Positions 1 to 64,000 of a DNA stretch of 64,000 bases are shown here, piece after piece. The stretch is from assembly GCA_963817955.1 (NCBI GenBank), contig CAWFQK010000004.1, positions 1,248,001 to 1,312,000 of the forward strand, in the 5' to 3' direction. Source of the DNA: an uncultured Gemmatimonadaceae bacterium (lineage in GTDB: Bacteria; Gemmatimonadota; Gemmatimonadetes; Gemmatimonadales; Gemmatimonadaceae). Position 1 is the stretch's first letter. The number at the start of each line of letters is the position of its first letter. Below the pieces are notes generated by a model. It made no database searches and was not told the origin of the DNA. It saw only the letters and a program-made list of their open reading frames with translations. The position numbers were made by a program, and so were the translations under genes.

Positions 1-1409
1 CGCAAGACGAGAATCCGCGTCGACAACCGCAGCAATTCCGGGAGCTCGCTCGAGATCAGGAGCACGCCGGCGCCGGCGCGCACCAACTCGAGAATGAGAC
101 GGTGGATCTCTGCCTTCGCGCCGACGTCCACCCCGCGCGTCGGCTCGTCGAGAATCAGCACGCGCGCGTGTGCGGCGAGCCACTTCGCCAACACGATCTT
201 CTGTTGGTTTCCGCCCGACAGGCCAGCCACCGCCGTATCGACGCTCGGCGTGCGCACACGCAGTCGCGCGAAGTACTCATTCGCGATGGCGCGCTCCGCT
301 GCGTCCCGCACGAACCCCGCACGCGACACGCGATCGAGGATTGGCAATGACGTGTTGTGCAGTCCGCTCTCCGACAACACGAGTCCCTGCCGTTTGCGAT
401 CCTCCGGCACGAGACCGATGCCCAGTCGGATTGCGTCCTGAGGCGTGCGAATTTCCGCCGGGAGTCCGTTCACGAACACGTCCCCCTGCGTCGCCGGCTC
501 GAGACCCATCAATGCACACGCAATCTCCGATCGCCCCGCACCAATGAGTCCCGCCAGCCCGACGATCTCGCCCGCCCGCACCGAGAAGCTGATGTCGCGG
601 AACTTTCCCGGCGCACCCAAGCCTTCCACTCGCAGCAGCTCCGTTCCAGGTGCCACTGCTGTATCCTGCGGCAGATACTCGGTAATAGGACGCCCGATCA
701 TCAGTTGCACGAGTTCCGCCTCCGGCATCTCGGCCGCGCCGCGCGTGGCGACGTGCCGTCCGTCGCGCAGCACGCTGATCGTGTCGCACAGCCGGTAGAT
801 CTCCGGCATGCGATGCGACACGTAGATACACGTCACGCCACGTCCTTTCAGGCGCTCGATCAGATCGTACAAAGCGTCGGCTTCCGCTTGGCTCAGGCTG
901 GCGGTCGGCTCATCGAACACGATGATGCGTGCGCCGCCGCTCACGGCCGTGGCGATCTGCACGAGCTGCTGCTGCGCGATCGTGAGCTCGTGCATCGAGC
1001 GGCGCACGTCGAGCGTTGCCCCGATTTCGGAGAGCATGGCGGTGGCGCGCCGCTCCATCTCGTCACGCCACACCAATCCACGCCGCGTCGGGATGTCGCC
1101 CAGCAGCAGATTCTCGGCGACGCTCAGGTTGAGGCAGAACGCGAGTTCCTGATGCACCATCCCGACACCGGCGGCAAGGGCGTCCCGGGGGTTGTCAAAC
1201 CGCACTTCGCGGCCGTGCACGAACAGGCGGCCGCCGTCTGGCGTATGAATGCCCGCGAGAATCTTGCCGAGTGTGCTCTTTCCCGCACCGTTCTCGCCAC
1301 AGAGCGCATGGCACGAGCCCTCGGCGACATCGAGCGACACGTCGCTCAGGGCCTGGACCCCGAGAAACCGTTTGCTGATGTGATCGAACCGGACCGCGGG
1401 CTCGCTCAT
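1..1409 (-). CDS. Monosaccharide ABC transporter ATP-binding protein (RbsA/XylG type), runs off the window's left edge
   Basis: Manual translation from ATG at 1409: MSEPAVRFDHISKRFLGVQALSDVS...GENGAGKSTL (Walker A), FDEPTASLS, later LSGGNQQK and LDEPTRGVDVGAK (two NBDs); not in the ORF track because it has no stop inside the window. Confidence 0.93.
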   Translation of the reverse strand, partial: MSEPAVRFDHISKRFLGVQALSDVSLDVAEGSCHALCGENGAGKSTLGKILAGIHTPDGGRLFVHGREVRFDNPRDALAAGVGMVHQELAFCLNLSVAENLLLGDIPTRRGLVWRDEMERRATAMLSEIGATLDVRRSMHELTIAQQQLVQIATAVSGGARIIVFDEPTASLSQAEADALYDLIERLKGRGVTCIYVSHRMPEIYRLCDTISVLRDGRHVATRGAAEMPEAELVQLMIGRPITEYLPQDTAVAPGTELLRVEGLGAPGKFRDISFSVRAGEIVGLAGLIGAGRSEIACALMGLEPATQGDVFVNGLPAEIRTPQDAIRLGIGLVPEDRKRQGLVLSESGLHNTSLPILDRVSRAGFVRDAAERAIANEYFARLRVRTPSVDTAVAGLSGGNQQKIVLAKWLAAHARVLILDEPTRGVDVGAKAEIHRLILELVRAGAGVLLISSELPELLRLSTRILVL

Positions 1410-1416
1410 GCACCAC

Positions 1417-2445
1417 TCACATCTTGAGGTATTTCTCGTCCACGTCCGTGAATCCCCATGCCTTGAGCTGGCGGCCCCACTCGCCGAGGTTCGCGCGCGT
1501 CACGCGCACGAGCTCCATGGGTATCACCGGCGGCACGTCCTTCTTGAGGTAGACCTTGTCGACGATCGTCTGCACGCCAACGTAGCCCCACTGGTAGACC
1601 GACTGCGCGAGCAGTACGGGCACGATCCCCCTGTCCACGTACACGAGCTCGGCCGGGAGCGCATCCACCGACGCCACCTTGACGCGGGCCGGATTGAGAT
1701 CGGTGAGCAGCGCCTGCGTGAACAACGGCCAGCCGCCGATGAACGCCCAACCCTGAATGTCGGGGTACGCGTTGTTGGCCCTCACCACTTCGGCGGCGGC
1801 GTCCTGCGGCGTTTCTGGGTGATTGAAGACGCCGACGATCTGCATGCCCGGGTATTTGGCCGCTTCTGCCTTGGCCCCTTGCACACGATGCTGCAGGTTC
1901 GGCGCGTTCTGATTGCCGGCAAGAATCGCGACTTTGCCCTTGCCGTTCATCAGCGTCGCCAGCTCGGCCATCGTTTGCTGCCCTGTCTTGACGTCGTCCA
2001 CGCCGTAGTACGCGAATCGCTTCGACTGCGGCGCATCGCTGTCGAACGTCATCACCGGCACTCCGCGATCCACGGCATCGTTGATCGCACCCACCACCTT
2101 CCCGGCGTCAGAACAAGAGATGAGCACCGCATCAGCGCCATCGTTCACGGCCTGCTGAATACGCTGAGCCTGGACCTGTCCGTCTTCCTGCGGAGGCGTG
2201 AGCCAGCGAATCTCAATCTTGATGTGATATTTCTCGCCCAGATCTTTCGCCGCCGCTTCAGCGCCGGTGCGCGCGGCGAGGAACACGGGATTCGTCGAGC
2301 TCTTCGCGATGACAGCAATGCGCAGCGTGCTGTCCTTGCGCGCCATGGCTGTAGCGGCCGGCTTGCCGGCGTCGTTCTTTCCACAGGCCATCGCACCGGC
2401 GGCAAACGCCGCCGTCGCGAGGAGCGAGGTCATTCGAAAGCGCAT
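1417..2445 (-). CDS. Sugar ABC transporter substrate-binding lipoprotein (RbsB/Peripla_BP family)
   Basis: GGAGG RBS before MRFRM; lipobox AMAC; motifs AVIAKSSTNPVF, VPVMTFDSD, YYGVDDVKTG. Confidence 0.9.
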   Translation of the reverse strand: MRFRMTSLLATAAFAAGAMACGKNDAGKPAATAMARKDSTLRIAVIAKSSTNPVFLAARTGAEAAAKDLGEKYHIKIEIRWLTPPQEDGQVQAQRIQQAVNDGADAVLISCSDAGKVVGAINDAVDRGVPVMTFDSDAPQSKRFAYYGVDDVKTGQQTMAELATLMNGKGKVAILAGNQNAPNLQHRVQGAKAEAAKYPGMQIVGVFNHPETPQDAAAEVVRANNAYPDIQGWAFIGGWPLFTQALLTDLNPARVKVASVDALPAELVYVDRGIVPVLLAQSVYQWGYVGVQTIVDKVYLKKDVPPVIPMELVRVTRANLGEWGRQLKAWGFTDVDEKYLKM

Positions 2446-2488
2446 TGGTCCTCCCTTGAGTTTCCACAGTGGTCTTCGTCCCATACCC

Positions 2489-3550
2489 TCACGTGATCGT
2501 CGATGCAGTCGCCGCGCCCCGGCTCAGCCGGCGTGCGGTGACACCGGCACTCCAGCGATCGACGACCACCGCGACGATGATCGCACAACCAATGACGATC
2601 CATTCGTAGTTCTGGTCGAAGTGCAGCGTGCGAATCGACTGGCGAATGAGCACGATCAGCAGCGCCCCCAACGTCGCGCCCAGGGCGCTTCCCTTCCCGC
2701 CGATCAGGCTCGCGCCGCCGACCACCGCCGAGGCAATGACGTATAGCTCATATCCCTGCGCGTCGGCCGACGATGCAGAGCCATAGAAGCTCGCGCCGAG
2801 GAACGCAGCAATTCCTGCCGTCAGCCCCGATACCGCGAACACGCCGAGCTGAATGCGGCCCAACGCGAGTCCGGAGAACCGGCTTGCTTCGATGTTGCCA
2901 CCAAAGGCGAAGATATGGCGGCCCATCACGGTGCGCGTCAGGTAGATCCAACCGAGCACCGTCATCGCGACCATCGTGAGCATCGGCACCGGATAGAGGC
3001 CGCCGCTCAAGCCGAGCGACGTCTTGGTCACGGCGGTGACTGCCGATGGAACCAGGATGCTCTCGGCTTTGGTCGCGACGAATGCGACGCCGCGCAACAC
3101 CCACATCGTGCCGAGCGTGATGATGAACGGGTGCACCTTGAGTCCTATGACAAGCACGCCGTTCAGAATACCGCAGAGCAGGCCGACGCCAATGCATGTC
3201 ACCAGGCCAACGGCGACCGCACCAGCCGGACTCGTCGGCCCGAGCGCGCGGAGGGTGAGCGCCATGGTCACCCCCGCCAGCGCATAGATCGACCCCACGG
3301 ACAGGTCGATTCCGCCCGAGATGATGACGAGCGTCGCGCCAATGGCCATGATGGCGAAGAAACTGGCGTCGGTCGCGGTCTGGATGAGCGTATTGGAATT
3401 CCAGAAGTTGTTCGTCAGGGTGCCGGTCAGCCGATCGGCATGGCTGCCGGCCAGCACCGTGAGCACGAGGACCACGAGGGCCACAACGATGACCAATCCG
3501 GTCTCCTGCGACCCAACGACGCGCCGGACCAATCCACGCAGTGATCTCAT
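2489..3550 (-). CDS. Sugar ABC transporter permease (RbsC family)
   Basis: IISGGIDLSVGS, PFIITLGT, GGNIEASRFSG, YELYVIASAVVGGASL; ATGA overlap with the xylB stop. Confidence 0.92.
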   Translation of the reverse strand: MRSLRGLVRRVVGSQETGLVIVVALVVLVLTVLAGSHADRLTGTLTNNFWNSNTLIQTATDASFFAIMAIGATLVIISGGIDLSVGSIYALAGVTMALTLRALGPTSPAGAVAVGLVTCIGVGLLCGILNGVLVIGLKVHPFIITLGTMWVLRGVAFVATKAESILVPSAVTAVTKTSLGLSGGLYPVPMLTMVAMTVLGWIYLTRTVMGRHIFAFGGNIEASRFSGLALGRIQLGVFAVSGLTAGIAAFLGASFYGSASSADAQGYELYVIASAVVGGASLIGGKGSALGATLGALLIVLIRQSIRTLHFDQNYEWIVIGCAIIVAVVVDRWSAGVTARRLSRGAATASTIT

Positions 3551-5025
3551 GCTCGATAGCTCGCCCGAAAGCGGGCATACGGGGCGTCGTAGGCACGATG
3601 CGCATCCGGACTCGGCGATCCCCCCGACCGGCGGCACAACGTGGCGCGTGCCGCCGCGCCGAGGTCCGGGAACGCGCCAGTGCCGACGGCGGCGAGCAAC
3701 GCTGCCCCGTACGCTGGACCTTCCTCTCGATCGACGGTGACCACCGGCAGCCCGAACACCTCGGCCTGCAACTGCCGTAAGAAGGGGCTCCGCGCGCCAC
3801 CGCCGGTGAGCAGCAGGTGGTCGGGTGAAACGCCCAGGGACTGCAAGATCGACAGCGCGTCGCGGAGCGCGAAACAGATTCCCTCGAGCACCGCGCGACT
3901 GAGATGGGCGCGCGTATGCGCGAGACTCAGTCCGAGAAAGGCCCCGCGGGCCGCGGCATTGCGGTGCGGCGTCCGCTCACCCTGGAGATACGGCAGAAAT
4001 GTCACGCCATCGGCGCCACGCGGAACCGTCGCCGCTTCGTCGTCGAGCAGCGCACCCGCGTGGGGTTGGGCGGCGACGTCGCGGGCGAGTTGATCCCGAT
4101 ACCAGGCAAACGCGCCGCCGGCACTGAGCACGACACCCATGAGATACCAGACGTTCGGCACCACGTGACAGAACGTGTGCGCGCGCAAATTCGGATCGAC
4201 CCGTGGCTCCGCGAGCGGTGCGAGCAGCGTACCCGATGTCCCCCAGCTCGCGACGGCTTCACCCGGCGCGACCACGCCAACGCCCGCAGCGCCGCATGCA
4301 TTGTCCGCGCCGCCACCGACCACCGGAGTGCCTTGGGCAAGTCCGGACGCCTGCGCGCCGGCCGCGTGAACGTGCCCGAGCACCTCTGATGAACCACCGA
4401 CTGACGGCAGCAGAGCCATGTTCAGCCGGACCGCGTCGAGAACTTCGGTGCTCCAGCGGAGACGCGCCGTGTCGTACATCAGCGTGGCCGAGGCGTCGGA
4501 TGGCTCGGTCGCCAGCTCGCCGGTCAGGCGGTAGCGAATGTAATCCTTGGCCAGGACAACGGTGGCCAGCCGCGCAAACGCGGCCGGCTCGTGTCTGCGC
4601 AGCCAGAGCACCTTTGGCAGCGTGAAGCCCTCGAGTGCTGCATTCGAGGTGAGATCGCGCAAACGCGCCTCACCGCCCACCGCCGTCTCGATTTCGCGGC
4701 ACTCCGCCGTCGTGCGTCCGTCGCACCAGAGCAGCGCCGGACGAATGACGGCGCCGCGCCGATCGAGAAACACCGAGGAGTGCATCTGTCCGGCTATGCC
4801 CACGCCGGCGATGTGTCCCGACGGCTGCTGCTCGCGTACCGCACGAATGGATGCGACGCTCGCCTCCCACCAGGCATCGGGATGCTGTTCTGCCCATCCC
4901 GGGCAGGGCGTCGAGAGCGAAAGGGCCGTCGTGGCAGCGGCCACGACGTCTCCCGACGCCCGGACGAGCACCGCCTTCACGCCGCTCGTTCCCACATCCA
5001 GTCCGAGAAACAGCGCGTCGGTCAC
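3547..5025 (-). CDS. xylB: Xylulokinase (FGGY family)
   Basis: LGLDVGTSGVKA, GQMHSSVFLD, LLWCDGRT, GGGADNA, FLPYLQGERTPH. Confidence 0.9.
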   Translation of the reverse strand: MTDALFLGLDVGTSGVKAVLVRASGDVVAAATTALSLSTPCPGWAEQHPDAWWEASVASIRAVREQQPSGHIAGVGIAGQMHSSVFLDRRGAVIRPALLWCDGRTTAECREIETAVGGEARLRDLTSNAALEGFTLPKVLWLRRHEPAAFARLATVVLAKDYIRYRLTGELATEPSDASATLMYDTARLRWSTEVLDAVRLNMALLPSVGGSSEVLGHVHAAGAQASGLAQGTPVVGGGADNACGAAGVGVVAPGEAVASWGTSGTLLAPLAEPRVDPNLRAHTFCHVVPNVWYLMGVVLSAGGAFAWYRDQLARDVAAQPHAGALLDDEAATVPRGADGVTFLPYLQGERTPHRNAAARGAFLGLSLAHTRAHLSRAVLEGICFALRDALSILQSLGVSPDHLLLTGGGARSPFLRQLQAEVFGLPVVTVDREEGPAYGAALLAAVGTGAFPDLGAAARATLCRRSGGSPSPDAHRAYDAPYARFRASYRA

Positions 5026-5204
5026 CTGGTACTGCAGTCGAATGTGTTCATTGGCCAGTCGAACGTGGCGTCCCGCGCCTGGTGAGGATCCGCCGGCGTG
5101 GCCGGATTCGTCTCGTCATCCTACAGCCCGACGCGGCACGCCGCCAGCTTTGTCCCGTTTCGCGCCGGCGCTGCGCGCCGGACCAACTCAGTTAGACTTC
5201 GCGC

Positions 5205-6635
5205 ATGCCTCGTCAGGCCATTGCGCAGCGCCAGCTGCTGGAAGGTCCCATTCTCCGTTCGCTGCTCACGCTCGCGGTGCCAATCGCGCTGGCGAACGTG
5301 CTGCAGGCGGCGTATCAAGTCATCGATGCATTCTGGGTTGGGCGGCTCGGCGGCAGCGCCGTTGCCGCCGTATCGGTGTCGGCGCCGCTCCTGTTTCTGA
5401 CGATCGGGCTCGGCGCGGGCCTGGCCATTGCCGGCTCGACGCTCATCGCCCAGTACTTCGGCGCGAGAAACCAGCACATGGTGGACCATGTCGCCGCGCA
5501 GACGCTGCTCATGGTCGTCTTGATCTCGGTGCTCCTGGGCGCCATCGGGTACGCCGCAACGCCATCGATTCTGCACCTGATGGGCGTCGCGCCGGACGTG
5601 TATGCCGGGGCCGTCGGCTTCATGCGCGTGTCGTTCGTCGGCATCGTGTTCAACTTCTTCTTCTTCATGTTCCAATCGCTGATGCGCGGCGTCGGCGAAG
5701 CAAAGCTGCCGGTGTTCATCGTCCTCGGCACGGTCCTCCTCAATTTCATCCTCGACCCACTGTTCATTTTTGGGGCAGGACCCATCCCCGCACTCGGGGT
5801 GATGGGGGCCGCGCTGGCGACGATGGGAACGCAGAGTCTCGCGGCGATCATCGGACTCGTCGTCCTGCTCCGCGGCCGATACAGCATTCATCTCGTGTGG
5901 CGCGACTTCGTTCCCGACCCGACGTACATCAAGCGCGCGTTCCTGCTCGGATTTCCGGCGTCGATCGAACAATCCGCTCGCGCGCTCGGCATCACGGTGC
6001 TGACCTTTCTCATCACCAGCTTCGGCACGCTCACCGTGGCGGCGTACGGCGTCGGATCGACGCTGTTGCAGGTCGTCATGATCCCGGCCATGGGCGTGTC
6101 GATGGCCGTGTCGGCGCTCGTGGGGCAGAACATCGGGGCAGGCAATGTCGAGCGCGCCAGTCAGATCGGACGCCTCGGGTCCTGGATGGGATTCTGGCTG
6201 CTCAGCGCGCTCGGCGTGATCGCGTTCGCCTTCGCCCCGCAACTCGTGGCGTTCTTCGTTCCCACTGACGCCGGGGTCATTGCCGAGGGGTCCATCTACC
6301 TGCGCACGATGGCGCTCTCGTGGGGATTCCTGGGCGCCCAGTTCTCCATGACCGGCGTGCTCCGCGCATCGGGCAACATGGTCGAGACGATGATGCTCTC
6401 GCTCGTGTCCCAGTGGGTGCTGCAGTTTCCGCTCGCTTACGTGCTCTCCAGACATACCACGCTACACGCACACGGCATCTGGTGGGCGTTCCCGATCTCG
6501 AATATTCTCATGGCCGGCATCACCGTTGCCGTCTATGCCAGGGGCGATTGGAAACGCACACGGCTGACGGGTCCGGAGGAGATACTCGAGGAGCGCGTGT
6601 CGAGCGAAATATTGGCCGAAGAGGGAATCCGGTAG
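5205..6635 (+). CDS. MATE family efflux transporter
   Basis: 12-TM pattern; DAFWVGRLG, LNFILDPLFIFG, LGVMGAALAT, VGQNIGAG. Confidence 0.92.
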   Translation: MPRQAIAQRQLLEGPILRSLLTLAVPIALANVLQAAYQVIDAFWVGRLGGSAVAAVSVSAPLLFLTIGLGAGLAIAGSTLIAQYFGARNQHMVDHVAAQTLLMVVLISVLLGAIGYAATPSILHLMGVAPDVYAGAVGFMRVSFVGIVFNFFFFMFQSLMRGVGEAKLPVFIVLGTVLLNFILDPLFIFGAGPIPALGVMGAALATMGTQSLAAIIGLVVLLRGRYSIHLVWRDFVPDPTYIKRAFLLGFPASIEQSARALGITVLTFLITSFGTLTVAAYGVGSTLLQVVMIPAMGVSMAVSALVGQNIGAGNVERASQIGRLGSWMGFWLLSALGVIAFAFAPQLVAFFVPTDAGVIAEGSIYLRTMALSWGFLGAQFSMTGVLRASGNMVETMMLSLVSQWVLQFPLAYVLSRHTTLHAHGIWWAFPISNILMAGITVAVYARGDWKRTRLTGPEEILEERVSSEILAEEGIR

Positions 6636-6651
6636 AGCGCGGCCCGAACGA

Positions 6652-6816
6652 CTACGACCCGCGCCGCCCCGATTTCGACGACGTCGAATGCGGCTTCACG
6701 ATCGGCGTGCGCGGCGTCGTAGGCGCAGACGTCGCGGGCTTCTGGCCGGCCGGTGTGGCCGCCGCCGGACGCTTGCGCGAGAAATCAGGAATGGAACGGT
6801 TGCCATTCTTCTTCAT
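6652..6816 (-). CDS. Small basic hypothetical protein (54 aa, MKKNGNRSIPDFSRK...KSGRRGS)
   Basis: Read manually; GGAGG RBS 4 nt before the ATG; below the ORF-track cutoff. Confidence 0.6.
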   Translation of the reverse strand: MKKNGNRSIPDFSRKRPAAATPAGQKPATSAPTTPRTPIVKPHSTSSKSGRRGS

Positions 6817-6898
6817 ATAGCCTCCCGGCTGATGACGCCGGCTTCCGCAGCCGACGCCTCATGAATAATAGCAGGCCTGGATGGTGCCCCGTACATTC

Positions 6899-7171
6899 TC
6901 AGTCCAACTCTTCCTCTGGCCGGGGCGTCTCGGGCTCGGTCTCGATCGTCGGACGCCGACCTGCATACCCGGGTACGGTTCCCCAGTCGCGCGGCGGCTC
7001 CGTCGGATGGATCGGGCCGCTCGCATCCCACGCGCCTTCGCGCTCGCGCCGGCGTGCGAACCGATTTGCCGCGATGACCATCGCCGCCCCGAGCAGCACG
7101 AGGGCGACCAACACCAGGCCGAAACGAAGAAGCATCTGGCGAATATACTGCGTAAATGAGACACGGGACAC
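6899..7171 (-). CDS. Small single-TM hypothetical protein
   Basis: Hydrophobic segment then acidic tail; start uncertain (lies within a heptamer repeat). Confidence 0.5.
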   Translation of the reverse strand: MSRVSFTQYIRQMLLRFGLVLVALVLLGAAMVIAANRFARRREREGAWDASGPIHPTEPPRDWGTVPGYAGRRPTIETEPETPRPEEELD

Positions 7172-7178
7172 GGGACAC
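7158..7178 (+). repeat. Heptamer tandem repeat G(G/A)GACAC x3
   Basis: gagacac gggacac gggacac. Confidence 0.85.
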
Positions 7179-7198
7179 GTATCCCCTTAGCTTCCTGC

Positions 7199-8257
7199 AT
7201 GACGTTTCTCGTCTACGGTGCCAACGGGTACACGGGCCGCCTCATTGCCGAGCGCGCGGCTGTGACTGGCGAACGCCCGATACTTGCCGGCCGTAGTGCC
7301 ACAGCAATCGCCCAGCTCGCCGAGCAGTACGGCTTCGAGCATCGCGTGTTCTCACTGGATTCGCCGGCGCAGATTGCGCGCTCGCTTCAGGGTGTGAGCG
7401 CCGTGTTGCTCGCGGCAGGACCATTTTCTGCGACCAGCGGGCCGATGCTCGAGGCGTGCATCATGGCACACATCCATTACCTCGACATCACGGGAGAGAT
7501 TCCGGTGTTCGAGCGCTGCTTTGCCGAGAGCGCACGCGCCGCGGCCGCGGGCGTGGTTGTGATGCCGGGCGTGGGATTCGACGTCGTACCCTCCGATTGT
7601 CTCGCCGCGACCCTGGCCCAGGCCCTCCCGGGCGCCACGACGCTGGAGCTCGCCTTCGCGAGCGTCGGCCCACAGGGCCCTCAGGTGAGCCGCGGTACGG
7701 CGAAAACAATGCTGTCGGGGGCTGGCCAAGGCGGCGCCATCCGCAAATCCGGTCGCATTCGGCGTGTACCACTCGGCTGGCGCATGCGCCGCGTGCCATT
7801 CCGCGACCGCGAGCGAAACGCTGTTTCCATTCCCTGGGGCGACGTTGCCACGGCGTATCACTCGACGGGCATTCCGAACATCGTCGTGTACACGGCAATG
7901 TCGCGCCACCAGATCCGCGCCTTGAGAATTGTCCGTCTTCTCGCGCCGCTCGCTCGCCTTGGTGCCGTACGACGGCTCGTCATGCGACGCATCGAGCGCG
8001 GAGCTCCCGGTCCGAACGCCGAGGCCCGGCGCACCGGATCAGCCCAGCTCTGGGGACGTGCCTGTGATGCCGCCGGAGAATGCGTCGAGGCCACGCTGGT
8101 GACGCCCGAAAGTTATCGGCTGACCGCGGAGACAGCGGTCGAATCGGCACGACGCATCGTTGCCGGTGGCGTGGAACCTGGATTCCGCACGCCGTCACTG
8201 GCGTTTGGTGCGAGTTACATCACAGAGTTTGACGGGTGCGATTTGCGCGTGGGTTGA
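7199..8257 (+). CDS. Saccharopine dehydrogenase-like NAD(P)-binding oxidoreductase
   Basis: VYGANGYTG, AGPFSATSGPM, HYLDITGE, GVGFDVVPSDC, IPWGDV. Confidence 0.88.
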   Translation: MTFLVYGANGYTGRLIAERAAVTGERPILAGRSATAIAQLAEQYGFEHRVFSLDSPAQIARSLQGVSAVLLAAGPFSATSGPMLEACIMAHIHYLDITGEIPVFERCFAESARAAAAGVVVMPGVGFDVVPSDCLAATLAQALPGATTLELAFASVGPQGPQVSRGTAKTMLSGAGQGGAIRKSGRIRRVPLGWRMRRVPFRDRERNAVSIPWGDVATAYHSTGIPNIVVYTAMSRHQIRALRIVRLLAPLARLGAVRRLVMRRIERGAPGPNAEARRTGSAQLWGRACDAAGECVEATLVTPESYRLTAETAVESARRIVAGGVEPGFRTPSLAFGASYITEFDGCDLRVG

Positions 8258-8315
8258 CGTGGAGGGTGGGCGACCGCCGGCCGCGCAGACGCCGAATCGC
8301 AATCCAAGCGCGTCT

Positions 8316-9710
8316 TCAGGACTGCGATTCTGCACTACTCCATGATTCCTCGAACATTCGGCTGCAATTCCGACCCGCGCTTTTCGCCGCATAGAGCGCC
8401 AGATCCGCGCGGTGGATGAGACGCTCCAGCGAATCTTCCGCCGGCGCAATTTCGGCGACCCCCGCGCTGACGGTCAGCCGCACCTTCTGGCCGTCCGCTT
8501 CGTGCCGGCACCCCGCCACCTTCTGCCGAATGTCTTCAGCCGCGGCGAATGCGTCCTGGACGCCGGTGTTCGGAAGCAGCAGGATGAACTCCTCGCCACC
8601 GTACCTCGCGAGCACGTCAGCCTGGCGTGATCGTTCACGCGCGATCTGCGCCACGCGCGTCAGCAAGGTGTCTCCCGCCTGGTGGCCGAAGACATCATTG
8701 ATCAATTTGAAATTGTCGATGTCGAACATCACCACCGCGAGGGGCGTACTGTATCGCTGCGCCACGGTGAACAGGTGCGTCCCCAGGTCGAAGAACTGAC
8801 GGCGATTGCACAGGCCCGTGAGCTCATCCGTGCGGGCCATGCGCTGCTCGCGATCCAATATTTCCTCGAGCTCGCGGTTGACCGCGTCGACCTCGGCGTT
8901 CGCCTCGATCAGCTCCTGCTCCATGGCCGTGCGGGCCGTGATGTCCTGATTGACCAGGACCGCGCCCGTGATCTTTCCGTCGGGGTCGCGGAGCGGTATG
9001 GCCGAGTTGAGTATGATCTTGCTGGTTCCGTCGAAACACTCGATTCTGATTTCCTCATCGATCGAGGTCTGACCCTTCTGAATGGCGCGGGCCGCAGCCC
9101 ATTCTTCCGCCGCGATCCGGCGGCCGCTGTGCAACCACCAGCCTCTGTACTCGCCGAACTGCTTCGGCCCCACGTAGCGCGCCCCCGCCCAGATCTTCTG
9201 TCCGGCGAAATTGCCGTGAACGATCTGTCCCTCCTGATTCAAAATCCAGACGCCGACCGGCAAGGCCTCGAGAACGCCGCGTAGCGTCTTTTCAGTGTCC
9301 TGCAGCGCGGCCTGCGCCTGCTTCTGCGCGGTGATGTCTTCATGCACCACCACGACGTACGGCGCCCCTTTGTCGACGAAGCGCGTCGCGTCGAGCTTGA
9401 ACCAGCTTTGCGCGGTAGGAGAGTGGCAGGGGTATTCGACGGAGAATCCGGTTCGTTCGCCGGACAACAGATCGCGAATTCCGTGCAGCACCGTCTGGGC
9501 AACGACATCGTGTTCGTCGGTGGCCGCGCGTTCGCACACCGCCAGGTAGCTCGCGCCGAGATACGCAGTCTTGTCGTTTGCGCCGTTCTCGCTGGCGAAA
9601 CGCTTCCATGCGTCATTGACGGCAACAATGCACCCGCTCGCGTCCAGCACGGCGACGCTCGTCGTGAGGGAGTTCAGCACACCGTTGGCGAAACTCTGCG
9701 TCACGCGCAA
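8316..9710 (-). CDS. PAS-PAS-GGDEF diguanylate cyclase
   Basis: Two PAS domains; TDELTGLCNRR, DIDNFKLINDVFGH, RQAD I-site and YGGEEF active site. Confidence 0.93.
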   Translation of the reverse strand: MRVTQSFANGVLNSLTTSVAVLDASGCIVAVNDAWKRFASENGANDKTAYLGASYLAVCERAATDEHDVVAQTVLHGIRDLLSGERTGFSVEYPCHSPTAQSWFKLDATRFVDKGAPYVVVVHEDITAQKQAQAALQDTEKTLRGVLEALPVGVWILNQEGQIVHGNFAGQKIWAGARYVGPKQFGEYRGWWLHSGRRIAAEEWAAARAIQKGQTSIDEEIRIECFDGTSKIILNSAIPLRDPDGKITGAVLVNQDITARTAMEQELIEANAEVDAVNRELEEILDREQRMARTDELTGLCNRRQFFDLGTHLFTVAQRYSTPLAVVMFDIDNFKLINDVFGHQAGDTLLTRVAQIARERSRQADVLARYGGEEFILLLPNTGVQDAFAAAEDIRQKVAGCRHEADGQKVRLTVSAGVAEIAPAEDSLERLIHRADLALYAAKSAGRNCSRMFEESWSSAESQS

Positions 9711-9853
9711 AACGCCCTCCGGCTAGGTCAGCGGTCATGAGCACTTCTAGATGCACCGGACACGGCCGTTGAGCAAGACGGGAATCGAGAACTCGCGCGG
9801 GCTTCCTTACCGGTGTGAAACTGGGAATACACCCGACAGGCAGAGCGGCCAGA

Positions 9854-10204
9854 TCACCGGCCAGAGCGAATGTACCGCGAGACAACTTCACGCGCGGCCG
9901 GCAGGTACGCCGACACGGGTGACGACGACCCATCCAGCGCTGGGGAGTGCTGGTACAGCAGGTCGGCGACATCGCGGAAGAGGACATCGATCTTCTGGTG
10001 GCGCGCGACACATGCCCTGAGGACCATCGGAAGCATCACGACCGCCTGCTCGAAACCCTCATCGCCAACGGCGCGGAACCCGATGTCGCCAAGCGCTTGC
10101 CGAGCCGCCCGGTCGGCGGCGTGACTATCCCCTTGCGTCGCAAGCGCTTTGTCCGCCTCAACTCGCGCGCGCAACAGTTCATATGTGAGTGCGGTCATCG
10201 TCAA
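9854..10204 (-). CDS. Hypothetical protein
   Basis: 116-aa ORF coupled to the upstream oxidoreductase; no recognisable motif. Confidence 0.5.
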   Translation of the reverse strand: MTMTALTYELLRARVEADKALATQGDSHAADRAARQALGDIGFRAVGDEGFEQAVVMLPMVLRACVARHQKIDVLFRDVADLLYQHSPALDGSSSPVSAYLPAAREVVSRYIRSGR

Positions 10205-10931
10205 ACTTTTCGTATCCCGTGTCCCGTGTCCCGTGTTTCATGTCCCGTGTCTCGTGTCTCGTGTCCCGTGTCTCGTGTCCCGCCCGGAACCCCGCTGGAC
10301 GTTCGCGAGGCGCTCTTGCCAGCGCACGCCTCACGCCGTCCACATCCAGATCGTTGCCGTACACTGGCGTGCCGGGCTGCTGGCGCCACGAGTCGTCAAG
10401 CGCGCCGGCATCGACCGCATCGAACCCCAGCTCGTCGATCAGCCGCATGACGACATCTTTTGCGGCGGAATGATCGCCAGCGACAGGCAGCGCGACGCGC
10501 CGCGTACCCTTGGGGCGTCCCCACTCCATCAGATGCTGCGCGTGAATGGTGTTGAACGCCTTCACCACCGAATGGCGCAAGTGCTGCGAGACCCACCGGC
10601 TCTCTGTGGTCCCCGACTCGATCGCGTCGATGCGACCGTCGCGCTCGGGATAGTAATTGCACGTATCCACGACCACCGTGCTCTCCGGAACGTTCGCGAA
10701 CAGATCCCGGGGCAATTTCGGAATGCTCTTCTCGGGGATCGTGACGATCACCACATCCCGGCCGTGCGCCGCGACCTCCACGGTCACCGCCTTGGCACCA
10801 GTCTCTCGCGCGAGGTCGGCGAGCGTCTCCGGTCCGCGCGAGTTCGCGACTGCCACGTCATGTCCCAATGCGGTCAGGCGACGCGTGAGCGTGCCCCCGA
10901 TGTGACCTGCGCCAATGATTCCGATCTTCAT
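10179..10931 (-). CDS. F420-dependent NADP oxidoreductase-like (F420_oxidored) protein
   Basis: MKIGIIGAGHIG, NSRGPETL, VVKAFNTI, DSWRQQPGTPVY; C-terminus encoded by a heptamer repeat. Confidence 0.9.
   Translation of the reverse strand: MKIGIIGAGHIGGTLTRRLTALGHDVAVANSRGPETLADLARETGAKAVTVEVAAHGRDVVIVTIPEKSIPKLPRDLFANVPESTVVVDTCNYYPERDGRIDAIESGTTESRWVSQHLRHSVVKAFNTIHAQHLMEWGRPKGTRRVALPVAGDHSAAKDVVMRLIDELGFDAVDAGALDDSWRQQPGTPVYGNDLDVDGVRRALARAPRERPAGFRAGHETRDTRHETRDMKHGTRDTGYEKFDDDRTHI
10212..10281 (+). repeat. Heptamer tandem repeat GTGTC(C/T)C x10 (some degenerate)
   Basis: gtatccc gtgtccc gtgtccc gtgtttc atgtccc gtgtctc gtgtctc gtgtccc gtgtctc gtgtccc. Confidence 0.95.
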
Positions 10932-11057
10932 GTTCCCCTCCCGTTCCAGGCCCCCCGCGCAATATGCGGGCTCAGGGAAGCCTCGACGAGGGAACATCGC
11001 CGTCGCGAGCGTGCTCGACGGCCAGGGGCGGGCGGCGGTGGGGGGGGAAGGCTCAGA

Positions 11058-11225
11058 TCAGTTTGGTGATTCTTCGGTCTCGTCCGTGGGCGCCTGTTCG
11101 GTGGTCGCATCGCCCTCGGGCCCGTTACGGCGCGCCTTCCGGTCCTCGCGCTTCGCCTCTTTCTTCGCCTTCCGGTCCTGTTCTTTCTTACGCTTCTCGA
11201 AACCGTAGTTTGGCGTTCGGGCCAT
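11058..11225 (-). CDS. Small charged hypothetical protein (55 aa, MARTPNYGFEKRKKEQDRKAKKE...)
   Basis: Read manually; GGAG upstream; basic N-half and acidic C-half. Confidence 0.65.
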   Translation of the reverse strand: MARTPNYGFEKRKKEQDRKAKKEAKREDRKARRNGPEGDATTEQAPTDETEESPN

Positions 11226-11344
11226 AGGCGGAGACTCCGCTCCAATCGGATGTCCAAGGGTGAAGGCGCCGCCATAGCATCATGGTGTCGCGTACGATCG
11301 TAATCTAGCGATAGCCGCTCACCGCGGGCGAGGTCGCCGCTCCA

Positions 11345-13237
11345 TCACGCCTCACCAAGCAACTGCGCCACATCTCGCGACCCGGCAATCAGCCGGTCTG
11401 CGTCCTGCCCGAGCGCGCGCGCGGCGGCGATGTCGCGTGTCACACCCTCCGTCGTTCCCGCGCCCGCTCTCAGCCGCAGGAGATCGAGTCGCAGATTTTC
11501 CAGCGCCGTCACCACTTCCGCGAGCCGAGTCTCTGCCTGCACCCGCGCGGCACGGAGATCGGCCACGAGCGCGTCCTGCCGGTCGTTCGACGCTGTGTGT
11601 GCGCCACCCAGCGTGCGCTGCGCCTCGGCAAGCGACGCGTCGAGCTCCACGATCCGCGCCCGCACCACGCGCGCGTGCGACTCCAGCCCGTGCAATACCT
11701 CCGGCACGTTGCCGAGCATCTGACGGGTCTCCTTCGGAAACATGTCGTAGAGTGCCTCGGCGGACATGGCGATGGCCAACTCCGTCGCGCGGTCCTGCGC
11801 AATTGCCCGTTGTCCAAGCTTGATCGACGCAGCGCCCATCAGCAGCGCGCCCGGCTTGCCTTGCCAGAACCGCGCAAACAACGAGTCGGCGCCGGTTCGC
11901 ATGCGTCGCCACTTCGAGCTGATGATGGTGCCGAGCAATCCGAAATAGCCGCTGATGAATGAGATCGGAATGAGTGCGCGGTGATGAGAGATCACAGAGC
12001 CGGCCAGCAATGCGGCGCCCCCGAGCAACCCCAGCGCGCCACCCACGCGAAAGAGCCGCTCACGCTTGCTCTCCTTCGGTCCGAACTCGTAGAGGAATTC
12101 CTCACGGATACGCTCGAACTTGGTGCGCAATGCAGCGGCAATGTCGTCCGCCCCATATCCAAGGCGCAATACGCTCCGCATACGCATGGTCAACAGCACA
12201 ATCGGAAGGCCGATGCCGGCCGCGAGGAGCCCGACACCGGCGCCCATCCGCACCAGACTCCACCCGTGACGAGCCGTCGATTCGAACAACCCGACCGCCG
12301 GTCCAAAGCTCACGAAGAACGGGATGAGCAGTGTGACCACACGGCGCCGGTCGAGGAACACCCGCAGCGGCACTGGAAGATCGGCCCGTTTCTCGAGCGA
12401 CGGCGCCAGTGCCTCGGCGAGCGCTTCACCGGTGGGAAAGCGCGCGGTCCGGTCCTTCTCCAGGCACCTGTCGATCACCCGTGCCAGAGCAGGTGGAACG
12501 CCGCGCGCGAGCGAGCCGACAGCCGGCGCAGGCTTGGTGAGATGCTGTAACAGTACGCCCTGTGCGGTGGGCGCGCTGAACGGCAGCGTTCCGGTGAGCG
12601 CAGCAAAGCCAACGATGCCGAGCGCGTAGAGGTCGCTCCGACCATCGAGGTCCTCTCCTGCCGCCTGTTCGGGACTCATGTATTCTGGCGTGCCGAGCAC
12701 TTCGCCGACCACCGTTTCGCCACCGGCGGCATGGCGCGCGATGCCGAAGTCGAGCACCACCGTGCGATCGGTACCGCGCTCGATCATGATGTTCGCCGGT
12801 TTGATGTCGCGGTGCACCACACCCTGCGCGTGCGCGTAGGCCAGCGCCCAGGCCGCCTCTCGAAGAATTCGTGTCACCTCCTGCGCCGGCCGCGGTCCGT
12901 GTGCCGTCAACCGCTGCGCCAACGTCTCGCCATCGACAAATGCCATGACGTAGAAGACGAAGTCGCCCACTTCGTCCACCGAATGGATCGGCGCGATGTA
13001 CGGATGCGACAACCGCGCAGCGGTGCGCGCCTCCCGAAGGAACCGGTCACGCAGCGTCTGCTGCGCAGCGAGCTCCGGCGGAAGCAGCTTGATGGCAACC
13101 GACCGGTCGAGCCGCACCTCGCGCGCGAGATACACCACACCCATACCGCCCCGCCCAAGCTCGCGCTCGAGCGAGTAACGGCCGGCCACGGCCTCCTGAA
13201 AGGCGAGAAACAGCGAGTCGACGGCCGGTGCCGTCAT
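11345..13237 (-). CDS. Hanks-type Ser/Thr protein kinase with TM segments and a C-terminal coiled coil
   Basis: LGRGGMGVVY, VAIK, HRDIKPAN, DFG, GTPEYMSPE, SDLYALG. Confidence 0.93.
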   Translation of the reverse strand: MTAPAVDSLFLAFQEAVAGRYSLERELGRGGMGVVYLAREVRLDRSVAIKLLPPELAAQQTLRDRFLREARTAARLSHPYIAPIHSVDEVGDFVFYVMAFVDGETLAQRLTAHGPRPAQEVTRILREAAWALAYAHAQGVVHRDIKPANIMIERGTDRTVVLDFGIARHAAGGETVVGEVLGTPEYMSPEQAAGEDLDGRSDLYALGIVGFAALTGTLPFSAPTAQGVLLQHLTKPAPAVGSLARGVPPALARVIDRCLEKDRTARFPTGEALAEALAPSLEKRADLPVPLRVFLDRRRVVTLLIPFFVSFGPAVGLFESTARHGWSLVRMGAGVGLLAAGIGLPIVLLTMRMRSVLRLGYGADDIAAALRTKFERIREEFLYEFGPKESKRERLFRVGGALGLLGGAALLAGSVISHHRALIPISFISGYFGLLGTIISSKWRRMRTGADSLFARFWQGKPGALLMGAASIKLGQRAIAQDRATELAIAMSAEALYDMFPKETRQMLGNVPEVLHGLESHARVVRARIVELDASLAEAQRTLGGAHTASNDRQDALVADLRAARVQAETRLAEVVTALENLRLDLLRLRAGAGTTEGVTRDIAAARALGQDADRLIAGSRDVAQLLGEA

Positions 13238-13695
13238 CCGGACACGCTCGTATCCGACGCCGGAGTTGGTGCGTGCACGAACCGCCAGGCGATGGATCCA
13301 CGAAGCGCGGCACCGAATCCGCCCGCCGTCGGTGCGATCAAGGTTCCATCGCCGCGCACGAGTGTGGCGTCCGCGGCACGGAGAAAGAGGATGAGCGCAG
13401 CCGCAAACTTGGCATCGGGGACACGCACATCGACGCGGACGCGCACGCTTGCCGGACGGCCGGCTTCGGACCTGACCTCAATGCGGTTTCCGTCTTCAGC
13501 GCCCCATGTCTGCAGGTCGGGTGACGTGGACGCGGCCGGCGGCGCCATCGCAGTGATGCGTGCCTGGTAATCAGGCGGCAGCGTCGCCTCGCGCCACCAG
13601 TTCGTGGACGCCAACGCCTGCGCGGTGATCGGCACCGGCGCCGCAGCGAGCGCGAGCCGCGGGATCACATAGAGGTCCACTTGCCATGCTGCCAT
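13234..13695 (-). CDS. Hypothetical protein
   Basis: MAAWQVDLY...; ATGA overlap with the kinase start; AGGAG upstream. Confidence 0.6.
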   Translation of the reverse strand: MAAWQVDLYVIPRLALAAAPVPITAQALASTNWWREATLPPDYQARITAMAPPAASTSPDLQTWGAEDGNRIEVRSEAGRPASVRVRVDVRVPDAKFAAALILFLRAADATLVRGDGTLIAPTAGGFGAALRGSIAWRFVHAPTPASDTSVSG

Positions 13696-13803
13696 TTCGG
13701 GACTCCTGAACGCCACGAGCGAGATCCGGCACCCATGCACAAGCATATATCCTGGGCCGCGTCCTGTCGATTATGACGCATACGACCAGGGTCTTGAACA
13801 CCA

Positions 13804-14076
13804 TCAAGCCGGCGATCGTCGAACCGATGACCGTTCCCAGTACGCGAATTCCTGCACCGCACACGCACCGTCCAGATCGGCGACGCTGTCGCGTAGATAC
13901 GTCTGAGCATCTGCGATCGCGCCGTTGTACACGGACGGTGCGACCTCCTTCAGGATGAACTCCAACACGAGGGCCGCCTTCAGATCTCCGATGTCCTGGT
14001 CGAGCGACTCGGCAAAGTAGCGTTTGATCGATGCAATGGAGTGCTTCGTGGCGGCGTCAGAGAGAGAGATCTTCAT
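13804..14076 (-). CDS. DUF2164-like small protein
   Basis: SIKRYFAESLDQDIGDLKAALVLEFILKEVAPSVYNGAIADAQ resembles DUF2164. Confidence 0.75.
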   Translation of the reverse strand: MKISLSDAATKHSIASIKRYFAESLDQDIGDLKAALVLEFILKEVAPSVYNGAIADAQTYLRDSVADLDGACAVQEFAYWERSSVRRSPA

Positions 14077-14244
14077 GTCCTGAACGGCGGAGGTCGCGGC
14101 GGGATGGGGGAACGGAAGCACCGCGCCGGAGGAGCCTTGAAGATGGCGTGATCCGTCGATCCGCGCAAAATCGCGGGCCGTCGCGCGCAGAGCGAATGGC
14201 CGGCAACTGCAGCCGGCCATGCTCTACACGAAGGCGAGCGACAA

Positions 14245-14757
14245 TCAGGCTGACGGGGTCGCCAGCGGTGAGGTCGTCGACGACGGTGTGGTGCCGTCGT
14301 TGTTCGTCGTCGTATCAGCCGACGGCGTCTGGTGGTGATGATGATGGCCGTGGTGGCCCCGCACGCCCTGAGCGCCCTGCCCCCCTGAAGCCGGTGCCTG
14401 CTGCGCATCGGACTGCAGTTGCGTCAGCGCTTGCTGCGCTCCCGAGACGTCGCCCTTCTGCACGGCGGTGAACAACGCCTGAAGGTCCGGTGGCAGTTGC
14501 GTCGACGACGTAGAGCCTTGTGGCGAATACGTCGCTTGCGCGGACTGAATGTCGCTCTGAACGGCCGTCAGCGCCTGCTGCGCCGCCGACGCGTCGCCCG
14601 ATTGCACGGCGCTGAACAAGGTCGCGAAGTCGCTTCGAACCTTGCCGTGCGTCGACGCAGGCGCTGGAGGGGCGTTATTGGGTGTGTTCTGGCTGGCTGC
14701 CGCTTGCGTGAACCACTGTGCTGGGCTGGTGAGCGAGCCAATGCTGGAAATGGACAT
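14245..14757 (-). CDS. Low-complexity S/Q/A-rich protein with two GD(A/V)S(A/G)AQQALT repeats and a His tract
   Basis: MSISSIGS start with GGAGG RBS; GHHGHHHHH. Confidence 0.75.
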   Translation of the reverse strand: MSISSIGSLTSPAQWFTQAAASQNTPNNAPPAPASTHGKVRSDFATLFSAVQSGDASAAQQALTAVQSDIQSAQATYSPQGSTSSTQLPPDLQALFTAVQKGDVSGAQQALTQLQSDAQQAPASGGQGAQGVRGHHGHHHHHQTPSADTTTNNDGTTPSSTTSPLATPSA

Positions 14758-14853
14758 GCTGCCTCCCGGGAACCGAGATGAATTGGAGATCGGTGGGATG
14801 GGACGAAGCCGGGCGGGAGGCGTCGACACCGATGGATGAATGATGCGTTCTAT

Positions 14854-14881
14854 TTATCGGCAGCAGGTCTGGGAAACTTGA
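14854..14881 (-). promoter_or_regulatory. Sigma28 (FliA)-type promoter
   Basis: Minus strand TCAAGTTT-N12-GCCGATAA vs consensus TAAAGTTT-N11-GCCGATAA. Confidence 0.7.
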
Positions 14882-15034
14882 GCGCGCGAAAAAAATAGGC
14901 ACAAAGTGGCGATCGGCGGGGTTGGGGGCAGTATCGCCGGCGGTGCAGCCGATCGCGAGGCGGGGATTGGGCTCCGGACTCTATTCTGGCTGGGTGTCGC
15001 TGGCGGCTCCGTAGCGGTCGGCCCACCGGTCGGC

Positions 15035-15111
15035 GAGTTTCGAGTTTCCAGTTGTGAGTTGTGCGTCGTGAGTTTCTCGTGTCCCGTGTCTCGTGTCCCG
15101 TGTCCCGTCTC
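15035..15111 (+). repeat. Compound heptamer tandem repeat (GAGTTTC/GAGTTGT-like x6, then GTGTC(C/T)C x4)
   Basis: Directly visible, immediately after the stop of the lipoprotein gene. Confidence 0.85.
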
Positions 15112-15112
15112 G

Positions 15113-15805
15113 TTACTTCGAGATCACAACTGTTTGCGGCTTCGTGAGGTAGCGTAGTGACAGACTGCCTCCCGCACTGGTAACCTGACTCGGCGTGGTG
15201 GAGCTGGAGCGGATGAGCCAGAGGGTTCCGGCGCCGGGTTCGAGATCCGTCATCGAGGTTGCGGGCATGGTGATGCTGCTATCTCCCACGGTGGACGTGG
15301 AGACATAGGCACCTGGCCCCGCCGCTGGGGCGACGTGGAGCGTCACGGTCTCACTACCGTGCACCGGTCCCGCGAAGGAGATCTTGAAGTCCGAGGTCTT
15401 GCTCACCGTCGCGGGAATGGTTCCGGTGAACGAGATGGGCGCAATGGTGCCGGTGTTCACAAATTCGTGACTGTCGTTCGTGACAAAGCTGAACGTGTGG
15501 CCTGGCTGGAAGCCCGCCTGGCTGCCATAATATGAAGTTCCCAAGAACGCTGATTTCGTCAAATCAGACCGATTGTGACTGAGCTTGCAGTTCCCCGCCA
15601 ATTCGAGTGTCGTGCCGGTCGGCCCGGAAAATCGAAGGGTCACAACGGAATACGTGGTGTCCGTTGACGCATCGTAGCCGGCCGATAGACTTTGGTAGAT
15701 CTGATCCTGGTTGACAGCGGTGCACTGTCCCGTGTCAGTGGAGCAGGCGCTCAGCGCGCCAAACAGGATGATTGCGGATAGGGACGGGACGACGAGAGAC
15801 GTCAT
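15113..15805 (-). CDS. Beta-rich lipoprotein, hypothetical
   Basis: Lipobox LSAC; S/T/G-rich beta-strand composition. Confidence 0.7.
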   Translation of the reverse strand: MTSLVVPSLSAIILFGALSACSTDTGQCTAVNQDQIYQSLSAGYDASTDTTYSVVTLRFSGPTGTTLELAGNCKLSHNRSDLTKSAFLGTSYYGSQAGFQPGHTFSFVTNDSHEFVNTGTIAPISFTGTIPATVSKTSDFKISFAGPVHGSETVTLHVAPAAGPGAYVSTSTVGDSSITMPATSMTDLEPGAGTLWLIRSSSTTPSQVTSAGGSLSLRYLTKPQTVVISK

Positions 15806-15913
15806 GCTCGCTCCATGGACCAGAGGAAGGATTGGCAGCCATAACCTGCGCTGGTCGAATGGCATCCGGCAACCACGAACCTGATGAACCAGACCTCGGA
15901 GTCATGACACGCG

Positions 15914-16909
15914 ATGTACTCCACCTGTATCCACTGCCACGCGCCGCTTGGCACGAATGAGCTGGTCGCGCCGTGCCCGGTCGGCAGGCGGCTCGCGTTC
16001 GATGCACGGCATGGCCGCCTGTGGATCGTCTGTGCGCGCTGCCGCGAGTGGAATCTCACGCCCCTCGAGGAGCGGTGGGAAGCGATAGAGGACTGCGAAC
16101 GTCTGTTCCGTTCCACTCGCTTGCGCGCATCGACTGAGAACATCGGGCTCGCCAAGTTGCCGGAGGGGCTGGAGCTCGTGCGCATCGGTACGCCGCTCCG
16201 CCCGGAGATCGCCGCGTGGCGCTACGGCGCCGAGTTCCGGCGTCGCCGGCTCGTGGCGAGGTTGCCGGCCGCTGCACCGCTAGTGCCGATGGTCGCGCTC
16301 AACGTGCTGGGTGTCGCGCAGATAATCCCGATCTCGTTTGCCGCCGTGGGGGCCACCCTGGGGTTCGGGTCTATAGTGTACATAGTGCGCAGTCGCTGGC
16401 GGCCGCGCGTTGTGTGCGAGGATGGCCGCGTCACGCGGCTTCGGGTGCGCGAGTACAAGGAGACACGCCTGGAGCGGCGCGGCGATTCATGGGGGCTGCG
16501 CTGGCAGCCAGACGGGACTTCACCTGGATTGGAGGGCAAGCCGGCAGAGCGCGCCCTTCGCTCGATTCTCGCCGGCGCGAATTCACACGGCGGGTACGAT
16601 GCGGATATTCGCGGTGCGCTCGGTCTCCTCGACCAGATTGGCGGCGGCGACCGTTTTCTCACGCGGTTGGCGCGCGTCTGGCCGGCCGACGTTCACTGTG
16701 GCATCTGGTCCTTGCCGCCCGACGTACGCCTCGCGCTCGAAATGGCCGTGCACGAGGAGACGGAGCGGCGCGCGCTCGAGGGTGAGCTCGCCACGCTCGA
16801 GGACGAGTGGCGTCTCGCCGAGGAAGTCGCGTCAATCGCGGACAACCTCTTCCTCCCCGATGACGTCGCGGCCTCGCTTCGCGCCGCGCCGGGCGAGGCG
16901 AGTACATGA
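15914..16909 (+). CDS. Hypothetical membrane protein with an N-terminal Cys4 zinc ribbon
   Basis: CIHC...CARC, two TM helices, C-terminal HEETERRALEGEL...AEEVASIADNL. Confidence 0.8.
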   Translation: MYSTCIHCHAPLGTNELVAPCPVGRRLAFDARHGRLWIVCARCREWNLTPLEERWEAIEDCERLFRSTRLRASTENIGLAKLPEGLELVRIGTPLRPEIAAWRYGAEFRRRRLVARLPAAAPLVPMVALNVLGVAQIIPISFAAVGATLGFGSIVYIVRSRWRPRVVCEDGRVTRLRVREYKETRLERRGDSWGLRWQPDGTSPGLEGKPAERALRSILAGANSHGGYDADIRGALGLLDQIGGGDRFLTRLARVWPADVHCGIWSLPPDVRLALEMAVHEETERRALEGELATLEDEWRLAEEVASIADNLFLPDDVAASLRAAPGEAST

Positions 16910-17259
16910 AACCGATCGTCTGGTTCAAGCGACCGGCGACCACGGCGGTAGTCAAGGCGCCGCCAGCCACGCCGGCAGAACGGGAGTGGTGGCGAGAAGC
17001 GAGCAAACCTCATCGCCGGCGCATGTACAAGGTGATGATACCCGTATTCGCCGGGATGCCCATTTTCGAGAGCCTGTTGCGTTCTCCGGCGGCGTTCTTT
17101 GCCGGCAAGTGGATGACCGTCGTACCGTTGGGCGTTGGCTCTGCAGTGGTCTGTGGGCTTCTCAGTTGGTATATGATGTCGGGGCCACTATTGCGAGCCC
17201 AGCTCCCCGGCAAGCGGATACGCGACGCGCTGGTCGCCGAAGCGAGCGAGCGGGTGTAA
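16906..17259 (+). CDS. Hypothetical two-TM protein
   Basis: ATGA overlap with the upstream gene; hydrophobic segments. Confidence 0.55.
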   Translation: MKPIVWFKRPATTAVVKAPPATPAEREWWREASKPHRRRMYKVMIPVFAGMPIFESLLRSPAAFFAGKWMTVVPLGVGSAVVCGLLSWYMMSGPLLRAQLPGKRIRDALVAEASERV

Positions 17260-17325
17260 TCGCGCAGGGCCGCCCAACGTGAGCGGCCCTGCGCGCGTGT
17301 GGATGGATGTACTACCAGGAACGAA

Positions 17326-18036
17326 CTACCCCGCTGCGACCGGCGGCTGGGTTGCTGGTGTGGCTGGTGTGCCTGGTGTACCAGCCGCCACCCTGGTACG
17401 ACCCAACTTGGCGGTCGGCTTGATCTCCACCTTCCACTTCCCGAGCAGCTCGGGATCGTTCTGGAGCGCGATCTGCACCAGACAATCCAGCGCGCGAAGC
17501 GTCTTGCGTGCACTGATGACCTGCACGGCGATCTGCTCCGTCGCGCTCTGGCGCGCGCCACGACTCCGGGCACGATCGTCGATGGCGGCCACCATCGCGT
17601 TTGCCGTGTCGCGCAGCCGGCTGACGAAATCGACCGGCAGCCCCGCGGCAACGAACGTGGCGCTGTGCCGGTCCGCGTGACTTGCCATACCCATCGCGGC
17701 GCCGTGCAGCACCTGCGTACTCACCTTCGACGACGGCATGCTCAGGTCTGCCAGGTCGGGCCCCTTGGGCAGATCGGCCGCCGCGACGCGAGCGATCGGC
17801 GCCATGTGCTGCGTGACCAACACCGTGCGGAGCGTCGACTTCTTCCGGGTGAAGCCCTCTGAATCACGACTGCTGCCGAACTGCGTGGCAGCGAACCGAT
17901 TCAGGTCGGCGAGCTGCGACGACAGTTTCCGCCGTGTGCCCGATGTCGCGACGTCAGGCATTGTGGCTGCGTAGTCACCAACGAAGTTGTCAGCGGCCCG
18001 CAGCGTTTCCACGATACGTCCCTGCCGATTCTGCAT
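17326..18036 (-). CDS. Hypothetical helical protein with a P/T/A tail
   Basis: GGAGG RBS before MQNRQGRIV; amphipathic helical pattern. Confidence 0.7.
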   Translation of the reverse strand: MQNRQGRIVETLRAADNFVGDYAATMPDVATSGTRRKLSSQLADLNRFAATQFGSSRDSEGFTRKKSTLRTVLVTQHMAPIARVAAADLPKGPDLADLSMPSSKVSTQVLHGAAMGMASHADRHSATFVAAGLPVDFVSRLRDTANAMVAAIDDRARSRGARQSATEQIAVQVISARKTLRALDCLVQIALQNDPELLGKWKVEIKPTAKLGRTRVAAGTPGTPATPATQPPVAAG

Positions 18037-18179
18037 ACGACGACCTCCATATATAGGATGAGGACGCGAATGATTCAGTCCCGGCATGCGCGTCCTCACG
18101 CCGGGGGCGCCTTCTCGGAAGTGAGAAGGGCGAAATTGCTCGATCTAGGGCCGAAGTCGACTGATCGAGTGCACAGTCG

Positions 18180-18735
18180 ACTGAGCGTTTGTCGAAGTCG
18201 GCTCACGGATTGCCGACGTCGAATGGGCGATTTCCGACGTCGCGTGACCGATCGCCCAAATCGAGTGGCCAATCGCCGAAGTCGGTCGCACGAAAGGCGC
18301 TGTGCCATGGTCAAACGCCGAGGTCGAATGATTGCTTACCGAAATCCAGTGATCGATTTCCGCGGTCGGCTGAACGTTTTCTAAATCGAATGTCCGTTCG
18401 CCACAGTGAAGCAGGCCATTGCCGCAGTCGGCTACACAAAAGCCGAAGCCACATGATCGATGGCCGAAATGACGTGACCGATCAGCGAGATGAAGTGGAC
18501 GATCGTCGAAATGACGTGACGGATCAGCGAAATGAAGTGGACGATCGCCGAAAGGAGCTGACCGGCCGGCGAGATGGGTGACCGATCACCGAAATGACAT
18601 GACCGATCGGCGATATGGAGTGGCGGATCGCCGAAATGACGGGGACGGTCGGCGAAATGAGGTGGACAGTCGTCGAAGTGGGCTAACCGAACACCCCGGT
18701 CAAGTGGACGACCAGACCAATGAAGTGGACGCGCT
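18180..18735 (+). repeat. Degenerate 21-bp periodic array (heptad-coding potential)
   Basis: e.g. ccgaaatgacgtgaccgatca/gcgagatgaagtggacgatcg/tcgaaatgacgtgacggatca/gcgaaatgaagtggacgatcg. Confidence 0.8.
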
Positions 18736-19269
18736 CACGTGTCCCGTGTCTGACATCTCATGCTTCGTGAGCCGTGCCCCCTACTATCTAGTCTCCGCCG
18801 GCGCACGCCAGCGCAAGAGTAAACTACCGTTTTCTCCAAAACTTCTATCTTGCCACCAAAAAGTTGTGTTTTCACAACTGGCGTGTTTGTTATGGCAGAC
18901 AGCTGCCATTTGCGCCGAGTGCAGCGCGGGCGCACTCGCGCGTTTGCGGGTCGATACGACCGGAGGCGCGTCCGACTGCTGTGCATTTTGTGGAATGCAT
19001 CGCCGTACGGCCCCGATTGGTGCCGGAGGTACGATCGGCATCTGCGAACCATGCAGCCAGCTGGCCCTGGAGATATTGGGGCCGAGTTGACGCGGTACGT
19101 TACGCCGACCGACTGTAATTCCGACGGATTCGGCCAGCCTCGACGCCACGCAACACGCCGGCGAAACCGGTGTTTCGTCGTGGCGCACGCGCCACAGCGG
19201 ACCGCTTCGCGTCCGAATGGTCGACTACTCGCCCGCTCACCCGTCCATCAAATCGGGGCAAGCTCACCC

Positions 19270-19920
19270 TCACTGAAGCGCCGTCCTCGGGTTGACCGAT
19301 TTCGCACGCCGCGCCGGAACGTACGCTGCAATCCCGGCCACGATCACCATGAACGGCGCCGCACCGCCGAGTACTGCGGGATCCGCTGGACGCACCCGAA
19401 AGAGCAGTGAGGTCATGAGCCTCAATGCCGCGACGACACCGCCGATGCCGATGACGATGCCCAGCAAAGTGACGCGCACGCCTTGGCCCAGCACCATACG
19501 CCTGATCTGGCCAGACTCCGCGTCCAACGCCATGCGCATCCCGAATTCGCGCGCGCGCAGCGTCACACCGTACGACAATACGCCAAACAATCCGAGGGCG
19601 GCGAGACCGAGCGCGACAGACGCGAAGCTCGTGAGCAACCGCAACACGAACACGCGCTGCGCGGAGCCGCGGCCGATCACGTCGGTGAGCGGCGCCGGTC
19701 GATAGATGACGAGCTCCGGATCGATGTGCCCGATCGGGGATCGCACGGCGGATTCAATCGACGCCGGTGGAACCGACGTCGCGACGACCTGCGTGAGTGC
19801 CCAGTTTCGGTCGCCGGCGAACTGCACGTGCCAGTGATAGCCATACAGATCCGGTGTGCCTTCGGGGTCGAGCGCCACGCCGCTCACCACCCCAATGATC
19901 TCCAGCGTGCGCCCCGCCGT
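19270..19920 (-). pseudogene. C-terminal fragment of an ADOP/FtsX-like ABC permease
   Basis: GLFGVLSYGVTLRAREFGMRMALDA and YVPARRAKSVNPRTALQ; N-terminal part absent. Confidence 0.8.
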
Positions 19921-20148
19921 GCGTCGCCTGGTGATTCGCCGGCTCGCCGCCGGGCGCGCTCCTCCATCTCGAGTTGGACCACGGTCGTAACCTGTAGGTC
20001 AACGGTTTCCTGGCTTCAATGCTCAGTTTCTTGTTCATGAGGACAGGGTTCGAACCGATTGTGTCGGCGATGTTGCCGCCGCTTCGCGCGACAAGAATCT
20101 CTACTGCGTCAGGCACGTCAGCGAGCGCCGCCGCAGGGCTGGCGCGGC

Positions 20149-20168
20149 GTATATGTCTGCAATATACT
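20149..20168 (+). promoter_or_regulatory. Putative brnTA promoter/operator
   Basis: Inverted repeat GTATAT-N7-ATATAC overlapping a TATACT -10 box 7 nt before the ATG. Confidence 0.55.
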
Positions 20169-20175
20169 TCGACGC

Positions 20176-20493
20176 ATGGCCGGACTTGAGGATCTGCTGA
20201 CGAGCCTCACCGGTTTCGACTGGGATGATGGCAATTCCACGAAAAACTGGGAGCGCCACCAAGTCACCCAGGCCGAGACGGAAGAGGCCTTCTTCAACCG
20301 GCCGGTACTCGTCGCGTCGGCAAAGCCCAGAGATCGTGAAAGCCGGTACAACGTTCTGGGCCGAACCAACGGTGACCGCCTACTGTCAGTGGTCTTCACC
20401 GTACGCCGCGGGTTGGCTCGGCCCATCTCGGCCCGTCCGATGAGTCGCAAGGAGCGCAGTGCATATGCCGAAATCTCGCCCGAAGTCCCCTAA
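20176..20493 (+). CDS. brnT: BrnT family toxin
   Basis: GFDWDDGNSTKNWERHQVTQAETEEAF, LSVVFTVR, ISARPMSRKER. Confidence 0.88.
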   Translation: MAGLEDLLTSLTGFDWDDGNSTKNWERHQVTQAETEEAFFNRPVLVASAKPRDRESRYNVLGRTNGDRLLSVVFTVRRGLARPISARPMSRKERSAYAEISPEVP

Positions 20494-20782
20494 GGCCATC
20501 CCGTCGTTTCCGTCAGAGGATGCGGAGCGCGAGTTCTGGGCCACGGCCGACTCAACCGATTACTTCGATTGGTCGAAGGCCCGTCGCGCCGTGTTCCCGA
20601 ATCTCAAGCCATCCACGGCGACGATCTCGCTTCGACTGCCGCAGGGCATGCTTAATGAGTTGAAGGTCCTGGCGAATCAGCGCGACGTGCCGTATCAGTC
20701 GCTTCTGAAGGTGTTTCTCTCCGAGCGCATTGCGGCCGAACGTCGGCGCCCCCGGCCGAAGCGCCGGCGCGCGAGTGCCTGA
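20465..20782 (+). CDS. BrnA/CopG-like antitoxin
   Basis: IPSFPSEDAEREFWATADSTDYFDWS, TISLRLP, RDVPYQSLLKVFL. Confidence 0.88.
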   Translation: MPKSRPKSPKAIPSFPSEDAEREFWATADSTDYFDWSKARRAVFPNLKPSTATISLRLPQGMLNELKVLANQRDVPYQSLLKVFLSERIAAERRRPRPKRRRASA

Positions 20783-20894
20783 CGCGACTACAGGAAGATG
20801 AAAGTCATCCCGGTTGAGCACAGCTTTGCCGCAACTGCTCAGGAGCGCGCACGGATCAAGAACCGAATCCACGGACATCTCACGGCGGAGCATC

Positions 20895-21200
20895 TCAGCG
20901 CCGCAGTATGATCAGCGGATCGATCCGAGTTGCGCGAAAGGCCGGTCTTGCGCAGGCAACCACGACGACGGCGACCAGTACGGCTTCGGCGCTCAGCAGC
21001 GACATCAATCCCGCGTCTTGCAAACCCAACGACGGGCGATCTCATCGCGCGAACCACCAACAGGGAGAGAAGGAAACCGAGCGTCGATCCCGCAATCAGC
21101 ATGACGATCCCCTCGCGAAGGATCGGTCGGGCGACCTCCGTCCCGCTGGCACCAAGTGCTCGACGGAGAGCAAGCTCGTGTCCTCGTTCGAGTAGCCAGA
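20895..21200 (-). pseudogene. Second FtsX/ADOP permease C-terminal remnant, frameshifted
   Basis: Manual translation: ERGHELALRRALGASGTEVARPILREG..., then in another frame PAFRATRIDPLIILRR-stop. Confidence 0.65.
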
Positions 21201-21238
21201 GCGCCCGCAGAGAGCGCCACGAACAACGCTCCCAGAAC

Positions 21239-21790
21239 CTACAAGTTCACGACATATCCAACATTACGAATTGTCTGGAGCGCGCTCCCAAGGCCAATCG
21301 CTACGAATCGCTTACGAAGCGAACATATGTAGACCGTGAGCGCGTTCTCTCGCGCCTTGAGGTCGAGGTTGTCGCCAGCCCAGACGCGACCAATGAGCTC
21401 GGCACGCGAGACCGGACCTCCATCTGAATCGAGTAGCGCGGCTAATAGCCGCAGCTCAGTTCGCGAGAGCGACACTCGGCACTCGCGGTGAGCGATCGTC
21501 GATTTGGACCAATCAATGACAATCCGCCCGCCCGCAAGCTGATGCTCACTCGCCGACACGGCTGCGATTGACAATCGCACCGGAGCGGACACGTGTCCGT
21601 CGCTCGACGTCAATACAAACTCTCGCTCGCCCCCTTGGAGCGCGTCGACCAATCGACCGCTTGCAGCTGGAGACATCTCGAGCCGAACGTCCAATATGCA
21701 AGCGGTGTTTGCCCATGACCATCGACTGCGACGCAATGACCGGGGCTTGGATGTCGCCGAGGCACGCCGGCTGGTAGACAGTTCGAGCAT
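21239..21790 (-). CDS. OmpR-type winged-helix (Trans_reg_C) protein without a receiver domain
   Basis: LSRTELRLLAALL, VSRAELIGRVW, NALTVYICSLRKR, LQTIRNVGY; GGAGGG RBS. Confidence 0.8.
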   Translation of the reverse strand: MLELSTSRRASATSKPRSLRRSRWSWANTACILDVRLEMSPAASGRLVDALQGGEREFVLTSSDGHVSAPVRLSIAAVSASEHQLAGGRIVIDWSKSTIAHRECRVSLSRTELRLLAALLDSDGGPVSRAELIGRVWAGDNLDLKARENALTVYICSLRKRFVAIGLGSALQTIRNVGYVVNL

Positions 21791-21879
21791 TCGACCCTCC
21801 GGTCCATAGCGGTTGCGAAGATATCAACCGGATGGGCCGAACGTCGTTACTCACAGTGCAATCGTTCCCGGCTCGAGCA

Positions 21880-22752
21880 TCACGCCGACAATCGCCTCTG
21901 GAATGCAGCCATTACGGGCGCGATACCGCCACCAGTTCGAACCTGGCTCGCGCGCATACCCGTATGTCGCTTCATGGTATTTCGAAGCGTACTGTCCGAA
22001 GGGTAGGACAGCTCGAGTGCTATCGTTTCGATCGTGCAGCCCGTGTTTTCCAAATGGTATGCAACGAGCGCCAGTCGACACCAGACGAGAAGCTCGCCTG
22101 GCGGCAGGAACTTCGCCTTTTCGCACCAATTGAAGACAGTCTTCCGGTCTACACCTAACGCATCTGCGATTGCTCGAATACTGGTAACTTCGCCCGGATG
22201 AGTCAGAATGACTTCGACCATGGGGTGAAGCGACGGCGGGACGAGAGACCTCAGGCTGCTCATCACTTGCTCGGCCGCGCAACCACGCCGGGCGGCAGCG
22301 ATCACGTCGCGCAGCATGCTTCCGCCTTCGTGCATGCCGCCAAATAGAAATTGATGAACGCCCGCCGCGGCGAACGCCCTCAGGTCCGCTACATGCTGGA
22401 CCTCCGGCGGACACCAGACAACGAGCGCCGTGCGCGGACGTTCGAGGGCAATCTGACGCACGAGACGTTCGCTGCTCTTATGGTCGCCATCGACTGCCGG
22501 CAAGATCACGACATCGACCGTATCGACGCTGGCGCGAAGCAGCAGGCTGAGATCGTCGAGCGACGGTGTGAACGTGACCGTTGCATGATTCCGAAGCGCG
22601 TCGATCAGTCGCGCCCGGTGTTGCGCGCTATTGATGCACGCGATCACGCTGCCAAGCGAACTCCTGGTCTTGGGTACGCTCAGTAACGTGTCTTCACCCT
22701 GCATAACCGACCGCTGATTCGGTCGATGCACGAGCGGATATGCCCGTGACAC
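21880..22752 (-). CDS. AraC-like HTH regulator with a degenerate receiver-like N-terminus
   Basis: IADALGVDRKTVFNWC and TIETIALELSYPSDSTLRNTMKRHTG. Confidence 0.75.
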   Translation of the reverse strand: MSRAYPLVHRPNQRSVMQGEDTLLSVPKTRSSLGSVIACINSAQHRARLIDALRNHATVTFTPSLDDLSLLLRASVDTVDVVILPAVDGDHKSSERLVRQIALERPRTALVVWCPPEVQHVADLRAFAAAGVHQFLFGGMHEGGSMLRDVIAAARRGCAAEQVMSSLRSLVPPSLHPMVEVILTHPGEVTSIRAIADALGVDRKTVFNWCEKAKFLPPGELLVWCRLALVAYHLENTGCTIETIALELSYPSDSTLRNTMKRHTGMRASQVRTGGGIAPVMAAFQRRLSA

Positions 22753-23994
22753 TTACGCCGGCACCAACACGTTTTCAAGCCTGACTCGCTCAGGCAAGCG
22801 TGTCGCCGGCATCGCGCGAACTGAGCGCACCACGCGCGTGGCCTGTGCGCCGAGTTTCGGCGGCGCACGCCACGTCCGTAGCGGCTGATGGACGTCGAGC
22901 GCCTCGGCCCTGAAGGTCAACTCGTGAAATCCGTGCTTCTCGGCGATTCGCGTCGCGGTCGCTCTGAAGCGCTCCGCAGAAACGAATCGGCCAGCGAGCG
23001 AGGCCGCTTCCGCGCATTCGAGCAGCGCAGACGCATGCGCGTGCCGCGGTACCGCCAGACGACGGAGTTGTCGGACTTGAGTGAACAGCCAATCGAGTGC
23101 CTGTCCGTCGTCCGTGCGAGCGGCGATCAGCGCCGCGCCTCCCAGCGCCGGCAAGACGATACGCGCCGGGAGGGTCTGAGCCAACACCGTGTTGAACAGC
23201 AACCGTGCGGCGTCGAGGTGACCAACCTCCAGGAGCAACTGACCGAGCGATTGGAGACTTCCCGCTTCGTCAACTTGATCTCCAGCCGCGCACTCGAAGA
23301 GTGCCCACGCCTGAATCAGGGCATCGTCGTACCGTCGATGCTGCGCAGCCTCGACCATCAGTCCGAGGCGAGCCTGCTGTTCCACACGACGCAAGTGAGC
23401 CGTTTGGGCGAGACGGGCGGTTCGGCGGACGAACATCAGCATGCGAGGATAATTTCCACGAGCTTGCGCGATAGTTCCCAGCCCGAGTGCCGCACGCGCC
23501 TTGAGCTCATCGCTGCGTAGGCGTTGGCCGAGTCGAGCAACTTGCCGATATTGGTCGTCGGCAACGTCGATGTTTCCGGCTTTCAAGGCAATGCGCGCGC
23601 GCAAGGCCAACAATCGGCCGCGTTCTATATCGGTCAACGTCGCGGCCATGGAAAGCGCATTCACTACAACTGCCTCTGCCACATTGAGCGCGCCTACGTC
23701 CTGCATGGTCATCGCAAGCAGGACCATTGCGCCCACTGGAGTGACGCCGCCGCCATCCCATTCGCGTGCGGCCATCCGGTGCATCGCAGCCTCTCCCACG
23801 ATGGACAGTGCCGTCCGTCGTGCCTCTGCCATGAGCGGTTCCGGGTCAGCGGTATTGGATATGGCCGCCTGCTCAACGAGCCCCGCGGCGACCAGCCATG
23901 CACTGTCGCTGCCTCCAAACGGTCCGCCATTGGCGGCCACGTCCTTCCGGTAGGCCGAGCTTACTGCGATCACGCTGGAGCGCCTCTGTTTCAT
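22753..23994 (-). CDS. TPR-like alpha-solenoid protein
   Basis: Repeated A/L-rich helices (ARAALGLGTIAQARGNY, SLGQLLLEVGHLDAA); abuts the AraC gene. Confidence 0.7.
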   Translation of the reverse strand: MKQRRSSVIAVSSAYRKDVAANGGPFGGSDSAWLVAAGLVEQAAISNTADPEPLMAEARRTALSIVGEAAMHRMAAREWDGGGVTPVGAMVLLAMTMQDVGALNVAEAVVVNALSMAATLTDIERGRLLALRARIALKAGNIDVADDQYRQVARLGQRLRSDELKARAALGLGTIAQARGNYPRMLMFVRRTARLAQTAHLRRVEQQARLGLMVEAAQHRRYDDALIQAWALFECAAGDQVDEAGSLQSLGQLLLEVGHLDAARLLFNTVLAQTLPARIVLPALGGAALIAARTDDGQALDWLFTQVRQLRRLAVPRHAHASALLECAEAASLAGRFVSAERFRATATRIAEKHGFHELTFRAEALDVHQPLRTWRAPPKLGAQATRVVRSVRAMPATRLPERVRLENVLVPA

Positions 23995-24549
23995 CGGTCA
24001 GGGTGTTGCTGCGGGACGATCGTGATGACTGCGGTATCCGATTTATGGCCGACGCGGGCCACCAGCACCAATGTCCCTTGGTGCTCGCCTTGAATGAGTG
24101 TTCCGCGTTGCTGATCCCACTCTACAATTCGAGCCGCGCGGCTCCCGTCCAGAGCGATTCCAACAGGTTTGAGAGACTGAAGCACGTCGAGGCCTTCACC
24201 AAGTGCTTGCGCGACAAGCCGTAGCGTGTCGCCTACGGAGAGGTTCGCGGACTTCGGTATCCATCTGACGGCGCTCACGGGGGGAATGACCGAAATGGCG
24301 CGCGTTGTGGCATCGGAGCCAGCAACCGTTGCACGAACGACTCCGATTCCTGGCTTCACGCCACGAACAAGACCCGTCGAGTTCACCTCGACGAATCCCG
24401 AGCAATAACGGCCGAACCGGCGTGCTCGCTCGGCTCGACGAACATGCCGCGGAAAGCACGCATGTCAGGATGGCCCCAGCAGTGAAGCCAACTCTGGGAT
24501 TCAGGCCGCGCAGTGCGACACGGAGATCGGCAAGCATGCGGAACGGCAC
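23991..24549 (-). pseudogene. Ig-like (Big_2-type) lipoprotein split across two frames
   Basis: Signal/lipobox LSAAC in one frame; VNSTGLVRGVKPG..VRATV and LSVGDTLRLVA (Big_2-like) in another, junction ~24390-24420. Confidence 0.5.
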
Positions 24550-24754
24550 CGGGGAGTGTCAATATAGATGTCGCATGAGGCGTCAGGCGACGCATGCGGG
24601 TACGGCGACCTTGCCGTGCTTGTCCGTTGTCGTCGCGCTGAATATTGCGGCAGTCGTGCTCGTACGACTACGTGCTAACGCTGAAATGCTCAAAAGATGT
24701 GGGTTTTGGCGAATTGGACATATTGGCCCTTGCGCTGACCCCCCGTTTTCGGAA

Positions 24755-24949
24755 CTAAGCGCGCTTCGCGCGGTGCGCCATCGTTGCGGTAAATCCTTGT
24801 ACTCCACTGTCATCGGGCACCTGGCGCAAGAATACCAGATAGTCGGATTCACTGCTCAGGCCGCGCGGCATGGGCAAACGTTCGCCGGAGCGAATTCCGA
24901 TCCGGGCATACTCTCGTTCGATTTCGGCCTTCTGCTGTTCCGTCAACAT
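24755..24949 (-). CDS. Small hypothetical protein
   Basis: GAGGAG RBS, 64 aa. Confidence 0.5.
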   Translation of the reverse strand: MLTEQQKAEIEREYARIGIRSGERLPMPRGLSSESDYLVFLRQVPDDSGVQGFTATMAHRAKRA

Positions 24950-25154
24950 TGGGCTCCTCGCAGGTCTGCTGAAGTGTCCCTACCCTCTCCCTCGCCCGCC
25001 AACGAACGCTCGAGCTGACGAGCAGGCTATTGAGATGTTCACCAACGCCATGGACCGTGTGAAATGGCGCCGGGCGTTCCTAACTCCAGGTGATATCGAG
25101 GCGCGAAAGTCACTTCTAGGACTCGAACCATAGACATATTTGAAACGGGCTTTC

Positions 25155-25706
25155 TCACGCCTTTTCCGCGAGCAGTTCTTCGAATGCATAGGTGCGGACG
25201 CCGGTTGTCTCAGGGAGTCTGTCTGAGTACGGGTGAAGAACCCCACGACTTGCCGTCGGCACGAGTACCGGTTCGTGCTGCGTTATGTCGAACAAGATTC
25301 GAGGCCAGTTCGGGACTGCCAACGGCCCTTGATATCCCACCCGACCTTCAAAGGTCACGCGCCCGAACTTGTCTTTGCGTTCCTTGATGGTGAATTGATC
25401 TGCACTGAAGCGAATGCCGCTCAAGTTGCTTGTGGACTCCGCAAGCTCACGAAGCGTCGAGGCGATGCTCGCCGCGTCGTACGGCGCTGCCGGCAAGAGT
25501 GAATAGTCCAAGTCTTCAGAGAACCGGTATGTCTCAAAGAAGCACTTCTTGACGCAGGTCCCGCCCTTCAGAATCCAATAGTCCCGAACCACGGCGTGTT
25601 GCGACGCCGCGGCGAGCAGCCAACCCAGGACGTAGTCTTTCTCGACGACTTCTGGACGGAGGTTCCATTCGCCCGCCCGCTCGAGGAGCTCCTGTTTTCC
25701 GATCAC
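25155..25706 (-). pseudogene. AbiEii-type nucleotidyltransferase toxin, C-terminally truncated
   Basis: VEKDYVLGWLL, LKGGTCVKKC, RFSEDLDY; stops at EELLAEKA before the usual R.RD.YD motif. Confidence 0.8.
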
Positions 25707-25719
25707 ATCCGCGTCCGGC

Positions 25720-26559
25720 TCATGCGTGCTCTCGTCGAACTACTTCGGCGTTTATCCAAAGGCCCCAGGCAGTATTCATATGCCCTCGCGAGCGCACACC
25801 AGGATCCAACTTCACAATACCTGTCGTCCGGTGTTCAAGGGCGATATCTCGAATGAACAGCAACGTCTCGCGTGCCTGCTCATCGTCCTCGCCGTTGATC
25901 AATTGTTCAGCGAGAAAACCAAGGCGTTTCGCCCCTGCCCCTCGTCCGTGGTTGTTCAACGATTGAGCAAGGGATTCGAGGTCGCGCGTGGGACGCTCAG
26001 CGTACCGAGCGACAACTTCCGCAAGGTGGCGAACGCCGCCAATCCATGCCGGTGAGTTCGCACCGTCGACCAAAGTGCGTTCAGGGCTCGAGCACGCCAC
26101 TTGACCTGTTCTCCGCCAAACCGCTGCATCTCCGACGGCACGGCTTGGTGAGACACGGGCAAGCCGGAAGGCAAGGCCACCAACTGTCGCGTGGGTTGAG
26201 CGAACACTCGCTGCGGTGGCGACGAACGTCTCGCGAAATAGCTGCTCAGTAAGTCCCCAATGCTCGGCCGCGCTCCAACCGCCGATGTAGCAGGGTGCGA
26301 AGACCGCCGCGGCGAGCATCCACGGATCTTCAAAGGGCGCAGTTGCACTAGAAGATGCCTCCAGTGCAGCGATCTGGTAGGTACCGCGACGCACACGACG
26401 GAGCCAGCCACTCCGAGCAAGCGCGGCGAGTCGCCTCGATGCCGTACGGCTGTCTTTGCGCCACGCCAGAGCCGCAACATCAGCAGTGACGATCCCTGAG
26501 GCTGAACCTCTGGCCAGCTCAGCAAGTTCGTCTTTGGCGCTTCGTGCCATACTATACAT
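25720..26559 (-). CDS. AbiEi-type (type IV TA) antitoxin/transcriptional regulator
   Basis: wHTH LARSGWLRRVRRGTY; YIGGWSAAEHWGLTEQ; SPERTLVD; KRLGFL. Confidence 0.88.
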   Translation of the reverse strand: MYSMARSAKDELAELARGSASGIVTADVAALAWRKDSRTASRRLAALARSGWLRRVRRGTYQIAALEASSSATAPFEDPWMLAAAVFAPCYIGGWSAAEHWGLTEQLFRETFVATAASVRSTHATVGGLAFRLARVSPSRAVGDAAVWRRTGQVACSSPERTLVDGANSPAWIGGVRHLAEVVARYAERPTRDLESLAQSLNNHGRGAGAKRLGFLAEQLINGEDDEQARETLLFIRDIALEHRTTGIVKLDPGVRSRGHMNTAWGLWINAEVVRREHA

Positions 26560-26644
26560 TGTGTGTACTTAAGACAGCAGCACTGGCCTATCGACACATA
26601 TAATATAGTCAACCTGGACTCGATATCCACTGCTGCACACCCTT

Positions 26645-26740
26645 GTGGACCGCGTGCTCGAACGCGGACGGCTGCTGACGCTCGACGGACCCTCCACGCG
26701 GACCCGCCATCTTGGCCTTGACGATCCGACCGCCTCCGGT
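26645..26740 (+). mobile_element. IS21-family istB C-terminal remnant
   Basis: VDRVLERGRLLTLDGPSTRTRHL resembles the IstB C-terminal (L)DR....L.G.S.R motif; no upstream ATPase body. Confidence 0.55.
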
Positions 26741-26975
26741 GTCATCTCAGGTGCTTCACACGGCCTCATCGCCCTGCGGGCAATGCTCGGGATCGGCACG
26801 CTCAAACAGACCTGGGCGACCTCCGCGGAGGCGGTCTGTGGCGTTCTGCGACCCTTGGGCCGATGCTGCCGCGGCCTGCTTCACTGCAGCGCCTTCCAGT
26901 GTCACTATGCGCCGTTCCGACTGCCATCCGCGATCTTCGCTGCCGCGTGACCGATTGCTGGCGATTCACTCGTAG

Positions 26976-27674
26976 TTCAACAGTCTGCTAGACGTCATCG
27001 GAATCGCGATCAAACCGATCGAACCCTACCTTCATGGGAAGCGCCTCGTCTACACGCATCCCATTGAGCCGTTCATGCTGCTGCTTCAGGCAGCGGGCGT
27101 ACTCGCAGCGGTCATCGCCGGACCGATCGTGGCGTACCAGATCTGGGCGTTTCTGGTGCCGGCACTCACGAGGAGAGAGAGGAAAGCGCTCATCCCAGTG
27201 CTCATTGGCGCAGCGATGCAGTTCCTGGCCGGCATCGCGTTGTCCGTGTTCATGTTCGTACCGGTAACGATGAACCTCATCGACAAGCTTCCGCACGGGT
27301 CGCTCGAGCCGATGCTCACGGTGTCCGAGTACTTCGGCTTCCTGTTCCAGGTGTCGCTCGCGTTCGGCGTGATGTTTGAATTGCCGATTGTTATCCTGGC
27401 GCTGACCGCGATCGGGCTGATCACGCCGCAGATCCTGACGAAATACCGGCGACATGCGGCCGTCGCGACCCTGGTCGTTTCCGAGATCGTGACGCCAGGC
27501 GACATCCTCATTTCAACGCTCATGCTCTGGATTCCGGTGTACGCGCTATATGAGCTGAGCATCATCGTGTCGGGTTTTGTCTATCGCGCGAAGTTGAAAG
27601 GTGAGCAGGAGATCGCGCGCGGGGCCGAAGCGGGGGTGACGCGCCGCTGGCGACCGGTCTCGCGGACTGATTAG
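26976..27674 (+). pseudogene. tatC: TatC homologue lacking its N-terminus
   Basis: YTHPIEPF, YQIWAFLVPALTRRERK, FGVMFELP, VTPGD, ALYELSI; frame opens after TAG at 26973-26975 with no HL.ELR N-terminal segment. Confidence 0.75.
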
Positions 27675-27968
27675 CTGAGATCGTGGACCGATGCAGGACC
27701 CCCAGGACTGGCATATGTCCGCTAATGATCTCGTTCGGCCGGGGCCCGATCCCCTCACGTCCGCGGCGCTCGATCACGAGGCTGACTGCGGCACGCTCGG
27801 GTAGCTCTGACAAGACGGTACTAGCCGATCTGGCCGGCACTCCGCATCATTGTCAGCCTGCGCCTGCATGACGCCGACATGACGCTCGAAGACGAGCTTC
27901 CGCCGCGCAGTCAGCCCAAGGATAGGGAGTGGATGGGGAGTGGCGCAGCCGAACGGGGGGGGCAGCCC

Positions 27969-30900
27969 ATGATTGTCATTCACACGCTCGGCGCGGCGCT
28001 CATTGATCTGGGCGACACGCGCCTCACGCCGACATCGTCGCGGAAATTTGCTCTACTTTTGCACTTGGCGGCGAGGAGCGGCCACCGCGTGTCACGCGCG
28101 GTGTTGCGAGATCTGATCTTTGGAGACCAAGACGACACGCACGCGCTGCATTCGCTCCGCGAGGCCGTCTATCAACTGCGCTACATGGGCGCGCCGATCG
28201 AGTCGATTGGTGACATGCTCGAGCTGCCGGCGACTGCCGTGCAGAACGACGTGGACGAATTCGTCAACGCCGAGCAGTTGAGCGCAACGCAGATCGCAGC
28301 CGCGCACGGTGGCTTCCTTCCGGCCTACGCGCCCAGCCTGTCCGAAGCATTCACCGAATGGCTCGAAGGCTATCGTGCCGAATCGACCTTCGCGGTGTGC
28401 AAGGCCCTGAATCGGGCCGCCGAGGGTGCGCGCAGCGTATGCGATTGGCTCATGACCGAGCACGCCGCACGGGCATGCCTGGCACTCAGCCCGTGGAACG
28501 CTGCGGCGACGCGATGCTTGGCACAGGCGCTGGCGGCCGGTGGGGCAAGGGTGGAGGCCATGCAATTGTTGGACAAATACATGGCGGAAATGGGGCCCGG
28601 ATCGGCGGACCTGAAGGTGTCGGCGGAGCTGTTGAGGTGGCGGATTGGGGAGCGGTTGTCGAATACGTATCAGCCGGATCACCTCCGTTTTGTCGGCCGC
28701 GAAGAGGAAATCCGCGTACTCAAGAATCGTCTGGTGCTCGCACGGTCTGGAATTCCCCAATGCATCGTTCTGACCGGAGAGTCGGGAATTGGTACGACAC
28801 GCATCGCGAGCGAGATATCAGCGATAGCAGTCTTCGGCGGCTGGGTAGTCCAGCGATTCATCTCGCAATCGCAAGATGTCCAGCGGCCGATGAGCGCGTT
28901 TACCGATCTTGCTCCAAAGCTCGTCGACCTTCCGGGCGCTGGCGGATCCGACCCCGAATCGATCGCTTCAATCGCTCGACTAAGCAATCGCATTGGCGCA
29001 ACGTTTGATATCGCAGCCGCAACCGAGATGTCCGACGTGCGAAACGCCGCGTTCGTTCACACGATTTGCGACGTCATCGGTGCTCTGACAATTGAGGCGC
29101 CACTCATGCTCGTTCTTGAGGACGCGCACTGGCTCGATGCGGCATCATGGGGCCTCGTCGCTCGCTTGGCTTCGTCGAGTAGTAGTGGGCGGTTAGCCAT
29201 CTTGCTGACGAGTCGACAGGATGCACCAGTCCCAGTAAGCATGATGAGTCACGCACACTTGCTTCAACTGGTAATCGGCCCGCTGAGCCCAGCGGCGACG
29301 GGCACGATTATTGACGCGCACCTACCAAAACGATTTTGCGCCGACCCTGCGGCCGTGGCGTGGGTCCACCGCATCGGCGCTGGCAACCCGTTACATCTTC
29401 AATATCTAATAGATCACATCAAGACAACGGGTGAGCATTCCAGCATTCCGCTTCCACTTGCGGCATTAATCGATCAACGACTGACGGGTCTTTCGCCCAT
29501 CGCAACTGAAGTGCTCCTGTTGATTTCATTGCTGGGAAAGCACGCGACTTACGATCGCCTCACCCAAGCCTTGCAGGTCCCGTGGGCTGAAGCGCTCTCC
29601 GCTGTGCGCGAGCTGGAGTCTGCACATATGATTGCGGAAGACGACGGACGTATTGAACCGATCCACACGCTAATTGCTGAGGGACTGGAGCGACGTAATC
29701 CACCTATTACTGCGAAGCTCGCGCGCCAGCGCGTTGCGATCATACTTCTTGCCGAGTCGGAGGGCAGCCAGAACGCAGCATTGCTGTGGGCTGCCGCGGA
29801 CCTTTGCGTTGCGTCCAGCATGACATCCGAAGCCATCAAAGCGTTACGGGCATGCGCTGGCCACTCCCTCACTCTTGGACGGGCGCGCGAAGCTGCGCAA
29901 TCTCTCTTGCGTGCGGCAGGACTACTACCGCAAGCAGAGCGCAAATCGCTCGTGTCTGAGGCTGTACGAATTGCTGCCGGATCAGAATTGGATCTGACGA
30001 TTCAAGCCATACAACTCCTGGGCCGCCGGCCGGAAGCTGAGCACCACGACGATTTCGAATTAGCGAGTCTACAGGCTGAGCTCTCTGAATCGAAACAGGG
30101 CGACGACTCTTACTTGCGTTTGCTAGACTGCATTGCTTCGACATCCGCGCGCATCGACCACCGTCTCGGCGCGGCATTGTCGCTGTTAATGTACTGCGAT
30201 CATTCCCACGACATGGCGCTCGCTCATAAGGTGTTTGCCGTTGTCCAAATGATCGCAGATTCTGGAACCGAACACGATCGATTGTTAGTACTAAAGTCGC
30301 AGCTGGTGTTCCACACATGCGTCGGAGACAGCTCCACCGCAGCTACGATCGCAAGGTCGCTCTTGGTTGCGGCGGCCGATGCTCGTCCGGACGTGGCGGC
30401 GGATCTGCAGCGCAAAGCCGCGATTGGATTCTGGCGCTCGGGGCACACTTCTGAAGCGCTCGCCGCTTTCAGGGATTCTTATGCGACTGCTCGCGAGTGC
30501 GGTCTGCTGCGCCTTCAATTCCATCTAGCACTGATGTTGGCAAGTGAGTACTCAGATATCGCGAATCCAGACGAGTCCCAGCTTTGGATCGACAGAGCCC
30601 AGGAAGTTGCCTCGGACCTTCCCAATCTTATGTCGTCGTTCTTCTATTTCAGCGTCCGCGGCGATCTTGCTCTCGCAAGCGGCGATACGGATGAGCTACG
30701 GCGACTGAATGCTGTATCCACGGCGTTCGGCACGCAGAACGAACGAGCGAGGCGAAGAACCGCCGCATTGTCGTTGCTCGTGAGACATTTGGATTCGCAT
30801 GCGCCTTCGACCGAGGACGTCGTTGAAGCGATGACTTCTCATCATCGCCCGGCTAGCGAACTAGGCGACAGTAGCGATTTTGAAGTGGCAGTACTCGCTG

Positions 30901-31052
30901 CAATTCTGACAGAACGCGATGAGCGCGCGACAGCGATTGGCCGGATCGGTCGCTATCTCGATCACTATAGACGGGACAAGTCCCCTATCCTGGCTGCCCT
31001 GAGAATCGCAATGGGCAGGCTCGGCGCATTGCGTCACGAGTCAGCTGATTAG
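27969..31052 (+). CDS. wHTH/BTAD + STAND (AAA_16-like) ATPase + TPR-like regulator
   Basis: SLREAVYQLR, FTEWLEGYR (BTAD); FVGREEE, GESGIGTT, LEDAHWLD, GNPL. Confidence 0.85.
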   Translation: MIVIHTLGAALIDLGDTRLTPTSSRKFALLLHLAARSGHRVSRAVLRDLIFGDQDDTHALHSLREAVYQLRYMGAPIESIGDMLELPATAVQNDVDEFVNAEQLSATQIAAAHGGFLPAYAPSLSEAFTEWLEGYRAESTFAVCKALNRAAEGARSVCDWLMTEHAARACLALSPWNAAATRCLAQALAAGGARVEAMQLLDKYMAEMGPGSADLKVSAELLRWRIGERLSNTYQPDHLRFVGREEEIRVLKNRLVLARSGIPQCIVLTGESGIGTTRIASEISAIAVFGGWVVQRFISQSQDVQRPMSAFTDLAPKLVDLPGAGGSDPESIASIARLSNRIGATFDIAAATEMSDVRNAAFVHTICDVIGALTIEAPLMLVLEDAHWLDAASWGLVARLASSSSSGRLAILLTSRQDAPVPVSMMSHAHLLQLVIGPLSPAATGTIIDAHLPKRFCADPAAVAWVHRIGAGNPLHLQYLIDHIKTTGEHSSIPLPLAALIDQRLTGLSPIATEVLLLISLLGKHATYDRLTQALQVPWAEALSAVRELESAHMIAEDDGRIEPIHTLIAEGLERRNPPITAKLARQRVAIILLAESEGSQNAALLWAAADLCVASSMTSEAIKALRACAGHSLTLGRAREAAQSLLRAAGLLPQAERKSLVSEAVRIAAGSELDLTIQAIQLLGRRPEAEHHDDFELASLQAELSESKQGDDSYLRLLDCIASTSARIDHRLGAALSLLMYCDHSHDMALAHKVFAVVQMIADSGTEHDRLLVLKSQLVFHTCVGDSSTAATIARSLLVAAADARPDVAADLQRKAAIGFWRSGHTSEALAAFRDSYATARECGLLRLQFHLALMLASEYSDIANPDESQLWIDRAQEVASDLPNLMSSFFYFSVRGDLALASGDTDELRRLNAVSTAFGTQNERARRRTAALSLLVRHLDSHAPSTEDVVEAMTSHHRPASELGDSSDFEVAVLAAILTERDERATAIGRIGRYLDHYRRDKSPILAALRIAMGRLGALRHESAD

Positions 31053-31064
31053 CGCAACGGCCGA

Positions 31065-32432
31065 TCAGCTACTGCGAACCGATGCCCGTCCGTATTGGCG
31101 GCGAGGCGAGATCACCGCGAATGGCGCTCGCGCGACTGTCTCGCTGTATGTAGAGGCTGAAGCAAATAGGGAGAACCACAGCGGGCTCGAAAGAAGCCGA
31201 TCCGCGATCGAGGGATCAAACTGAGTTCCGCGGCACCGCACGACCTCCGAACGCACCTGAGGCTCAGTGAGTGGCGCCCGATAGGGACGTTGCGACGTCA
31301 TCGCGTCGATCGTGTCCGCGAACCGAATGATGCGTGCAGCCAAAGGTATCAAATCGCCGGCCAATCCATTGGGATATCCCGTACCATCCCAATTCTCGTG
31401 GTGGTGTCTGAATCGCTGGTACAATCTCGCGAAGACGAGTCATCGTCGCGATCAGATTCGCCCCATCAACCGAGTGTTCCTGAATCAGCGCCCACTCATC
31501 CGGAGTTAGTTTCTCGGTCTTCGACAACACTTTCGCATATTTCTCATGAATCTTGCCGACATCGTGCAGCAGCGCCGATTGACCGACCTGCTCCACGACA
31601 CGCTCGCTGAGTAACAGCGCCCGAGCAATGACAACAGAGTAATGCTGTACCCGCCGCGAATGGCCTGATGTGTAGGGATCGCGCGCTTCAATCGACTTCA
31701 CCATCAACTCGAGCAGTTCCTCGTTCGTCCGCTCCAATTCCAGATTGTTTTGTGGACCTGCCGCAACCCAAGGATCGGCACCCAGAGCGTTGCTGCGGCA
31801 AGCCAGCCGAACGCTACGTACACCCAAGCAAAGAACAGAACAAGCGGAGCGGTAAGGAGATCCAGAACGATCATCGAGCCGGTGTTCTGGAACCAAACAC
31901 GCCAAATCGACTTCCCGGCCTCGATGGCGATTACGCCAGCAACCACAAGGTTGTTTAGAAGCAGGCCGCAAGCGAACGCCAGCAATGCAGCGACCCCCGC
32001 CTCACGCGTTACATGCGTCAACGAAAGAACGTCGCCTGATGGCAAGAAGGCTCACACCTCCCAGCGCGACATAGACGGCTATTGTCGCGGATACTGCGAG
32101 TGTCTGCTGAGGCTGATATTGAAAATCGCCTTTGTCGGCGCGCGCCGTGCCGCAGCTTCTGTCAGTAGTCTTACCGTTGCCACCACCACGATCGTCGTCC
32201 ATGCCGGATTGATCACGGCCATCGCGAAATACGGAATGAATGCTATCGAGCCACTCGCAGACTGCGGGAGCACAAAGCTCAACATGTCGGCTGCGACAGC
32301 AAGCGCCGTCAATACTGCAAGCGCGGTCCAGCTACCCGTGACGCTGGCCGGCGCGACAAGGAAGACCACCGCAGTAATGATTGCGGCGATCATTCCAATG
32401 ACCGCGACGTAAACCCGTGTCCGGACTCGCAT
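31065..32432 (-). CDS. Membrane-sensor HD-GYP c-di-GMP phosphodiesterase (4 apparent frameshifts)
   Basis: Multi-TM N-terminus (KAIFN), then EARDPYTSGHSRRV, LLHDVGK, HHHENWDGTGYP, DAMTSQRPYR; frame changes near 32110, 32040, 31745, 31410. Confidence 0.85.
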
Positions 32433-32466
32433 AAAGAATGACCCCCTGCCCTCACTCACGTCCAAA

Positions 32467-32517
32467 TCACCCAGTCCTGCCCCACATAAAGTTCAGAGCT
32501 TGGCTGATCTTTTTCAT
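32467..32517 (-). CDS. 16-aa micropeptide MKKISQALNFMWGRTG
   Basis: ATG AAA AAG ATC AGC CAA GCT CTG AAC TTT ATG TGG GGC AGG ACT GGG TGA, preceded by AAGGGGGTGA 7 nt upstream. Confidence 0.65.
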   Translation of the reverse strand: MKKISQALNFMWGRTG

Positions 32518-32743
32518 AGTTGCGTCACCCCCTTGGTCCGTCAGTCACACGTCACCGTGTGCTCCAAAGTGAGCTCCGCTCAACTACCTGGACTGAATTG
32601 TCCTCCGCTCGTCTCCGCTTCAGCGAGGGAGGGGGTCGTATTTGTAATTTCTTTGAATTAGGGAATCGTACGGTGGGAGATCCTGCGGTTCCATCTCTAC
32701 CACCAACAACCGCACCGCGTCGTCGCGGCCTGTCGGAGGGGCC

Positions 32744-33505
32744 TTACCGGTCCAACCAGCGATTTGTCGCGTCCAGCACAGCCAGCACGCTCGCCGTCTC
32801 CGGGCTCTCGCGAACCTCCGCGCTTCCCGTCATCAGCGAGCTCTCGCGACCTTGCCGAGTCGTGACACCCACGAACACGAACTCGTGCTCGAATGCCTCG
32901 ATCAGTTTGCAGCCCTCCAGCGCCAGCACCCGCTCCTCACCGTCCCCCTCCGCCTGTCGAATGGCCGACAGGGTGGCGCGGGCAGCAAGCTCAATGCGAA
33001 GGCGTTCGTTCTCTATGCCCTCCGCTTCGCCGACGTACGACTGTTCACCCTTCTTCAGCGTAACTCGGCAGGCAATTCCCTTTGACCGCGAGCGGCGTAC
33101 TTCCACATCCTCAAAGTAGATCCGGCGGCGCGCAATAGCTGGTTCGGAGGGGGCCGTCCGCTCCATCACCGAGCCGGCGGAGCCGACGGGCGCGTACGCC
33201 ACGGTCGGCAAGTGCAACGGTGTACTGGAGTTACGCGGTGTCTTGTCGCTCTCGTTGGACATCGCCACGCTGATCTTCTTATGGCTCACGCGCATCCCCA
33301 AATGGGCGATCAGCGCGCTCTCAACGTTTCGAACGGTCTGCTTGGGCGTGACGTCGGTGCCCGTCAATATGTGGATCTCTTCTACCGATCCGTTGGTCCC
33401 CGCGACGATGCGCGCCGAGATTACCCCGGGCAATGTGCCCAGGAGCTCTTCAGCGCGCTGAATTGGCAATACGCTGCCGGCTATCAAATTGGATTCGCCT
33501 GGCAT
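32744..33505 (-). CDS. Conserved-looking two-domain hypothetical protein
   Basis: GVISARIV..EEIHIL..PKQTVRNVESAL..HKKISVA; C-domain ending SVLAVLDATNRW. Confidence 0.8.
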   Translation of the reverse strand: MPGESNLIAGSVLPIQRAEELLGTLPGVISARIVAGTNGSVEEIHILTGTDVTPKQTVRNVESALIAHLGMRVSHKKISVAMSNESDKTPRNSSTPLHLPTVAYAPVGSAGSVMERTAPSEPAIARRRIYFEDVEVRRSRSKGIACRVTLKKGEQSYVGEAEGIENERLRIELAARATLSAIRQAEGDGEERVLALEGCKLIEAFEHEFVFVGVTTRQGRESSLMTGSAEVRESPETASVLAVLDATNRWLDR

Positions 33506-33668
33506 CGTCGAGTTGTTGGCTGGCAGGGACAACACACGCTCCGGCGTCGAGACAGTATATCCGGCGTATGACGACCGCCGGCACTGGGGGTCACGGTCAG
33601 CGTCGACCTGGGGCAGGTACGGTGAATATGTGCGTCCCGAACGAACGAAGCAACCAGACAGCCTGGCC

Positions 33669-35222
33669 TCATTCCACCGCGTACTCGTACTCCGGCATTC
33701 GGTATTCCTTGATCTTGCGGTACAGTGTGCGCTCGCCAATGCCGAGCATCTCTGCCGCACGCCGCCGGTTGCCACGTGTCTCTTTCAGCACCAACTCGAT
33801 CGCCGAGCGCTCAATGTCCGCCATCTTCATCCCGGCCGCAATGACCACCACGTTTGGCGGCGGGGCCTGGTCGCGCGGCTCGATGGCCGGCGCCGTCGGT
33901 GCCACGATGGCCGGCGGATGAATTTCCCCCAGCCAACCGTCGTTCACCGGCACCTGATGATCGCCCACGCGGCGGCGTAGCTCTTCTACCTGAAGCCGGA
34001 GCTCGAGCAGGCTGCGCACGATGAACTCCAATTCGCGCCCGCTGGCGCTCTCCTGCCCGCGCACGATTGGCCCAACGTGTACGGGCAGAAAGCGTCCCTC
34101 AGGCCCTTCCTTTATCTGCCGCGGCAGGTCGCCCGGCTGGATCTCGCGCCCCGGCGACAGCACCACCATATTCTCGATGAGGTTCCGCAGCTCGCGCACG
34201 TTTCCCGGCCATGCATACTCCACGAGCTTCTGCATCGCCTCGGCGGAGATCCCGTGGAACGGCCGGTCGTGTTCGCGCGAGTAATCGTGAACGAACCGGC
34301 GCACGAGAAACGGAATGTCTTCCGGCCGTTCGCGAAGGGGCGGCAGGTAGATGCGCAGCACGTTGAGCCGGTAGAACAGGTCGGCCCTGAAGCGGCGCTC
34401 CTCCACCAGCTCGCGCAATGGCTGATTGGTGGCGGCAATGACGCGCACGTCCACCTTGATCGGCTGCACGCCACCCACTCGCATGAACTCGCGCTCCTCG
34501 AGCACGCGCAGGAACTTGACCTGTGTCGACGAAGGGATCTCACCGATCTCGTCGAGGAACAGTGTTCCGCTATCCGCCAGCTCGAATCGCCCCAGCCGGC
34601 GCTCGGCGGCGCCAGTAAACGCTCCCTTCTCGTGCCCGAACAACTCGCTCTCGAGCAGGCTCTCGGACAGCGCGCCGACGTTCACGGCAATGAATGGCTT
34701 GTTGCGCCGGTTGCTGAGCAATCGGATGGCCCGTGCCACGAGCTCCTTGCCGGTGCCGCTCTCGCCTTCAATGAGCACGGTGCTCGAGACGGGCGCCATC
34801 TGCTCCACCTGCACCATCACCTCGCGCATGCCGTCGCTCTCGCCAATCAACCCCGTGAGCCGCTGAAGCCGCCGGCGCTCGAGTATGCGACGCACCCCGC
34901 CAAGGACTTCGTCCACATTCACCGGCTTGGGAAACAGGTCGACGAAGCCGACGGTGCGCAGGCGCTCCAGCTGCGCCGGATCGACGTTGTCGGCCAGCCC
35001 CACGGCCGCTGCACCCTCCCAGAGCTGTTCCTTGACGATGGCTGCCGTGGACGAGTCGGCGAGCTCGCCGCTGAACACGATCAGATCGGGTTTCTCGCGC
35101 TTGAGCGCCGCGCGAATGTCGTCGAGCGGCGACACCAGCGCGGTCTCGACGCCATCGCGCTCGAGGAGCGCGTTGAGCCGAACCGCCGGCTCGACGTCAT
35201 TCAGCGTGAGAAGAACCTTCAT
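33669..35222 (-). CDS. Sigma54-dependent enhancer-binding protein (atypical REC-AAA-Fis HTH)
   Basis: GESGTGKE, ESELFGHEKGAFTGA, LFLDEIGE, WPGNVREL, AAEMLGIGERTLYRK. Confidence 0.93.
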   Translation of the reverse strand: MKVLLTLNDVEPAVRLNALLERDGVETALVSPLDDIRAALKREKPDLIVFSGELADSSTAAIVKEQLWEGAAAVGLADNVDPAQLERLRTVGFVDLFPKPVNVDEVLGGVRRILERRRLQRLTGLIGESDGMREVMVQVEQMAPVSSTVLIEGESGTGKELVARAIRLLSNRRNKPFIAVNVGALSESLLESELFGHEKGAFTGAAERRLGRFELADSGTLFLDEIGEIPSSTQVKFLRVLEEREFMRVGGVQPIKVDVRVIAATNQPLRELVEERRFRADLFYRLNVLRIYLPPLRERPEDIPFLVRRFVHDYSREHDRPFHGISAEAMQKLVEYAWPGNVRELRNLIENMVVLSPGREIQPGDLPRQIKEGPEGRFLPVHVGPIVRGQESASGRELEFIVRSLLELRLQVEELRRRVGDHQVPVNDGWLGEIHPPAIVAPTAPAIEPRDQAPPPNVVVIAAGMKMADIERSAIELVLKETRGNRRRAAEMLGIGERTLYRKIKEYRMPEYEYAVE

Positions 35223-35262
35223 GGCAATGGGAACAGGGCGATGGACAGTGGGCGAAGCAGCG

Positions 35263-35748
35263 TCACCCGGCGTGATCGTAATGATCGGCGCAGAGAACGG
35301 TGAGCGCATGGTCGATGATCGGATCCAGAGCAGCCAGGCCGTCAGTCACGCCGCTCGTCGATCCCGGCAGGTTCACTATAAGCGTTTTCTTACGGACGCC
35401 GCTCAGTCCACGCGACAGGGCGGCCCGCGGAAAGGTTTGTAGCGACAGCACGCGAATGCGCTCGGCAATGCCCGGCGCCTCGCGTTCGATCACGGCTCGC
35501 GTCGCCTCTGGCGTGACGTCGCGCGGGCCAAGTCCGGTACCGCCAGTGGTGAGCACCAGATCGGCAGCTTTGGTGTCGCACCAGCGGGTGAGCGCATCGG
35601 TAATCCGAACCGGTTCGTCGGGGACGAGCGCGCGGAGCACGATCTCATAGCCGCGCGCTGTTCCCCATGCTGCAACTGCATCCCCCGACGTGTCGGCGCG
35701 CTCACCGCGCGCGCCGGCGTCGGAGATGGTCAGAATAGCTAGACGCAT
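35263..35748 (-). CDS. mog: Molybdopterin adenylyltransferase MogA/MoaB family
   Basis: LTISD, DTSG, TTGGTGLGPRDVTPEAT, NLPGS. Confidence 0.88.
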   Translation of the reverse strand: MRLAILTISDAGARGERADTSGDAVAAWGTARGYEIVLRALVPDEPVRITDALTRWCDTKAADLVLTTGGTGLGPRDVTPEATRAVIEREAPGIAERIRVLSLQTFPRAALSRGLSGVRKKTLIVNLPGSTSGVTDGLAALDPIIDHALTVLCADHYDHAG

Positions 35749-35779
35749 GCGATGGGCGATTTACTATCGCCTACCGGCA

Positions 35780-36892
35780 TTACAGGTGCGATGCATCCTT
35801 GTAGAACGGCGGCTTGACGACCGTGGCCGTGGCGCGCTTGCCGCGAATCTCGATCTCGAACGTGCTGCCTTCCTTGGACGATTCCGTCGGCACGTAGCAG
35901 GTGCCAATGGGATAGCCAAGCGTGGGACTCTGGGTGCCGCTGCACACCAAACCGCTCGGCTGGCCGTTCACGAACACCGGGTAGCCATGGCGCGCAATGT
36001 TGCCACGCTCGAGCGTGAAGCCGACGAGCTTCTTCGTGACGCCCTTTGCCTTCTGCTCGTTGAGCACCCGGCTTCCAACGAACTCGCCCTTCTTGAGCTT
36101 CACCAGCCAGGCGAGGTTCGCCTCCAGAGGGGTGACGGTGTCGTCGATGTCGTTGCCATAGAGCGCCATGCCCATTTCCAGACGCAGGGTGTCGCGGCAA
36201 CCAAGTCCAACCGGGCTCACGTCCCCAGCGGCCATCAACACGTCCCAGAGGCGCTCGGCATACTGCACGTCATGGTACAGCTCGAAGCCATCCTCGCCCG
36301 TGTACCCGGTGCGCGAGATGATCATCGGCATGCCGGCCACTGAACCTTCGGCAAAGTGGTAGTACCCGATCGTCGACAGGTCGGTCTTCGTCAGCGGTTG
36401 GAGGATGCTGGCGGCGAGCGGACCCTGCAGCGCCAGGAGCCCCATGTCTTCGCTCACGTCCTCGACAGTCACGCCGAACTTGGCCGCGTGCTGCACGATA
36501 TGGGCGTAATCCTTGGCAACGTTCGATGCGTTTACGACCATCATGATGTGGTCGGGAAAGCGATAAACGAGGCAGTCGTCCTCGATCGTGCCGCGCTCGT
36601 TGAGGATGGTGGAATAGTGAACCTGCCCGATGGCCAGCGCCGCGACGTCGTTCGTCGTGACATACGTCGTGAACTCCACGGCCCGTTCGCCGCGGATCAT
36701 GAACTCACCCATATGGGACACGTCGAACAAGCCGCATCGCTCGCGCACGGCTTTGTGCTCGGCCGTAATGCCCTGGGGGTATTGGACCGGCATCTCGTAG
36801 CCGGCGAAAGGAACGATTTTCGCGCCGAGCGCGACGTGCTTCTCGTAGAACGGTGTGCGCTTGAGCACTCCCGTATCGGTGGCTGTTGTCAT
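35780..36892 (-). CDS. gcvT: Glycine cleavage aminomethyltransferase T
   Basis: FAGYEMPVQY, GLFDVSHMG, SRTGYTGEDGFE, GLGCRDTLRLE. Confidence 0.96.
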   Translation of the reverse strand: MTTATDTGVLKRTPFYEKHVALGAKIVPFAGYEMPVQYPQGITAEHKAVRERCGLFDVSHMGEFMIRGERAVEFTTYVTTNDVAALAIGQVHYSTILNERGTIEDDCLVYRFPDHIMMVVNASNVAKDYAHIVQHAAKFGVTVEDVSEDMGLLALQGPLAASILQPLTKTDLSTIGYYHFAEGSVAGMPMIISRTGYTGEDGFELYHDVQYAERLWDVLMAAGDVSPVGLGCRDTLRLEMGMALYGNDIDDTVTPLEANLAWLVKLKKGEFVGSRVLNEQKAKGVTKKLVGFTLERGNIARHGYPVFVNGQPSGLVCSGTQSPTLGYPIGTCYVPTESSKEGSTFEIEIRGKRATATVVKPPFYKDASHL

Positions 36893-37070
36893 GGGCAGGA
36901 ATATGCCGAAAAGACAGGTTGAGGGGTAGAAGGCATCTTCCTGGCCTTCTGGCGGGCTTCTCGCTTGGGATCCCCTCCTGCCCATTGTCAGGCGATGGCC
37001 GACTGACAGTGCGCGTGCACATCACGCAGGATTCGATAAATGGTCTGACCCGGTCCCTGGCGAAAGCGTT

Positions 37071-38519
37071 ATGACCGTACTCATCACCGAAACGGTACAG
37101 CGGGCGGACGACGTGCCGCTGCGGTCCGTGCTCGAGCGCCAACGCACCGCGTTCAACGCGGGCGCTCCGGACTACGAACGTCGCATGCAGGCGCTCCGCT
37201 CATTGCGGGATGGCCTGGAGTCGCGTGCCGACGCGCTCGCGGCGGCGATCTCGGAGGATTTCGGCGGACGATCGCCGAACGAGACGTACATGCTCGAGCT
37301 CCTGCCGCTGTTCGATCAGATTCGTCACGCCAAGAGCAGCCTGGCTGGCTGGATGAAGGCGCGGCGCGTGTCACCCACCTGGTTTCTGCGGCCTTCTCGG
37401 GCCTACGTCATCCATCAGCCGCTGGGCGTGGTGGGCGTCATTGGCGCATGGAACTATCCGTTGCTGCTCACCCTCGGTCCGCTGATCGATGCATTGGCTG
37501 CGGGCAACCACGTCATGCTCAAGCCGTCTGAGGCGACGCCTCTGACCGCGGCGGCGATCGCCGAGCTCATGGGAACGCTGTACCCGCCGGACTACGTCAC
37601 CACAGTGACCGGCGGACCGGATGTGGCGGCGGAATTCAGCGCGCTACCCTTCGATCATCTCATGTTCACCGGTTCCACGTCGATCGGTCGCCTGGTGATG
37701 CGCGCCGCGGGCGCCAACCTCACACCCGTGACGTTGGAGCTCGGCGGCAAATCGCCGGCTATCGTGCATGAGAGCTATCCGCTGGAGCGCGCGTTGCGCC
37801 GCATTCTCAGTGGCAAGTTGTTCAACGCCGGACAGACGTGCGTTGCACCCGACTATCTGCTCGTTCCACATGGACGCGAAGCGGAGATCGAAACTCTCGC
37901 CAGGTCGATCGTCGCGGAACTCTATCCCAGGTTGGTGGACAACGCGGATTACACGCGCATCCTGAGCCGAGACCACTACCAGCGGTTGATCGCGGTGCTG
38001 GCCAATGCCACAGCTCACGACGCTCGCGTCGTGACGATCAACCCGGCGAATGAACCGTGCAGCATCGCCAATAAAGTGTTTCCGCCAACGTTGGTCTTTG
38101 GCGCGCCGGACCACGCTGAGCTGATGCGCGATGAGATCTTTGGACCGATTCTGCCGATCGTCGGGTACCGCTCCCTGAACGACGCCATCGCGTTCGTGAA
38201 CGCCAGACCACGGCCGCTGGCACTGTACTACTTCGACAACTCGCGCTCACGAGCCCGCTCGGTGGTACAACGGACAACGTCCGGCGGCGTGCTGGTGAAC
38301 GACGTGGTGCTCCACCTCGGCCAGCACAACCTGCCTTTTGGGGGCGTGGGTCCCAGCGGCATGGGACAGTATCACGGGTTTGACGGATTCCAGACGTTCT
38401 CCAAGAAGAAGGGCGTGATGATCCAATCACGCTGGTCGTTCGCCGGGATACTGGCTCCGCCATTCACCGACCGCACCCGCGCGTTGATTCGCCGATTGAT
38501 TCGGCTCAGCGCGCATTAG
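37071..38519 (+). CDS. Coniferyl/fatty aldehyde dehydrogenase (ALDH3-like)
   Basis: WNYP, FTGST, LELGGKSP, NAGQTCVAPDY, EIFGPILP, PFGGVGPSGMG. Confidence 0.9.
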   Translation: MTVLITETVQRADDVPLRSVLERQRTAFNAGAPDYERRMQALRSLRDGLESRADALAAAISEDFGGRSPNETYMLELLPLFDQIRHAKSSLAGWMKARRVSPTWFLRPSRAYVIHQPLGVVGVIGAWNYPLLLTLGPLIDALAAGNHVMLKPSEATPLTAAAIAELMGTLYPPDYVTTVTGGPDVAAEFSALPFDHLMFTGSTSIGRLVMRAAGANLTPVTLELGGKSPAIVHESYPLERALRRILSGKLFNAGQTCVAPDYLLVPHGREAEIETLARSIVAELYPRLVDNADYTRILSRDHYQRLIAVLANATAHDARVVTINPANEPCSIANKVFPPTLVFGAPDHAELMRDEIFGPILPIVGYRSLNDAIAFVNARPRPLALYYFDNSRSRARSVVQRTTSGGVLVNDVVLHLGQHNLPFGGVGPSGMGQYHGFDGFQTFSKKKGVMIQSRWSFAGILAPPFTDRTRALIRRLIRLSAH

Positions 38520-38539
38520 GAGAGGATCGGAACAGACAG

Positions 38540-40204
38540 ATGCAGAGCCCGACAACGTACGACTTCGTCATCGTTGGCTCCGGCTTCGGCGGGAGCGTGT
38601 GTGCCATGCGGTTGTCCGAACGCGGCTATAGAGTGCTCGTCCTGGAGCGCGGCAAGCGGTTTCGCGATGAGGATTTTGCGCGCTCCACCTGGAACGTGCG
38701 CCGCTACTTGTGGGCGCCGTTGCTCCGGTGCTTCGGCATTCTGCAGATCAGTCCCTTCAAGGACGTGTGGGTGCTTCACGGATCGGGCGTAGGGGGCGGG
38801 AGCCTTGGGTATGCCAATGTGCTCATGCAACCGAGCGACGAGCTGTTCGCCGCGCCCGCCTGGCGCCATCTCGCGGACTGGAAGACGCTCCTCACGCCAC
38901 ACTTCGACACCGCGCGACGCATGCTCGGTGTGGCGCCCAATCCCAAGCTCTGGCCGGCGGACGACGTCTTGCGCGAGATCGCGGGCGAGCTCGGCACGAG
39001 CAACACATTCGCGCCAACGACGGTGGGTACCTTTTTCGGCGAGCCGGGCCGCGAAGGCGAGCTCGTGGCTGATCCGTACTTTGGCGGCGCGGGTCCCGAG
39101 CGGCGCGGCTGCATCCATTGCGGCGCCTGCATGGTGGGCTGTCGCGAGAACGCCAAGAACACGCTTCCAAAGAACTACTTGTACTTTGCCCAGGCGCATG
39201 GTGCCGAGATTCGCGCGGAGTGCGAGGTGCGAGACATCGTGCCGCTCGGCGAAGACCGGGACGGCGCACGGTACGCGGTACGCTTCCGCCGCTCGACGGC
39301 ACTCTTTGCGACGAAGGAGCAGAGCGTCCACGCGCGCAACGTCATCGTCGCGGCCGGCGCGCTCGGGAGCGTGGGGCTGCTCTTCCGCTGCCGCGACGTC
39401 ACCCGCTCGCTCCCCCTCATCTCGCGGCGTCTGGGCGACTCAGTGCGCACGAACAGCGAGGCTATCCTGGGGAGCGTGTGCCGCGACAGAACGGTGGACT
39501 ACTCGAAGGGTATCGCGATCACGTCGGTGATGAGCGCGGACGCCGAGACCACGATCGAGCCGGTGCGCTATCCGGCGGGATCGTCGATGATGCGCTTTCT
39601 TGGCGGACCAATGGTGGAGGGGAACACGCTGCTCACGCGTCTGCTGAAATCCGCCGCGCATCTGGTGCGCCATCCCATGGATTTCTTGCGCACGCACGTG
39701 GCGCCTGGATGGGCCGAGCGCAGTACCGTGCTGCTGGTGATGCAGACAATCGACAATCGCATAAAGCTGCGCCTGGGGCGCAGCGCACTGACCGGATTCC
39801 GACGCGGGCTTGTGAGCGAGCGAGATGAGATGAGCGCCGCGCGCGGATCCACGGCGGTGGGCAAAGACGTGGGCGAGCGGTTTGCCAACCGCACGAACGG
39901 CATACTCACGGGATCGATCAACGAAGGGTTGTTCGGCACGCCACTCACGGCGCACATCCTGGGTGGCTGTCCGTTCGGGCGCGACGCTGAGGAAGGTGTG
40001 GTCGACCTCAACTGTCAGGTTCACGGACATCAGGGAATTTTCGTGGTGGATGGCTCGATTGTGCCGGCGAATCCCGGCGTGAATCCGAGTCTCACGATCA
40101 CCGCGCTTGCCGAGTATGCAGCAACGCGCATTGCATCCACGAGCGAACCGCCGATCCCGCACCGGTCAGCGGCCAATTCCCTACAGACGACGGCCGGCAC
40201 GTGA
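38540..40204 (+). CDS. GMC oxidoreductase, ChoD/cholesterol-oxidase-like
   Basis: GSGFGG, GVGGGSLGYAN, CIHCGACMVGC..NAKNTL.KNYL, TAHILGGC, GVNPSLTI. Confidence 0.88.
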   Translation: MQSPTTYDFVIVGSGFGGSVCAMRLSERGYRVLVLERGKRFRDEDFARSTWNVRRYLWAPLLRCFGILQISPFKDVWVLHGSGVGGGSLGYANVLMQPSDELFAAPAWRHLADWKTLLTPHFDTARRMLGVAPNPKLWPADDVLREIAGELGTSNTFAPTTVGTFFGEPGREGELVADPYFGGAGPERRGCIHCGACMVGCRENAKNTLPKNYLYFAQAHGAEIRAECEVRDIVPLGEDRDGARYAVRFRRSTALFATKEQSVHARNVIVAAGALGSVGLLFRCRDVTRSLPLISRRLGDSVRTNSEAILGSVCRDRTVDYSKGIAITSVMSADAETTIEPVRYPAGSSMMRFLGGPMVEGNTLLTRLLKSAAHLVRHPMDFLRTHVAPGWAERSTVLLVMQTIDNRIKLRLGRSALTGFRRGLVSERDEMSAARGSTAVGKDVGERFANRTNGILTGSINEGLFGTPLTAHILGGCPFGRDAEEGVVDLNCQVHGHQGIFVVDGSIVPANPGVNPSLTITALAEYAATRIASTSEPPIPHRSAANSLQTTAGT

Positions 40205-40284
40205 GCAAAGTTGAATTGCAGGACCACGGCAGTCTCATTCGCGCGACCGGCGCTCTACACGACGAACAGCATGGAGACGTGACA

Positions 40285-40722
40285 ATGCCCAACAAAGCCA
40301 TCGTGAAAACGCGGCAGATGCCCCTCATCCGAGATTCGGCCAATCAGATCTGGCTGGCCGGACTGGGCGCTCTGTCACTCGCCGAGGACGAGACCGGCAA
40401 GGTGTTCAAGAATCTCGTCAGGCGTGGCAGGACGTTCGAGCAGAGCACCAAGGGTCGTGTCGATCAGCTCAAGGCGAAGCTCGATATGCGTAAGGCGGCA
40501 GGGAATGCCGTGGACAAGATCGGCGACACATTAGACGGCGGCGTCAGCGACGTCCTTCATCGCCTTGGTCTCCCCAGCAAGAAGGAGATCGAAGGCCTGA
40601 GCAAACGCGTCGAGCGGCTGACGAAGACGCTCGAGACGACTCCCACGAAGTCGACACGCCGTCGTTCGACTACGAAGCGTCGTGTAACGTCCGGCGCGTC
40701 GCATCGCGCCACGTCGATGTAA
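40285..40722 (+). CDS. Phasin (PhaF/PhaI-like) granule-associated protein
   Basis: QIWLAGLGA, FKNLVRRG, LHRLGLPSKKEIEGLSKRVERL, basic tail. Confidence 0.82.
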   Translation: MPNKAIVKTRQMPLIRDSANQIWLAGLGALSLAEDETGKVFKNLVRRGRTFEQSTKGRVDQLKAKLDMRKAAGNAVDKIGDTLDGGVSDVLHRLGLPSKKEIEGLSKRVERLTKTLETTPTKSTRRRSTTKRRVTSGASHRATSM

Positions 40723-40732
40723 CACGGGCGCA

Positions 40733-42023
40733 ATGCCACGGAGACGCCGTAGCTCCTCGCGAGGGAAGGTTGGACTCGCCCTCGCGGGGGGCGGCCCCGT
40801 CGGCGCGATGTACGAAATTGGCGCACTCCGGGCACTGGAAGAGGCCGTCGACGGCCTCGACCTCACGGATTTGTGGAGCTACGTGGGCGTGAGCGCCGGC
40901 TCGTTCATCGCGGCTTGCCTGGCGAACGGATTCAGCACCAAAGCCATATCTGTCCGCCGTGCTGCTCGGCGACCGCGATCCACACGGGCTCAAGCCCGAG
41001 CTCTTCTTCACACCGGCGTACCGAGAGCTTGCACTGCGGGGGCTGAAACTGCCTCGTCTCGCTGCCGAAGCCGCGCTCCTGTTCACACGCTTCCCCACCC
41101 CGCGCGCGATCGGCGAAGCACTCGGGCTGCTCGCCCAGGCGCTTCCCGTCGGCATATTCGACAATGACCCGATGCGCCGGTATCTCGCCAAGTTGTTCTC
41201 GGAACCCGGCCGCACCGACGACTTTCGCGAACTCCGACATCCGCTCACTGTGGTGGCGGCGGATCTCTGCGCCGGAAAGCCGATCCGGTTCGGAGACACT
41301 GGACTGGATCACATCCCGATCTCGCTCGCGGTTCAGGCGAGCACAGCGGTGCCAGGGGTATATCCCCCCGTGACGATCGAAGGTCGCGACTGCGTGGACG
41401 GCGTACTCTTGAAGACCGTGCATGCGTCGGTCGCGCTCGAGCATGGCGCCGAGCTGCTCTTCTGCATCAACCCGATCGTGCCGGTGGACCTCAGCGCTGG
41501 CGCGGAGTCTGGCGCCGTTCCCGAGCACGTGCTCGTGCAACTCGGGCTGCCCGCGGTGTTATCGCAGACGTTCCGCACGCTGATCCACTCCCGCCTGCGG
41601 CTCGGCATTTCGCGCTACTCATCGCGTTTTCCGGACGCGGACGTGGTGCTCCTGGAGCCGCGCGCCGACGAATATGCCATGTTCTTCTCGAACATCTTCA
41701 GCTTTCGCACACGCCGTCTGATCTGCGAGCGTGGATACGCGGCGACCCGGCGAGATCTTCTCGGGCGGTTCAACGAACTGTCACCGGTGCTGCGCGGCCA
41801 CGGGTACACGCTGCTCCCAGACGTACTCCTCGACGAAACGCGCGACCTGTGGCGCGGCGCCGGACTCGATCCTGCCATGCACGCCGCCGCCAAATCCGAT
41901 CGCCTATCCGCGATCATCGCGCTGGATCGCAACCTGGCACGGATGGAGCGCGCGGCGGGAGTGGTCGCTCCGAGAGCCGCCAGACGAACGCACCCTCCTG
42001 CTCGCGGGCGGCGGCACGGCTGA
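40733..42023 (+). CDS. Patatin-like phospholipase (one frameshift ~40945-40958)
   Basis: LAGGGP.G..YEIG, GVSAG nucleophile motif, ASTAVPG, DGVL in the second frame. Confidence 0.82.
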
Positions 42024-43122
42024 GCCCCCGGCTCCCATAGGGCGGCCGGCGGAGACGCCGGCACAACGAGAGAATGGGCCAGCCGAACGGCAGATAGAAC
42101 GCCAGCAAGTCCAGGTCGCGCACGAACGCGTGCAGACGATTGCGCGCCGGCGGCCGCGTGCGATCACGATCGAAGCGGACGAACGACAACGGCCAGCCTG
42201 TGGGCAGCACGCGCCAGATGCGCTTGCCGGCGGCGCGCAATGCGCTCCATAGCGACTGACGATCGTACGGGCGATCACCGTACGTGGCGACATGACCGTT
42301 GAGCTCGGCCTGCATGTGCTTCCGGATCCGCGCCGCCGTGCGCTCGCGCGTTGGACGGTTGGGATGTTCGTACGACGTCGCACCTTCCTCGCGCAGCATC
42401 TGGCGCACGTCGATCGGGTCGCCGATCACGAATGTCAGATGGGCAGGCAACGCCAGATACCACATCCAGGGGAAGATCAGCGCGAGAATGCCGGCCGGAA
42501 GTGGCAGAAATGGAACATAGAACTTCTGCATCAGGCGGTCGAGCGGGGGGAACGTCACGTGGAACGGCATGATCCACTCGCCATTGACCACGCTCACGGG
42601 GTAGACCGGCACGTCGTATTGAGCGGCGAGAACGACGAAGCTCGTGCGAAAGCGCTGGAGTTGATAGCGGCGATTGAATCCTTTGCCTATTCCCGGCACG
42701 CCTTCGGGATAGTAGATGATGCGTTCGCTCCGCTCGATCAGTCGCTCGAAGTTGTCGTACGTCATGTCCACACCGCCGCCGCGTCTCCACAGATTGTCGA
42801 CACCGAACGGCCGCATCCACCACGCGAGCGCCAGCGCGGGCTCGAACACCGAGCGGTACTTGGTGTCGGCGCGCATGCCATCGCGTTGCCACAGCGCGAA
42901 ATCGAAGACGATGGCATCGTACGGGAACGCCGTGCCACTGTGATTCGCAGCCAGGATCACCGGTCCATCCTGCGGGAGCTTCTCGGCTCCAATGATGCGC
43001 GGTCGAAAATAATGATCGCTGATCGGACCGATGACCTCACGGACGAGCGCTTGGCAGTACTCGGTGCTGAATGGCTCGTAACAGTGCGCCGTGCTCTCGA
43101 CGCGCGCGTCTATGACCGTCAC
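41914..43122 (-). CDS. PlsC/DGAT-like acyltransferase
   Basis: NHSGTAFPYD (NHx-D motif), YYPEGVPG. Confidence 0.82.
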   Translation of the reverse strand: MTVIDARVESTAHCYEPFSTEYCQALVREVIGPISDHYFRPRIIGAEKLPQDGPVILAANHSGTAFPYDAIVFDFALWQRDGMRADTKYRSVFEPALALAWWMRPFGVDNLWRRGGGVDMTYDNFERLIERSERIIYYPEGVPGIGKGFNRRYQLQRFRTSFVVLAAQYDVPVYPVSVVNGEWIMPFHVTFPPLDRLMQKFYVPFLPLPAGILALIFPWMWYLALPAHLTFVIGDPIDVRQMLREEGATSYEHPNRPTRERTAARIRKHMQAELNGHVATYGDRPYDRQSLWSALRAAGKRIWRVLPTGWPLSFVRFDRDRTRPPARNRLHAFVRDLDLLAFYLPFGWPILSLCRRLRRPPYGSRGLSRAAAREQEGAFVWRLSERPLPPRAPSVPGCDPAR

Positions 43123-43123
43123 G

Positions 43124-44791
43124 CTATCCTCCCCGACGAAATGCCAATATCAACGCAGTGACAAAGAGCGTTGCCCAGATGGGCCACGCCACACCGAATG
43201 CCATGAGAATGGCGCCGGCAACCAGACAGAAGCCGGCGAGCAGAGTACCGCGGACGCCGGACAACGGGTTTTCCTGGGGAGTCCGCGTATTTCGCTCGAG
43301 CACGCGAACGCCTTCGGTGACGAGGGACGGCAGCTTCACCAGCGCATCGAGGAGGTCCGGCGCGCCGCGCAACTCGTCGCGCGCAATGCGCAGTGGATTG
43401 AACTGCTCCAGGAACACCGAACGGACGTGGCGGCGCGACACGGTGGCCACGTCGAACCCGGGGAGCAGCACATGCCCCACGCCTTCATAGGTGATGAGGG
43501 CCTTCACCATCAGCACCAACTCGACCGGGAAGTACATGCGGTACTGACCGCCCTGGGCAACCGATTCCAGCACCAACTGCGCGAGCGAGAAACTCTCGAA
43601 CGTGGACGCGCGGTGCCAGCGCGACGAGATCTCGGCCACATCGCGCCGGAATCCGACCGGGTCGCCGCCCGGTCCAGGGTGCGCGACGGCAGCGAGATAT
43701 CGCGCCGCGTTCTCCGAATCGCCCGTGACGAGTGAGTAGAAGTAGTAGAGCAGCGCACGCCGCAGGTCCGGATCCATTCGTCCGACCATCCCCAGATCGA
43801 TGAATCCAATCTTGGCGTGTGGTAGAATGAGCAGATTTCCCGGATGCAGATCGGCGTGGAAGAATCCGTCGCGATACAGCATGCGGATGATTGCCAGCGC
43901 GCCGAGGTCGACGAGGTGCTCGCGTACCGACTCTTCGATTGCCAGCGCGCCCGGCGCATCGGGGCGCACCCCGTCGAGGTACTGCATCGTGAGCACCCGA
44001 CGTCCACTGAGATTGCGTTGGATGGTCGGGAACACGATGTCGGGCTGGTCGGAGAAGTTCGCCGCGAACGTCTCGGCGTTGTCGGCCTCGCGCCGCAGGT
44101 CGATCTCGCGCAGCGTATAGTCGCAGAACTCGGCAATGATCCGCTGCGGCTGGTAGCGCGACAGTACGAGCTGGAGTGTGGCGCCAAGAACGCGCAGAAG
44201 CTTCGCGTCGCGCTCGAGCGTTTCTGCCACACCCGGCTTTACCGCCTTGATGACGACGTCGTCGCCAAAGAGCGTACGTGCGCGATGGATCTGCGCAATC
44301 GATGCCGATGCGAGCGGCGCAGGATCGATCGACTCGTACATTCGATCGACGGAGCGGCCGAGGTCGCGCTCGACCAGCACGCGGAACTCGGCGAACGTCA
44401 CTGCCGGCAACTCGTTGAGTAAGTGCCTGAGCTCCGAGGTTACCGATGCGGGGAGAATGTCCTCGCGTAGGCTGAGAATCTGGCCGAGCTTGATGTAGGT
44501 GGTTCCCATCAACTCGAGTCGACGGCGAAACTGCACGGCAAACTCGAGGTCCACGAGGTCCTTTCGCACGAATGGCCGCGCAACCACGGCGGCCATTCGT
44601 ACGAGCAGCCGAGCAGGCGGCCGGCTGTCGCCCGGACGGCGCCGCGCGTGCGCGACGAGCGCGCCCAGTGCCAGGCCCGCCAGGTGTCGATTGACCACAA
44701 AGGCACGGCGCACGATGCCCGGCGGCGAGCGGACGACCAATCGCTCGAAGCTACGTGGCAGTTCCGCCGACGCGTGGGCCATCGTGGTCAT
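43124..44791 (-). CDS. ABC1/UbiB (AarF) family atypical kinase
   Basis: YIKLGQILS.REDILP, ASASIAQIHRA, FHADLHPGN, IDLGMVG; C-terminal TMs. Confidence 0.92.
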   Translation of the reverse strand: MTTMAHASAELPRSFERLVVRSPPGIVRRAFVVNRHLAGLALGALVAHARRRPGDSRPPARLLVRMAAVVARPFVRKDLVDLEFAVQFRRRLELMGTTYIKLGQILSLREDILPASVTSELRHLLNELPAVTFAEFRVLVERDLGRSVDRMYESIDPAPLASASIAQIHRARTLFGDDVVIKAVKPGVAETLERDAKLLRVLGATLQLVLSRYQPQRIIAEFCDYTLREIDLRREADNAETFAANFSDQPDIVFPTIQRNLSGRRVLTMQYLDGVRPDAPGALAIEESVREHLVDLGALAIIRMLYRDGFFHADLHPGNLLILPHAKIGFIDLGMVGRMDPDLRRALLYYFYSLVTGDSENAARYLAAVAHPGPGGDPVGFRRDVAEISSRWHRASTFESFSLAQLVLESVAQGGQYRMYFPVELVLMVKALITYEGVGHVLLPGFDVATVSRRHVRSVFLEQFNPLRIARDELRGAPDLLDALVKLPSLVTEGVRVLERNTRTPQENPLSGVRGTLLAGFCLVAGAILMAFGVAWPIWATLFVTALILAFRRGG

Positions 44792-45972
44792 CGATTGCGT
44801 CCGAGCCGCTCATGCGCCGAGACCCATTCCAGCGTGGAGATCGCAGCGGCGAGAGACAACTCGCCGGCGAGTACCGTGGCGGCAACGATCTCGGCGAGCT
44901 TGTTGACGCTTCCGGGGCCATCGCAACCGATCATGCCCAGACACTCGCGTTGCGTGGGCAGATGCGTACCGCCACCGTGCGTCGCCACGATCAACGAGGG
45001 TATGGTGATGGAGAAATACAGATCACCGGCCGGGGTCAGCTCCACATAGGTGGTCGCGGCCACACTCTCGGCGACATTCGCCACGTCCTGGCCGAGCGCA
45101 ATGAACATCGCGGTGATGGCGTTCGCCGAATGCAGCCCGTTGTTGTTCGTGCCCGAGAGGAGCGCGGCGACGTTCGCCACGCCCCAGTGATACGCGAGTT
45201 GCTCCGGCTCCACGCGGAGCCGCTCGCGCAGCAGGGCGCGCGGGATCGTCACCTCGGCTGTCACCCGCTTGCCTCGCGGGTGCAGGATGTTGACAGCCGA
45301 AGGTTTCTTGTCGGTGGCAAAATTCGACTCGAGGAACGAGCGGCGGACCTTGGCATTATTCGCCAGGATCCATTTGTAGGCGGCGTACGTCGCCTTGCCG
45401 ACCATGTTCTGTCCAGCGGCATCGCCCGTGGTGAAGTTGAAGCGAATGAACGCGAATTTGCTGGCCAGGAATGACTCGATGCGCACCAGTCTGGCCACGT
45501 GCGACGTTGCTTCGGCCTGCACGCGGATCTCATTCATGTGCTCGGCAATCCAGTCGACGAAGTCGCGCGCATCGCGGGCATTGTCGAACACGAACACGGG
45601 CGCGCGCTGCATGGCATCGCTGGAAATGGTCGTCATCACGCCGCCGGCGAGGGACGCGACCTTCATACCTCGGCTGTACGACGCCACCAGCGTGCCCTCG
45701 GTGGTCGCCAGCGGAATCAGAAAGTCGCCGTGTGCGTGCTCGCCATTCACTGTGAGCGGCCCGGCAACGCCGAGTGGAATCTGGGCGGCGCCGAGCAGGT
45801 TCTCGATATTGCAGACCGTCTCTTCCGCGGGGATGGCGGACTGCGAGACATAGTTCAGCTTGGTGCCCGTTTGCTCCTCGCAGAACGTGCACCGTTGCGC
45901 CGCGAGCGCCGGAGAATGGTCCGTCGCCACGTTCCGGTTGTGGGGGATATGCGTTGTCATTACAGATGTCAC
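44788..45972 (-). CDS. Class I HMG-CoA reductase-like protein
   Basis: NIENLLG, PLATTEGTLVAS, GDAAGQNM, GQDVA, GGGT, GELSL. Confidence 0.88.
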   Translation of the reverse strand: MTSVMTTHIPHNRNVATDHSPALAAQRCTFCEEQTGTKLNYVSQSAIPAEETVCNIENLLGAAQIPLGVAGPLTVNGEHAHGDFLIPLATTEGTLVASYSRGMKVASLAGGVMTTISSDAMQRAPVFVFDNARDARDFVDWIAEHMNEIRVQAEATSHVARLVRIESFLASKFAFIRFNFTTGDAAGQNMVGKATYAAYKWILANNAKVRRSFLESNFATDKKPSAVNILHPRGKRVTAEVTIPRALLRERLRVEPEQLAYHWGVANVAALLSGTNNNGLHSANAITAMFIALGQDVANVAESVAATTYVELTPAGDLYFSITIPSLIVATHGGGTHLPTQRECLGMIGCDGPGSVNKLAEIVAATVLAGELSLAAAISTLEWVSAHERLGRNR

Positions 45973-46071
45973 AAGTGCCGCCTCGTGTGCCGGTCAGGAT
46001 CGACAATGCGGCACACGAGGCTCAAAATCATTAGGGCAAATCACAGTTCACTGTGAGTGCTTTCCCGACTT

Positions 46072-46659
46072 TTATCGAAGATCGGGATTGAGCTCGGGAG
46101 CTTTCAGCTCATCGTGACCGAGCTCACGCATGTCCGCCGCGCGTGGCGGTGCGCCGGTGATCATGGCCTTCATGGCATTGAAGAGCACGCGCGGCGTGCG
46201 ACGATCGTGTTTCGAGTACACCGCCGTGTCCGCCTGAACGAGAATGAGGCCGATGCGCGGATCGTGCGGGCCACCGTCGCGCCTGCCGTCCCCTTCGTCG
46301 CCGAGCCACATCTTCCAGTCGGGCTGATAGAGCGAGTCGATGAGATCGCGATCGCGCGACAGAATCGCATGGCCGCTCACACTCACCCACTCCTTGGAAC
46401 GGCTGTTGAAATACGACAGGTTCACGTGCGGATCGCGCGCGAGCTCTTCGTATTTCTCGCTCTCGATGTTGGTCATGAACCACAGGTCGGTGCCCGTGGT
46501 GCGGCGCTGCGTCTGCATTGGCCGCGACACGAGAGAACCATCGGCGCGACGCGTCGTCACCATGGCGGTTTCAATGCCGTCGATGAGCGAGTACAGGTCG
46601 TCGAGCTTGTTCGCGAGCGGGACTTCGTTGTCGTGGGATTTTTCGGCGGAGTCAGTCAT
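46072..46659 (-). CDS. Pyridoxamine 5'-phosphate oxidase-like general stress protein
   Basis: AMVTTRRADGSLVSRPM, LWFMT, VNLSY, WVSVSG. Confidence 0.82.
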   Translation of the reverse strand: MTDSAEKSHDNEVPLANKLDDLYSLIDGIETAMVTTRRADGSLVSRPMQTQRRTTGTDLWFMTNIESEKYEELARDPHVNLSYFNSRSKEWVSVSGHAILSRDRDLIDSLYQPDWKMWLGDEGDGRRDGGPHDPRIGLILVQADTAVYSKHDRRTPRVLFNAMKAMITGAPPRAADMRELGHDELKAPELNPDLR

Positions 46660-46661
46660 GG

Positions 46662-46709
46662 GTGTCATCCTGAGGGAGCGAGATCCTTCGCATTCGCTCA
46701 GGATGACAC
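46662..46709. repeat. Palindromic REP-like element GTGTCATCCTGAG...CTCAGGATGACAC
   Basis: 13-bp inverted repeat; related half-copies at 51782-51832. Confidence 0.8.
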
Positions 46710-46716
46710 GGCAGTT

Positions 46717-47202
46717 TCAATGCCGTAGGGCCATGACCGCTTCCTCGACATCGGCGGCGTGATTCTGTGGTTTCACCTTCTCGAAAACCGTCGCGATCCG
46801 ACCTCTGGGATCAATGACGAATGTCGTCCGGTTCACACCCCAATACCGTTTGCCGAGCATACTCTTTTCCGTCCACACACCGTACCGGTCGGCAATGGCA
46901 TGATCGGTGTCGGCGATCAGCCTGTACGGAAGCTGATATTTCGCTTTGAACTTGCGGTGCGACTCTACCGAGTCGGGACTCACACCGAGCACGACAGCAT
47001 CGAGTCCCTCGAACCGAGGGAGGGCGTCTCGAAACGAGCACGCCTCGATGGTTCAGCCGAAGGTGTTGTCCTTGGGATAGAAGAACAACACCACGACGCG
47101 GCCCTTGAAGTCCGAGAGCGACACGCGCTTGCCCTGGTCGTCGAGCGCCGTGAAATCGGGGGCCTTCACCCCCGTAGTCACCTGACTGATTGCATTGCCC
47201 AT
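46717..47202 (-). CDS. bcp: BCP/PrxQ peroxiredoxin with an in-frame UGA at the peroxidatic Cys (probable selenoprotein)
   Basis: [12 protein letters not shown](47053-47055)-TIEACSFRD continues in frame to GVSPD...RTTFVID; 162 codons including the final stop. Confidence 0.88.
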
Positions 47203-47324
47203 GAATCCATCCTGGCGTTGGCCGCAAGGTGGTTGTGGTCCTGTTCTGATGGACACACAGTGAACGGAGCAATTCGGTTGCATCTTGAGTGCCGTTTCCG
47301 TTCACCCGCTGGCGTGCGGAAGGC

Positions 47325-48233
47325 TTACAGCGGTTCCCCGCCCATGAGCGCGGCCATGATCGCCTTCTGGATGTGGAGCCGATTCTCAGCCTCATCCCAG
47401 ACCCGGCTCTGCGGCCCGTCAATGACCTCCGCGGCTACTTCCTCGCCGCGGTGCGCGGGTAGGCAGTGCAGGAAGATCGCGTTCTTATCGGCCTCTTTCA
47501 TCAGCTTGGAATTCACCGTGAATCCGGCGAACGCGCGCTCGCGATCTTTCTGCTCCTGCTCCTGGCCCATCGAGGCCCACACGTCGGTGCTGACGACGTG
47601 CGCTCCATGCGCCGCTTCCATGGGGTCCCGGAGGACGCGGACCTTTGCGACCGTCTGCGCGCGCTCGAGCAGACGGTCGGCCGGCTCGTAGCCTTCCGGA
47701 CAGGCTATATCGAGGTCGAAGCCAAATCGGTACGCCGCGTTGATCCAGGAGTTCGCCATGTTGTTGCCGTCGCCGATCCACGCATACTTCTTGTCGCGCA
47801 CCCCACCGAGATGCTGGCGCACCGTGAGCAGATCGGCGAGGACCTGGCAGGGATGCAGCAGATCGGTGAGGCCGTTGATCACCGGGACATCGGCGTACTT
47901 GGCCAATTCCACGATGTCCTGGTGCGCAAAGGTGCGGATCATGATGCCGTCCACATACCGCGACAAGACGCGCGCGGTGTCGGCGATCGGCTCCCCGCGA
48001 CCCAGTTGCACGTCGCGAGGCGAGAGAAAGAGGGCGTGCCCACCAAGCTGATAGGTGCCGGCCTCGAATGACACGCGCGTTCTCGTGCTCGACTTCATGA
48101 AGATCATCGCGAGCGTCTTTCCCGCCAGCGGCTTCTTGTTGTACTTCCCTTCGCGCATACACTCGGCGATGGCGAACAGTGAGTCGAGCTCGTCGGAAGA
48201 GAAGTCGGGAATGGCGAGGAAGTCGGAGGTCAT
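47325..48233 (-). CDS. argF: Ornithine carbamoyltransferase
   Basis: SSTRTRVSFE, HPCQ, TDVWASMG, LHCLP. Confidence 0.95.
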   Translation of the reverse strand: MTSDFLAIPDFSSDELDSLFAIAECMREGKYNKKPLAGKTLAMIFMKSSTRTRVSFEAGTYQLGGHALFLSPRDVQLGRGEPIADTARVLSRYVDGIMIRTFAHQDIVELAKYADVPVINGLTDLLHPCQVLADLLTVRQHLGGVRDKKYAWIGDGNNMANSWINAAYRFGFDLDIACPEGYEPADRLLERAQTVAKVRVLRDPMEAAHGAHVVSTDVWASMGQEQEQKDRERAFAGFTVNSKLMKEADKNAIFLHCLPAHRGEEVAAEVIDGPQSRVWDEAENRLHIQKAIMAALMGGEPL

Positions 48234-48265
48234 GTGGGGGCGGGTTGCTGGTGGAGACGACAACG

Positions 48266-49753
48266 CTACAAAATGTACTTCCTCAGATCCTCATCCTCCA
48301 CGATCGCCTTCAGACGATCGCGAACGACGGTATCGGTGACGACGATGGCTTCGGTGCCTCGGTCAGGAAGGTCGAAGAGGACATCCTCGAGGAGCGTGGT
48401 CATGACGGTGTGCAGGCGGCGTGCGCCAATGTTCTCCATGCGCTCGTTCACCAGGGCCGCAACGCGCGCGATCTCGGCAATCCCTTCGGTGCGAAACTCG
48501 AGCGTCGCACCCTCCGCCTCGACCAGCGCCGCGTACTGCTTGGTGAGCGCGTTTTCCGGCTCCGTCATGATCCGAATGAAGTCCTGCTCCGTGAGCGCCT
48601 TCAGCTCCACGCGGATGGGGAATCGGCCCTGCAACTCCGGAATGAGGTCGCTCGGCTTGGAAACGTGGAACGCGCCGGCGGCGATGAAGAGCACGTGATC
48701 GGTCTTCACCATGCCGTACTTGGTCTGCACGTTGGAGCCTTCAACGATCGGCAACAGGTCGCGCTGCACGCCTTCCCGTGACACGTCCGGCCCGCCCATC
48801 TGCGACCGCTCGCCAGCGATCTTGTCGATCTCGTCGAGGAAGATGATTCCCAGCTTCTCCACGCGTTCCAGCGCATCGGTCGTGACGTCGTCGAGGTCGA
48901 TCAACTTCTCGAGCTCCTGCTCGAACAGAATGCGCCGGGCTTCCGACACCTTCACGGTGCGTTTCTTCTTCCGCTTGGGCATCATCTCCTTGAGCATGTC
49001 GGAAATGTTGTCCATGCCTTCCGGCGCACCCTGCGACGCAAAGATGTCGAACATCGGACCGCTCTGAGGGACTTCGACTTCCACTTCGCGGTCCTCGAGC
49101 TTTCCGTCGAGCAACAACTGTTTGAGCTTGTCGCGGGTGCGCTTGTAGCGCTCCTGTGCGGGGTCCATCTGCTCCTTCATCACCGCACCGCTGCCGGAAA
49201 CGAGGAACACATTGAGCGCATCGTCAGACGCGGCCGGCGCCTGGCGGTGCTCGCTGGGCGACTCCGAGCCGCGCACGTCGTGGCTCGCTGGCGTCACCGC
49301 TGGTGGCGGCAGCAGCAAGTCGAGCAGACGCTCGTCGACGCGCTCGTGGGCCAGGTCTTCGACCTCGGATTCCAGCTCGCTCCGCACCATGTCGATCGCG
49401 TTCTCGACGAGATCGCGCACCATGGATTCGACATCGCGGCCGACGTAACCGACCTCGGTGAACTTTGACGCCTCCACCTTGATGAACGGCGCACCGGCCA
49501 GCTTCGCCAGGCGGCGCGCAATCTCCGTCTTGCCCACCCCGGTCGGCCCAATGAGGATGATGTTGTTCGGCGAGATTTCCTCGCGGATGCTCTCCGGCGC
49601 CCGCTGACGCCGCCACCGGTTCCGCAGGGCGATGGCGACGGCCTTCTTGGCGTCCGCCTGCCCAACGATGTAGCGATCGAGCTCGGCGGCGATCTGCCGC
49701 GGAGTCAGATCAGCGAGACGGGTAAGCGCCTGTTGCGTACGATTGGACGGCAT
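48266..49753 (-). CDS. hslU: ATP-dependent protease ATPase subunit HslU
   Basis: GPTGVGKTEIARR, KFTEVGYVGRDVE, GVQRDLLP, NIGARRL. Confidence 0.97.
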   Translation of the reverse strand: MPSNRTQQALTRLADLTPRQIAAELDRYIVGQADAKKAVAIALRNRWRRQRAPESIREEISPNNIILIGPTGVGKTEIARRLAKLAGAPFIKVEASKFTEVGYVGRDVESMVRDLVENAIDMVRSELESEVEDLAHERVDERLLDLLLPPPAVTPASHDVRGSESPSEHRQAPAASDDALNVFLVSGSGAVMKEQMDPAQERYKRTRDKLKQLLLDGKLEDREVEVEVPQSGPMFDIFASQGAPEGMDNISDMLKEMMPKRKKKRTVKVSEARRILFEQELEKLIDLDDVTTDALERVEKLGIIFLDEIDKIAGERSQMGGPDVSREGVQRDLLPIVEGSNVQTKYGMVKTDHVLFIAAGAFHVSKPSDLIPELQGRFPIRVELKALTEQDFIRIMTEPENALTKQYAALVEAEGATLEFRTEGIAEIARVAALVNERMENIGARRLHTVMTTLLEDVLFDLPDRGTEAIVVTDTVVRDRLKAIVEDEDLRKYIL

Positions 49754-49776
49754 AGTGGGGAGGATGGCCGATCCTC

Positions 49777-50328
49777 TCAAACGAGAGTTTCCAGGACGGA
49801 GATGTTCGTATTCGTATAGATGCAGATCTCACCCGCAATGTGCATAGCGCGCGTGACGATCTCCTTGGCGTCGAGCTGCGTGTTATCGATCAGCGCGCGC
49901 GCCGCAGCCAGGGCATAGGAGCCCCCCGAACCGATGGCGAGAATGCCGTCGTCGGGCTCGATGAGCTCGCCCGTGCCGGAGATGATGAATCCATACTCCC
50001 GGTCGGCTACGATCAGCAGCGCTTCGAGGCGGCGCAACACGCGATCGCTTCGCCAGTCCTTGGCCAGCTCGACCGCCGCGCGCGGCATGTTGCCCGGATA
50101 GCGCTCGAGCTTTTCCTCGAACTTCTCAAAGAGCGTCATGGCGTCGGCGGCGGCCCCGGCAAAGCCCGCGACGATCTTGCCGGCACGGATGAGCCTGACT
50201 TTCTGCGCGTGGGACTTCATGACCGTCTCGCCAACGGTCACCTGGCCGTCGCCACCAATGGCGACGCGACCGTTCCGGCGAACGGCGAGAATGGTGGTTG
50301 CCCGCATGCGCGGGAGTGGGTTGGGCAT
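49777..50328 (-). CDS. hslV: Protease subunit HslV
   Basis: [26 protein letters not shown]. Confidence 0.96.
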
Positions 50329-50393
50329 GACCGGAAGATAAGGGGGGACAAAAGCACAGCGGAGCGGCGCATCAAAGCCAGCCGTCGCCCAAA

Positions 50394-50780
50394 TCAGCGG
50401 CGCGTATTCGATTTCGATGATGTGCGCCGCCCGTTCATCGAGACCTCGGCCTCTGGGCGACGACGCGCGGCGCCACGATTCGAGATCGCCTGCCCAAGAT
50501 ATCGCCAGTTACGCACCATGCCGATCAACAGGAGCACGGTGCCCGCGATCACGGCAATCACCGAGTAGGACCACGTGTCGCGACCCATGAATGCGGCAGC
50601 CATGCACAACACGCCGAATCCGATGAACGCTTCCCCGCCGCGACTCCGCTCGATGCGTGGACGGCGGCGACGCTCCCGCCTCACGATGATTTCGTCGGGC
50701 GTCCAGGCATCGAACACGAGACCCAAACCGATGAGTCCGACGAGCACACCCACGATCAGCGGAACGATCTCGATTCGCAT
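50394..50780 (-). CDS. Hypothetical three-TM protein
   Basis: Hydrophobic helices flanking RRERRRRPR. Confidence 0.7.
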
Positions 50781-50843
50781 TGCCGGTCTGCCCAGGGATG
50801 GTCAGCCCGGTCAGAAGCACGTTCCGCACCCGACCGTTGCGCG

Positions 50844-51776
50844 TCAGGCCCGCGGGTGCGCCTTCTGGTAGACCTGCTTCAGCCGCTCGATGCTCGTATG
50901 CGTATAGATCTGCGTCGTGGAGACCGACGCATGGCCCAGGAGCTCCTGCACGGCCCGGAGATCCGCGCCAGCATCCAGGAGATGCGTCGCGAAGCTGTGG
51001 CGCAACGAGTGAACACTGAGCCCCGCATCCTCGTCGATCGCGGCGAGAAACTTGGTGATGGCCGACTGCACCGCGCGCACCCCAATCCGTTTTCCGGTCC
51101 GTGTCAGGAAGACGGCCGTGCGATCCACCTTGGGGCCGAGCCCTCGCAGGAGATCGTCACGCTTCGCCTCGTAGTTTCGAAGCGCGAGGATGGCATGATC
51201 TCCAATGGGGATGATCCGCTCCTTGCGCCCCTTGCCTCGCACCTTCGCCTGCTGCATGACCATGTCGAGATCGCCGCGACTCAATCCCTGGAGTTCCGAC
51301 AAGCGCATGCCGGTAGAGTAGAACAATTCGAGCATCGCGAGATTGCGCACGTCGATGAACTTCCCCTCCCACGCCCGCACCTCGGCCATCTGGAACAGCA
51401 AGTCGATCTGCGTGCGATCGAGATAGCCGGGCAGGTGCTTGTCCATGCGTGGTGCGCCGACGGCACGCGCCGGATTCACATCGACAATTTCGTTGCGGTG
51501 CATGTACCGATAGAAGCTCCGTACCGCGGAGAGCGTGCGTGCCATGGACCGCTTTCCCAGGCCACGCTTCGCGAGATCGCCCAGGAACCCGCGCATGGCG
51601 ATCCGGTCCACGCCCTGCCACGTCCACGACGCACCACCGTAGTACCGTCCGAGAAAGTCGACAAAATCGCGGAGGTCGCGCGAATAAGCGCGCACCGTGT
51701 TGGGCGACACATCACGCTCTTTCGCGAGATGCTCCATGTAGTCGGCCACCTCGGGCGGCACGGGATCGGCGGTCAC
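50844..51776 (-). CDS. xerC: Tyrosine recombinase XerC
   Basis: YSTGMRLSE, GKGRKER, HSLRHSFATHLL, LLGH..TTQIYTH; topA-trmFO-xerC-hslVU context. Confidence 0.9.
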   Translation of the reverse strand: MTADPVPPEVADYMEHLAKERDVSPNTVRAYSRDLRDFVDFLGRYYGGASWTWQGVDRIAMRGFLGDLAKRGLGKRSMARTLSAVRSFYRYMHRNEIVDVNPARAVGAPRMDKHLPGYLDRTQIDLLFQMAEVRAWEGKFIDVRNLAMLELFYSTGMRLSELQGLSRGDLDMVMQQAKVRGKGRKERIIPIGDHAILALRNYEAKRDDLLRGLGPKVDRTAVFLTRTGKRIGVRAVQSAITKFLAAIDEDAGLSVHSLRHSFATHLLDAGADLRAVQELLGHASVSTTQIYTHTSIERLKQVYQKAHPRA

Positions 51777-53191
51777 GCGGGGAGATCCTTCGCTTCGCTC
51801 AGGATGACAGGCTGGGGTTCGCTCAGGATGACGGGCTGGATATGGTGCTCGTCACGCCATGCGTGCAGGTCCGCCAGCGCGCGTGCGGCAAGCTGTTCGC
51901 GCTTGAGACGCTTGTCCTTCACACGGACCGGGAGATCGTCGACCAGGCCGAAGTTCGCGTTCATGGGTTGAAAATGCGCCGGATCCGCTTCGCGCACATA
52001 TCGGTACAACGCACCAAGCATGGTCGTGGTCGGCGGTACGACGGCCGTCTCGCCCCGCAGCAAGCGTGAGAGATTGATGCCGGCCATCAACCCGGTGGCC
52101 GTGCTCTCGGTATAACCCTCGACGCCGGTGAGCTGGCCCGCGAACAGCGTTAGCGGATCGTCGCGCAACGCCAAATGGGGCGACAACGACGCAGGCGAAT
52201 TCACGTACGAGTTCCGATGGATGGATCCGTAGCGCAGAAATTCAGCGTTCTCCAATCCAGGAATCATGCGGAACACGCGCGCCTGCTCGGGAATGCGCAG
52301 ACGGGTCTGGAATCCGACAATGTTCCACATCCGGCCGCCGCGGTCTTCCATGCGGAGTTGTACGATGGCGTACGCGTCGCGACCGGTGCGCGGATCGCGC
52401 AGCCCCACCGGCTTCATGGGACCGAACCGCAGCGTCTCCCGTCCGCGCTTCGCCATTTCCTCAGCCGGCATACACCCGTCGAAGTATGGCGCCTGGTCGA
52501 ACTCGTGGCCGTGGTGCTGGTCGGCTTCGATCAGCGCATCGAGGAACGCCTCGTATTGCTCGCGCGTGAATGGGCAGTTGAGGTACGCTCCTTCCTGAGC
52601 CTCATCACCGTCGGCGCCACCTGACATGGTCTCCTTGCCATACCGTGAGGCACGGAAGACGATGTCGTGATCGATGGAGTCGCGGGCGACGATCGGCGCG
52701 ATCGCATCATAAAAAGCCAGCGACGACACACCGAGGCGCTGACGAATGGCGTCGGCGAGCACATCCGATGTCAGTGGTCCGGTGGCAACGATGCCCGGGC
52801 TTGGCAGCGCAACAGCTTCCTCGCGCACCACGGCGATCCGCGGATGCGTCGTCACACGATCATTGACCGCGGCGGAGAACACATCGCGGTCTACCGTCAG
52901 TGCACTGCCGCCCGGCACGCGAGCCTCATCGGCCGCCCAGAGCACCACCGATCCCAACAGCCGCATCTCGGCTTTCAAGAGGCCGTGCGCATTTGAGGTC
53001 TCGGTGCTCTTGAACGTGTTCGAGCAGACCAGCTCGGCAAGCCGCTCCGTCTTGTGAGCAGGCGTTCCCCGTACGCCGCGCATCTCGTGAAGCACGACGT
53101 CGTGTGCGCGCTCAGCAAGCTGCCACGCAGCCTCGCTGCCAGCGAGGCCGCCACCGACGATATGCACTGGATTGGTAGAAGAGTTGGTCAC
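51773..53191 (-). CDS. trmFO: tRNA (uracil-5)-methyltransferase TrmFO
   Basis: GGGLAGSEAAWQ, ELVCSN, FGPMKPVGL, AGQLTGVEGY, FQPMNANFG. Confidence 0.95.
   Translation of the reverse strand: MTNSSTNPVHIVGGGLAGSEAAWQLAERAHDVVLHEMRGVRGTPAHKTERLAELVCSNTFKSTETSNAHGLLKAEMRLLGSVVLWAADEARVPGGSALTVDRDVFSAAVNDRVTTHPRIAVVREEAVALPSPGIVATGPLTSDVLADAIRQRLGVSSLAFYDAIAPIVARDSIDHDIVFRASRYGKETMSGGADGDEAQEGAYLNCPFTREQYEAFLDALIEADQHHGHEFDQAPYFDGCMPAEEMAKRGRETLRFGPMKPVGLRDPRTGRDAYAIVQLRMEDRGGRMWNIVGFQTRLRIPEQARVFRMIPGLENAEFLRYGSIHRNSYVNSPASLSPHLALRDDPLTLFAGQLTGVEGYTESTATGLMAGINLSRLLRGETAVVPPTTTMLGALYRYVREADPAHFQPMNANFGLVDDLPVRVKDKRLKREQLAARALADLHAWRDEHHIQPVILSEPQPVILSEAKDLPA
51782..51832. repeat. Two half-copies of the palindromic element inside the trmFO 3' end
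   Basis: gagatccttcgcttcgctcaggatgac...ttcgctcaggatgac; encodes QPVILSEPQPVILSEAKDL. Confidence 0.8.
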
Positions 53192-53207
53192 CGGCTCAAG
53201 ATAGTGT

Positions 53208-53236
53208 GGGACACGGGACACGGGACAACGGGACAC
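53208..53236 (+). repeat. Heptamer repeat GGGACAC x4 (one unit with an insertion)
   Basis: gggacac gggacac gggacaac gggacac. Confidence 0.85.
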
Positions 53237-53338
53237 CGATCGGCGCGAGGTTCTCGACCTGGACAAGGCTCGGCCAAAGTAGTCTGTTGCAGACGGACCA
53301 TTCACCGCAATGTCGTCGTGTCAATCAGGAGCAGCCTC

Positions 53339-54148
53339 ATGAGACGGTTCGTACTTGGGCTGGCAGGTTTGATCCTGCTATCGGCGTGGGCGCCAGTCGC
53401 TTCCGCACAAGCATTCAAAGTCGGGGACCGTGTAGAGGCGTTGCCGTTCGGGTACGACTGGTATCCGTGTGTCGTCACCAACGGTGCTCCGAATTACAGA
53501 GTGAAGTGCACCAATATCGACGGCACCACCTCGGATTACACGGTGTCAGCCAACCGTCTGCGGGCAGACACCGGGCAAGCTGCCGCGGAGATGGCAAAGC
53601 GATGGGCGCAGAGATTTCCGGTAGGTTCGCGCGTGGACGCGGCGCCCTACGGTGAGCAGAACGGCTACCATCCCTGCACGGTCTTGAGCGTGAAAGGCAA
53701 CGGCGCCACGGTGGGCATCTACCACCTCAAATGCGATTTTGGCTATGCAAACGGCCCGGTCGAGGTAGACGTGGGTGCGGCGGACCACATTCGCGCAGCC
53801 ACGTCCGCGACCGCGGCCGATGCGGCGAATAAGAAGGCGGCGCTCGATCAGCAGAATCGTCCGCCCGTTGCGGTGAAGCCGGGCAAGTACACCTGTTCCA
53901 CATTCACCGGCGGCCGATTGCAGATCGTCCCAGGTCTCGACCTGCGGGTCACCGGCCCCTCTTCGTATGTGGGGAGCGATAACAGGACCGGGACATACAC
54001 CTACGACACGACAACCGGCTTAGTCGCCTTCCATGGCGGCGCGCTGAGTGGGGCAACCGCCAGGTACCTGGGAATGTACGGCGGGCAATTCAAGTTGATG
54101 AACGGCGGCCATTCGGCGAACACCGACTGCAACATCAGCGCGAAGTGA
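53339..54148 (+). CDS. Secreted protein with two Agenet/Tudor-like (SH3-fold) repeats
   Basis: Signal peptide ending ASAQA; FKVGDRVEA..WYPCVV and FPVGSRVDA..YHPCTV; AGGAG RBS. Confidence 0.7.
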   Translation: MRRFVLGLAGLILLSAWAPVASAQAFKVGDRVEALPFGYDWYPCVVTNGAPNYRVKCTNIDGTTSDYTVSANRLRADTGQAAAEMAKRWAQRFPVGSRVDAAPYGEQNGYHPCTVLSVKGNGATVGIYHLKCDFGYANGPVEVDVGAADHIRAATSATAADAANKKAALDQQNRPPVAVKPGKYTCSTFTGGRLQIVPGLDLRVTGPSSYVGSDNRTGTYTYDTTTGLVAFHGGALSGATARYLGMYGGQFKLMNGGHSANTDCNISAK

Positions 54149-54176
54149 CGGGGGGGACACGTGTCCCCCCCGTCAC
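54145..54176. terminator. Perfect 32-bp palindrome between convergent stop codons
   Basis: gtgacgggggggacac-gtgtcccccccgtcac; contains both TGA stops. Confidence 0.6.
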
Positions 54177-56703
54177 CCCGCCAATACGACCTCCGCCGGA
54201 TCGTCTGTCTTCGGCGCATCCCATTCGTTGCCGCACTTGAGGCACTTCCGGAAGTCGCCACGCGCCTTCGTCGTCTTCATCTCGGCACCGACGTAGGCGC
54301 ATTCAGGACAGGGTTCGGCGACGGGTTTGTTCCACGCCACGAAGTCGCAATCCTCATTCGAGCAGGCGTAGAACGCGGTGCCACGCTTTTTGGAGCGCCG
54401 TTCAACCAGCTCGCCGCCGTCCTTGGGGCAGAAGACCCCTGTCGGCATGGAGCGCGTGCCGCGGCACTTGGGGAACGTGCTGCAGCCAAGGAACTGACCG
54501 CTGCGACCCAGACGAATCACCATTGGCTCGCCGCAGAGATGACACTTGTAGTCGGTCATCACGGGCTTGACCTTCTCACCCTTGATTGGACGCGTGTACT
54601 TGCAGGCCTTTGGATGATTCTCGCAAGCGAGGAACGGCCCAAAGAAGCCGCCACGCGGCTCGAGCTTGCCGCCGCAATCGGGGCAGCGTAGCGCGGCGAT
54701 ACCGGACAGATCGTGCGCTGCGGCAATCAAGGCCGGCGCGTCGACCTTGCTCAGGCGCGCCGCGAACGGCGAATAGAAATCCTCGAGCACACGCTGCCAT
54801 CCGAGGGCGCCTTCCTCGACCTTGTCGAGCTCGCCCTCCATGGCCGACGTGAAGTCCACGTTGAAGATGTCCGGGAACTGCTGCACCATGACGCGCTCGA
54901 CGCTCTCCCCAAGTTCCGTCGGGAAGAATCGGCGCTGGGTGAGCTCCACGTAGCGACGATCGGCGAGCACCGAGATGATCGATGCATAGGTCGATGGGCG
55001 ACCGATGCCCAGGTGCTCGAGTTCCTTGACGAGACTCGCCTCCGAAAAGCGCGGCGGCGGCTCCGTAAAATGCTGGCTCGGCGTGACGCTCTTGCACGGC
55101 ACCTTCTCGCCGATGACGACGACAGGCAGCGCCTGCTCGTCCTCGAGCGCCTTGTGCTCCCCTTCTTCATGGGCTTCGCGATACAGGGCGAGAAAGCCCT
55201 GGAACTTCACGATCGAACCGGTTGCCCGGAACAGGTAACCACGGCGGCCGATGTCCGGCTGCGACGACGCAGGAATGTCGAAGTCCACCGTCGTCGTGTC
55301 GAACACGGCCGGCGTCATCTGCGAGGCCATGAACCGCTGCCAGATGAGCTGGTACAGCTTGAACTGATCGGCGCTCAAGGAACGCTTCACTTCATCCGGA
55401 CGACGCGACGGATCCGTGGGACGGATACCTTCGTGCGCGTCTTGCGCATTCTTTGATTTAGCGTCGCCATACAGCTGCGGCGTCTTGCAGACGAACTCTT
55501 CGCCGAACAGCGTGCGTAGATACTCGCGCGCCTGCCCTGCCGCGCTCTCCGCGACGCGGGTGGAGTCGGTACGCATGTAGGTGATGAGCCCCTGCGCACC
55601 TTCATTGCCAACGTCGATACCTTCGTAGAGATCCTGCGCGACGCGCATGGTGCGCTTGGATCCGAACGACAGCTTCTTCGCGGCCTCTTGCTGCAGCGTC
55701 GAGGTGGTGAACGGCGCCGAAGGATTCTTGCGCCGCTCTCGCCGCTTCAACTCGGTGACGTCGAACGTCGTGCGGCCCTTCAGATCGTTGAGAATGCGCT
55801 CGGCTTCCGCCTGATTCGCGATCTCCGCCTTCTTACCATCGATGTGGTGCAGCTTCGCGGTGAACTGCTGGTTGTTCTTCTCCAGCAGCGCCTCAATGGT
55901 CCAGTACTCCACAGGATTGAACGCGCGAATCTCACGCTCGCGCTCCACGATGAGCCTGAGAGCCACCGTCTGCACGCGTCCGGCCGAGATGCCCTTCTTG
56001 ACCGTGCGCCAGAGCACGGGACTCGCCTTGTAGCCGACCAGTCGATCCAGCACCCGGCGCGCTTGCTGCGCTTCGACTTTCTTCTCGTCGATGACACCGG
56101 CTTCCCGAATGGCGCGCTGCACCGCGTCCTTCGTGATCTCATGGAAGAGCACGCGGCGAACCGGCACTGCGGACGCGCCGCGCTTCGGCTTGATCTGCGT
56201 GGCGACATGCGCCGCAATGGCCTCGCCCTCGCGATCAGGATCGGTCGCGATGAGGATTTCCTTACTGCCCTTCGCCGCACTCTTCAACTCGGCGATCGTC
56301 TTTTCCTTGCCCGGAATGGGGACGAGATCCGGCAGGAAGCCGTTGTCGACGTCGATTCCGAGCGTCTTGACGGGCAGATCCATGATGTGCCCCACCGTCG
56401 CCCGGACGCGGTACCCGCGGCCGAGATACTTGCCGATGGTCTTCGCCTTCGCCGGAGACTCGACGATCACGAGCGTGGCCCCCCCCCGCCGTCACCGGCG
56501 GACGAGCTTCCGCCAGCGTCGTCCTCCAATACGTCGTCGACGACTGCCGCGCGGCCACGGCGAGCCGTCGCCTTGGTCGTCGCTTTCTTCTTCGCTGACG
56601 ACTTGGGTTTGGCTTTCGCTGACGACTTCGCTTTCGCTGACGACTTGGCTTTCGCCGCGGTTCCCTTCCGCTTGGCGCCTGCGGCTGACTTTCTCGTTGC
56701 CAT
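54173..56703 (-). CDS. topA: DNA topoisomerase I with a K/A-rich N-terminal extension; frameshift at a G9 run (56479-56487)
   Basis: IVESPAKAKTI, TDPDREGEAI, SAGRVQ, ITYMRTDS, GIGRPSTY, C-terminal C4 zinc ribbons. Confidence 0.93.
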
Positions 56704-56705
56704 GC

Positions 56706-56948
56706 CTAGTGTACCGTCTGGTGTGGATCGCTGTCGCCGTGATCGATGAACCCTGCCCCTTCCATGAGAGATCGCAGGTCGTCCAGAGCGATGCGCCCGT
56801 CAATCTGTAACAGTGCGCGTTCTATGATATGCTCAAGTTCGGCCGCATTGAGTGCGCCCGATCCGTTCAATGCCAGTAAGTGGCCCCATGCTTCGGGGGC
56901 GAAACGACCCCGCTCATGCGGGCCCAACACGCGAAAAGTCATCTTCAT
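56706..56948 (-). CDS. Small conserved protein, Smg/DUF494-like
   Basis: FRVLGPHERGRFAPEAWGHLL..ELEHIIER; position upstream of topA. Confidence 0.6.
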   Translation of the reverse strand: MKMTFRVLGPHERGRFAPEAWGHLLALNGSGALNAAELEHIIERALLQIDGRIALDDLRSLMEGAGFIDHGDSDPHQTVH

Positions 56949-57095
56949 CCTGTTGACGCTTGAACCGGACCGAAAGCAAGAAGGGGAGGATGCGCCATCG
57001 ATGTGGCACCGATCCTCTCCCTGTGGAATCCTGCGATCTCGCCTTCTGATTCGGTCCCCGGAGCCTCATCGCTCCGCGGGAACGGTAACGTATGT

Positions 57096-57659
57096 CTAGC
57101 CAGCCGCCGAGGCAAGCTCGATGACCTTTTCTATAACCCTTTGCAGATCATAGAGTTCCGTATCAACAACGTAATCCGCTGTCTCGTACGACACCTTCCG
57201 GCTTTCGTATAAACGCTTGAGTTCCCCCAGCGGGTCCGGTCGGGTGAGCAAGGGACGCATCATCGCCATGGGGCCCAAACGCTTGAGAGCCGTGGCAGGT
57301 CGTACCTTAAGGTATACGAGGCGGCCGGGGGGACGGACCATCGCCACCACTTCGCGGTCCATGGCCCAGCCACCGCCCGGCGACACGATCATGTTGCCGA
57401 CCAGGGTCAGCTCTTCCGTGAGATCCCGCTCTCGCTTCCGAAAGTACGGTTCGCCTTTTTCACCAAAGATCTGGCTGACCGAGCGGCCCTCGCGGCGCTC
57501 GATCTCCTGATCGAGGTCGAGAAATGTGCGCCCGAGCGCTCTGGCCACCCTGTCACCCACCGTCGTCTTCCCGGAACCAGGCAGACCGATGAGGATCAGG
57601 TGTGGCCGTGACGGATCAGCCGCCGATCCGGGACGCGACGTGCGAAATGTAGGCGTCAT
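57096..57659 (-). CDS. aroK: Shikimate kinase
   Basis: GLPGSGKTT, DLD, GEPYFR, PGGG, RPLL. Confidence 0.92.
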   Translation of the reverse strand: MTPTFRTSRPGSAADPSRPHLILIGLPGSGKTTVGDRVARALGRTFLDLDQEIERREGRSVSQIFGEKGEPYFRKRERDLTEELTLVGNMIVSPGGGWAMDREVVAMVRPPGRLVYLKVRPATALKRLGPMAMMRPLLTRPDPLGELKRLYESRKVSYETADYVVDTELYDLQRVIEKVIELASAAG

Positions 57660-58806
57660 GGTTCCGTTTGGTTTCGCCGAGCGAATCACCGCCGAACTTC
57701 TCGAGGAACGCATCAGCCAGTACCAGAGCAATCATCGCTTCAGCGATCACCCCCATCGCCGGCACCGCCGTGACGTCGCTCCGTTCGGCGACGGCTTCTG
57801 CAGACTCGCCGGTAGCCACGTCCACGGTGACCAGCGGACGCATGAGAGTACTGATAGGCTTCATGGCCATGCGTACGACGAGCGGCTCGCCGGTTGTCAT
57901 GCCTCCCTCGAGCCCGCCGGCGCGGTTGGTCTTGCGTCGCACATTGCCCGTACGCGCCGAACCCGGCAGCATCTCGATTTCATCATGTACCTCGGCGCCG
58001 GTCATGCGCGCCGTCTGAAAGCCCATTCCGATCTCAACGCCTTTCACCGCCGGGATCGACATGATGGCCGCACCAATTCGGCCATCGAGCTTGCGGTCCC
58101 ACGAAACGTGCGAGCCAAGTCCCACCGGCAGGCCGCCGACGACGACTTCGCACACACCCCCAAGGGTGTTCCCCGCGCGCTTGATCTCGTCGATATACGC
58201 GATCATCCGTTGCTCCGCGGCCGGGTCGAGCGTGCGGAGCGGCGAGGCATCGGCGGCGGCGTTGAGATCCGCTGGCATTGTGGCTGGACGAACTGCGTCG
58301 ATCCCGCCGAGATGGACGACGTGGCTGCCGATTCGAACGCCGAATTCCTCGAGAAAGCGCTTGCAGATCGCTGCCGCAGCCACACGCGCCGTGGTTTCGC
58401 GCGCCGAGGCGCGCTCGAGAATGTCGCGCGCATCCACGCGGTCGTACTTGAGCATGCCAGTGAGATCCGCGTGACCAGGACGAACGCGCGTCACCGCGCG
58501 ATTGCGCGGCGACGGGTCGTTGTCGCGCAGGGCCGGATCCATGATTTCTTGCCAGTTCTTCCAATCACGGTTATGAACAACCATCGCGATCGGCGAGCCG
58601 AGTGTTTCACCGGCGCGCACACCGGACAGAAACTCGATCGTGTCCTTCTCGATCTGCATGCGCCGGCCGCGACCGTAGCCCTGCTGCCGGCGCGCGAGCT
58701 CGGCGTTCACGTGATCGACGAGTAGCGGCAGACCGGCGGGCATACCTTCGAGAATGCCGACGAGGGCCGGACCGTGCGACTCACCGGCGGTGGTAAAGCG
58801 GATCAT
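57616..58806 (-). CDS. aroC: Chorismate synthase
   Basis: TAGESHG, RPGHAD, ERASARET, MKPISTL, ERSDV. Confidence 0.97.
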   Translation of the reverse strand: MIRFTTAGESHGPALVGILEGMPAGLPLLVDHVNAELARRQQGYGRGRRMQIEKDTIEFLSGVRAGETLGSPIAMVVHNRDWKNWQEIMDPALRDNDPSPRNRAVTRVRPGHADLTGMLKYDRVDARDILERASARETTARVAAAAICKRFLEEFGVRIGSHVVHLGGIDAVRPATMPADLNAAADASPLRTLDPAAEQRMIAYIDEIKRAGNTLGGVCEVVVGGLPVGLGSHVSWDRKLDGRIGAAIMSIPAVKGVEIGMGFQTARMTGAEVHDEIEMLPGSARTGNVRRKTNRAGGLEGGMTTGEPLVVRMAMKPISTLMRPLVTVDVATGESAEAVAERSDVTAVPAMGVIAEAMIALVLADAFLEKFGGDSLGETKRNHDAYISHVASRIGG

Positions 58807-58871
58807 AGGGTTATGAATACACGCGCGCCCGACCGTATGGCCGGGCTCGCGAGATGTGAGATGAACGTGCC

Positions 58872-61391
58872 TCAGGGCGATGGAAGAATATCGCCGGCCC
58901 GCACATCGATGACTACTAGTCCGCCAGCCGAAATGCCGATCAGCTTCAGCACTACGTCGGGTGAATCGCTCGGACCGGGCAGCACGGCGCGCAGTGATCC
59001 ATAGAGGTTGGCCTTCAGCGGCAGGTGACCACGATTGAGATAGTGGAACACATCCACGATGTCGATCGTCTGGTTGTTCGATGCGATGTAGGCCGTTCGC
59101 GACGCGTCACCAGTGCTCCCGCTGGCCAGCGGATGGAAGGTGATTCCGGCGCCGGACATCTGATTGTCGTACTTACCCTGCAGTCGGAGATGGAACGGCG
59201 CGTCCACCGAGGCGAAGAACGACTGCGTGCCGTGCGCCGCGACCGTCAGGCCAGTATTGTCGAGCGCCAGCCCATTGATGGGTTCGTCGGCGTTGATCAG
59301 GAGATCCGCCTGGCTGAGTGCCGGAGACCGGAAGCCTGCGGCGCTCGCCATGAACACTGCCCCGGCGGGTCTGGTGTTACCCTGACCGAACGCGAGCCAA
59401 CTGCGGTCGCCGCTCACTGCCACGTAGGTGGTGTCCTTGAGGCCGCCGGTTGTGATGTCGATGCCATCGACGATCTCGATGTCCGTGCAGTTCGGCGAGC
59501 AGCCGGGAGAAATGTTTTTCAGTTGCTGAACGGCGTCAACCAAGCCCTTTGTCGATGGAGGAGAGCAGACAGTCGGCAGGCTCGATCCAGGCGGATGGTC
59601 GCACAGGACGACCGCGTCGGACGTATTGGTCGCTGCACCAGAGATCGCGATCACATTGTCGGCGTTGGTCACGATATGGGTCGTGATCGACGTCGCCGTA
59701 CCCCCAACGAGGATCGGCTTCGGATCCGGAACCTGTTGGGTCAGATCGATATAACGAATGGTGCCCGTCGGCGCATCGGACGTCGGCCGGGTCGAGTAGT
59801 ACACCGTGCCGTCCGACAGCTGGCCAATGTACTGGGGCCGGTCGGAGTAAATGATCGGAAGGCCAACTGCCTCCGTGAGCTTCTGCGAAGTTTGGTCGTA
59901 GTTCTCGTTGACGGTGAACAGGTACGTGCCACGCGTGCGGACGCGCTGATCGGCGATTTCGAAGAGACCGGGTAGCGACACCTTGCTCAGGTTCGTTCCG
60001 CCCGAATTGGCAACGAGGAGCACGTTGGGATCATTCGAGATGAACAAGCCCCAGGGCATAGAACCGACAGCGACACCCTGGGGTTGGAAAGACTTGGTGG
60101 CCGAGTGGAAGACCTCCAGGCGGTTATACGCCATGTTCGATAGCACAATGTTCTCTCGCGGCGCATCCCACACGATGTCACCCACCGTCCCCTGCCGCGA
60201 AACGGGCAGCGGGAATGTGTGGCCGTAGACAATGAGCGTCGAATCGCCCGTCGCGACCGCCAATGACGCCGCAGGCGTCAATTGCGTGCTGCGTACCGCA
60301 TAACCGGTCCGACCCGACTGATCCACCGCGAAGCCAGTGATGAGCACGCGTTTGCCCTGCACGAAGACCGGAAGCTTCTGCAGACTGAGCGGCTGAATGA
60401 CGTTGCCTGTGTACGGCTGCGGCATGAAGACGCTGTCGCGCACGAGTATCGTTCCCGTGCTATCGCGCGCCACGTAGCCGGCGGCGGCAATGCCGTCACC
60501 GCGCACCGTGACCGTGATCGAGTCGCTGATTTCACTTCGCGTGGCCACGGCCTGCGTGACAAGCGGCTGCACCCCGTTCGCGCCACGAACAAACACGACC
60601 GTCGAGCCGGAGTAACCGGGATTGCCGTTCACGCTGACCGCTGACGCCGTGATCGTGACGCGACTGCGCAGCGGCGCATTGATCGGAATGCGGGCAACCG
60701 CGCTCACCGTTGCCTCCCGTGGCGCCGCGGCAACCGACTGAGTGATCGACGTGTCGAGCTTCGTCGGCCAGCTGCTCTCGCCCTGCACACGAACCGTGAC
60801 ACGCGCCACACCATCCGGATCAGCGACCGTCGCGGTTACGGTGATACCGATGCCGGCCGGTGTGCTGTCGCCCGACGCTGGCGCGATGATCGTGACACGC
60901 GGACCGGAGACCAGATCCACACGGCGCGTGGTGGTGTCCACCGCGCCGGTGCTGTCGGTTACGATTGCCTGAATGATCAGGCTGTCGAGCGTGGTGTCAC
61001 TGGGCAACACCGGCTGTAGATACCGGCGAACGGTCGTGTCGTGCAACCCGGCGCGGAATGCGCCAGTGGCCGGCACGTCGATCAGCGTATACCGCACTGT
61101 GCGACGCAGCGTGCCGAGATCGGCGCTCCCGCTGATCGTCAGTCCGGACAACTCCACGTTGCGGAGTGACTTCGTGCCGTGCAGTCTGGCAACCACCAAC
61201 ACGGAATCGCCGACATTCGCCAAGGAGCTCACCACCGGCGTGTCGATCGATACGGTGGGCGCGGTGCCGCCAGACGTGTTCGGATTCGGTCCCAAACCCG
61301 AGGAGAGCGACGTCGGTAGACGCGTATCGCAACTGGCGACGACCACGACCCCAGCCACTATGGCAACAAGGCGAACCAAGACTCGTTTCAT
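58872..61391 (-). CDS. Large lipoprotein with Ig-like domains and a beta-propeller-like C-terminus
   Basis: Lipobox VASC; T/V/S-rich beta repeats; VAVGSMPWG, VANSGG (YVTN-like). Confidence 0.75.
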   Translation of the reverse strand: MKRVLVRLVAIVAGVVVVASCDTRLPTSLSSGLGPNPNTSGGTAPTVSIDTPVVSSLANVGDSVLVVARLHGTKSLRNVELSGLTISGSADLGTLRRTVRYTLIDVPATGAFRAGLHDTTVRRYLQPVLPSDTTLDSLIIQAIVTDSTGAVDTTTRRVDLVSGPRVTIIAPASGDSTPAGIGITVTATVADPDGVARVTVRVQGESSWPTKLDTSITQSVAAAPREATVSAVARIPINAPLRSRVTITASAVSVNGNPGYSGSTVVFVRGANGVQPLVTQAVATRSEISDSITVTVRGDGIAAAGYVARDSTGTILVRDSVFMPQPYTGNVIQPLSLQKLPVFVQGKRVLITGFAVDQSGRTGYAVRSTQLTPAASLAVATGDSTLIVYGHTFPLPVSRQGTVGDIVWDAPRENIVLSNMAYNRLEVFHSATKSFQPQGVAVGSMPWGLFISNDPNVLLVANSGGTNLSKVSLPGLFEIADQRVRTRGTYLFTVNENYDQTSQKLTEAVGLPIIYSDRPQYIGQLSDGTVYYSTRPTSDAPTGTIRYIDLTQQVPDPKPILVGGTATSITTHIVTNADNVIAISGAATNTSDAVVLCDHPPGSSLPTVCSPPSTKGLVDAVQQLKNISPGCSPNCTDIEIVDGIDITTGGLKDTTYVAVSGDRSWLAFGQGNTRPAGAVFMASAAGFRSPALSQADLLINADEPINGLALDNTGLTVAAHGTQSFFASVDAPFHLRLQGKYDNQMSGAGITFHPLASGSTGDASRTAYIASNNQTIDIVDVFHYLNRGHLPLKANLYGSLRAVLPGPSDSPDVVLKLIGISAGGLVVIDVRAGDILPSP

Positions 61392-61410
61392 GCGTAACAC
61401 TCCAGGGCCT

Positions 61411-63354
61411 TTACGGATGGCCCGCATCGGGCGGCTGCTGCCCATCGTCGATGATGTGCGGCGTGATCAGAATGAGGAGATCGCGCTTCGTCTCCACACG
61501 GTTGGTCACACCGAAGAGTCGGCCAATGATCGGAAGATCGACGAGAATTGGCAGACCGGACCGGCTCACGTTCACGGTGGTCTGTGTCAATCCGCCCATC
61601 ACGGCCGTCTCGCCGTCGGCGACGAGCACTTCGTTGTCAACGCTCTGCTTGGGGAATACGGCACCAACATCGTTCGATTGGAATTGCACGTCGGAGTTCT
61701 CGACGTGGACCTTCATCTGGACTTGGCGGTTGTTCGTGATCTGGGGCGTGACGATCAAGATGATACCGGTCTGCTGCATGCTGACCGCGGCACGCGGGAA
61801 GCTGCTGGTGGCGTTCGCGCCGGCGCCAGCCTCGATGACGCGGATGGGCACCTGGGTACCGGCGGTGATGTTCGCCGTTCGGTTGTTCAGGATGGTGGCG
61901 CTCGGCTCGGCCTGCACGTCGAGCAGCGTGTTGGTCTGGAGCGCTTCGAGGAACGTCGTGAAATCGAAGTTCCCCATGGCGGTAGAATAGACGAGCTGCA
62001 GCGCCGCGCCCGGCACGCGCGCGGTCGCATTGGCGATGGCGGACATGGTGTTGCCGCCGAGCTGAATCTGGCCGGCATCCGTGCGTGGTTTCCCGAGCGA
62101 GTCGAGGCGTGGCACGATGTCGTTGAAGAATTGTGACTGCGATCCGAGGTCGTAGCGCAGCCCAAGTCCCTCGAGCGTCGAACGATCCACCAGGATGATC
62201 TTGGCCTTGATGTTCACCTGGGGCTGCCGCAAGTCGAGGCTGCGTGCGTACTGCTCGAGCTCTGGAAGCGCCTGCGGCAGGTCGGTAATGCTGATGCTGT
62301 TGGTGATCGTGTCGGCGGTGACCGTGCCGCGCTGTGGGCAGTTGAGGCTCTGAGTACTGTTCGGAGTCGGCGACGCCCCGCCGCCGGGCGACTGCATGCC
62401 GGCCGGAGCGCTCGGGAGCTGCGACTGTGTGCAGGTACGCGACAGGCGCGCCGATACCATGTCCTTCACGGCGTTCGCGCGGGCGTAGTTCAGACGAACC
62501 GTGCGCGTCGTGAGCGGGATCATGGACTGCCGCGCGGCGATCGCGTCGAACGTATCGACGATGATGATGCCGCTCTCGTCCACTGTCACGTCATACCCGT
62601 TGGCGTTCATCACCTTTCGTAGCGCGACGTCCCACGGCTGGTTGATGATGTTGGCCGTGACGGTGCCGGTGACGTTCTTCGACGGCAGAATGGTGCGGCC
62701 TGTGAACGTGGAGAACAACGCCAGCACGTCTGCGATCGGCGCGGCCTCCCAACTTACCGTGATGCGAGGCTCCTGCGACTGCTGCGAGAGTAGCGGCCGC
62801 TTGGCGATGTCCGAGATCTGATATCTGGAGGGGCGCGACCGATCGGGACCGGCAGGCGCCGGATCGGCGGCGGGTCGGGGATCGTCCCGCCGATCGGGTG
62901 TCACGTGCCGTTCGTCGCCAGTCTCCCACGGCTCGAAGCTCGCCCCACCTTCGACGCTGATGCGGACGTCGCCGTTCTCCTGCGTCACGTCGTACGGGTG
63001 GGCCGTGTCGAGCGTGAGCACGATGCGCACCACCGTTCTGGTGAACTGTGAGTACCGAATGTGAGTGATGCCCCCGCGCGCGACGCCGTCGTAGGCGTCG
63101 CCTGGCGGCAGGCCGAGCGTCGCACCGGTCAGATCCACCACGATCTTGTCAGGCTTGGACAGTGTGAAATGCTTGAGCGTGATGGATCCGTCGACACGGA
63201 CGACGACGTCGGCGTGTCCCGTTCGCGGAACCACGCTGAGGGACACGACGGTTGCGTCGTTCGGAGTCGGCAACGTCGCGGCAACCGCCGGACGCGATCC
63301 GATCACGCCGAACGCAACGAGCATCGTCGATGCAAGCGTCCGGTGAGAAATCAT
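61411..63354 (-). CDS. pilQ: Type IV pilus secretin with AMIN domain
   Basis: FTLSKPDKIVVDL (AMIN), LDLRQPQVNIKAKI, GLPILVDLPIIGRLF, LILITPHII. Confidence 0.92.
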   Translation of the reverse strand: MISHRTLASTMLVAFGVIGSRPAVAATLPTPNDATVVSLSVVPRTGHADVVVRVDGSITLKHFTLSKPDKIVVDLTGATLGLPPGDAYDGVARGGITHIRYSQFTRTVVRIVLTLDTAHPYDVTQENGDVRISVEGGASFEPWETGDERHVTPDRRDDPRPAADPAPAGPDRSRPSRYQISDIAKRPLLSQQSQEPRITVSWEAAPIADVLALFSTFTGRTILPSKNVTGTVTANIINQPWDVALRKVMNANGYDVTVDESGIIIVDTFDAIAARQSMIPLTTRTVRLNYARANAVKDMVSARLSRTCTQSQLPSAPAGMQSPGGGASPTPNSTQSLNCPQRGTVTADTITNSISITDLPQALPELEQYARSLDLRQPQVNIKAKIILVDRSTLEGLGLRYDLGSQSQFFNDIVPRLDSLGKPRTDAGQIQLGGNTMSAIANATARVPGAALQLVYSTAMGNFDFTTFLEALQTNTLLDVQAEPSATILNNRTANITAGTQVPIRVIEAGAGANATSSFPRAAVSMQQTGIILIVTPQITNNRQVQMKVHVENSDVQFQSNDVGAVFPKQSVDNEVLVADGETAVMGGLTQTTVNVSRSGLPILVDLPIIGRLFGVTNRVETKRDLLILITPHIIDDGQQPPDAGHP

Positions 63355-63833
63355 TTCGTCCTCGCTTTGGTGGAGTCGCCAAGGACTAACGAGTCCCGGC
63401 GCGTCGTGCCGAATTCGTCGATCGTGAACACGACCGTCTTCACACGAATGGCCGACACTCGCATGCGGCCAAGCGTGCTGCCTGTCGTGACACGGTATTG
63501 CGCATTTGTCGTGATATCGCGCAGCGTCGCGACCGAGTGGAGCCCGCCGTGGTCGTACAGGATACCAGTGAGGCGCAAATCGCTCATGGTCGGCCGGAGC
63601 TCGTTGGTGGTGAGCAGCGACACGAACGGATCGCGGCGCCCGTCAGGCGCGTAGCCGAACGCCTCGCGCAAGATCGTCGGCGGCGGACCTGCCGTATCGA
63701 TCTGCACGTTCGTTGCGGCAGCGGCGTTGGTCGCTGTTGCCTTGGGGTTCGACACTGGTTTCTGTGCCGACGCGCCATGCGCCGCGGCCGCAGTCAGCGC
63801 GGCGAGAGCGAGCAGGCATACGCGTATCCTCAC
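63351..63833 (-). CDS. PilP-like type IV pilus assembly protein
   Basis: GRRDPF motif, LRLTGIL; position between pilO and pilQ. Confidence 0.7.
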   Translation of the reverse strand: MRIRVCLLALAALTAAAAHGASAQKPVSNPKATATNAAAATNVQIDTAGPPPTILREAFGYAPDGRRDPFVSLLTTNELRPTMSDLRLTGILYDHGGLHSVATLRDITTNAQYRVTTGSTLGRMRVSAIRVKTVVFTIDEFGTTRRDSLVLGDSTKARTK

Positions 63834-64000
63834 GGCGAACCTCCCGCAACTTTCGGCGTCCGTTTCGAGGCATGGGCAACGTACGTCTGCACCTGAAACT
63901 TCGCGTCGAGGAACTGTTCGTTCGGCTTTGGTTTGAGCTCGCCCGTACGGGCGGTGGGCGTGAGCGACAGGTTGATCGGCGCGACGATGCGCGGGAGCGA
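63830..64000 (-). CDS. pilO: PilO C-terminal part (runs off the window's right edge)
   Basis: SLPRIVAPINLSL...AKFQVQTY; operon position. Confidence 0.7.
   Translation of the reverse strand, partial: SLPRIVAPINLSLTPTARTGELKPKPNEQFLDAKFQVQTYVAHASKRTPKVAGGSP

Follow-up and report, generated by a model that had tools for sequence, protein, structure and literature searches.

We begin by considering the genes at the locus. The window, that is, the whole 64,000-nt stretch of DNA that was analysed from an uncultured Gemmatimonadaceae bacterium, carries on its minus strand a gene for a 253-aa hypothetical protein (32744..33505), a leader RNA, a 51-nt micro-ORF (MKKISQALNFMWGRTG*, 32467..32517) and the gene for a MASE9-HD-GYP phosphodiesterase (31065..32432). 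A sigma-54-dependent activator (33669..35309, minus strand, assigned by Pfam and NCBIfam) is the neighbour upstream of the unit in Gemmatimonadaceae and is given here as context. The order within the unit is the same across Gemmatimonadota, where the hypothetical gene, which comes first, is followed by a leader of ~130 nt, an SD-led micro-ORF of 14-37 codons and the MASE9-HD-GYP gene. The micro-ORF, its SD, the gap of 34 nt between its stop codon and the HD-GYP ATG (32432) and the G-rich ribosome-binding site of that start (GGGCAGGGGG) had all been described in a first-pass annotation, and we confirm them, all on the minus strand. The same is true of the hypothetical gene (33505..32744) upstream on the same strand, and this directly upstream position is kept in 77/85 loci, with the 8 misses all having no more than 242 nt of upstream DNA.

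The SD of the micro-ORF (AAGGGGGTGA) falls within a conserved block, SD1 (CCAAGGGGGTGACGC, 32536..32522, minus strand), that contains the ribosome-binding site of the micro-ORF and an invariant GUGACGC. That this SD lies inside a conserved structured RNA had gone unseen in the first pass. The micro-ORF does not stand out beyond chance from the window alone, so that the case for it rests on conservation; the comparison of related sequences indicates that the micro-ORF is real, conserved across the phylum Gemmatimonadota and placed inside a structured leader RNA. The copy in the window is probably frameshifted. The stretch ATT TGG ACG TGA (32467..32456) is the counterpart of the '..I-W-x-stop' that relatives have directly before GTGAG, and this family pattern, here ..I-W-T-stop, is out of frame with the ATG of the micro-ORF. 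The leader is single-copy in the source genome.

The HD-GYP gene was described in the first pass as a multi-TM gene. It is not one open gene here, for it is broken by four frameshifts that were overlooked. The ORF list gives four pieces (32465-32079, 32045-31704, 31971-31264 and 31424-31065), and tblastn with six intact orthologues, combined with a three-frame print, places the frame changes near 32117-32104, 32031-32019, 31755-31740 and 31416-31398. The HD and HHHENWDGTGYP motifs can still be made out. The Pfam HD_5 match falls into two parts (profile positions 2-102 and 104-170, at 38.5 and 61.4 bits with a cut-off of 27.2), and both LLHDVGK and RHHHENWDGTGYP, which are invariant columns of a 38-protein alignment (A7), are legible in the frames of the window. 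A Pfam scan of the fragments gave no match to MASE9 (PF20972) at E<=0.01. The genes of the relatives are intact and encode 451-465 aa. From 67 distinct downstream ORFs, 53 were scanned with Pfam; an HD_5 protein is found in 49 of the 53 (99-128 bits in the complete genes), the remaining 4 being truncated by contig ends, and MASE9 is found in 30 of the 53 at E<=1e-4, three of these under the 24.3-bit cut-off. In the locus L020, which belongs to the same genus as the window, MASE9 scores 31.0 bits.

The frameshifts may be real decay or assembly error. On the side of assembly error, the gene is broken in 4/5 assemblies of the same genus with 40 contigs or fewer versus 0/7 with at least 50 contigs. 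On the side of decay, five indels in 1.45 kb are well over the background of the source assembly, where the ABC_tran domains, ~58 in all, include about 3-4 that are split (a hand count from a table). The public contigs compared with the locus reach none of the frameshift sites. Because this copy is broken, the leader may not work in the source genome.

The 253-aa hypothetical protein has no sequence match in Pfam, NCBIfam or the PDB. Its AF2 model (mean pLDDT 84.3) has an N-terminal alpha-beta-beta-alpha-beta part and a C-terminal (beta-beta-beta-alpha)x2 domain, and the latter is similar in fold to the LiCMS/LeuA regulatory domain (Z 9.7, rmsd 3.1 A over 109 aligned residues; Foldseek E 2e-5). 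Similar hypotheticals beside HD-GYP genes in other phyla had been mentioned in the first pass, which our search does not bear out: what we find is Gemmatimonadota, bar three short MAG contigs labelled otherwise. Of the pattern-matched loci, 87 have 1500 nt or more of DNA upstream, and the sigma-54 activator lies upstream in 48 of them; these 87 include chance hits in coding DNA, which have no such activator. None of the loci with a second form of the leader (variant 2, considered below) has it.

This neighbourhood also bears on the idea, raised in the first pass, that the peptide is an autoinducer, which would be exported and then detected by the HD-GYP sensor from the outside, in the manner of peptide quorum sensing. 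The one point in its favour is that a small ORF adjoins a membrane sensor, and we consider it very improbable. No exporter, protease, modification or processing gene is present among the immediate neighbours that were scanned (the hypothetical gene, the sigma-54 activator and an AAA_16 ATPase), and the tiny peptides of 14-27 aa have no recognisable signal or pro-peptide part. Being mostly hydrophobic, they would remain in the membrane. The periplasmic loops of MASE9, moreover, are short and poorly conserved according to the accessible part of the preprint that defines the domain (10.1101/2021.11.05.467447).

We turn our attention to the leader. Within the genus of the window its identity is 84-94% versus 68-78% for the flanking coding DNA, and an alignment of 13 sequences (A1) has 96 invariant columns. 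A search with the model R2 finds the leader in 39/151 sampled genomes of the phylum (by family, 23/31 in f1, 13/74 in f2 and 2/7 in f6); among the sampled Gemmatimonadaceae genomes it is present in 23 of 31. Rfam 15 has no family at E<=1 over 30500-34500 of the window, and at this threshold the leader belongs to no described aptamer class. The leader is an undescribed structured RNA that most likely controls the translation of a membrane c-di-GMP phosphodiesterase.

The largest structural feature of the leader is P0, a long-range helix of 14-19 bp. Its C-rich 5' strand (CGACCCCCTCCCTCGC, 32623..32638, minus strand) lies upstream of the leader core and could alternatively pair with SD1, and its 3' strand (GTGAGTGAGGGCAGGGGGTC, 32440..32459, minus strand) follows directly after the micro-ORF stop and contains the SD of the HD-GYP gene. 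The strands 32623..32638 and 32459..32440 are paired in the MFE fold of the window's leader (-89.1 kcal/mol, z -4.5), and P0 is present in 9/9 MFE folds of diverse leaders. In the 51 distinct loci of the Gemmatimonadaceae form, the mean duplex energy, computed in strand windows chosen by the analyst, is -29.4 kcal/mol for cognate strands, -22.9 for swapped strands and -14.3 for shuffled partners. The cognate mean is reached by 0/10,000 permutations in these loci and likewise in variant 2 (16 loci; cognate -38.0 versus swapped -29.7 kcal/mol, 0/10,000), although such tests overstate independence because the loci are mutually related. Variant 2 has a G-rich 5' strand whose partner, which follows the micro-ORF, is C-rich, so that the pairing is retained with other sequences. 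P0 covers the SD of the HD-GYP gene in Gemmatimonadaceae and the start region in the variant-2 families. Its 3' strand falls inside the 35 nt that start at the stop codon in all of the 51 loci except one (L035).

SD1 itself lies in a hairpin. The invariant repeat GAGCGGAGC pairs with SD1 and GUGACGC in 9/9 MFE folds; 5 of the 6 pairs of this helix never vary, so that covariation cannot test them. The hairpin is capped by P5 (32543..32563, minus strand), which has a covarying stem: 3 of the 4 scored pairs change on both sides, with 42 double-change cells versus 10.6 in shuffles, a value as high in 0/500 shuffles. P5 and P0 covary, and the rest of the core is nearly invariant, so that covariation does not reach its pairing.

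Combining these features, we arrive at the explanation that we think probable: the unit is a hypothetical gene and a MASE9-HD-GYP gene joined by a translational control leader, in which translation of the micro-ORF opens P0. In the default state both ribosome-binding sites, that of SD1 and that of the HD-GYP gene, would be hidden. Some input would free SD1, the candidates being a small ligand, temperature, a protein on the NAG/GGA repeats, or a pause of the ribosome at the Trp codon. Once on the micro-ORF, a ribosome would then meet the inner end of P0 and unzip it, exposing the HD-GYP start site to a new ribosome or to re-initiation, so that HD-GYP synthesis would be coupled to micro-ORF translation; the freed C-rich 5' strand could then re-pair with SD1. 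Beyond the conservation, the helices and the peptide pattern, which are observed, we infer the direction of control and its coupling to micro-ORF translation. No obvious SD is seen before the HD-GYP start in the variant-2 loci, and the coupling step may therefore differ there (re-initiation). A regulatory uORF had been only the fallback idea of the first-pass annotation, yet it suits the anatomy better than its main idea, since the stop codon lies right against a covarying long-range helix in which the start region of the HD-GYP gene is hidden.

The next question is "what input frees SD1?" The core carries NAG triplets in two places. Cluster 1 (AAG CG GAG AC GAG CG GAG, 32602..32621, minus strand) has in-register NAG triplets with 2-nt spacers that differ between genera, and cluster 2 (32564..32587, minus strand) contains the invariant GAGCGGAGC and forms the 5' arm of the SD1-sequestering hairpin. 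The pattern GAG-NN-RAG occurs 2.40 times per leader versus 0.16 in shuffles, and the triplets stay while the spacers vary (for example, GAG AU GAG UU GAG CG). A small hairpin, GGAC-AAUUCA-GUCC (32590..32603, minus strand), is predicted by RNAalifold in the same genus and its near relatives, and its stem is altered in other genera (GGAA/UUCC, GGAU/AUCU).

One possible answer, if a somewhat doubtful one, is that the ~100-nt core is itself the sensor, either as a new riboswitch class (e.g., for a cyclic dinucleotide) or as an NAG/GGA target of an oligomeric protein. Such a sensor would name the input that is missing from the translational switch; on the protein side, the candidates would be CsrA or the hypothetical protein encoded in the unit, working by a logic like that of TRAP. 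The unpaired stretches are highly conserved, with GAGCGGAGC and GGUGACGC invariant in 52/52 aligned leaders, although both were required by the scan pattern. The fixed triplets with variable spacers recall the targets of TRAP in Bacillus, which have 9-11 NAG repeats with non-conserved spacers according to the text available of PMC1474065; the in-register triplets here, however, are just 3-4 plus 2-3, below the TRAP sites. No TRAP (TrpBP, PF02081) was found in the source genome, which is 94% complete, in a search whose B. subtilis control was positive. A CsrA gene (75.2 bits) is present in that genome, and GGA occurs both in the invariant repeat and in the SD1 of most genera, but its CGGAG context is not the one usually known for the CsrA motif. 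The hypothetical gene is constantly adjacent and the modelled fold of its C-domain is that of an amino-acid-binding regulatory domain. Against a role in RNA binding, its best folds are small-molecule-binding and common ferredoxin-like domains, and the dsRBD, PUR and Rad52 matches are weak. The Rfam search described above also speaks against a known class, no ligand can be inferred, and the purpose of the repeats could instead be to pair alternatively with the pyrimidine-rich strands.

We now consider the peptides. The first-pass annotation had proposed to look in relatives for an SD-led small ORF with a conserved Trp, and the micro-ORF is conserved there. It starts 0-5 nt after the invariant GTGACGC (2-4 nt in 70/72 distinct contexts), with ATG in 66 of the 72, GTG in 4 and TTG in 2. 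Trp is the sole invariant column in an alignment of 35 peptides; among the 66 distinct complete peptides it is second to last in 53 and among the last four residues in 60, and an acidic residue 3-8 positions from the end is found in 42. Several peptides have two or three Trp near the end (..AHWW, ..QSWW, ..GWVSWGA). The codon-level check, also proposed there, gives signs of selection on the peptide (pooled pN/pS of 0.62, 0.56 and 0.35 in three groups), and synonymous changes are seen at conserved Ala, Asp, Phe, Ser, Lys and Gly codons. The 55 distinct peptides from outside the window's own genus are 23 aa long at the median, with a mean GRAVY of 0.91, and 33 of them contain a TM-like hydrophobic window of 15 residues. 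Within the genus, 7/11 are peptides of 14-20 aa without a TM-like stretch (e.g., MTTTRWWTGILIWG), in which the position, the SD and the Trp are retained. Reading in the ATG frame (frame 0) ends at P0 in 29/50 loci, and reading in frame +2 does so in 19/50. A uORF that serves purely by the act of being translated would not need conservation of the peptide over its whole length, as found in most genera (hydrophobic helix, acidic residue, Trp), and this argues that the peptide itself has a role.

What this role could be is suggested by the neighbouring sensor. A membrane peptide of ~23 aa may bind MASE9 as an intramembrane ligand or subunit and tune the phosphodiesterase activity, with P0 mainly keeping the two in step. 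We hold this only tentatively and would lean against it. It is the membrane-ligand idea of the first-pass annotation and is compatible with the translational switch. The hydrophobic character, the placement of the Trp and the acidic residue, pN/pS values below 1 and the constant association of the micro-ORF with MASE9-HD-GYP are all consistent with it. The authors who defined MASE9 suggest a ligand bound within the membrane, in the portion of their text at hand (bioRxiv 10.1101/2021.11.05.467447). A fold test of the 37-aa peptide of locus L089 with residues 1-245 of its MASE9 returned 'weak support' (score 0.56, best of 3 controls 0.02); the mark for this verdict is reached by 116/157 solved complexes and 2/215 mismatched pairs, with scores of 0.60 or less found for only 18 of the 157 solved complexes and for both of the passing mismatches. 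Between runs, 89% or more of the contacts recur, and the pLDDT of the partner is at least 61. The controls, however, were unrelated 37-residue proteins rather than other hydrophobic helices, and a helix of this greasy kind may find a docking place on whatever membrane bundle it is offered. The short peptides of the window's genus also count against this idea, as does the fast divergence of the peptide sequences against a leader RNA that hardly changes.

Alternatively, the peptide could matter through its end. A ribosome could stall at the Trp codon, by scarce charged tRNA-Trp or by nascent-peptide arrest, hold P0 open and so raise HD-GYP translation, in the way of attenuation or arrest peptides such as the erm and cat leaders and TnaC. 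The invariant Trp, its place near the end and the peptides with two or three Trp fit this account. The stop codon lies directly at the inner end of P0, so that a ribosome stalled over the last codons would sit on the P0 strand. We nevertheless judge it quite unlikely: a single Trp codon senses starvation only weakly, the account leaves the conserved hydrophobic part at the N-terminus unexplained, and constraint on the peptide and on the RNA are inseparable at this position because Trp has a single codon. No connection of Trp with c-di-GMP turnover is known to us, and by eye the peptides show no resemblance that we know of to the TnaC or SecM motifs.

The translational switch could also be one part of a larger, so far undescribed three-part signalling device, in which a Trp-anchored MASE9 partner of ~23 aa, coupled via P0, is joined to a new class of RNA sensor (a riboswitch, or the hypothetical protein reading the NAG triplets as TRAP does) and would tie a metabolite signal to c-di-GMP breakdown throughout the phylum. 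We regard this combination as unlikely as a whole.

The Gemmatimonadota are common in soil and their regulation has received little study, and c-di-GMP is the messenger of the switch between motile and biofilm life that HD-GYP enzymes degrade. The unit places an unannotated RNA element and a micro-gene upstream of the gene for a c-di-GMP-degrading enzyme, and routine annotation overlooks the leader RNA and the peptide alike. MASE9 has no ligand known to us; one concrete candidate is the conserved hydrophobic micro-protein that is encoded and, by the proposed coupling, co-translated with it. The RNA core, for its part, is a candidate new riboswitch or protein-RNA switch. Among the MAGs that carry the leader are some labelled Gemmatimonas, and members of that genus are in culture. 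Given the compact size of the leader, its clear and mutually exclusive pairings and this occurrence, each step should be open to standard reporters.

Finally, we compare the unit with known systems. The c-di-GMP riboswitches (GEMM-I/II) precede GGDEF, EAL and HD-GYP genes, and the present leader is likewise a conserved structured RNA before a c-di-GMP turnover gene; it differs in its micro-ORF architecture and in having no match in Rfam. MgrB is a small membrane protein that modulates the sensor PhoQ. The likeness is that of a tiny hydrophobic protein encoded near, and perhaps acting on, a membrane signalling protein, but such proteins are longer and are not coupled leader ORFs in a structured RNA, and for binding of the peptide here the modelling gives weak support. 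In the erm and cat leaders and in TnaC, a ribosome held in an SD-led leader ORF opens a helix in which the SD of the gene under control is buried. Here, too, the leader ORF adjoins an SD-hiding helix and conserved residues lie towards the end of the peptide; the Gemmatimonadota unit, however, involves no antibiotic and no known arrest motif, pausing would be hypothetical, and the RNA core has no counterpart in those leaders. With the TRAP targets of Bacillus (PMC1474065, the part drawn on above) the leader shares in-register NAG triplets with short variable spacers near a ribosome-binding site, though with 3-4 plus 2-3 triplets rather than 9-11, and without a TRAP gene in the source genome. 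In M. tuberculosis, the ppe2 uORF lies behind a B12 riboswitch and its translation is essential for PPE2 expression, with coupling or re-initiation proposed, as given in the accessible sections of PMC11260477. As far as those sections go, both cases have a structured RNA and then a short leader ORF whose translation serves, or here would serve, the downstream gene; the Gemmatimonadota leader differs in that it matches no known aptamer (Rfam, E<=1) and that its peptide is conserved. The last comparison is with Salmonella mgtQ, which opens a stem-loop that hides the mgtB ribosome-binding site and in which particular peptide residues matter, according to the available extract of PMC8092293. The differences are that P0 is long-range, spanning ~200 nt and enclosing both the conserved ~100-nt RNA core and the ORF, that the SD of the micro-ORF is buried as well, and that the peptide of 14-37 aa, hydrophobic and with a Trp-x end, has no sequence relation to mgtQ; the phylum and the target gene also differ. 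In both, however, two genes of the same operon (mgtC and mgtB in Salmonella) have a very short ORF between them, it is SD-led and directly upstream of the gene to be regulated, and the start region of that gene falls in a helix that the ribosome of the uORF would enter, as computed here from the strand energies and the position of the stop codon.

We begin by considering the unit as it lies on the minus strand of the window. The 253-aa hypothetical gene (33505..32744) is located 5' of a 51-nt micro-ORF (32517..32467, encoding MKKISQALNFMWGRTG and a stop, with the Shine-Dalgarno sequence AAGGGGGTGA, called SD1 below), and the start ATG of the HD-GYP phosphodiesterase gene (32432) lies 34 nt beyond the micro-ORF and has a G-rich ribosome-binding site. 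The first-pass annotation had described this order of hypothetical gene, SD, small ORF and 34-nt gap correctly, but the HD-GYP gene that it placed downstream is not intact. The gene consists of four overlapping reading-frame pieces, with the Pfam HD_5 domain divided over two frames (2-102 and 104-170 of the profile) and the catalytic HD and HHHENWDGTGYP motifs remaining legible. Using tblastn with six intact orthologues together with a three-frame print, the frame changes are located near 32117-32104, 32031-32019, 31755-31740 and 31416-31398.

The broken frame may reflect an error of assembly, the explanation towards which we lean, or a real decay of the locus. The source genome of the window (4.53 Mb) is assembled in 9 contigs, and within its genus the breakage is found in the assemblies of low contig number: the gene is broken in four of the five with 40 contigs or fewer (the window's own genome G000, G002, G005 and G024, with G020 intact) and in none of the seven with 50 contigs or more, which argues for assembly error. 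Real decay is favored by the density of the lesions, five indels in 1.45 kb including one probable indel in the micro-ORF, and by the background of the assembly, where just about 3-4 of about 58 ABC_tran domains are split, approximately one per 6 kb (a count taken from a table). A second HD_5 gene of the same genome, outside the window (G000:C4:902297-902633), is also frame-split (profile positions 63-112 and 112-169) and bears on the quality of the assembly. The public sequencing runs listed for this sequence include no RNA run and two DNA runs, of small share, from one study; the contigs of these runs that fall on the window are three of 151 nt (31859-32009, 32165-32315 and 33197-33347), and the leader and all frameshift sites lie outside them.

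Between the hypothetical gene and the micro-ORF lies a leader (about 32643..32511) that is 84-94% identical across the genus in a DNA search of 40 relatives, whereas the flanking coding DNA reaches an identity of only 68-78%. The alignment of 13 genus leaders has 96 invariant columns, and the window's own genome carries a single copy. A search of Rfam over window positions 30500-34500 gives no family at E<=1, and a tRNA/tmRNA search gives none. With a pattern of two invariant leader blocks, at least 119 stretches are matched in species-representative genomes, and 80 loci were taken; among the matches listed, the taxon labels are mostly Gemmatimonadaceae, Gemmatimonadales, Gemmatimonadota and Longimicrobiales MAGs. 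Seventeen pattern loci are rejected as chance matches in coding DNA or unrelated taxa (e.g., CNNFC..YC radical-SAM genes, Streptomyces, Rhizobium). The working set combines the pattern matches listed with the loci from the genome searches, 85 loci in which some places are present twice.

The search model R1, built on own-genus leaders only, detects 12 of 151 genomes of the order and, with 30 recovered among the 80 pattern loci, is too narrow; it is therefore replaced by R2, built on 52 distinct leaders. Among sampled genomes at least 90% complete, R2 detects the leader in 39 of 151 genomes of the phylum (23 of 31 Gemmatimonadaceae, 13 of 74 in family f2, 2 of 7 in family f6 and none of 38 in the nine other families), counts that are too low for other forms of the leader since the model derives from the Gemmatimonadaceae form. 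Three short MAG contigs (2.9-5.4 kb; L045, L046 and L089) labelled Acidobacteriaceae, Propylenella and Dehalococcoidia contain a complete Gemmatimonadota-type unit. Mis-binning is the likeliest origin of these labels, ahead of horizontal transfer of the unit.

The first-pass annotation proposed a scan for small ORFs with a conserved Trp in front of orthologous HD-GYP genes, and a whole family of them is found: among the matches listed there are 71 distinct peptides, of which 66 are complete and usable. Set aside are the peptides truncated at contig ends, L019 and L035 for their frame problems, and two oddities from Longimicrobiales, L072 and L105. Across 72 distinct contexts among these matches, the start lies 2-4 nt past the invariant GGUGACGC in 70, the two others having 0 and 5 nt, and the start codon is ATG in 66, GTG in 4 and TTG in 2. 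Trp is the second to last residue in 53 of the 66 peptides and among the last four in 60, 42 have an acidic residue at a distance of 3-8 positions from the C-terminus, and in an alignment of 35 peptides Trp is the sole invariant column; typical members are MEFVAQLVNAMWSFVLADLKLWG and MLKISWLATVAYFVAGLFSKSETQTWA. The peptides beyond the own genus have a median of 23 aa and a TM-like 15-residue window in 33 of 55, while those of the own genus have a median of 17 aa and such a window in only 4 of 11. Conservation is seen also at the codon level, with multiple synonymous codons at the conserved Ala, Asp, Phe, Ser, Lys and Gly positions and a pooled pN/pS of 0.62 (14 sequences), 0.56 (5) and 0.35 (3), values from an uncorrected Nei-Gojobori count over non-independent pairs. 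In the window copy, the family pattern "..I-W-T-stop directly before GTGAG" is present out of frame, so that this micro-ORF has probably been shifted in the G-run at 32487..32476. As for the two oddities, L072 is better read from a GTG 2 nt past the ATG, giving a family-like 28-aa hydrophobic peptide that ends in ..AGW-stop, and the L105 peptide ends in ..TLP, without Trp.

We turn our attention to the helices of the leader. The long-range helix P0 pairs a 5' strand (32638..32623, minus strand) with a 3' strand (32459..32440, minus strand) that starts with the micro-ORF stop or immediately behind it and holds the SD of the HD-GYP gene. Over 51 distinct loci of the Gemmatimonadaceae type, the cognate duplexes have a mean energy of -29.4 kcal/mol, compared with -22.9 for swapped and -14.3 for shuffled partners, and the single clear miss (L035) is a locus where the micro-ORF stop is lost. 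A second form of the leader (16 loci of other Gemmatimonadales and Longimicrobiales) has a G-rich 5' strand and a C-rich partner, and keeps the pairing (-38.0 vs -29.7 kcal/mol). None of 10,000 permutations reaches the cognate mean in either form, although shared ancestry among the loci makes these tests overstate independence. When the ATG frame is compared with the two others for ending at P0, the counts are 29 of 50 in frame 0, 5 of 50 in +1 and 19 of 50 in +2, with the duplex search often falling inside the ORF.

SD1 itself is held in a hairpin, where the invariant GCG-GA-GCC-AA-CCU pairs with AGG-GA-GGU-GA-CGC (SD1 and GUGACGC) in all nine MFE folds of diverse leaders and the purine-purine internal loops are kept; five of its six pairs never vary, which makes them untestable by covariation. 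The hairpin that caps it, P5, does covary: both sides change in three of four pairs, with 42 such cells compared with 10.6 in shuffles (none of 500 as high), and 96% of the cells are paired vs 27-47% when the partner is slid. RNAalifold on a MAFFT alignment of 52 leaders recovers only 12 pairs. The C-rich 5' strand of own-genus leaders can pair either with its P0 partner or with SD1, so that three strands of the leader compete for pairing. The core also contains in-register NAG triplets with variable 2-nt spacers (AAG CG GAG AC GAG CG GAG in the window, GAG AU GAG UU GAG CG as an example elsewhere), and GAG-NN-RAG occurs 2.40 times per leader vs 0.16 in shuffles.

Among the matches listed, 77 of 85 loci have the hypothetical gene directly 5' and in the same orientation, and in the remaining 8 the upstream DNA is at most 242 nt long. 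The end of the hypothetical gene lies 68-349 nt from the invariant GAGCGGAGC, and since a terminator plus a promoter would hardly fit into the shortest gaps, the gene is likely co-transcribed with the leader. Terminator-like sites number four vs 2.3 expected, none of them in the interval from the hypothetical gene to the leader, and a search for sigma-70-like promoters gives none. Downstream, 53 of 67 distinct ORFs among the matches listed were scanned: 49 contain HD_5, the remaining 4 are cut by contig ends, and 30 of the 53 match MASE9 at E<=1e-4, a domain defined by Galperin and Chou, for which their preprint suggests ligand binding within the membrane (bioRxiv 10.1101/2021.11.05.467447).

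Several features surround the unit. A sigma-54-dependent activator (33669-35309, minus strand), for whose first ~150 aa Pfam has no family, is directly 5' of the hypothetical gene; such an activator stands before the unit in 48 of the 87 pattern loci listed with enough upstream DNA, a total that includes chance coding-DNA matches, and it is conserved at Gemmatimonadaceae loci and present at none with the G-rich form. A sigma-54-like GG-N10-GC site after the activator stop, 160 nt 5' of the hypothetical start, is present in 2 of 66 distinct upstream regions and, being unconserved, is dropped as chance. A semi-conserved own-genus hairpin (..GGCCGCGACGACGCGG.., about 32700-32660, minus strand; GACGG.CGCGA.G.CGCG..CCGUG at the same place in relatives L020-L023) lies between the hypothetical stop and the leader and could serve as a signal for processing or termination. 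In this interval one species alone (L016, from G020) has about eight tandem 8-nt units GGTGGACC, and four Gemmatimonas-like loci (L044, L050, L090, L121) have a hairpin (e.g., CATCGTC....GACGAT) and then an A-rich run directly 5' of the P0 5' strand, which may terminate the hypothetical gene or belong to a promoter. A 1057-aa ORF (27879-31052, plus strand) runs convergently to the HD-GYP gene and looks like a large STAND-type regulator, judging by an AAA_16 ATPase domain together with weak similarity to the TOMM kinase/cyclase family (49.3 bits, far under the cut-off).

What does the peptide do as a protein? The first-pass annotation proposed an autoinducer or membrane ligand of the sensor. 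Nothing supports a secreted autoinducer, which we consider unlikely. For a partner of MASE9, fold prediction lends weak support: the 37-aa peptide of L089 with MASE9 scores 0.56, compared with 0.02 for the best of three controls, with at least 89% of contacts agreeing across runs and a partner pLDDT of at least 61. Of the solved complexes 116 of 157 reach the mark, as do 2 of 215 mismatched pairs, and scores of 0.60 or below are given by only 18 of the 157 solved complexes and by both mismatches that passed. The controls are not hydrophobic helices, and we therefore weigh this prediction lightly.

In the most likely mechanism, it is the translation of the micro-ORF that matters. The conservation and the helices are established computationally; we infer a coupling of HD-GYP to this translation, with the following direction. 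By default, the ribosome-binding sites of both the micro-ORF and the HD-GYP gene would be hidden. Once SD1 is freed, a ribosome would translate the micro-ORF, encounter the inner end of P0 on arriving at the stop codon, and unzip the helix. The HD-GYP start would then be accessible, either to re-initiation or to a newly binding ribosome. The input may be a small ligand, in which case the core would be a new riboswitch; the invariance of the core is the one observation behind this choice. It may also be a protein bound to the NAG repeats. The targets of TRAP are NAG repeats with spacers (PMC1474065); a search for a TRAP homologue in the own genome gives none. CsrA is encoded there. The always adjacent hypothetical protein is another candidate reader of the repeats. 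Its AF2 model (mean pLDDT 84.3) has an N-domain of the common ferredoxin-like fold and a C-domain similar to the Ile- and Leu-binding regulatory domains of citramalate/isopropylmalate synthases (Z 9.7 and 8.0, Foldseek E 2e-5); the protein has no Pfam, NCBIfam or PDB sequence match, and its ESM Atlas clusters are named "hypothetical protein" alone. Finally, the input may be the pausing of ribosomes at the Trp codon.

The leader goes beyond what the first-pass annotation reported, and the observation of that annotation is confirmed in part. In the full texts searched, which lie mostly outside the subscription journals, we find no paper on this leader or on a uORF before an HD-GYP gene, and "Gemmatimon" is absent from the ncRNA-discovery papers of the full-text search. 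What is new is the phylum-wide leader, the family of Trp-terminated micro-ORFs and the link to MASE9-HD-GYP; unmasking by a uORF is an already known kind of mechanism. The same logic is followed by mgtQ-mgtB of Salmonella (PMC8092293) and by the riboswitch-controlled uORF of ppe2 in M. tuberculosis (PMC11260477), to which the present leader adds a long-range helix and, further, a conserved core.

Follow-up and report, generated by a model that had tools for sequence, protein, structure and literature searches.

Results

A peroxiredoxin gene in the window is interrupted by an in-frame UGA

The window, that is, the whole 64,000-nucleotide stretch of Gemmatimonadaceae DNA analysed here, carries a bcp/prxQ gene on its minus strand, within the gene order hslV-hslU-argF-bcp-PNPOx-like. 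Under the standard bacterial code (table 11), this gene is cut into two ORFs, one encoding 76 amino acids and ended by a TGA (47283..47053) and the other encoding 91 amino acids (46992..46717). When the TGA was translated as U, a single frame of 161 residues was obtained, with the active site PKDNTFG-U50-TIEAC55-SFRD. The coding features are as follows.

47202..46717, minus strand: complete bcp/prxQ gene, 161 codons plus stop, with one in-frame UGA (from the translation with TGA as U)
47202..47200, minus strand: start codon ATG of bcp, supported by the way full-length Cys homologues begin (MGNAKKGV...)
47055..47053, minus strand: in-frame UGA and proposed selenocysteine (Sec) codon; it specifies residue 50, the peroxidatic one in PxxxTxxC
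47040..47038, minus strand: UGC codon of the resolving Cys55, five residues after U50
46719..46717, minus strand: true stop codon TGA of bcp (from the translation with TGA as U)

For profile scoring of the read-through product, C was put in place of U. The product scored 153.2 bits against NCBIfam NF006960 (thioredoxin-dependent thiol peroxidase; cut-off 140) and 145.4 bits (1e-42) against Pfam AhpC-TSA (PF00578; cut-off 26). Its best solved relative was 5enu_A (E 5.9e-37), and several of the matched chains are named bacterioferritin comigratory protein. The motif residues are P43-x3-T47-x2-U50, which is the PxxxTxxC motif with U for C, and R125 (in RTTF) was aligned to the Arg of 5enu_A, indicating that the conserved Arg is present. 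In the atypical 2-Cys BCP/PrxQ subgroup, the resolving Cys lies five residues past the peroxidatic residue, and Cys55 occupies exactly this position in the window product.

The in-frame TGA is shared by related loci and the sequence behind it evolves as coding sequence

Relatives were sought in a genome collection with a single representative per species; 491 were found, and the best 80 were kept. Among these best 80 of 491, the codon aligned with U50 was TGA in 17 (L001, L002, L003, L005, L006, L008, L009, L013, L016, L017, L018, L019, L020, L022, L025, L028 and L043) and TGC or TGT in the other 63. U50 was thus aligned to the Cys of PKDxTxGC in 63/80 related loci, and the same was seen in 17/17 full-length database homologues fetched. 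The 17 TGA loci came from 16 MAGs (L018 and L025 in one), all of them titled Gemmatimonadaceae, Gemmatimonadales or Gemmatimonadota. In every one of the 17, the frame past the TGA was open for 109-116 more codons, and the motif U/C-T-x-E-A-C was retained, resolving Cys included.

Divergence was then resolved by codon position. Identity of the TGA loci to the window was 0.70 at codon positions 1+2 versus 0.51 at position 3 over the 36 codons upstream of the TGA, and 0.74 versus 0.47 over the 95 codons downstream. The higher identity at positions 1+2 past the TGA indicates that what follows the "stop" has been evolving under coding constraint. Full-length Cys-encoding homologues shared up to 75-77% identity with the BCP product. 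Residues 1-49 were also searched against 5.8 billion protein clusters; all 18 short proteins matched (43-61 amino acids) end at the Gly before the peroxidatic position, ...(D/N)TxG, and the window's own product is among them, stored as a 49-aa fragment. The gene order given above was partly or wholly common to 7 of the 16 TGA loci scanned (L005, L017, L018, L020, L022, L028 and L043), the scan covering all TGA loci but L009.

A pseudogene with a nonsense mutation, or a TGA produced by an assembly or sequencing error, would explain why table 11 splits the gene and why public predictions hold only the fragment. This reading is effectively refuted by the comparative data and hardly credible, since the same TGA stands in 17/80 independent loci from 16 MAGs, is followed by 109-116 stop-free codons, shows coding-type divergence by codon position on both sides, lies within a gene order partly or wholly shared by 7/16 TGA loci, and is accompanied by a co-varying hairpin (see below). 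A preliminary description of this DNA had placed an in-frame TGA (47053-47055) at the C of PxxxTxxC within a split gene that keeps its resolving Cys, and every one of these coding-sequence details was correct. Its proposal that the gene encodes a UGA-recoded, probably Sec-containing BCP rather than a nonsense allele is now strongly supported by the kept TGA, the open frames and the co-varying hairpin; the mix of TGA and TGC among orthologues that it had named as a check is present in the alignment.

TGA is an ordinary terminator in the window

Among the stop codons of the window, TGA is the most frequent and ends 38/63 greedily chosen ORFs; it also terminates bcp itself and 9/17 of the TGA orthologues. 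Because TGA serves as an ordinary terminator in the window, in bcp and in many of the orthologues, the recoding must be local. A genetic code in which UGA is a sense codon throughout the genome, of the kind in table 4 or 25, has nothing in its favour beyond the open frame; it is refuted by these terminal TGA codons and by the NCBIfam matches of the neighbour genes, which end at TGA or other stops under table 11, and we regard it as virtually impossible.

Two hairpins and an outer stem follow the in-frame UGA

The RNA features downstream of the UGA are as follows.

46998..47050, minus strand: outer stem, CAUCGA (47050..47045) paired with UCGAUG (47003..46998), closing both hairpins
47044..47023, minus strand: hairpin 1, GGCGU-G-CUCG[UUU]CGAG-ACGCC, between the UGA and hairpin 2 (from the minimum-energy fold)
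47021..47005, minus strand: hairpin 2, 7-bp stem UCCCUCG/CGAGGGA with the loop GUU (47014..47012); proposed core of the SECIS element (from covariation)

The window sequence of 74 nt, taken from 3 nt upstream of the UGA, folded into a Y shape composed of the outer stem and the two hairpins. This single-sequence fold had z = -1.89, with 8/200 shuffles as good, and is therefore not clearly beyond chance. The E. coli fdhF SECIS region, a genuine element, gave z = +0.09 in the shuffle test, so the z-score does not discriminate SECIS elements and was rejected as a test for them. That the hairpin is beyond chance follows from the comparison with relatives and not from the single fold.

Hairpin 2 is conserved in TGA genes by compensatory changes

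RNA of 72 nt from the TGA was aligned for the window and 16 TGA loci (17 sequences), and L009 was checked separately. All seven pairs of hairpin 2 were paired in 100% of cells in the 17 sequences, and L009 has an identical hairpin, so that the structure is found in 18/18 TGA genes, the window included. RNAalifold recovered hairpin 2 independently. When the pairing partners were slid by 1-3 columns as controls, 39-47% pairing was obtained versus 80% for the whole structure.

The CGGUUCG apex was invariant in the TGA genes, and three of the seven pairs changed on both sides: pair 35-51 from U-A to A-U, pair 36-50 with C-G in 7 sequences and U-A in 10, and pair 39-47 with U-A in 7 sequences and C-G in 10. 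The two versions of the stem encode the peptides PRFEG and PRFGE, and because this protein change occurs in step with synonymous changes, the pairing of hairpin 2 is kept. The compensatory changes represent few independent events, namely the two clades described below plus L020.

The energy of hairpin 2 was -10.7 kcal/mol in the window and ranged from -7.7 to -10.7 kcal/mol across the 17 aligned TGA genes (mean -10.5). As controls, 61 of the 63 Cys loci were scored (L065 and L074 were missed by the motif and left out). None of the 61 had all seven pairs, three had six, and the mean was 2.6; likewise, none folded the hairpin 2 region at or below -7.5 kcal/mol, and the mean was -1.2 kcal/mol. 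The Cys genes L026 and L030 (Trueperaceae) encode the identical peptide over hairpin 2, yet form only 5/7 pairs, with CGC/CGT as the Arg codon where every TGA gene has CGG. The Cys genes L007 and L011, which are nested in a clade of Sec genes, had 2/7 and 4/7 pairs. Hairpin 2 is the conserved, TGA-specific element.

Hairpin 1 is present but variable

A hairpin of 8-10 bp was found at the position of hairpin 1 in 17/17 sequences, with a register that shifts between species. Its mean energy was -10.7 kcal/mol in the TGA genes versus -5.2 kcal/mol in 22 GC-matched Cys loci, 5 of which reached -6.5 kcal/mol or lower, equal to the weakest Sec gene. Hairpin 1 forms in part in Cys genes as well, since much of its complementarity comes with the codons of the conserved peptide EAC-x-FRDA. 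In the minimum-energy folds, G was found in the first two loop positions in 2/17 sequences, the loops of the others being UUU, UUCC, UUUC or AUUC.

These data bear on which of the two hairpins would act as the SECIS element. The preliminary description had taken hairpin 1 as the key element, with a G-first loop 17 nt after the UGA, and had also noted a second perfect hairpin, UCCCUCG-GUU-CGAGGGA. The second hairpin is present exactly as written, at 47021..47005. Hairpin 1 is present as well, with a slightly different minimum-energy fold, but its G-first loop and key role were judged unlikely in view of the shifting register, the 2/17 folds and the location of the conserved, TGA-specific element in hairpin 2. 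A functional SECIS formed by hairpin 1 (loop about 17 nt after the UGA), with hairpin 2 as an accessory, would agree with the position of the GGUC loop of E. coli fdhF, 18 nt after the UGA, with the formation of hairpin 1 in all 17 sequences at greater stability than in GC-matched Cys genes, and with the G-first loop GUUUC that appears in the window when the closing G-C pair is opened. Against it stand the register shifts, the rarity of G in the first two loop positions, those GC-matched Cys genes whose folds match that of the weakest Sec gene, and the invariance and TGA specificity of hairpin 2, and we consider this assignment unlikely. Since hairpin 2 is invariant and TGA-specific and hairpin 1 is variable, we assign the SelB-recognition element to hairpin 2, which would be the site of SelB binding. 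Hairpin 1 is probably a spacer or stabilising helix.

The outer stem was present only in the window's clade, and overall 61.8% of its cells were paired. At pair 7-57 of this stem, 8 sequences have A-U, 4 have G-C and 5 leave it unpaired; in the switch within clade A (see below), AUC (Ile) becomes GUC (Val) and GAU becomes GAC (both Asp).

Hairpin 2 lies at the outer limit of the bacterial SECIS model

The bacterial SECIS (bSECIS) model, as given in the Fig. 2 legend of a 2026 review (PMC13188914), comprises a loop of 3-9 nt, an upper stem of 4-16 bp, a minimum free energy of -7.5 kcal/mol or lower, a G in the first two loop positions with the pattern N1-G-[G/U]-N-N2, and a loop that lies 16-37 nt from the UGA. 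By these values, hairpin 2 lies within the model in loop, stem, G-first position and energy, and its apex G-G-U-U-C is an exact match to the pattern. The distance from the UGA to its GUU loop is 38 nt and becomes 37 nt when G41-C45 is taken as the N1-N2 loop-closing pair, which is at or just past the edge of the 16-37 nt range given there. Hairpin 1 lies 17-18 nt from the UGA and departs from the G-first loop rule in 15/17 minimum-energy folds.

Rfam models searched at the gathering threshold gave no matches in the whole window, and a permissive Rfam scan of 46850..47150 returned no SECIS family, only chance-level matches to chrB-a (E 0.36) and mir-3204 (E 4.4). A pattern scan of the window for a TGA, a G-first hairpin and an open frame on both sides found only bcp and one non-coding match at 27034. 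Applied to the 80 loci, the same scan returned the 17 BCP genes and 7 further matches, which were out-of-frame shadows or implausible peptides. A list of read-through candidates in the window filtered by GC3 kept 12/278 and lost bcp itself; it was uninformative and was dropped.

TGA genes fall into two clades

The phylogeny was estimated by a quick maximum-likelihood run on 78 core sequences and 138 columns with the peroxidatic column masked (L009, L065 and L074 were left out). The TGA genes fell into two groups with modest support. Clade A consists of the window, L001, L002, L003, L005, L006 and L020, and clade B of 10 TGA genes together with the Cys genes L007 and L011. Both clades have retained the TGA and its hairpin, at protein identities of 55-81%. 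At least three Sec/Cys state changes were needed on this tree, and its starred branches are compatible with a single origin.

An inverted repeat lies past the stop codon

One further structured element was found just downstream of the gene.

46662..46709, minus strand: inverted repeat with a 13-bp stem just past the stop codon (-29.5 kcal/mol, z = -5.58, 0/200 shuffles as good)

The inverted repeat is made up of a short dispersed repeat, whose GTCATCCTGAGSGAA motif has 4 matches in the window versus 0.2 expected, and no T-run comes after the structure. The inverted repeat may act as a terminator or as an mRNA-stabilising element.

The residue inserted at the UGA

Searches for the decoding machinery covered the neighbourhood of the gene. 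ARAGORN found no tRNA genes in the 64-kb window or in 22 related loci; no SelA, SelB or SelD was found with NCBIfam among the 58 window ORFs scanned; and no sel genes or other selenoprotein families were found with Pfam among 76 ORFs flanking 16 of the 17 TGA loci (all but L009). In supplementary file 2 of a 2016 survey (PMC5029168), the sole Gemmatimonadetes genome, Gemmatimonas T-27 (G. aurantiaca), is entered without SelD or the Sec trait. A full-text literature search covering passages and tables of papers returned nothing on the use of Sec by Gemmatimonadota.

The UGA could also be recoded through the same kind of hairpin with insertion of Cys or another residue, which a SelB-like factor would deliver on a tRNA(Cys) whose anticodon is UCA, with no selenium involved. 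The comparative data show recoding and not which residue is inserted, close Cys-encoding homologues exist at up to 77% identity, from which it follows that Cys is functional at the peroxidatic site, and the 2016 entry for G. aurantiaca T-27 (PMC5029168, supplementary file 2) would agree with such a system. A selC*-tRNA(Cys)/SelB*/CysRS* system is indeed described in PMC7609411, but the passages concerned report it for Syntrophobacterales and Desulfobacterales only. Moreover, no selC*, selB* or cysS* was found within the window, and recoding is a cost that a TGC codon would avoid, yet two clades have kept both the TGA and the hairpin. We therefore judge insertion of Cys or another residue to be highly improbable, and Sec is presumably the residue inserted at UGA50.

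A bolder form of this idea is a lineage that, like the sole Gemmatimonadetes genome of the 2016 survey, would be without the canonical selenium pathway and in which the UGA and the GGUUC hairpin would be read by an undescribed or SelB*-like system inserting Cys or another residue, and it too is quite improbable. A milder version is far more likely: the Gemmatimonadaceae, which are aerobic soil bacteria, would have a so far unreported Sec-decoding trait and a lineage-specific two-hairpin SECIS at the outer limit of the bSECIS model. It is likewise far more likely that this two-hairpin SECIS would have been gained and lost together with the Sec/Cys switches.

Discussion

We propose that the window gene encodes a BCP/PrxQ-type atypical 2-Cys peroxiredoxin in which the peroxidatic residue is selenocysteine, a reading to which we give a probability of roughly 0.87. 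Judged by its family, the product would most likely be a thioredoxin-dependent peroxide reductase with a selenolate nucleophile.

On this proposal, the ribosome would meet UGA50 and then a variable spacer hairpin followed by the strictly conserved 7-bp hairpin with its GGUUC apex, 37-38 nt away, and Sec would be inserted at UGA50 in place of termination. No such structure accompanies the UGA found 111 codons later, where termination would be normal. In the predicted catalytic cycle, the Sec50 selenolate would attack the peroxide to form a selenenic acid, which would react with Cys55 to give a selenenylsulfide, and thioredoxin would reduce the latter.

The selenoprotein reading calls for a correction of annotation, as databases list bcp, and no fewer than 17 entries related to it, as stubs of 43-61 aa and not as a full-length redox enzyme. 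The finding also suggests that UGA recoding, most likely a Sec trait, is common in uncultured Gemmatimonadaceae. The locus also offers a natural experiment: closely related Sec and Cys versions of the enzyme share a gene neighbourhood, and the hairpin has decayed in genes that returned to Cys. Such a comparison helps to show which features a SECIS must have beyond the E. coli model case. Elements of this kind, with a loop 37-38 nt from the UGA, may escape a strict bSECIS scan limited to 16-37 nt spacing.

Comparison with known selenoproteins and SECIS elements

Sec-containing peroxiredoxins (COG1225, TxxU) are already an established bacterial selenoprotein family, and the window gene belongs to this known kind. 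In the portions of the literature that treat them, they appear as "Peroxiredoxin (Prx)" (COG1225, TXXU motif, 43 genes) in the Sargasso Sea survey (PMC1088965), as 12 Sec-Prx genes with 5 Cys-to-Sec conversions, mostly from anaerobes, in a 2006 analysis (PMC1794560), as Sec-Prx in 78 organisms in Table 3 of the 2016 survey (PMC5029168), and as Prx (PF00578, TxxU) among the verified families in the 2026 review, which cites PrxU of Eubacterium acidaminophilum (PMC13188914). The window gene resembles this family (COG1225/PF00578) in its Pfam domain, in the TxxU within PxxxTxxU, in the alignment of the proposed Sec with the peroxidatic Cys of widespread Cys homologues, and in a predicted SECIS stem-loop directly 3' of the UGA. 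It differs in its host: the hosts listed in those portions are mostly anaerobes (Deltaproteobacteria, Clostridia, Symbiobacterium), whereas the window gene and its 17 TGA relatives belong to Gemmatimonadota MAGs. What is novel here may be the host lineage, Gemmatimonadota.

PrxU of E. acidaminophilum (NF040737), a verified Sec-peroxiredoxin (Sohling et al, 2001, as cited in the passage on it in PMC13188914), is likewise thioredoxin-dependent and has a peroxidatic Sec. It represents another Prx subfamily, as the window product scored 72 bits against NF040737 (cut-off 270), and the profile has 233 positions versus the 161 residues of the product. An assignment of the window product as PrxU was ruled out by this score.

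The Cys-type BCP/PrxQ enzymes (NF006960; 5enu, 3gkk/3gkn, 5iiz) share with the window product the length, the fold family, the PKDxTxG-C/U-T motif and the Arg in RTTF, and the close homologues fetched have the Cys at +5 as well. The window product differs from them by the proposed Sec in place of the peroxidatic Cys, and the pair of mRNA hairpins is absent from the Cys genes.

The SECIS of E. coli fdhF is, like the proposed element, a stem-loop in the coding sequence 3' of the UGA with G-G-U at its apex (GGUC in fdhF, G-GUU-C here), and G23 and U24 of the fdhF SECIS have roles in that element. The two differ in architecture: in fdhF the loop lies 18 nt after the UGA on a single extended helix, whereas here it lies 37-38 nt after the UGA, behind a separate spacer hairpin.

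Cysteine-encoding genes within Sec clade B

L007 and L011, two Cys-encoding bcp genes, were nested in the tree, with modest branch support, in Sec clade B, the group that also holds 10 TGA-containing bcp genes. Hairpin 2, the proposed SECIS core with a 7-pair stem, was lost in both (2 of 7 pairs left in L007 and 4 of 7 in L011), and a fold resembling the upstream hairpin 1 was retained (−8.9 and −7.3 kcal/mol, respectively). Compared with L025 and the rest of the clade, L007 and L011 resemble genes that reverted from Sec to Cys and whose SECIS then decayed, a reading that carries the modest branch support of the tree.

The metagenome-assembled genome JALYKM01 contained two TGA-containing bcp genes on separate contigs of the same bin, L018 in an argF context and L025 flanked by rhomboid-like and Rce1-like genes. 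They could be a paralogue pair or result from a strain mixture within the single bin.

Genes and repeats in the window

Features of the window, with strand where assigned.
19270–19890 (−), profile match to the ADOP-family duplicated permease (TIGR03434)
38540–40204 (+), GMC oxidoreductase similar to the cholesterol oxidase ChoxAB (NF058674, 553 bits, under the 850 cut-off)
44788–45972 (−), NADPH-type HMG-CoA reductase (TIGR00533, 328.6 bits, under the 441.8 cut-off)
46662–46709, inverted repeat pair directly 3′ of the bcp stop
51794–51832, tandem direct repeat pair in the 3′-terminal part of the trmFO ORF

The HMG-CoA reductase and GMC oxidoreductase ORFs both lie in the vicinity of bcp and jointly hint at isoprenoid or sterol-related metabolism. 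The ORF with the permease match covered only the final 184 of 803 profile positions, and may be a gene fragment or carry a frameshift in its upstream part.

A short dispersed repeat, GTCATCCTGAGCGAA(GCGAAGGATC), was also observed, with 4 matches in the window against 0.2 expected; this motif is common across soil-bacterial genomes. After the bcp stop, two inverted copies form a hairpin with a 13-bp stem (−29.5 kcal/mol, z = −5.58), and the two tandem copies ending trmFO are translated as ...PVILSEPQPVILSEAKDLPA*.

Shuffle scores of a reference SECIS

Shuffle z-scores are unfit for accepting or rejecting candidate bacterial SECIS elements, because the reference element itself, the SECIS region of E. 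coli fdhF (L081, 4891–4950), was not better than its shuffles, with z = +0.09 and 104 of 200 shuffles folding equally well.
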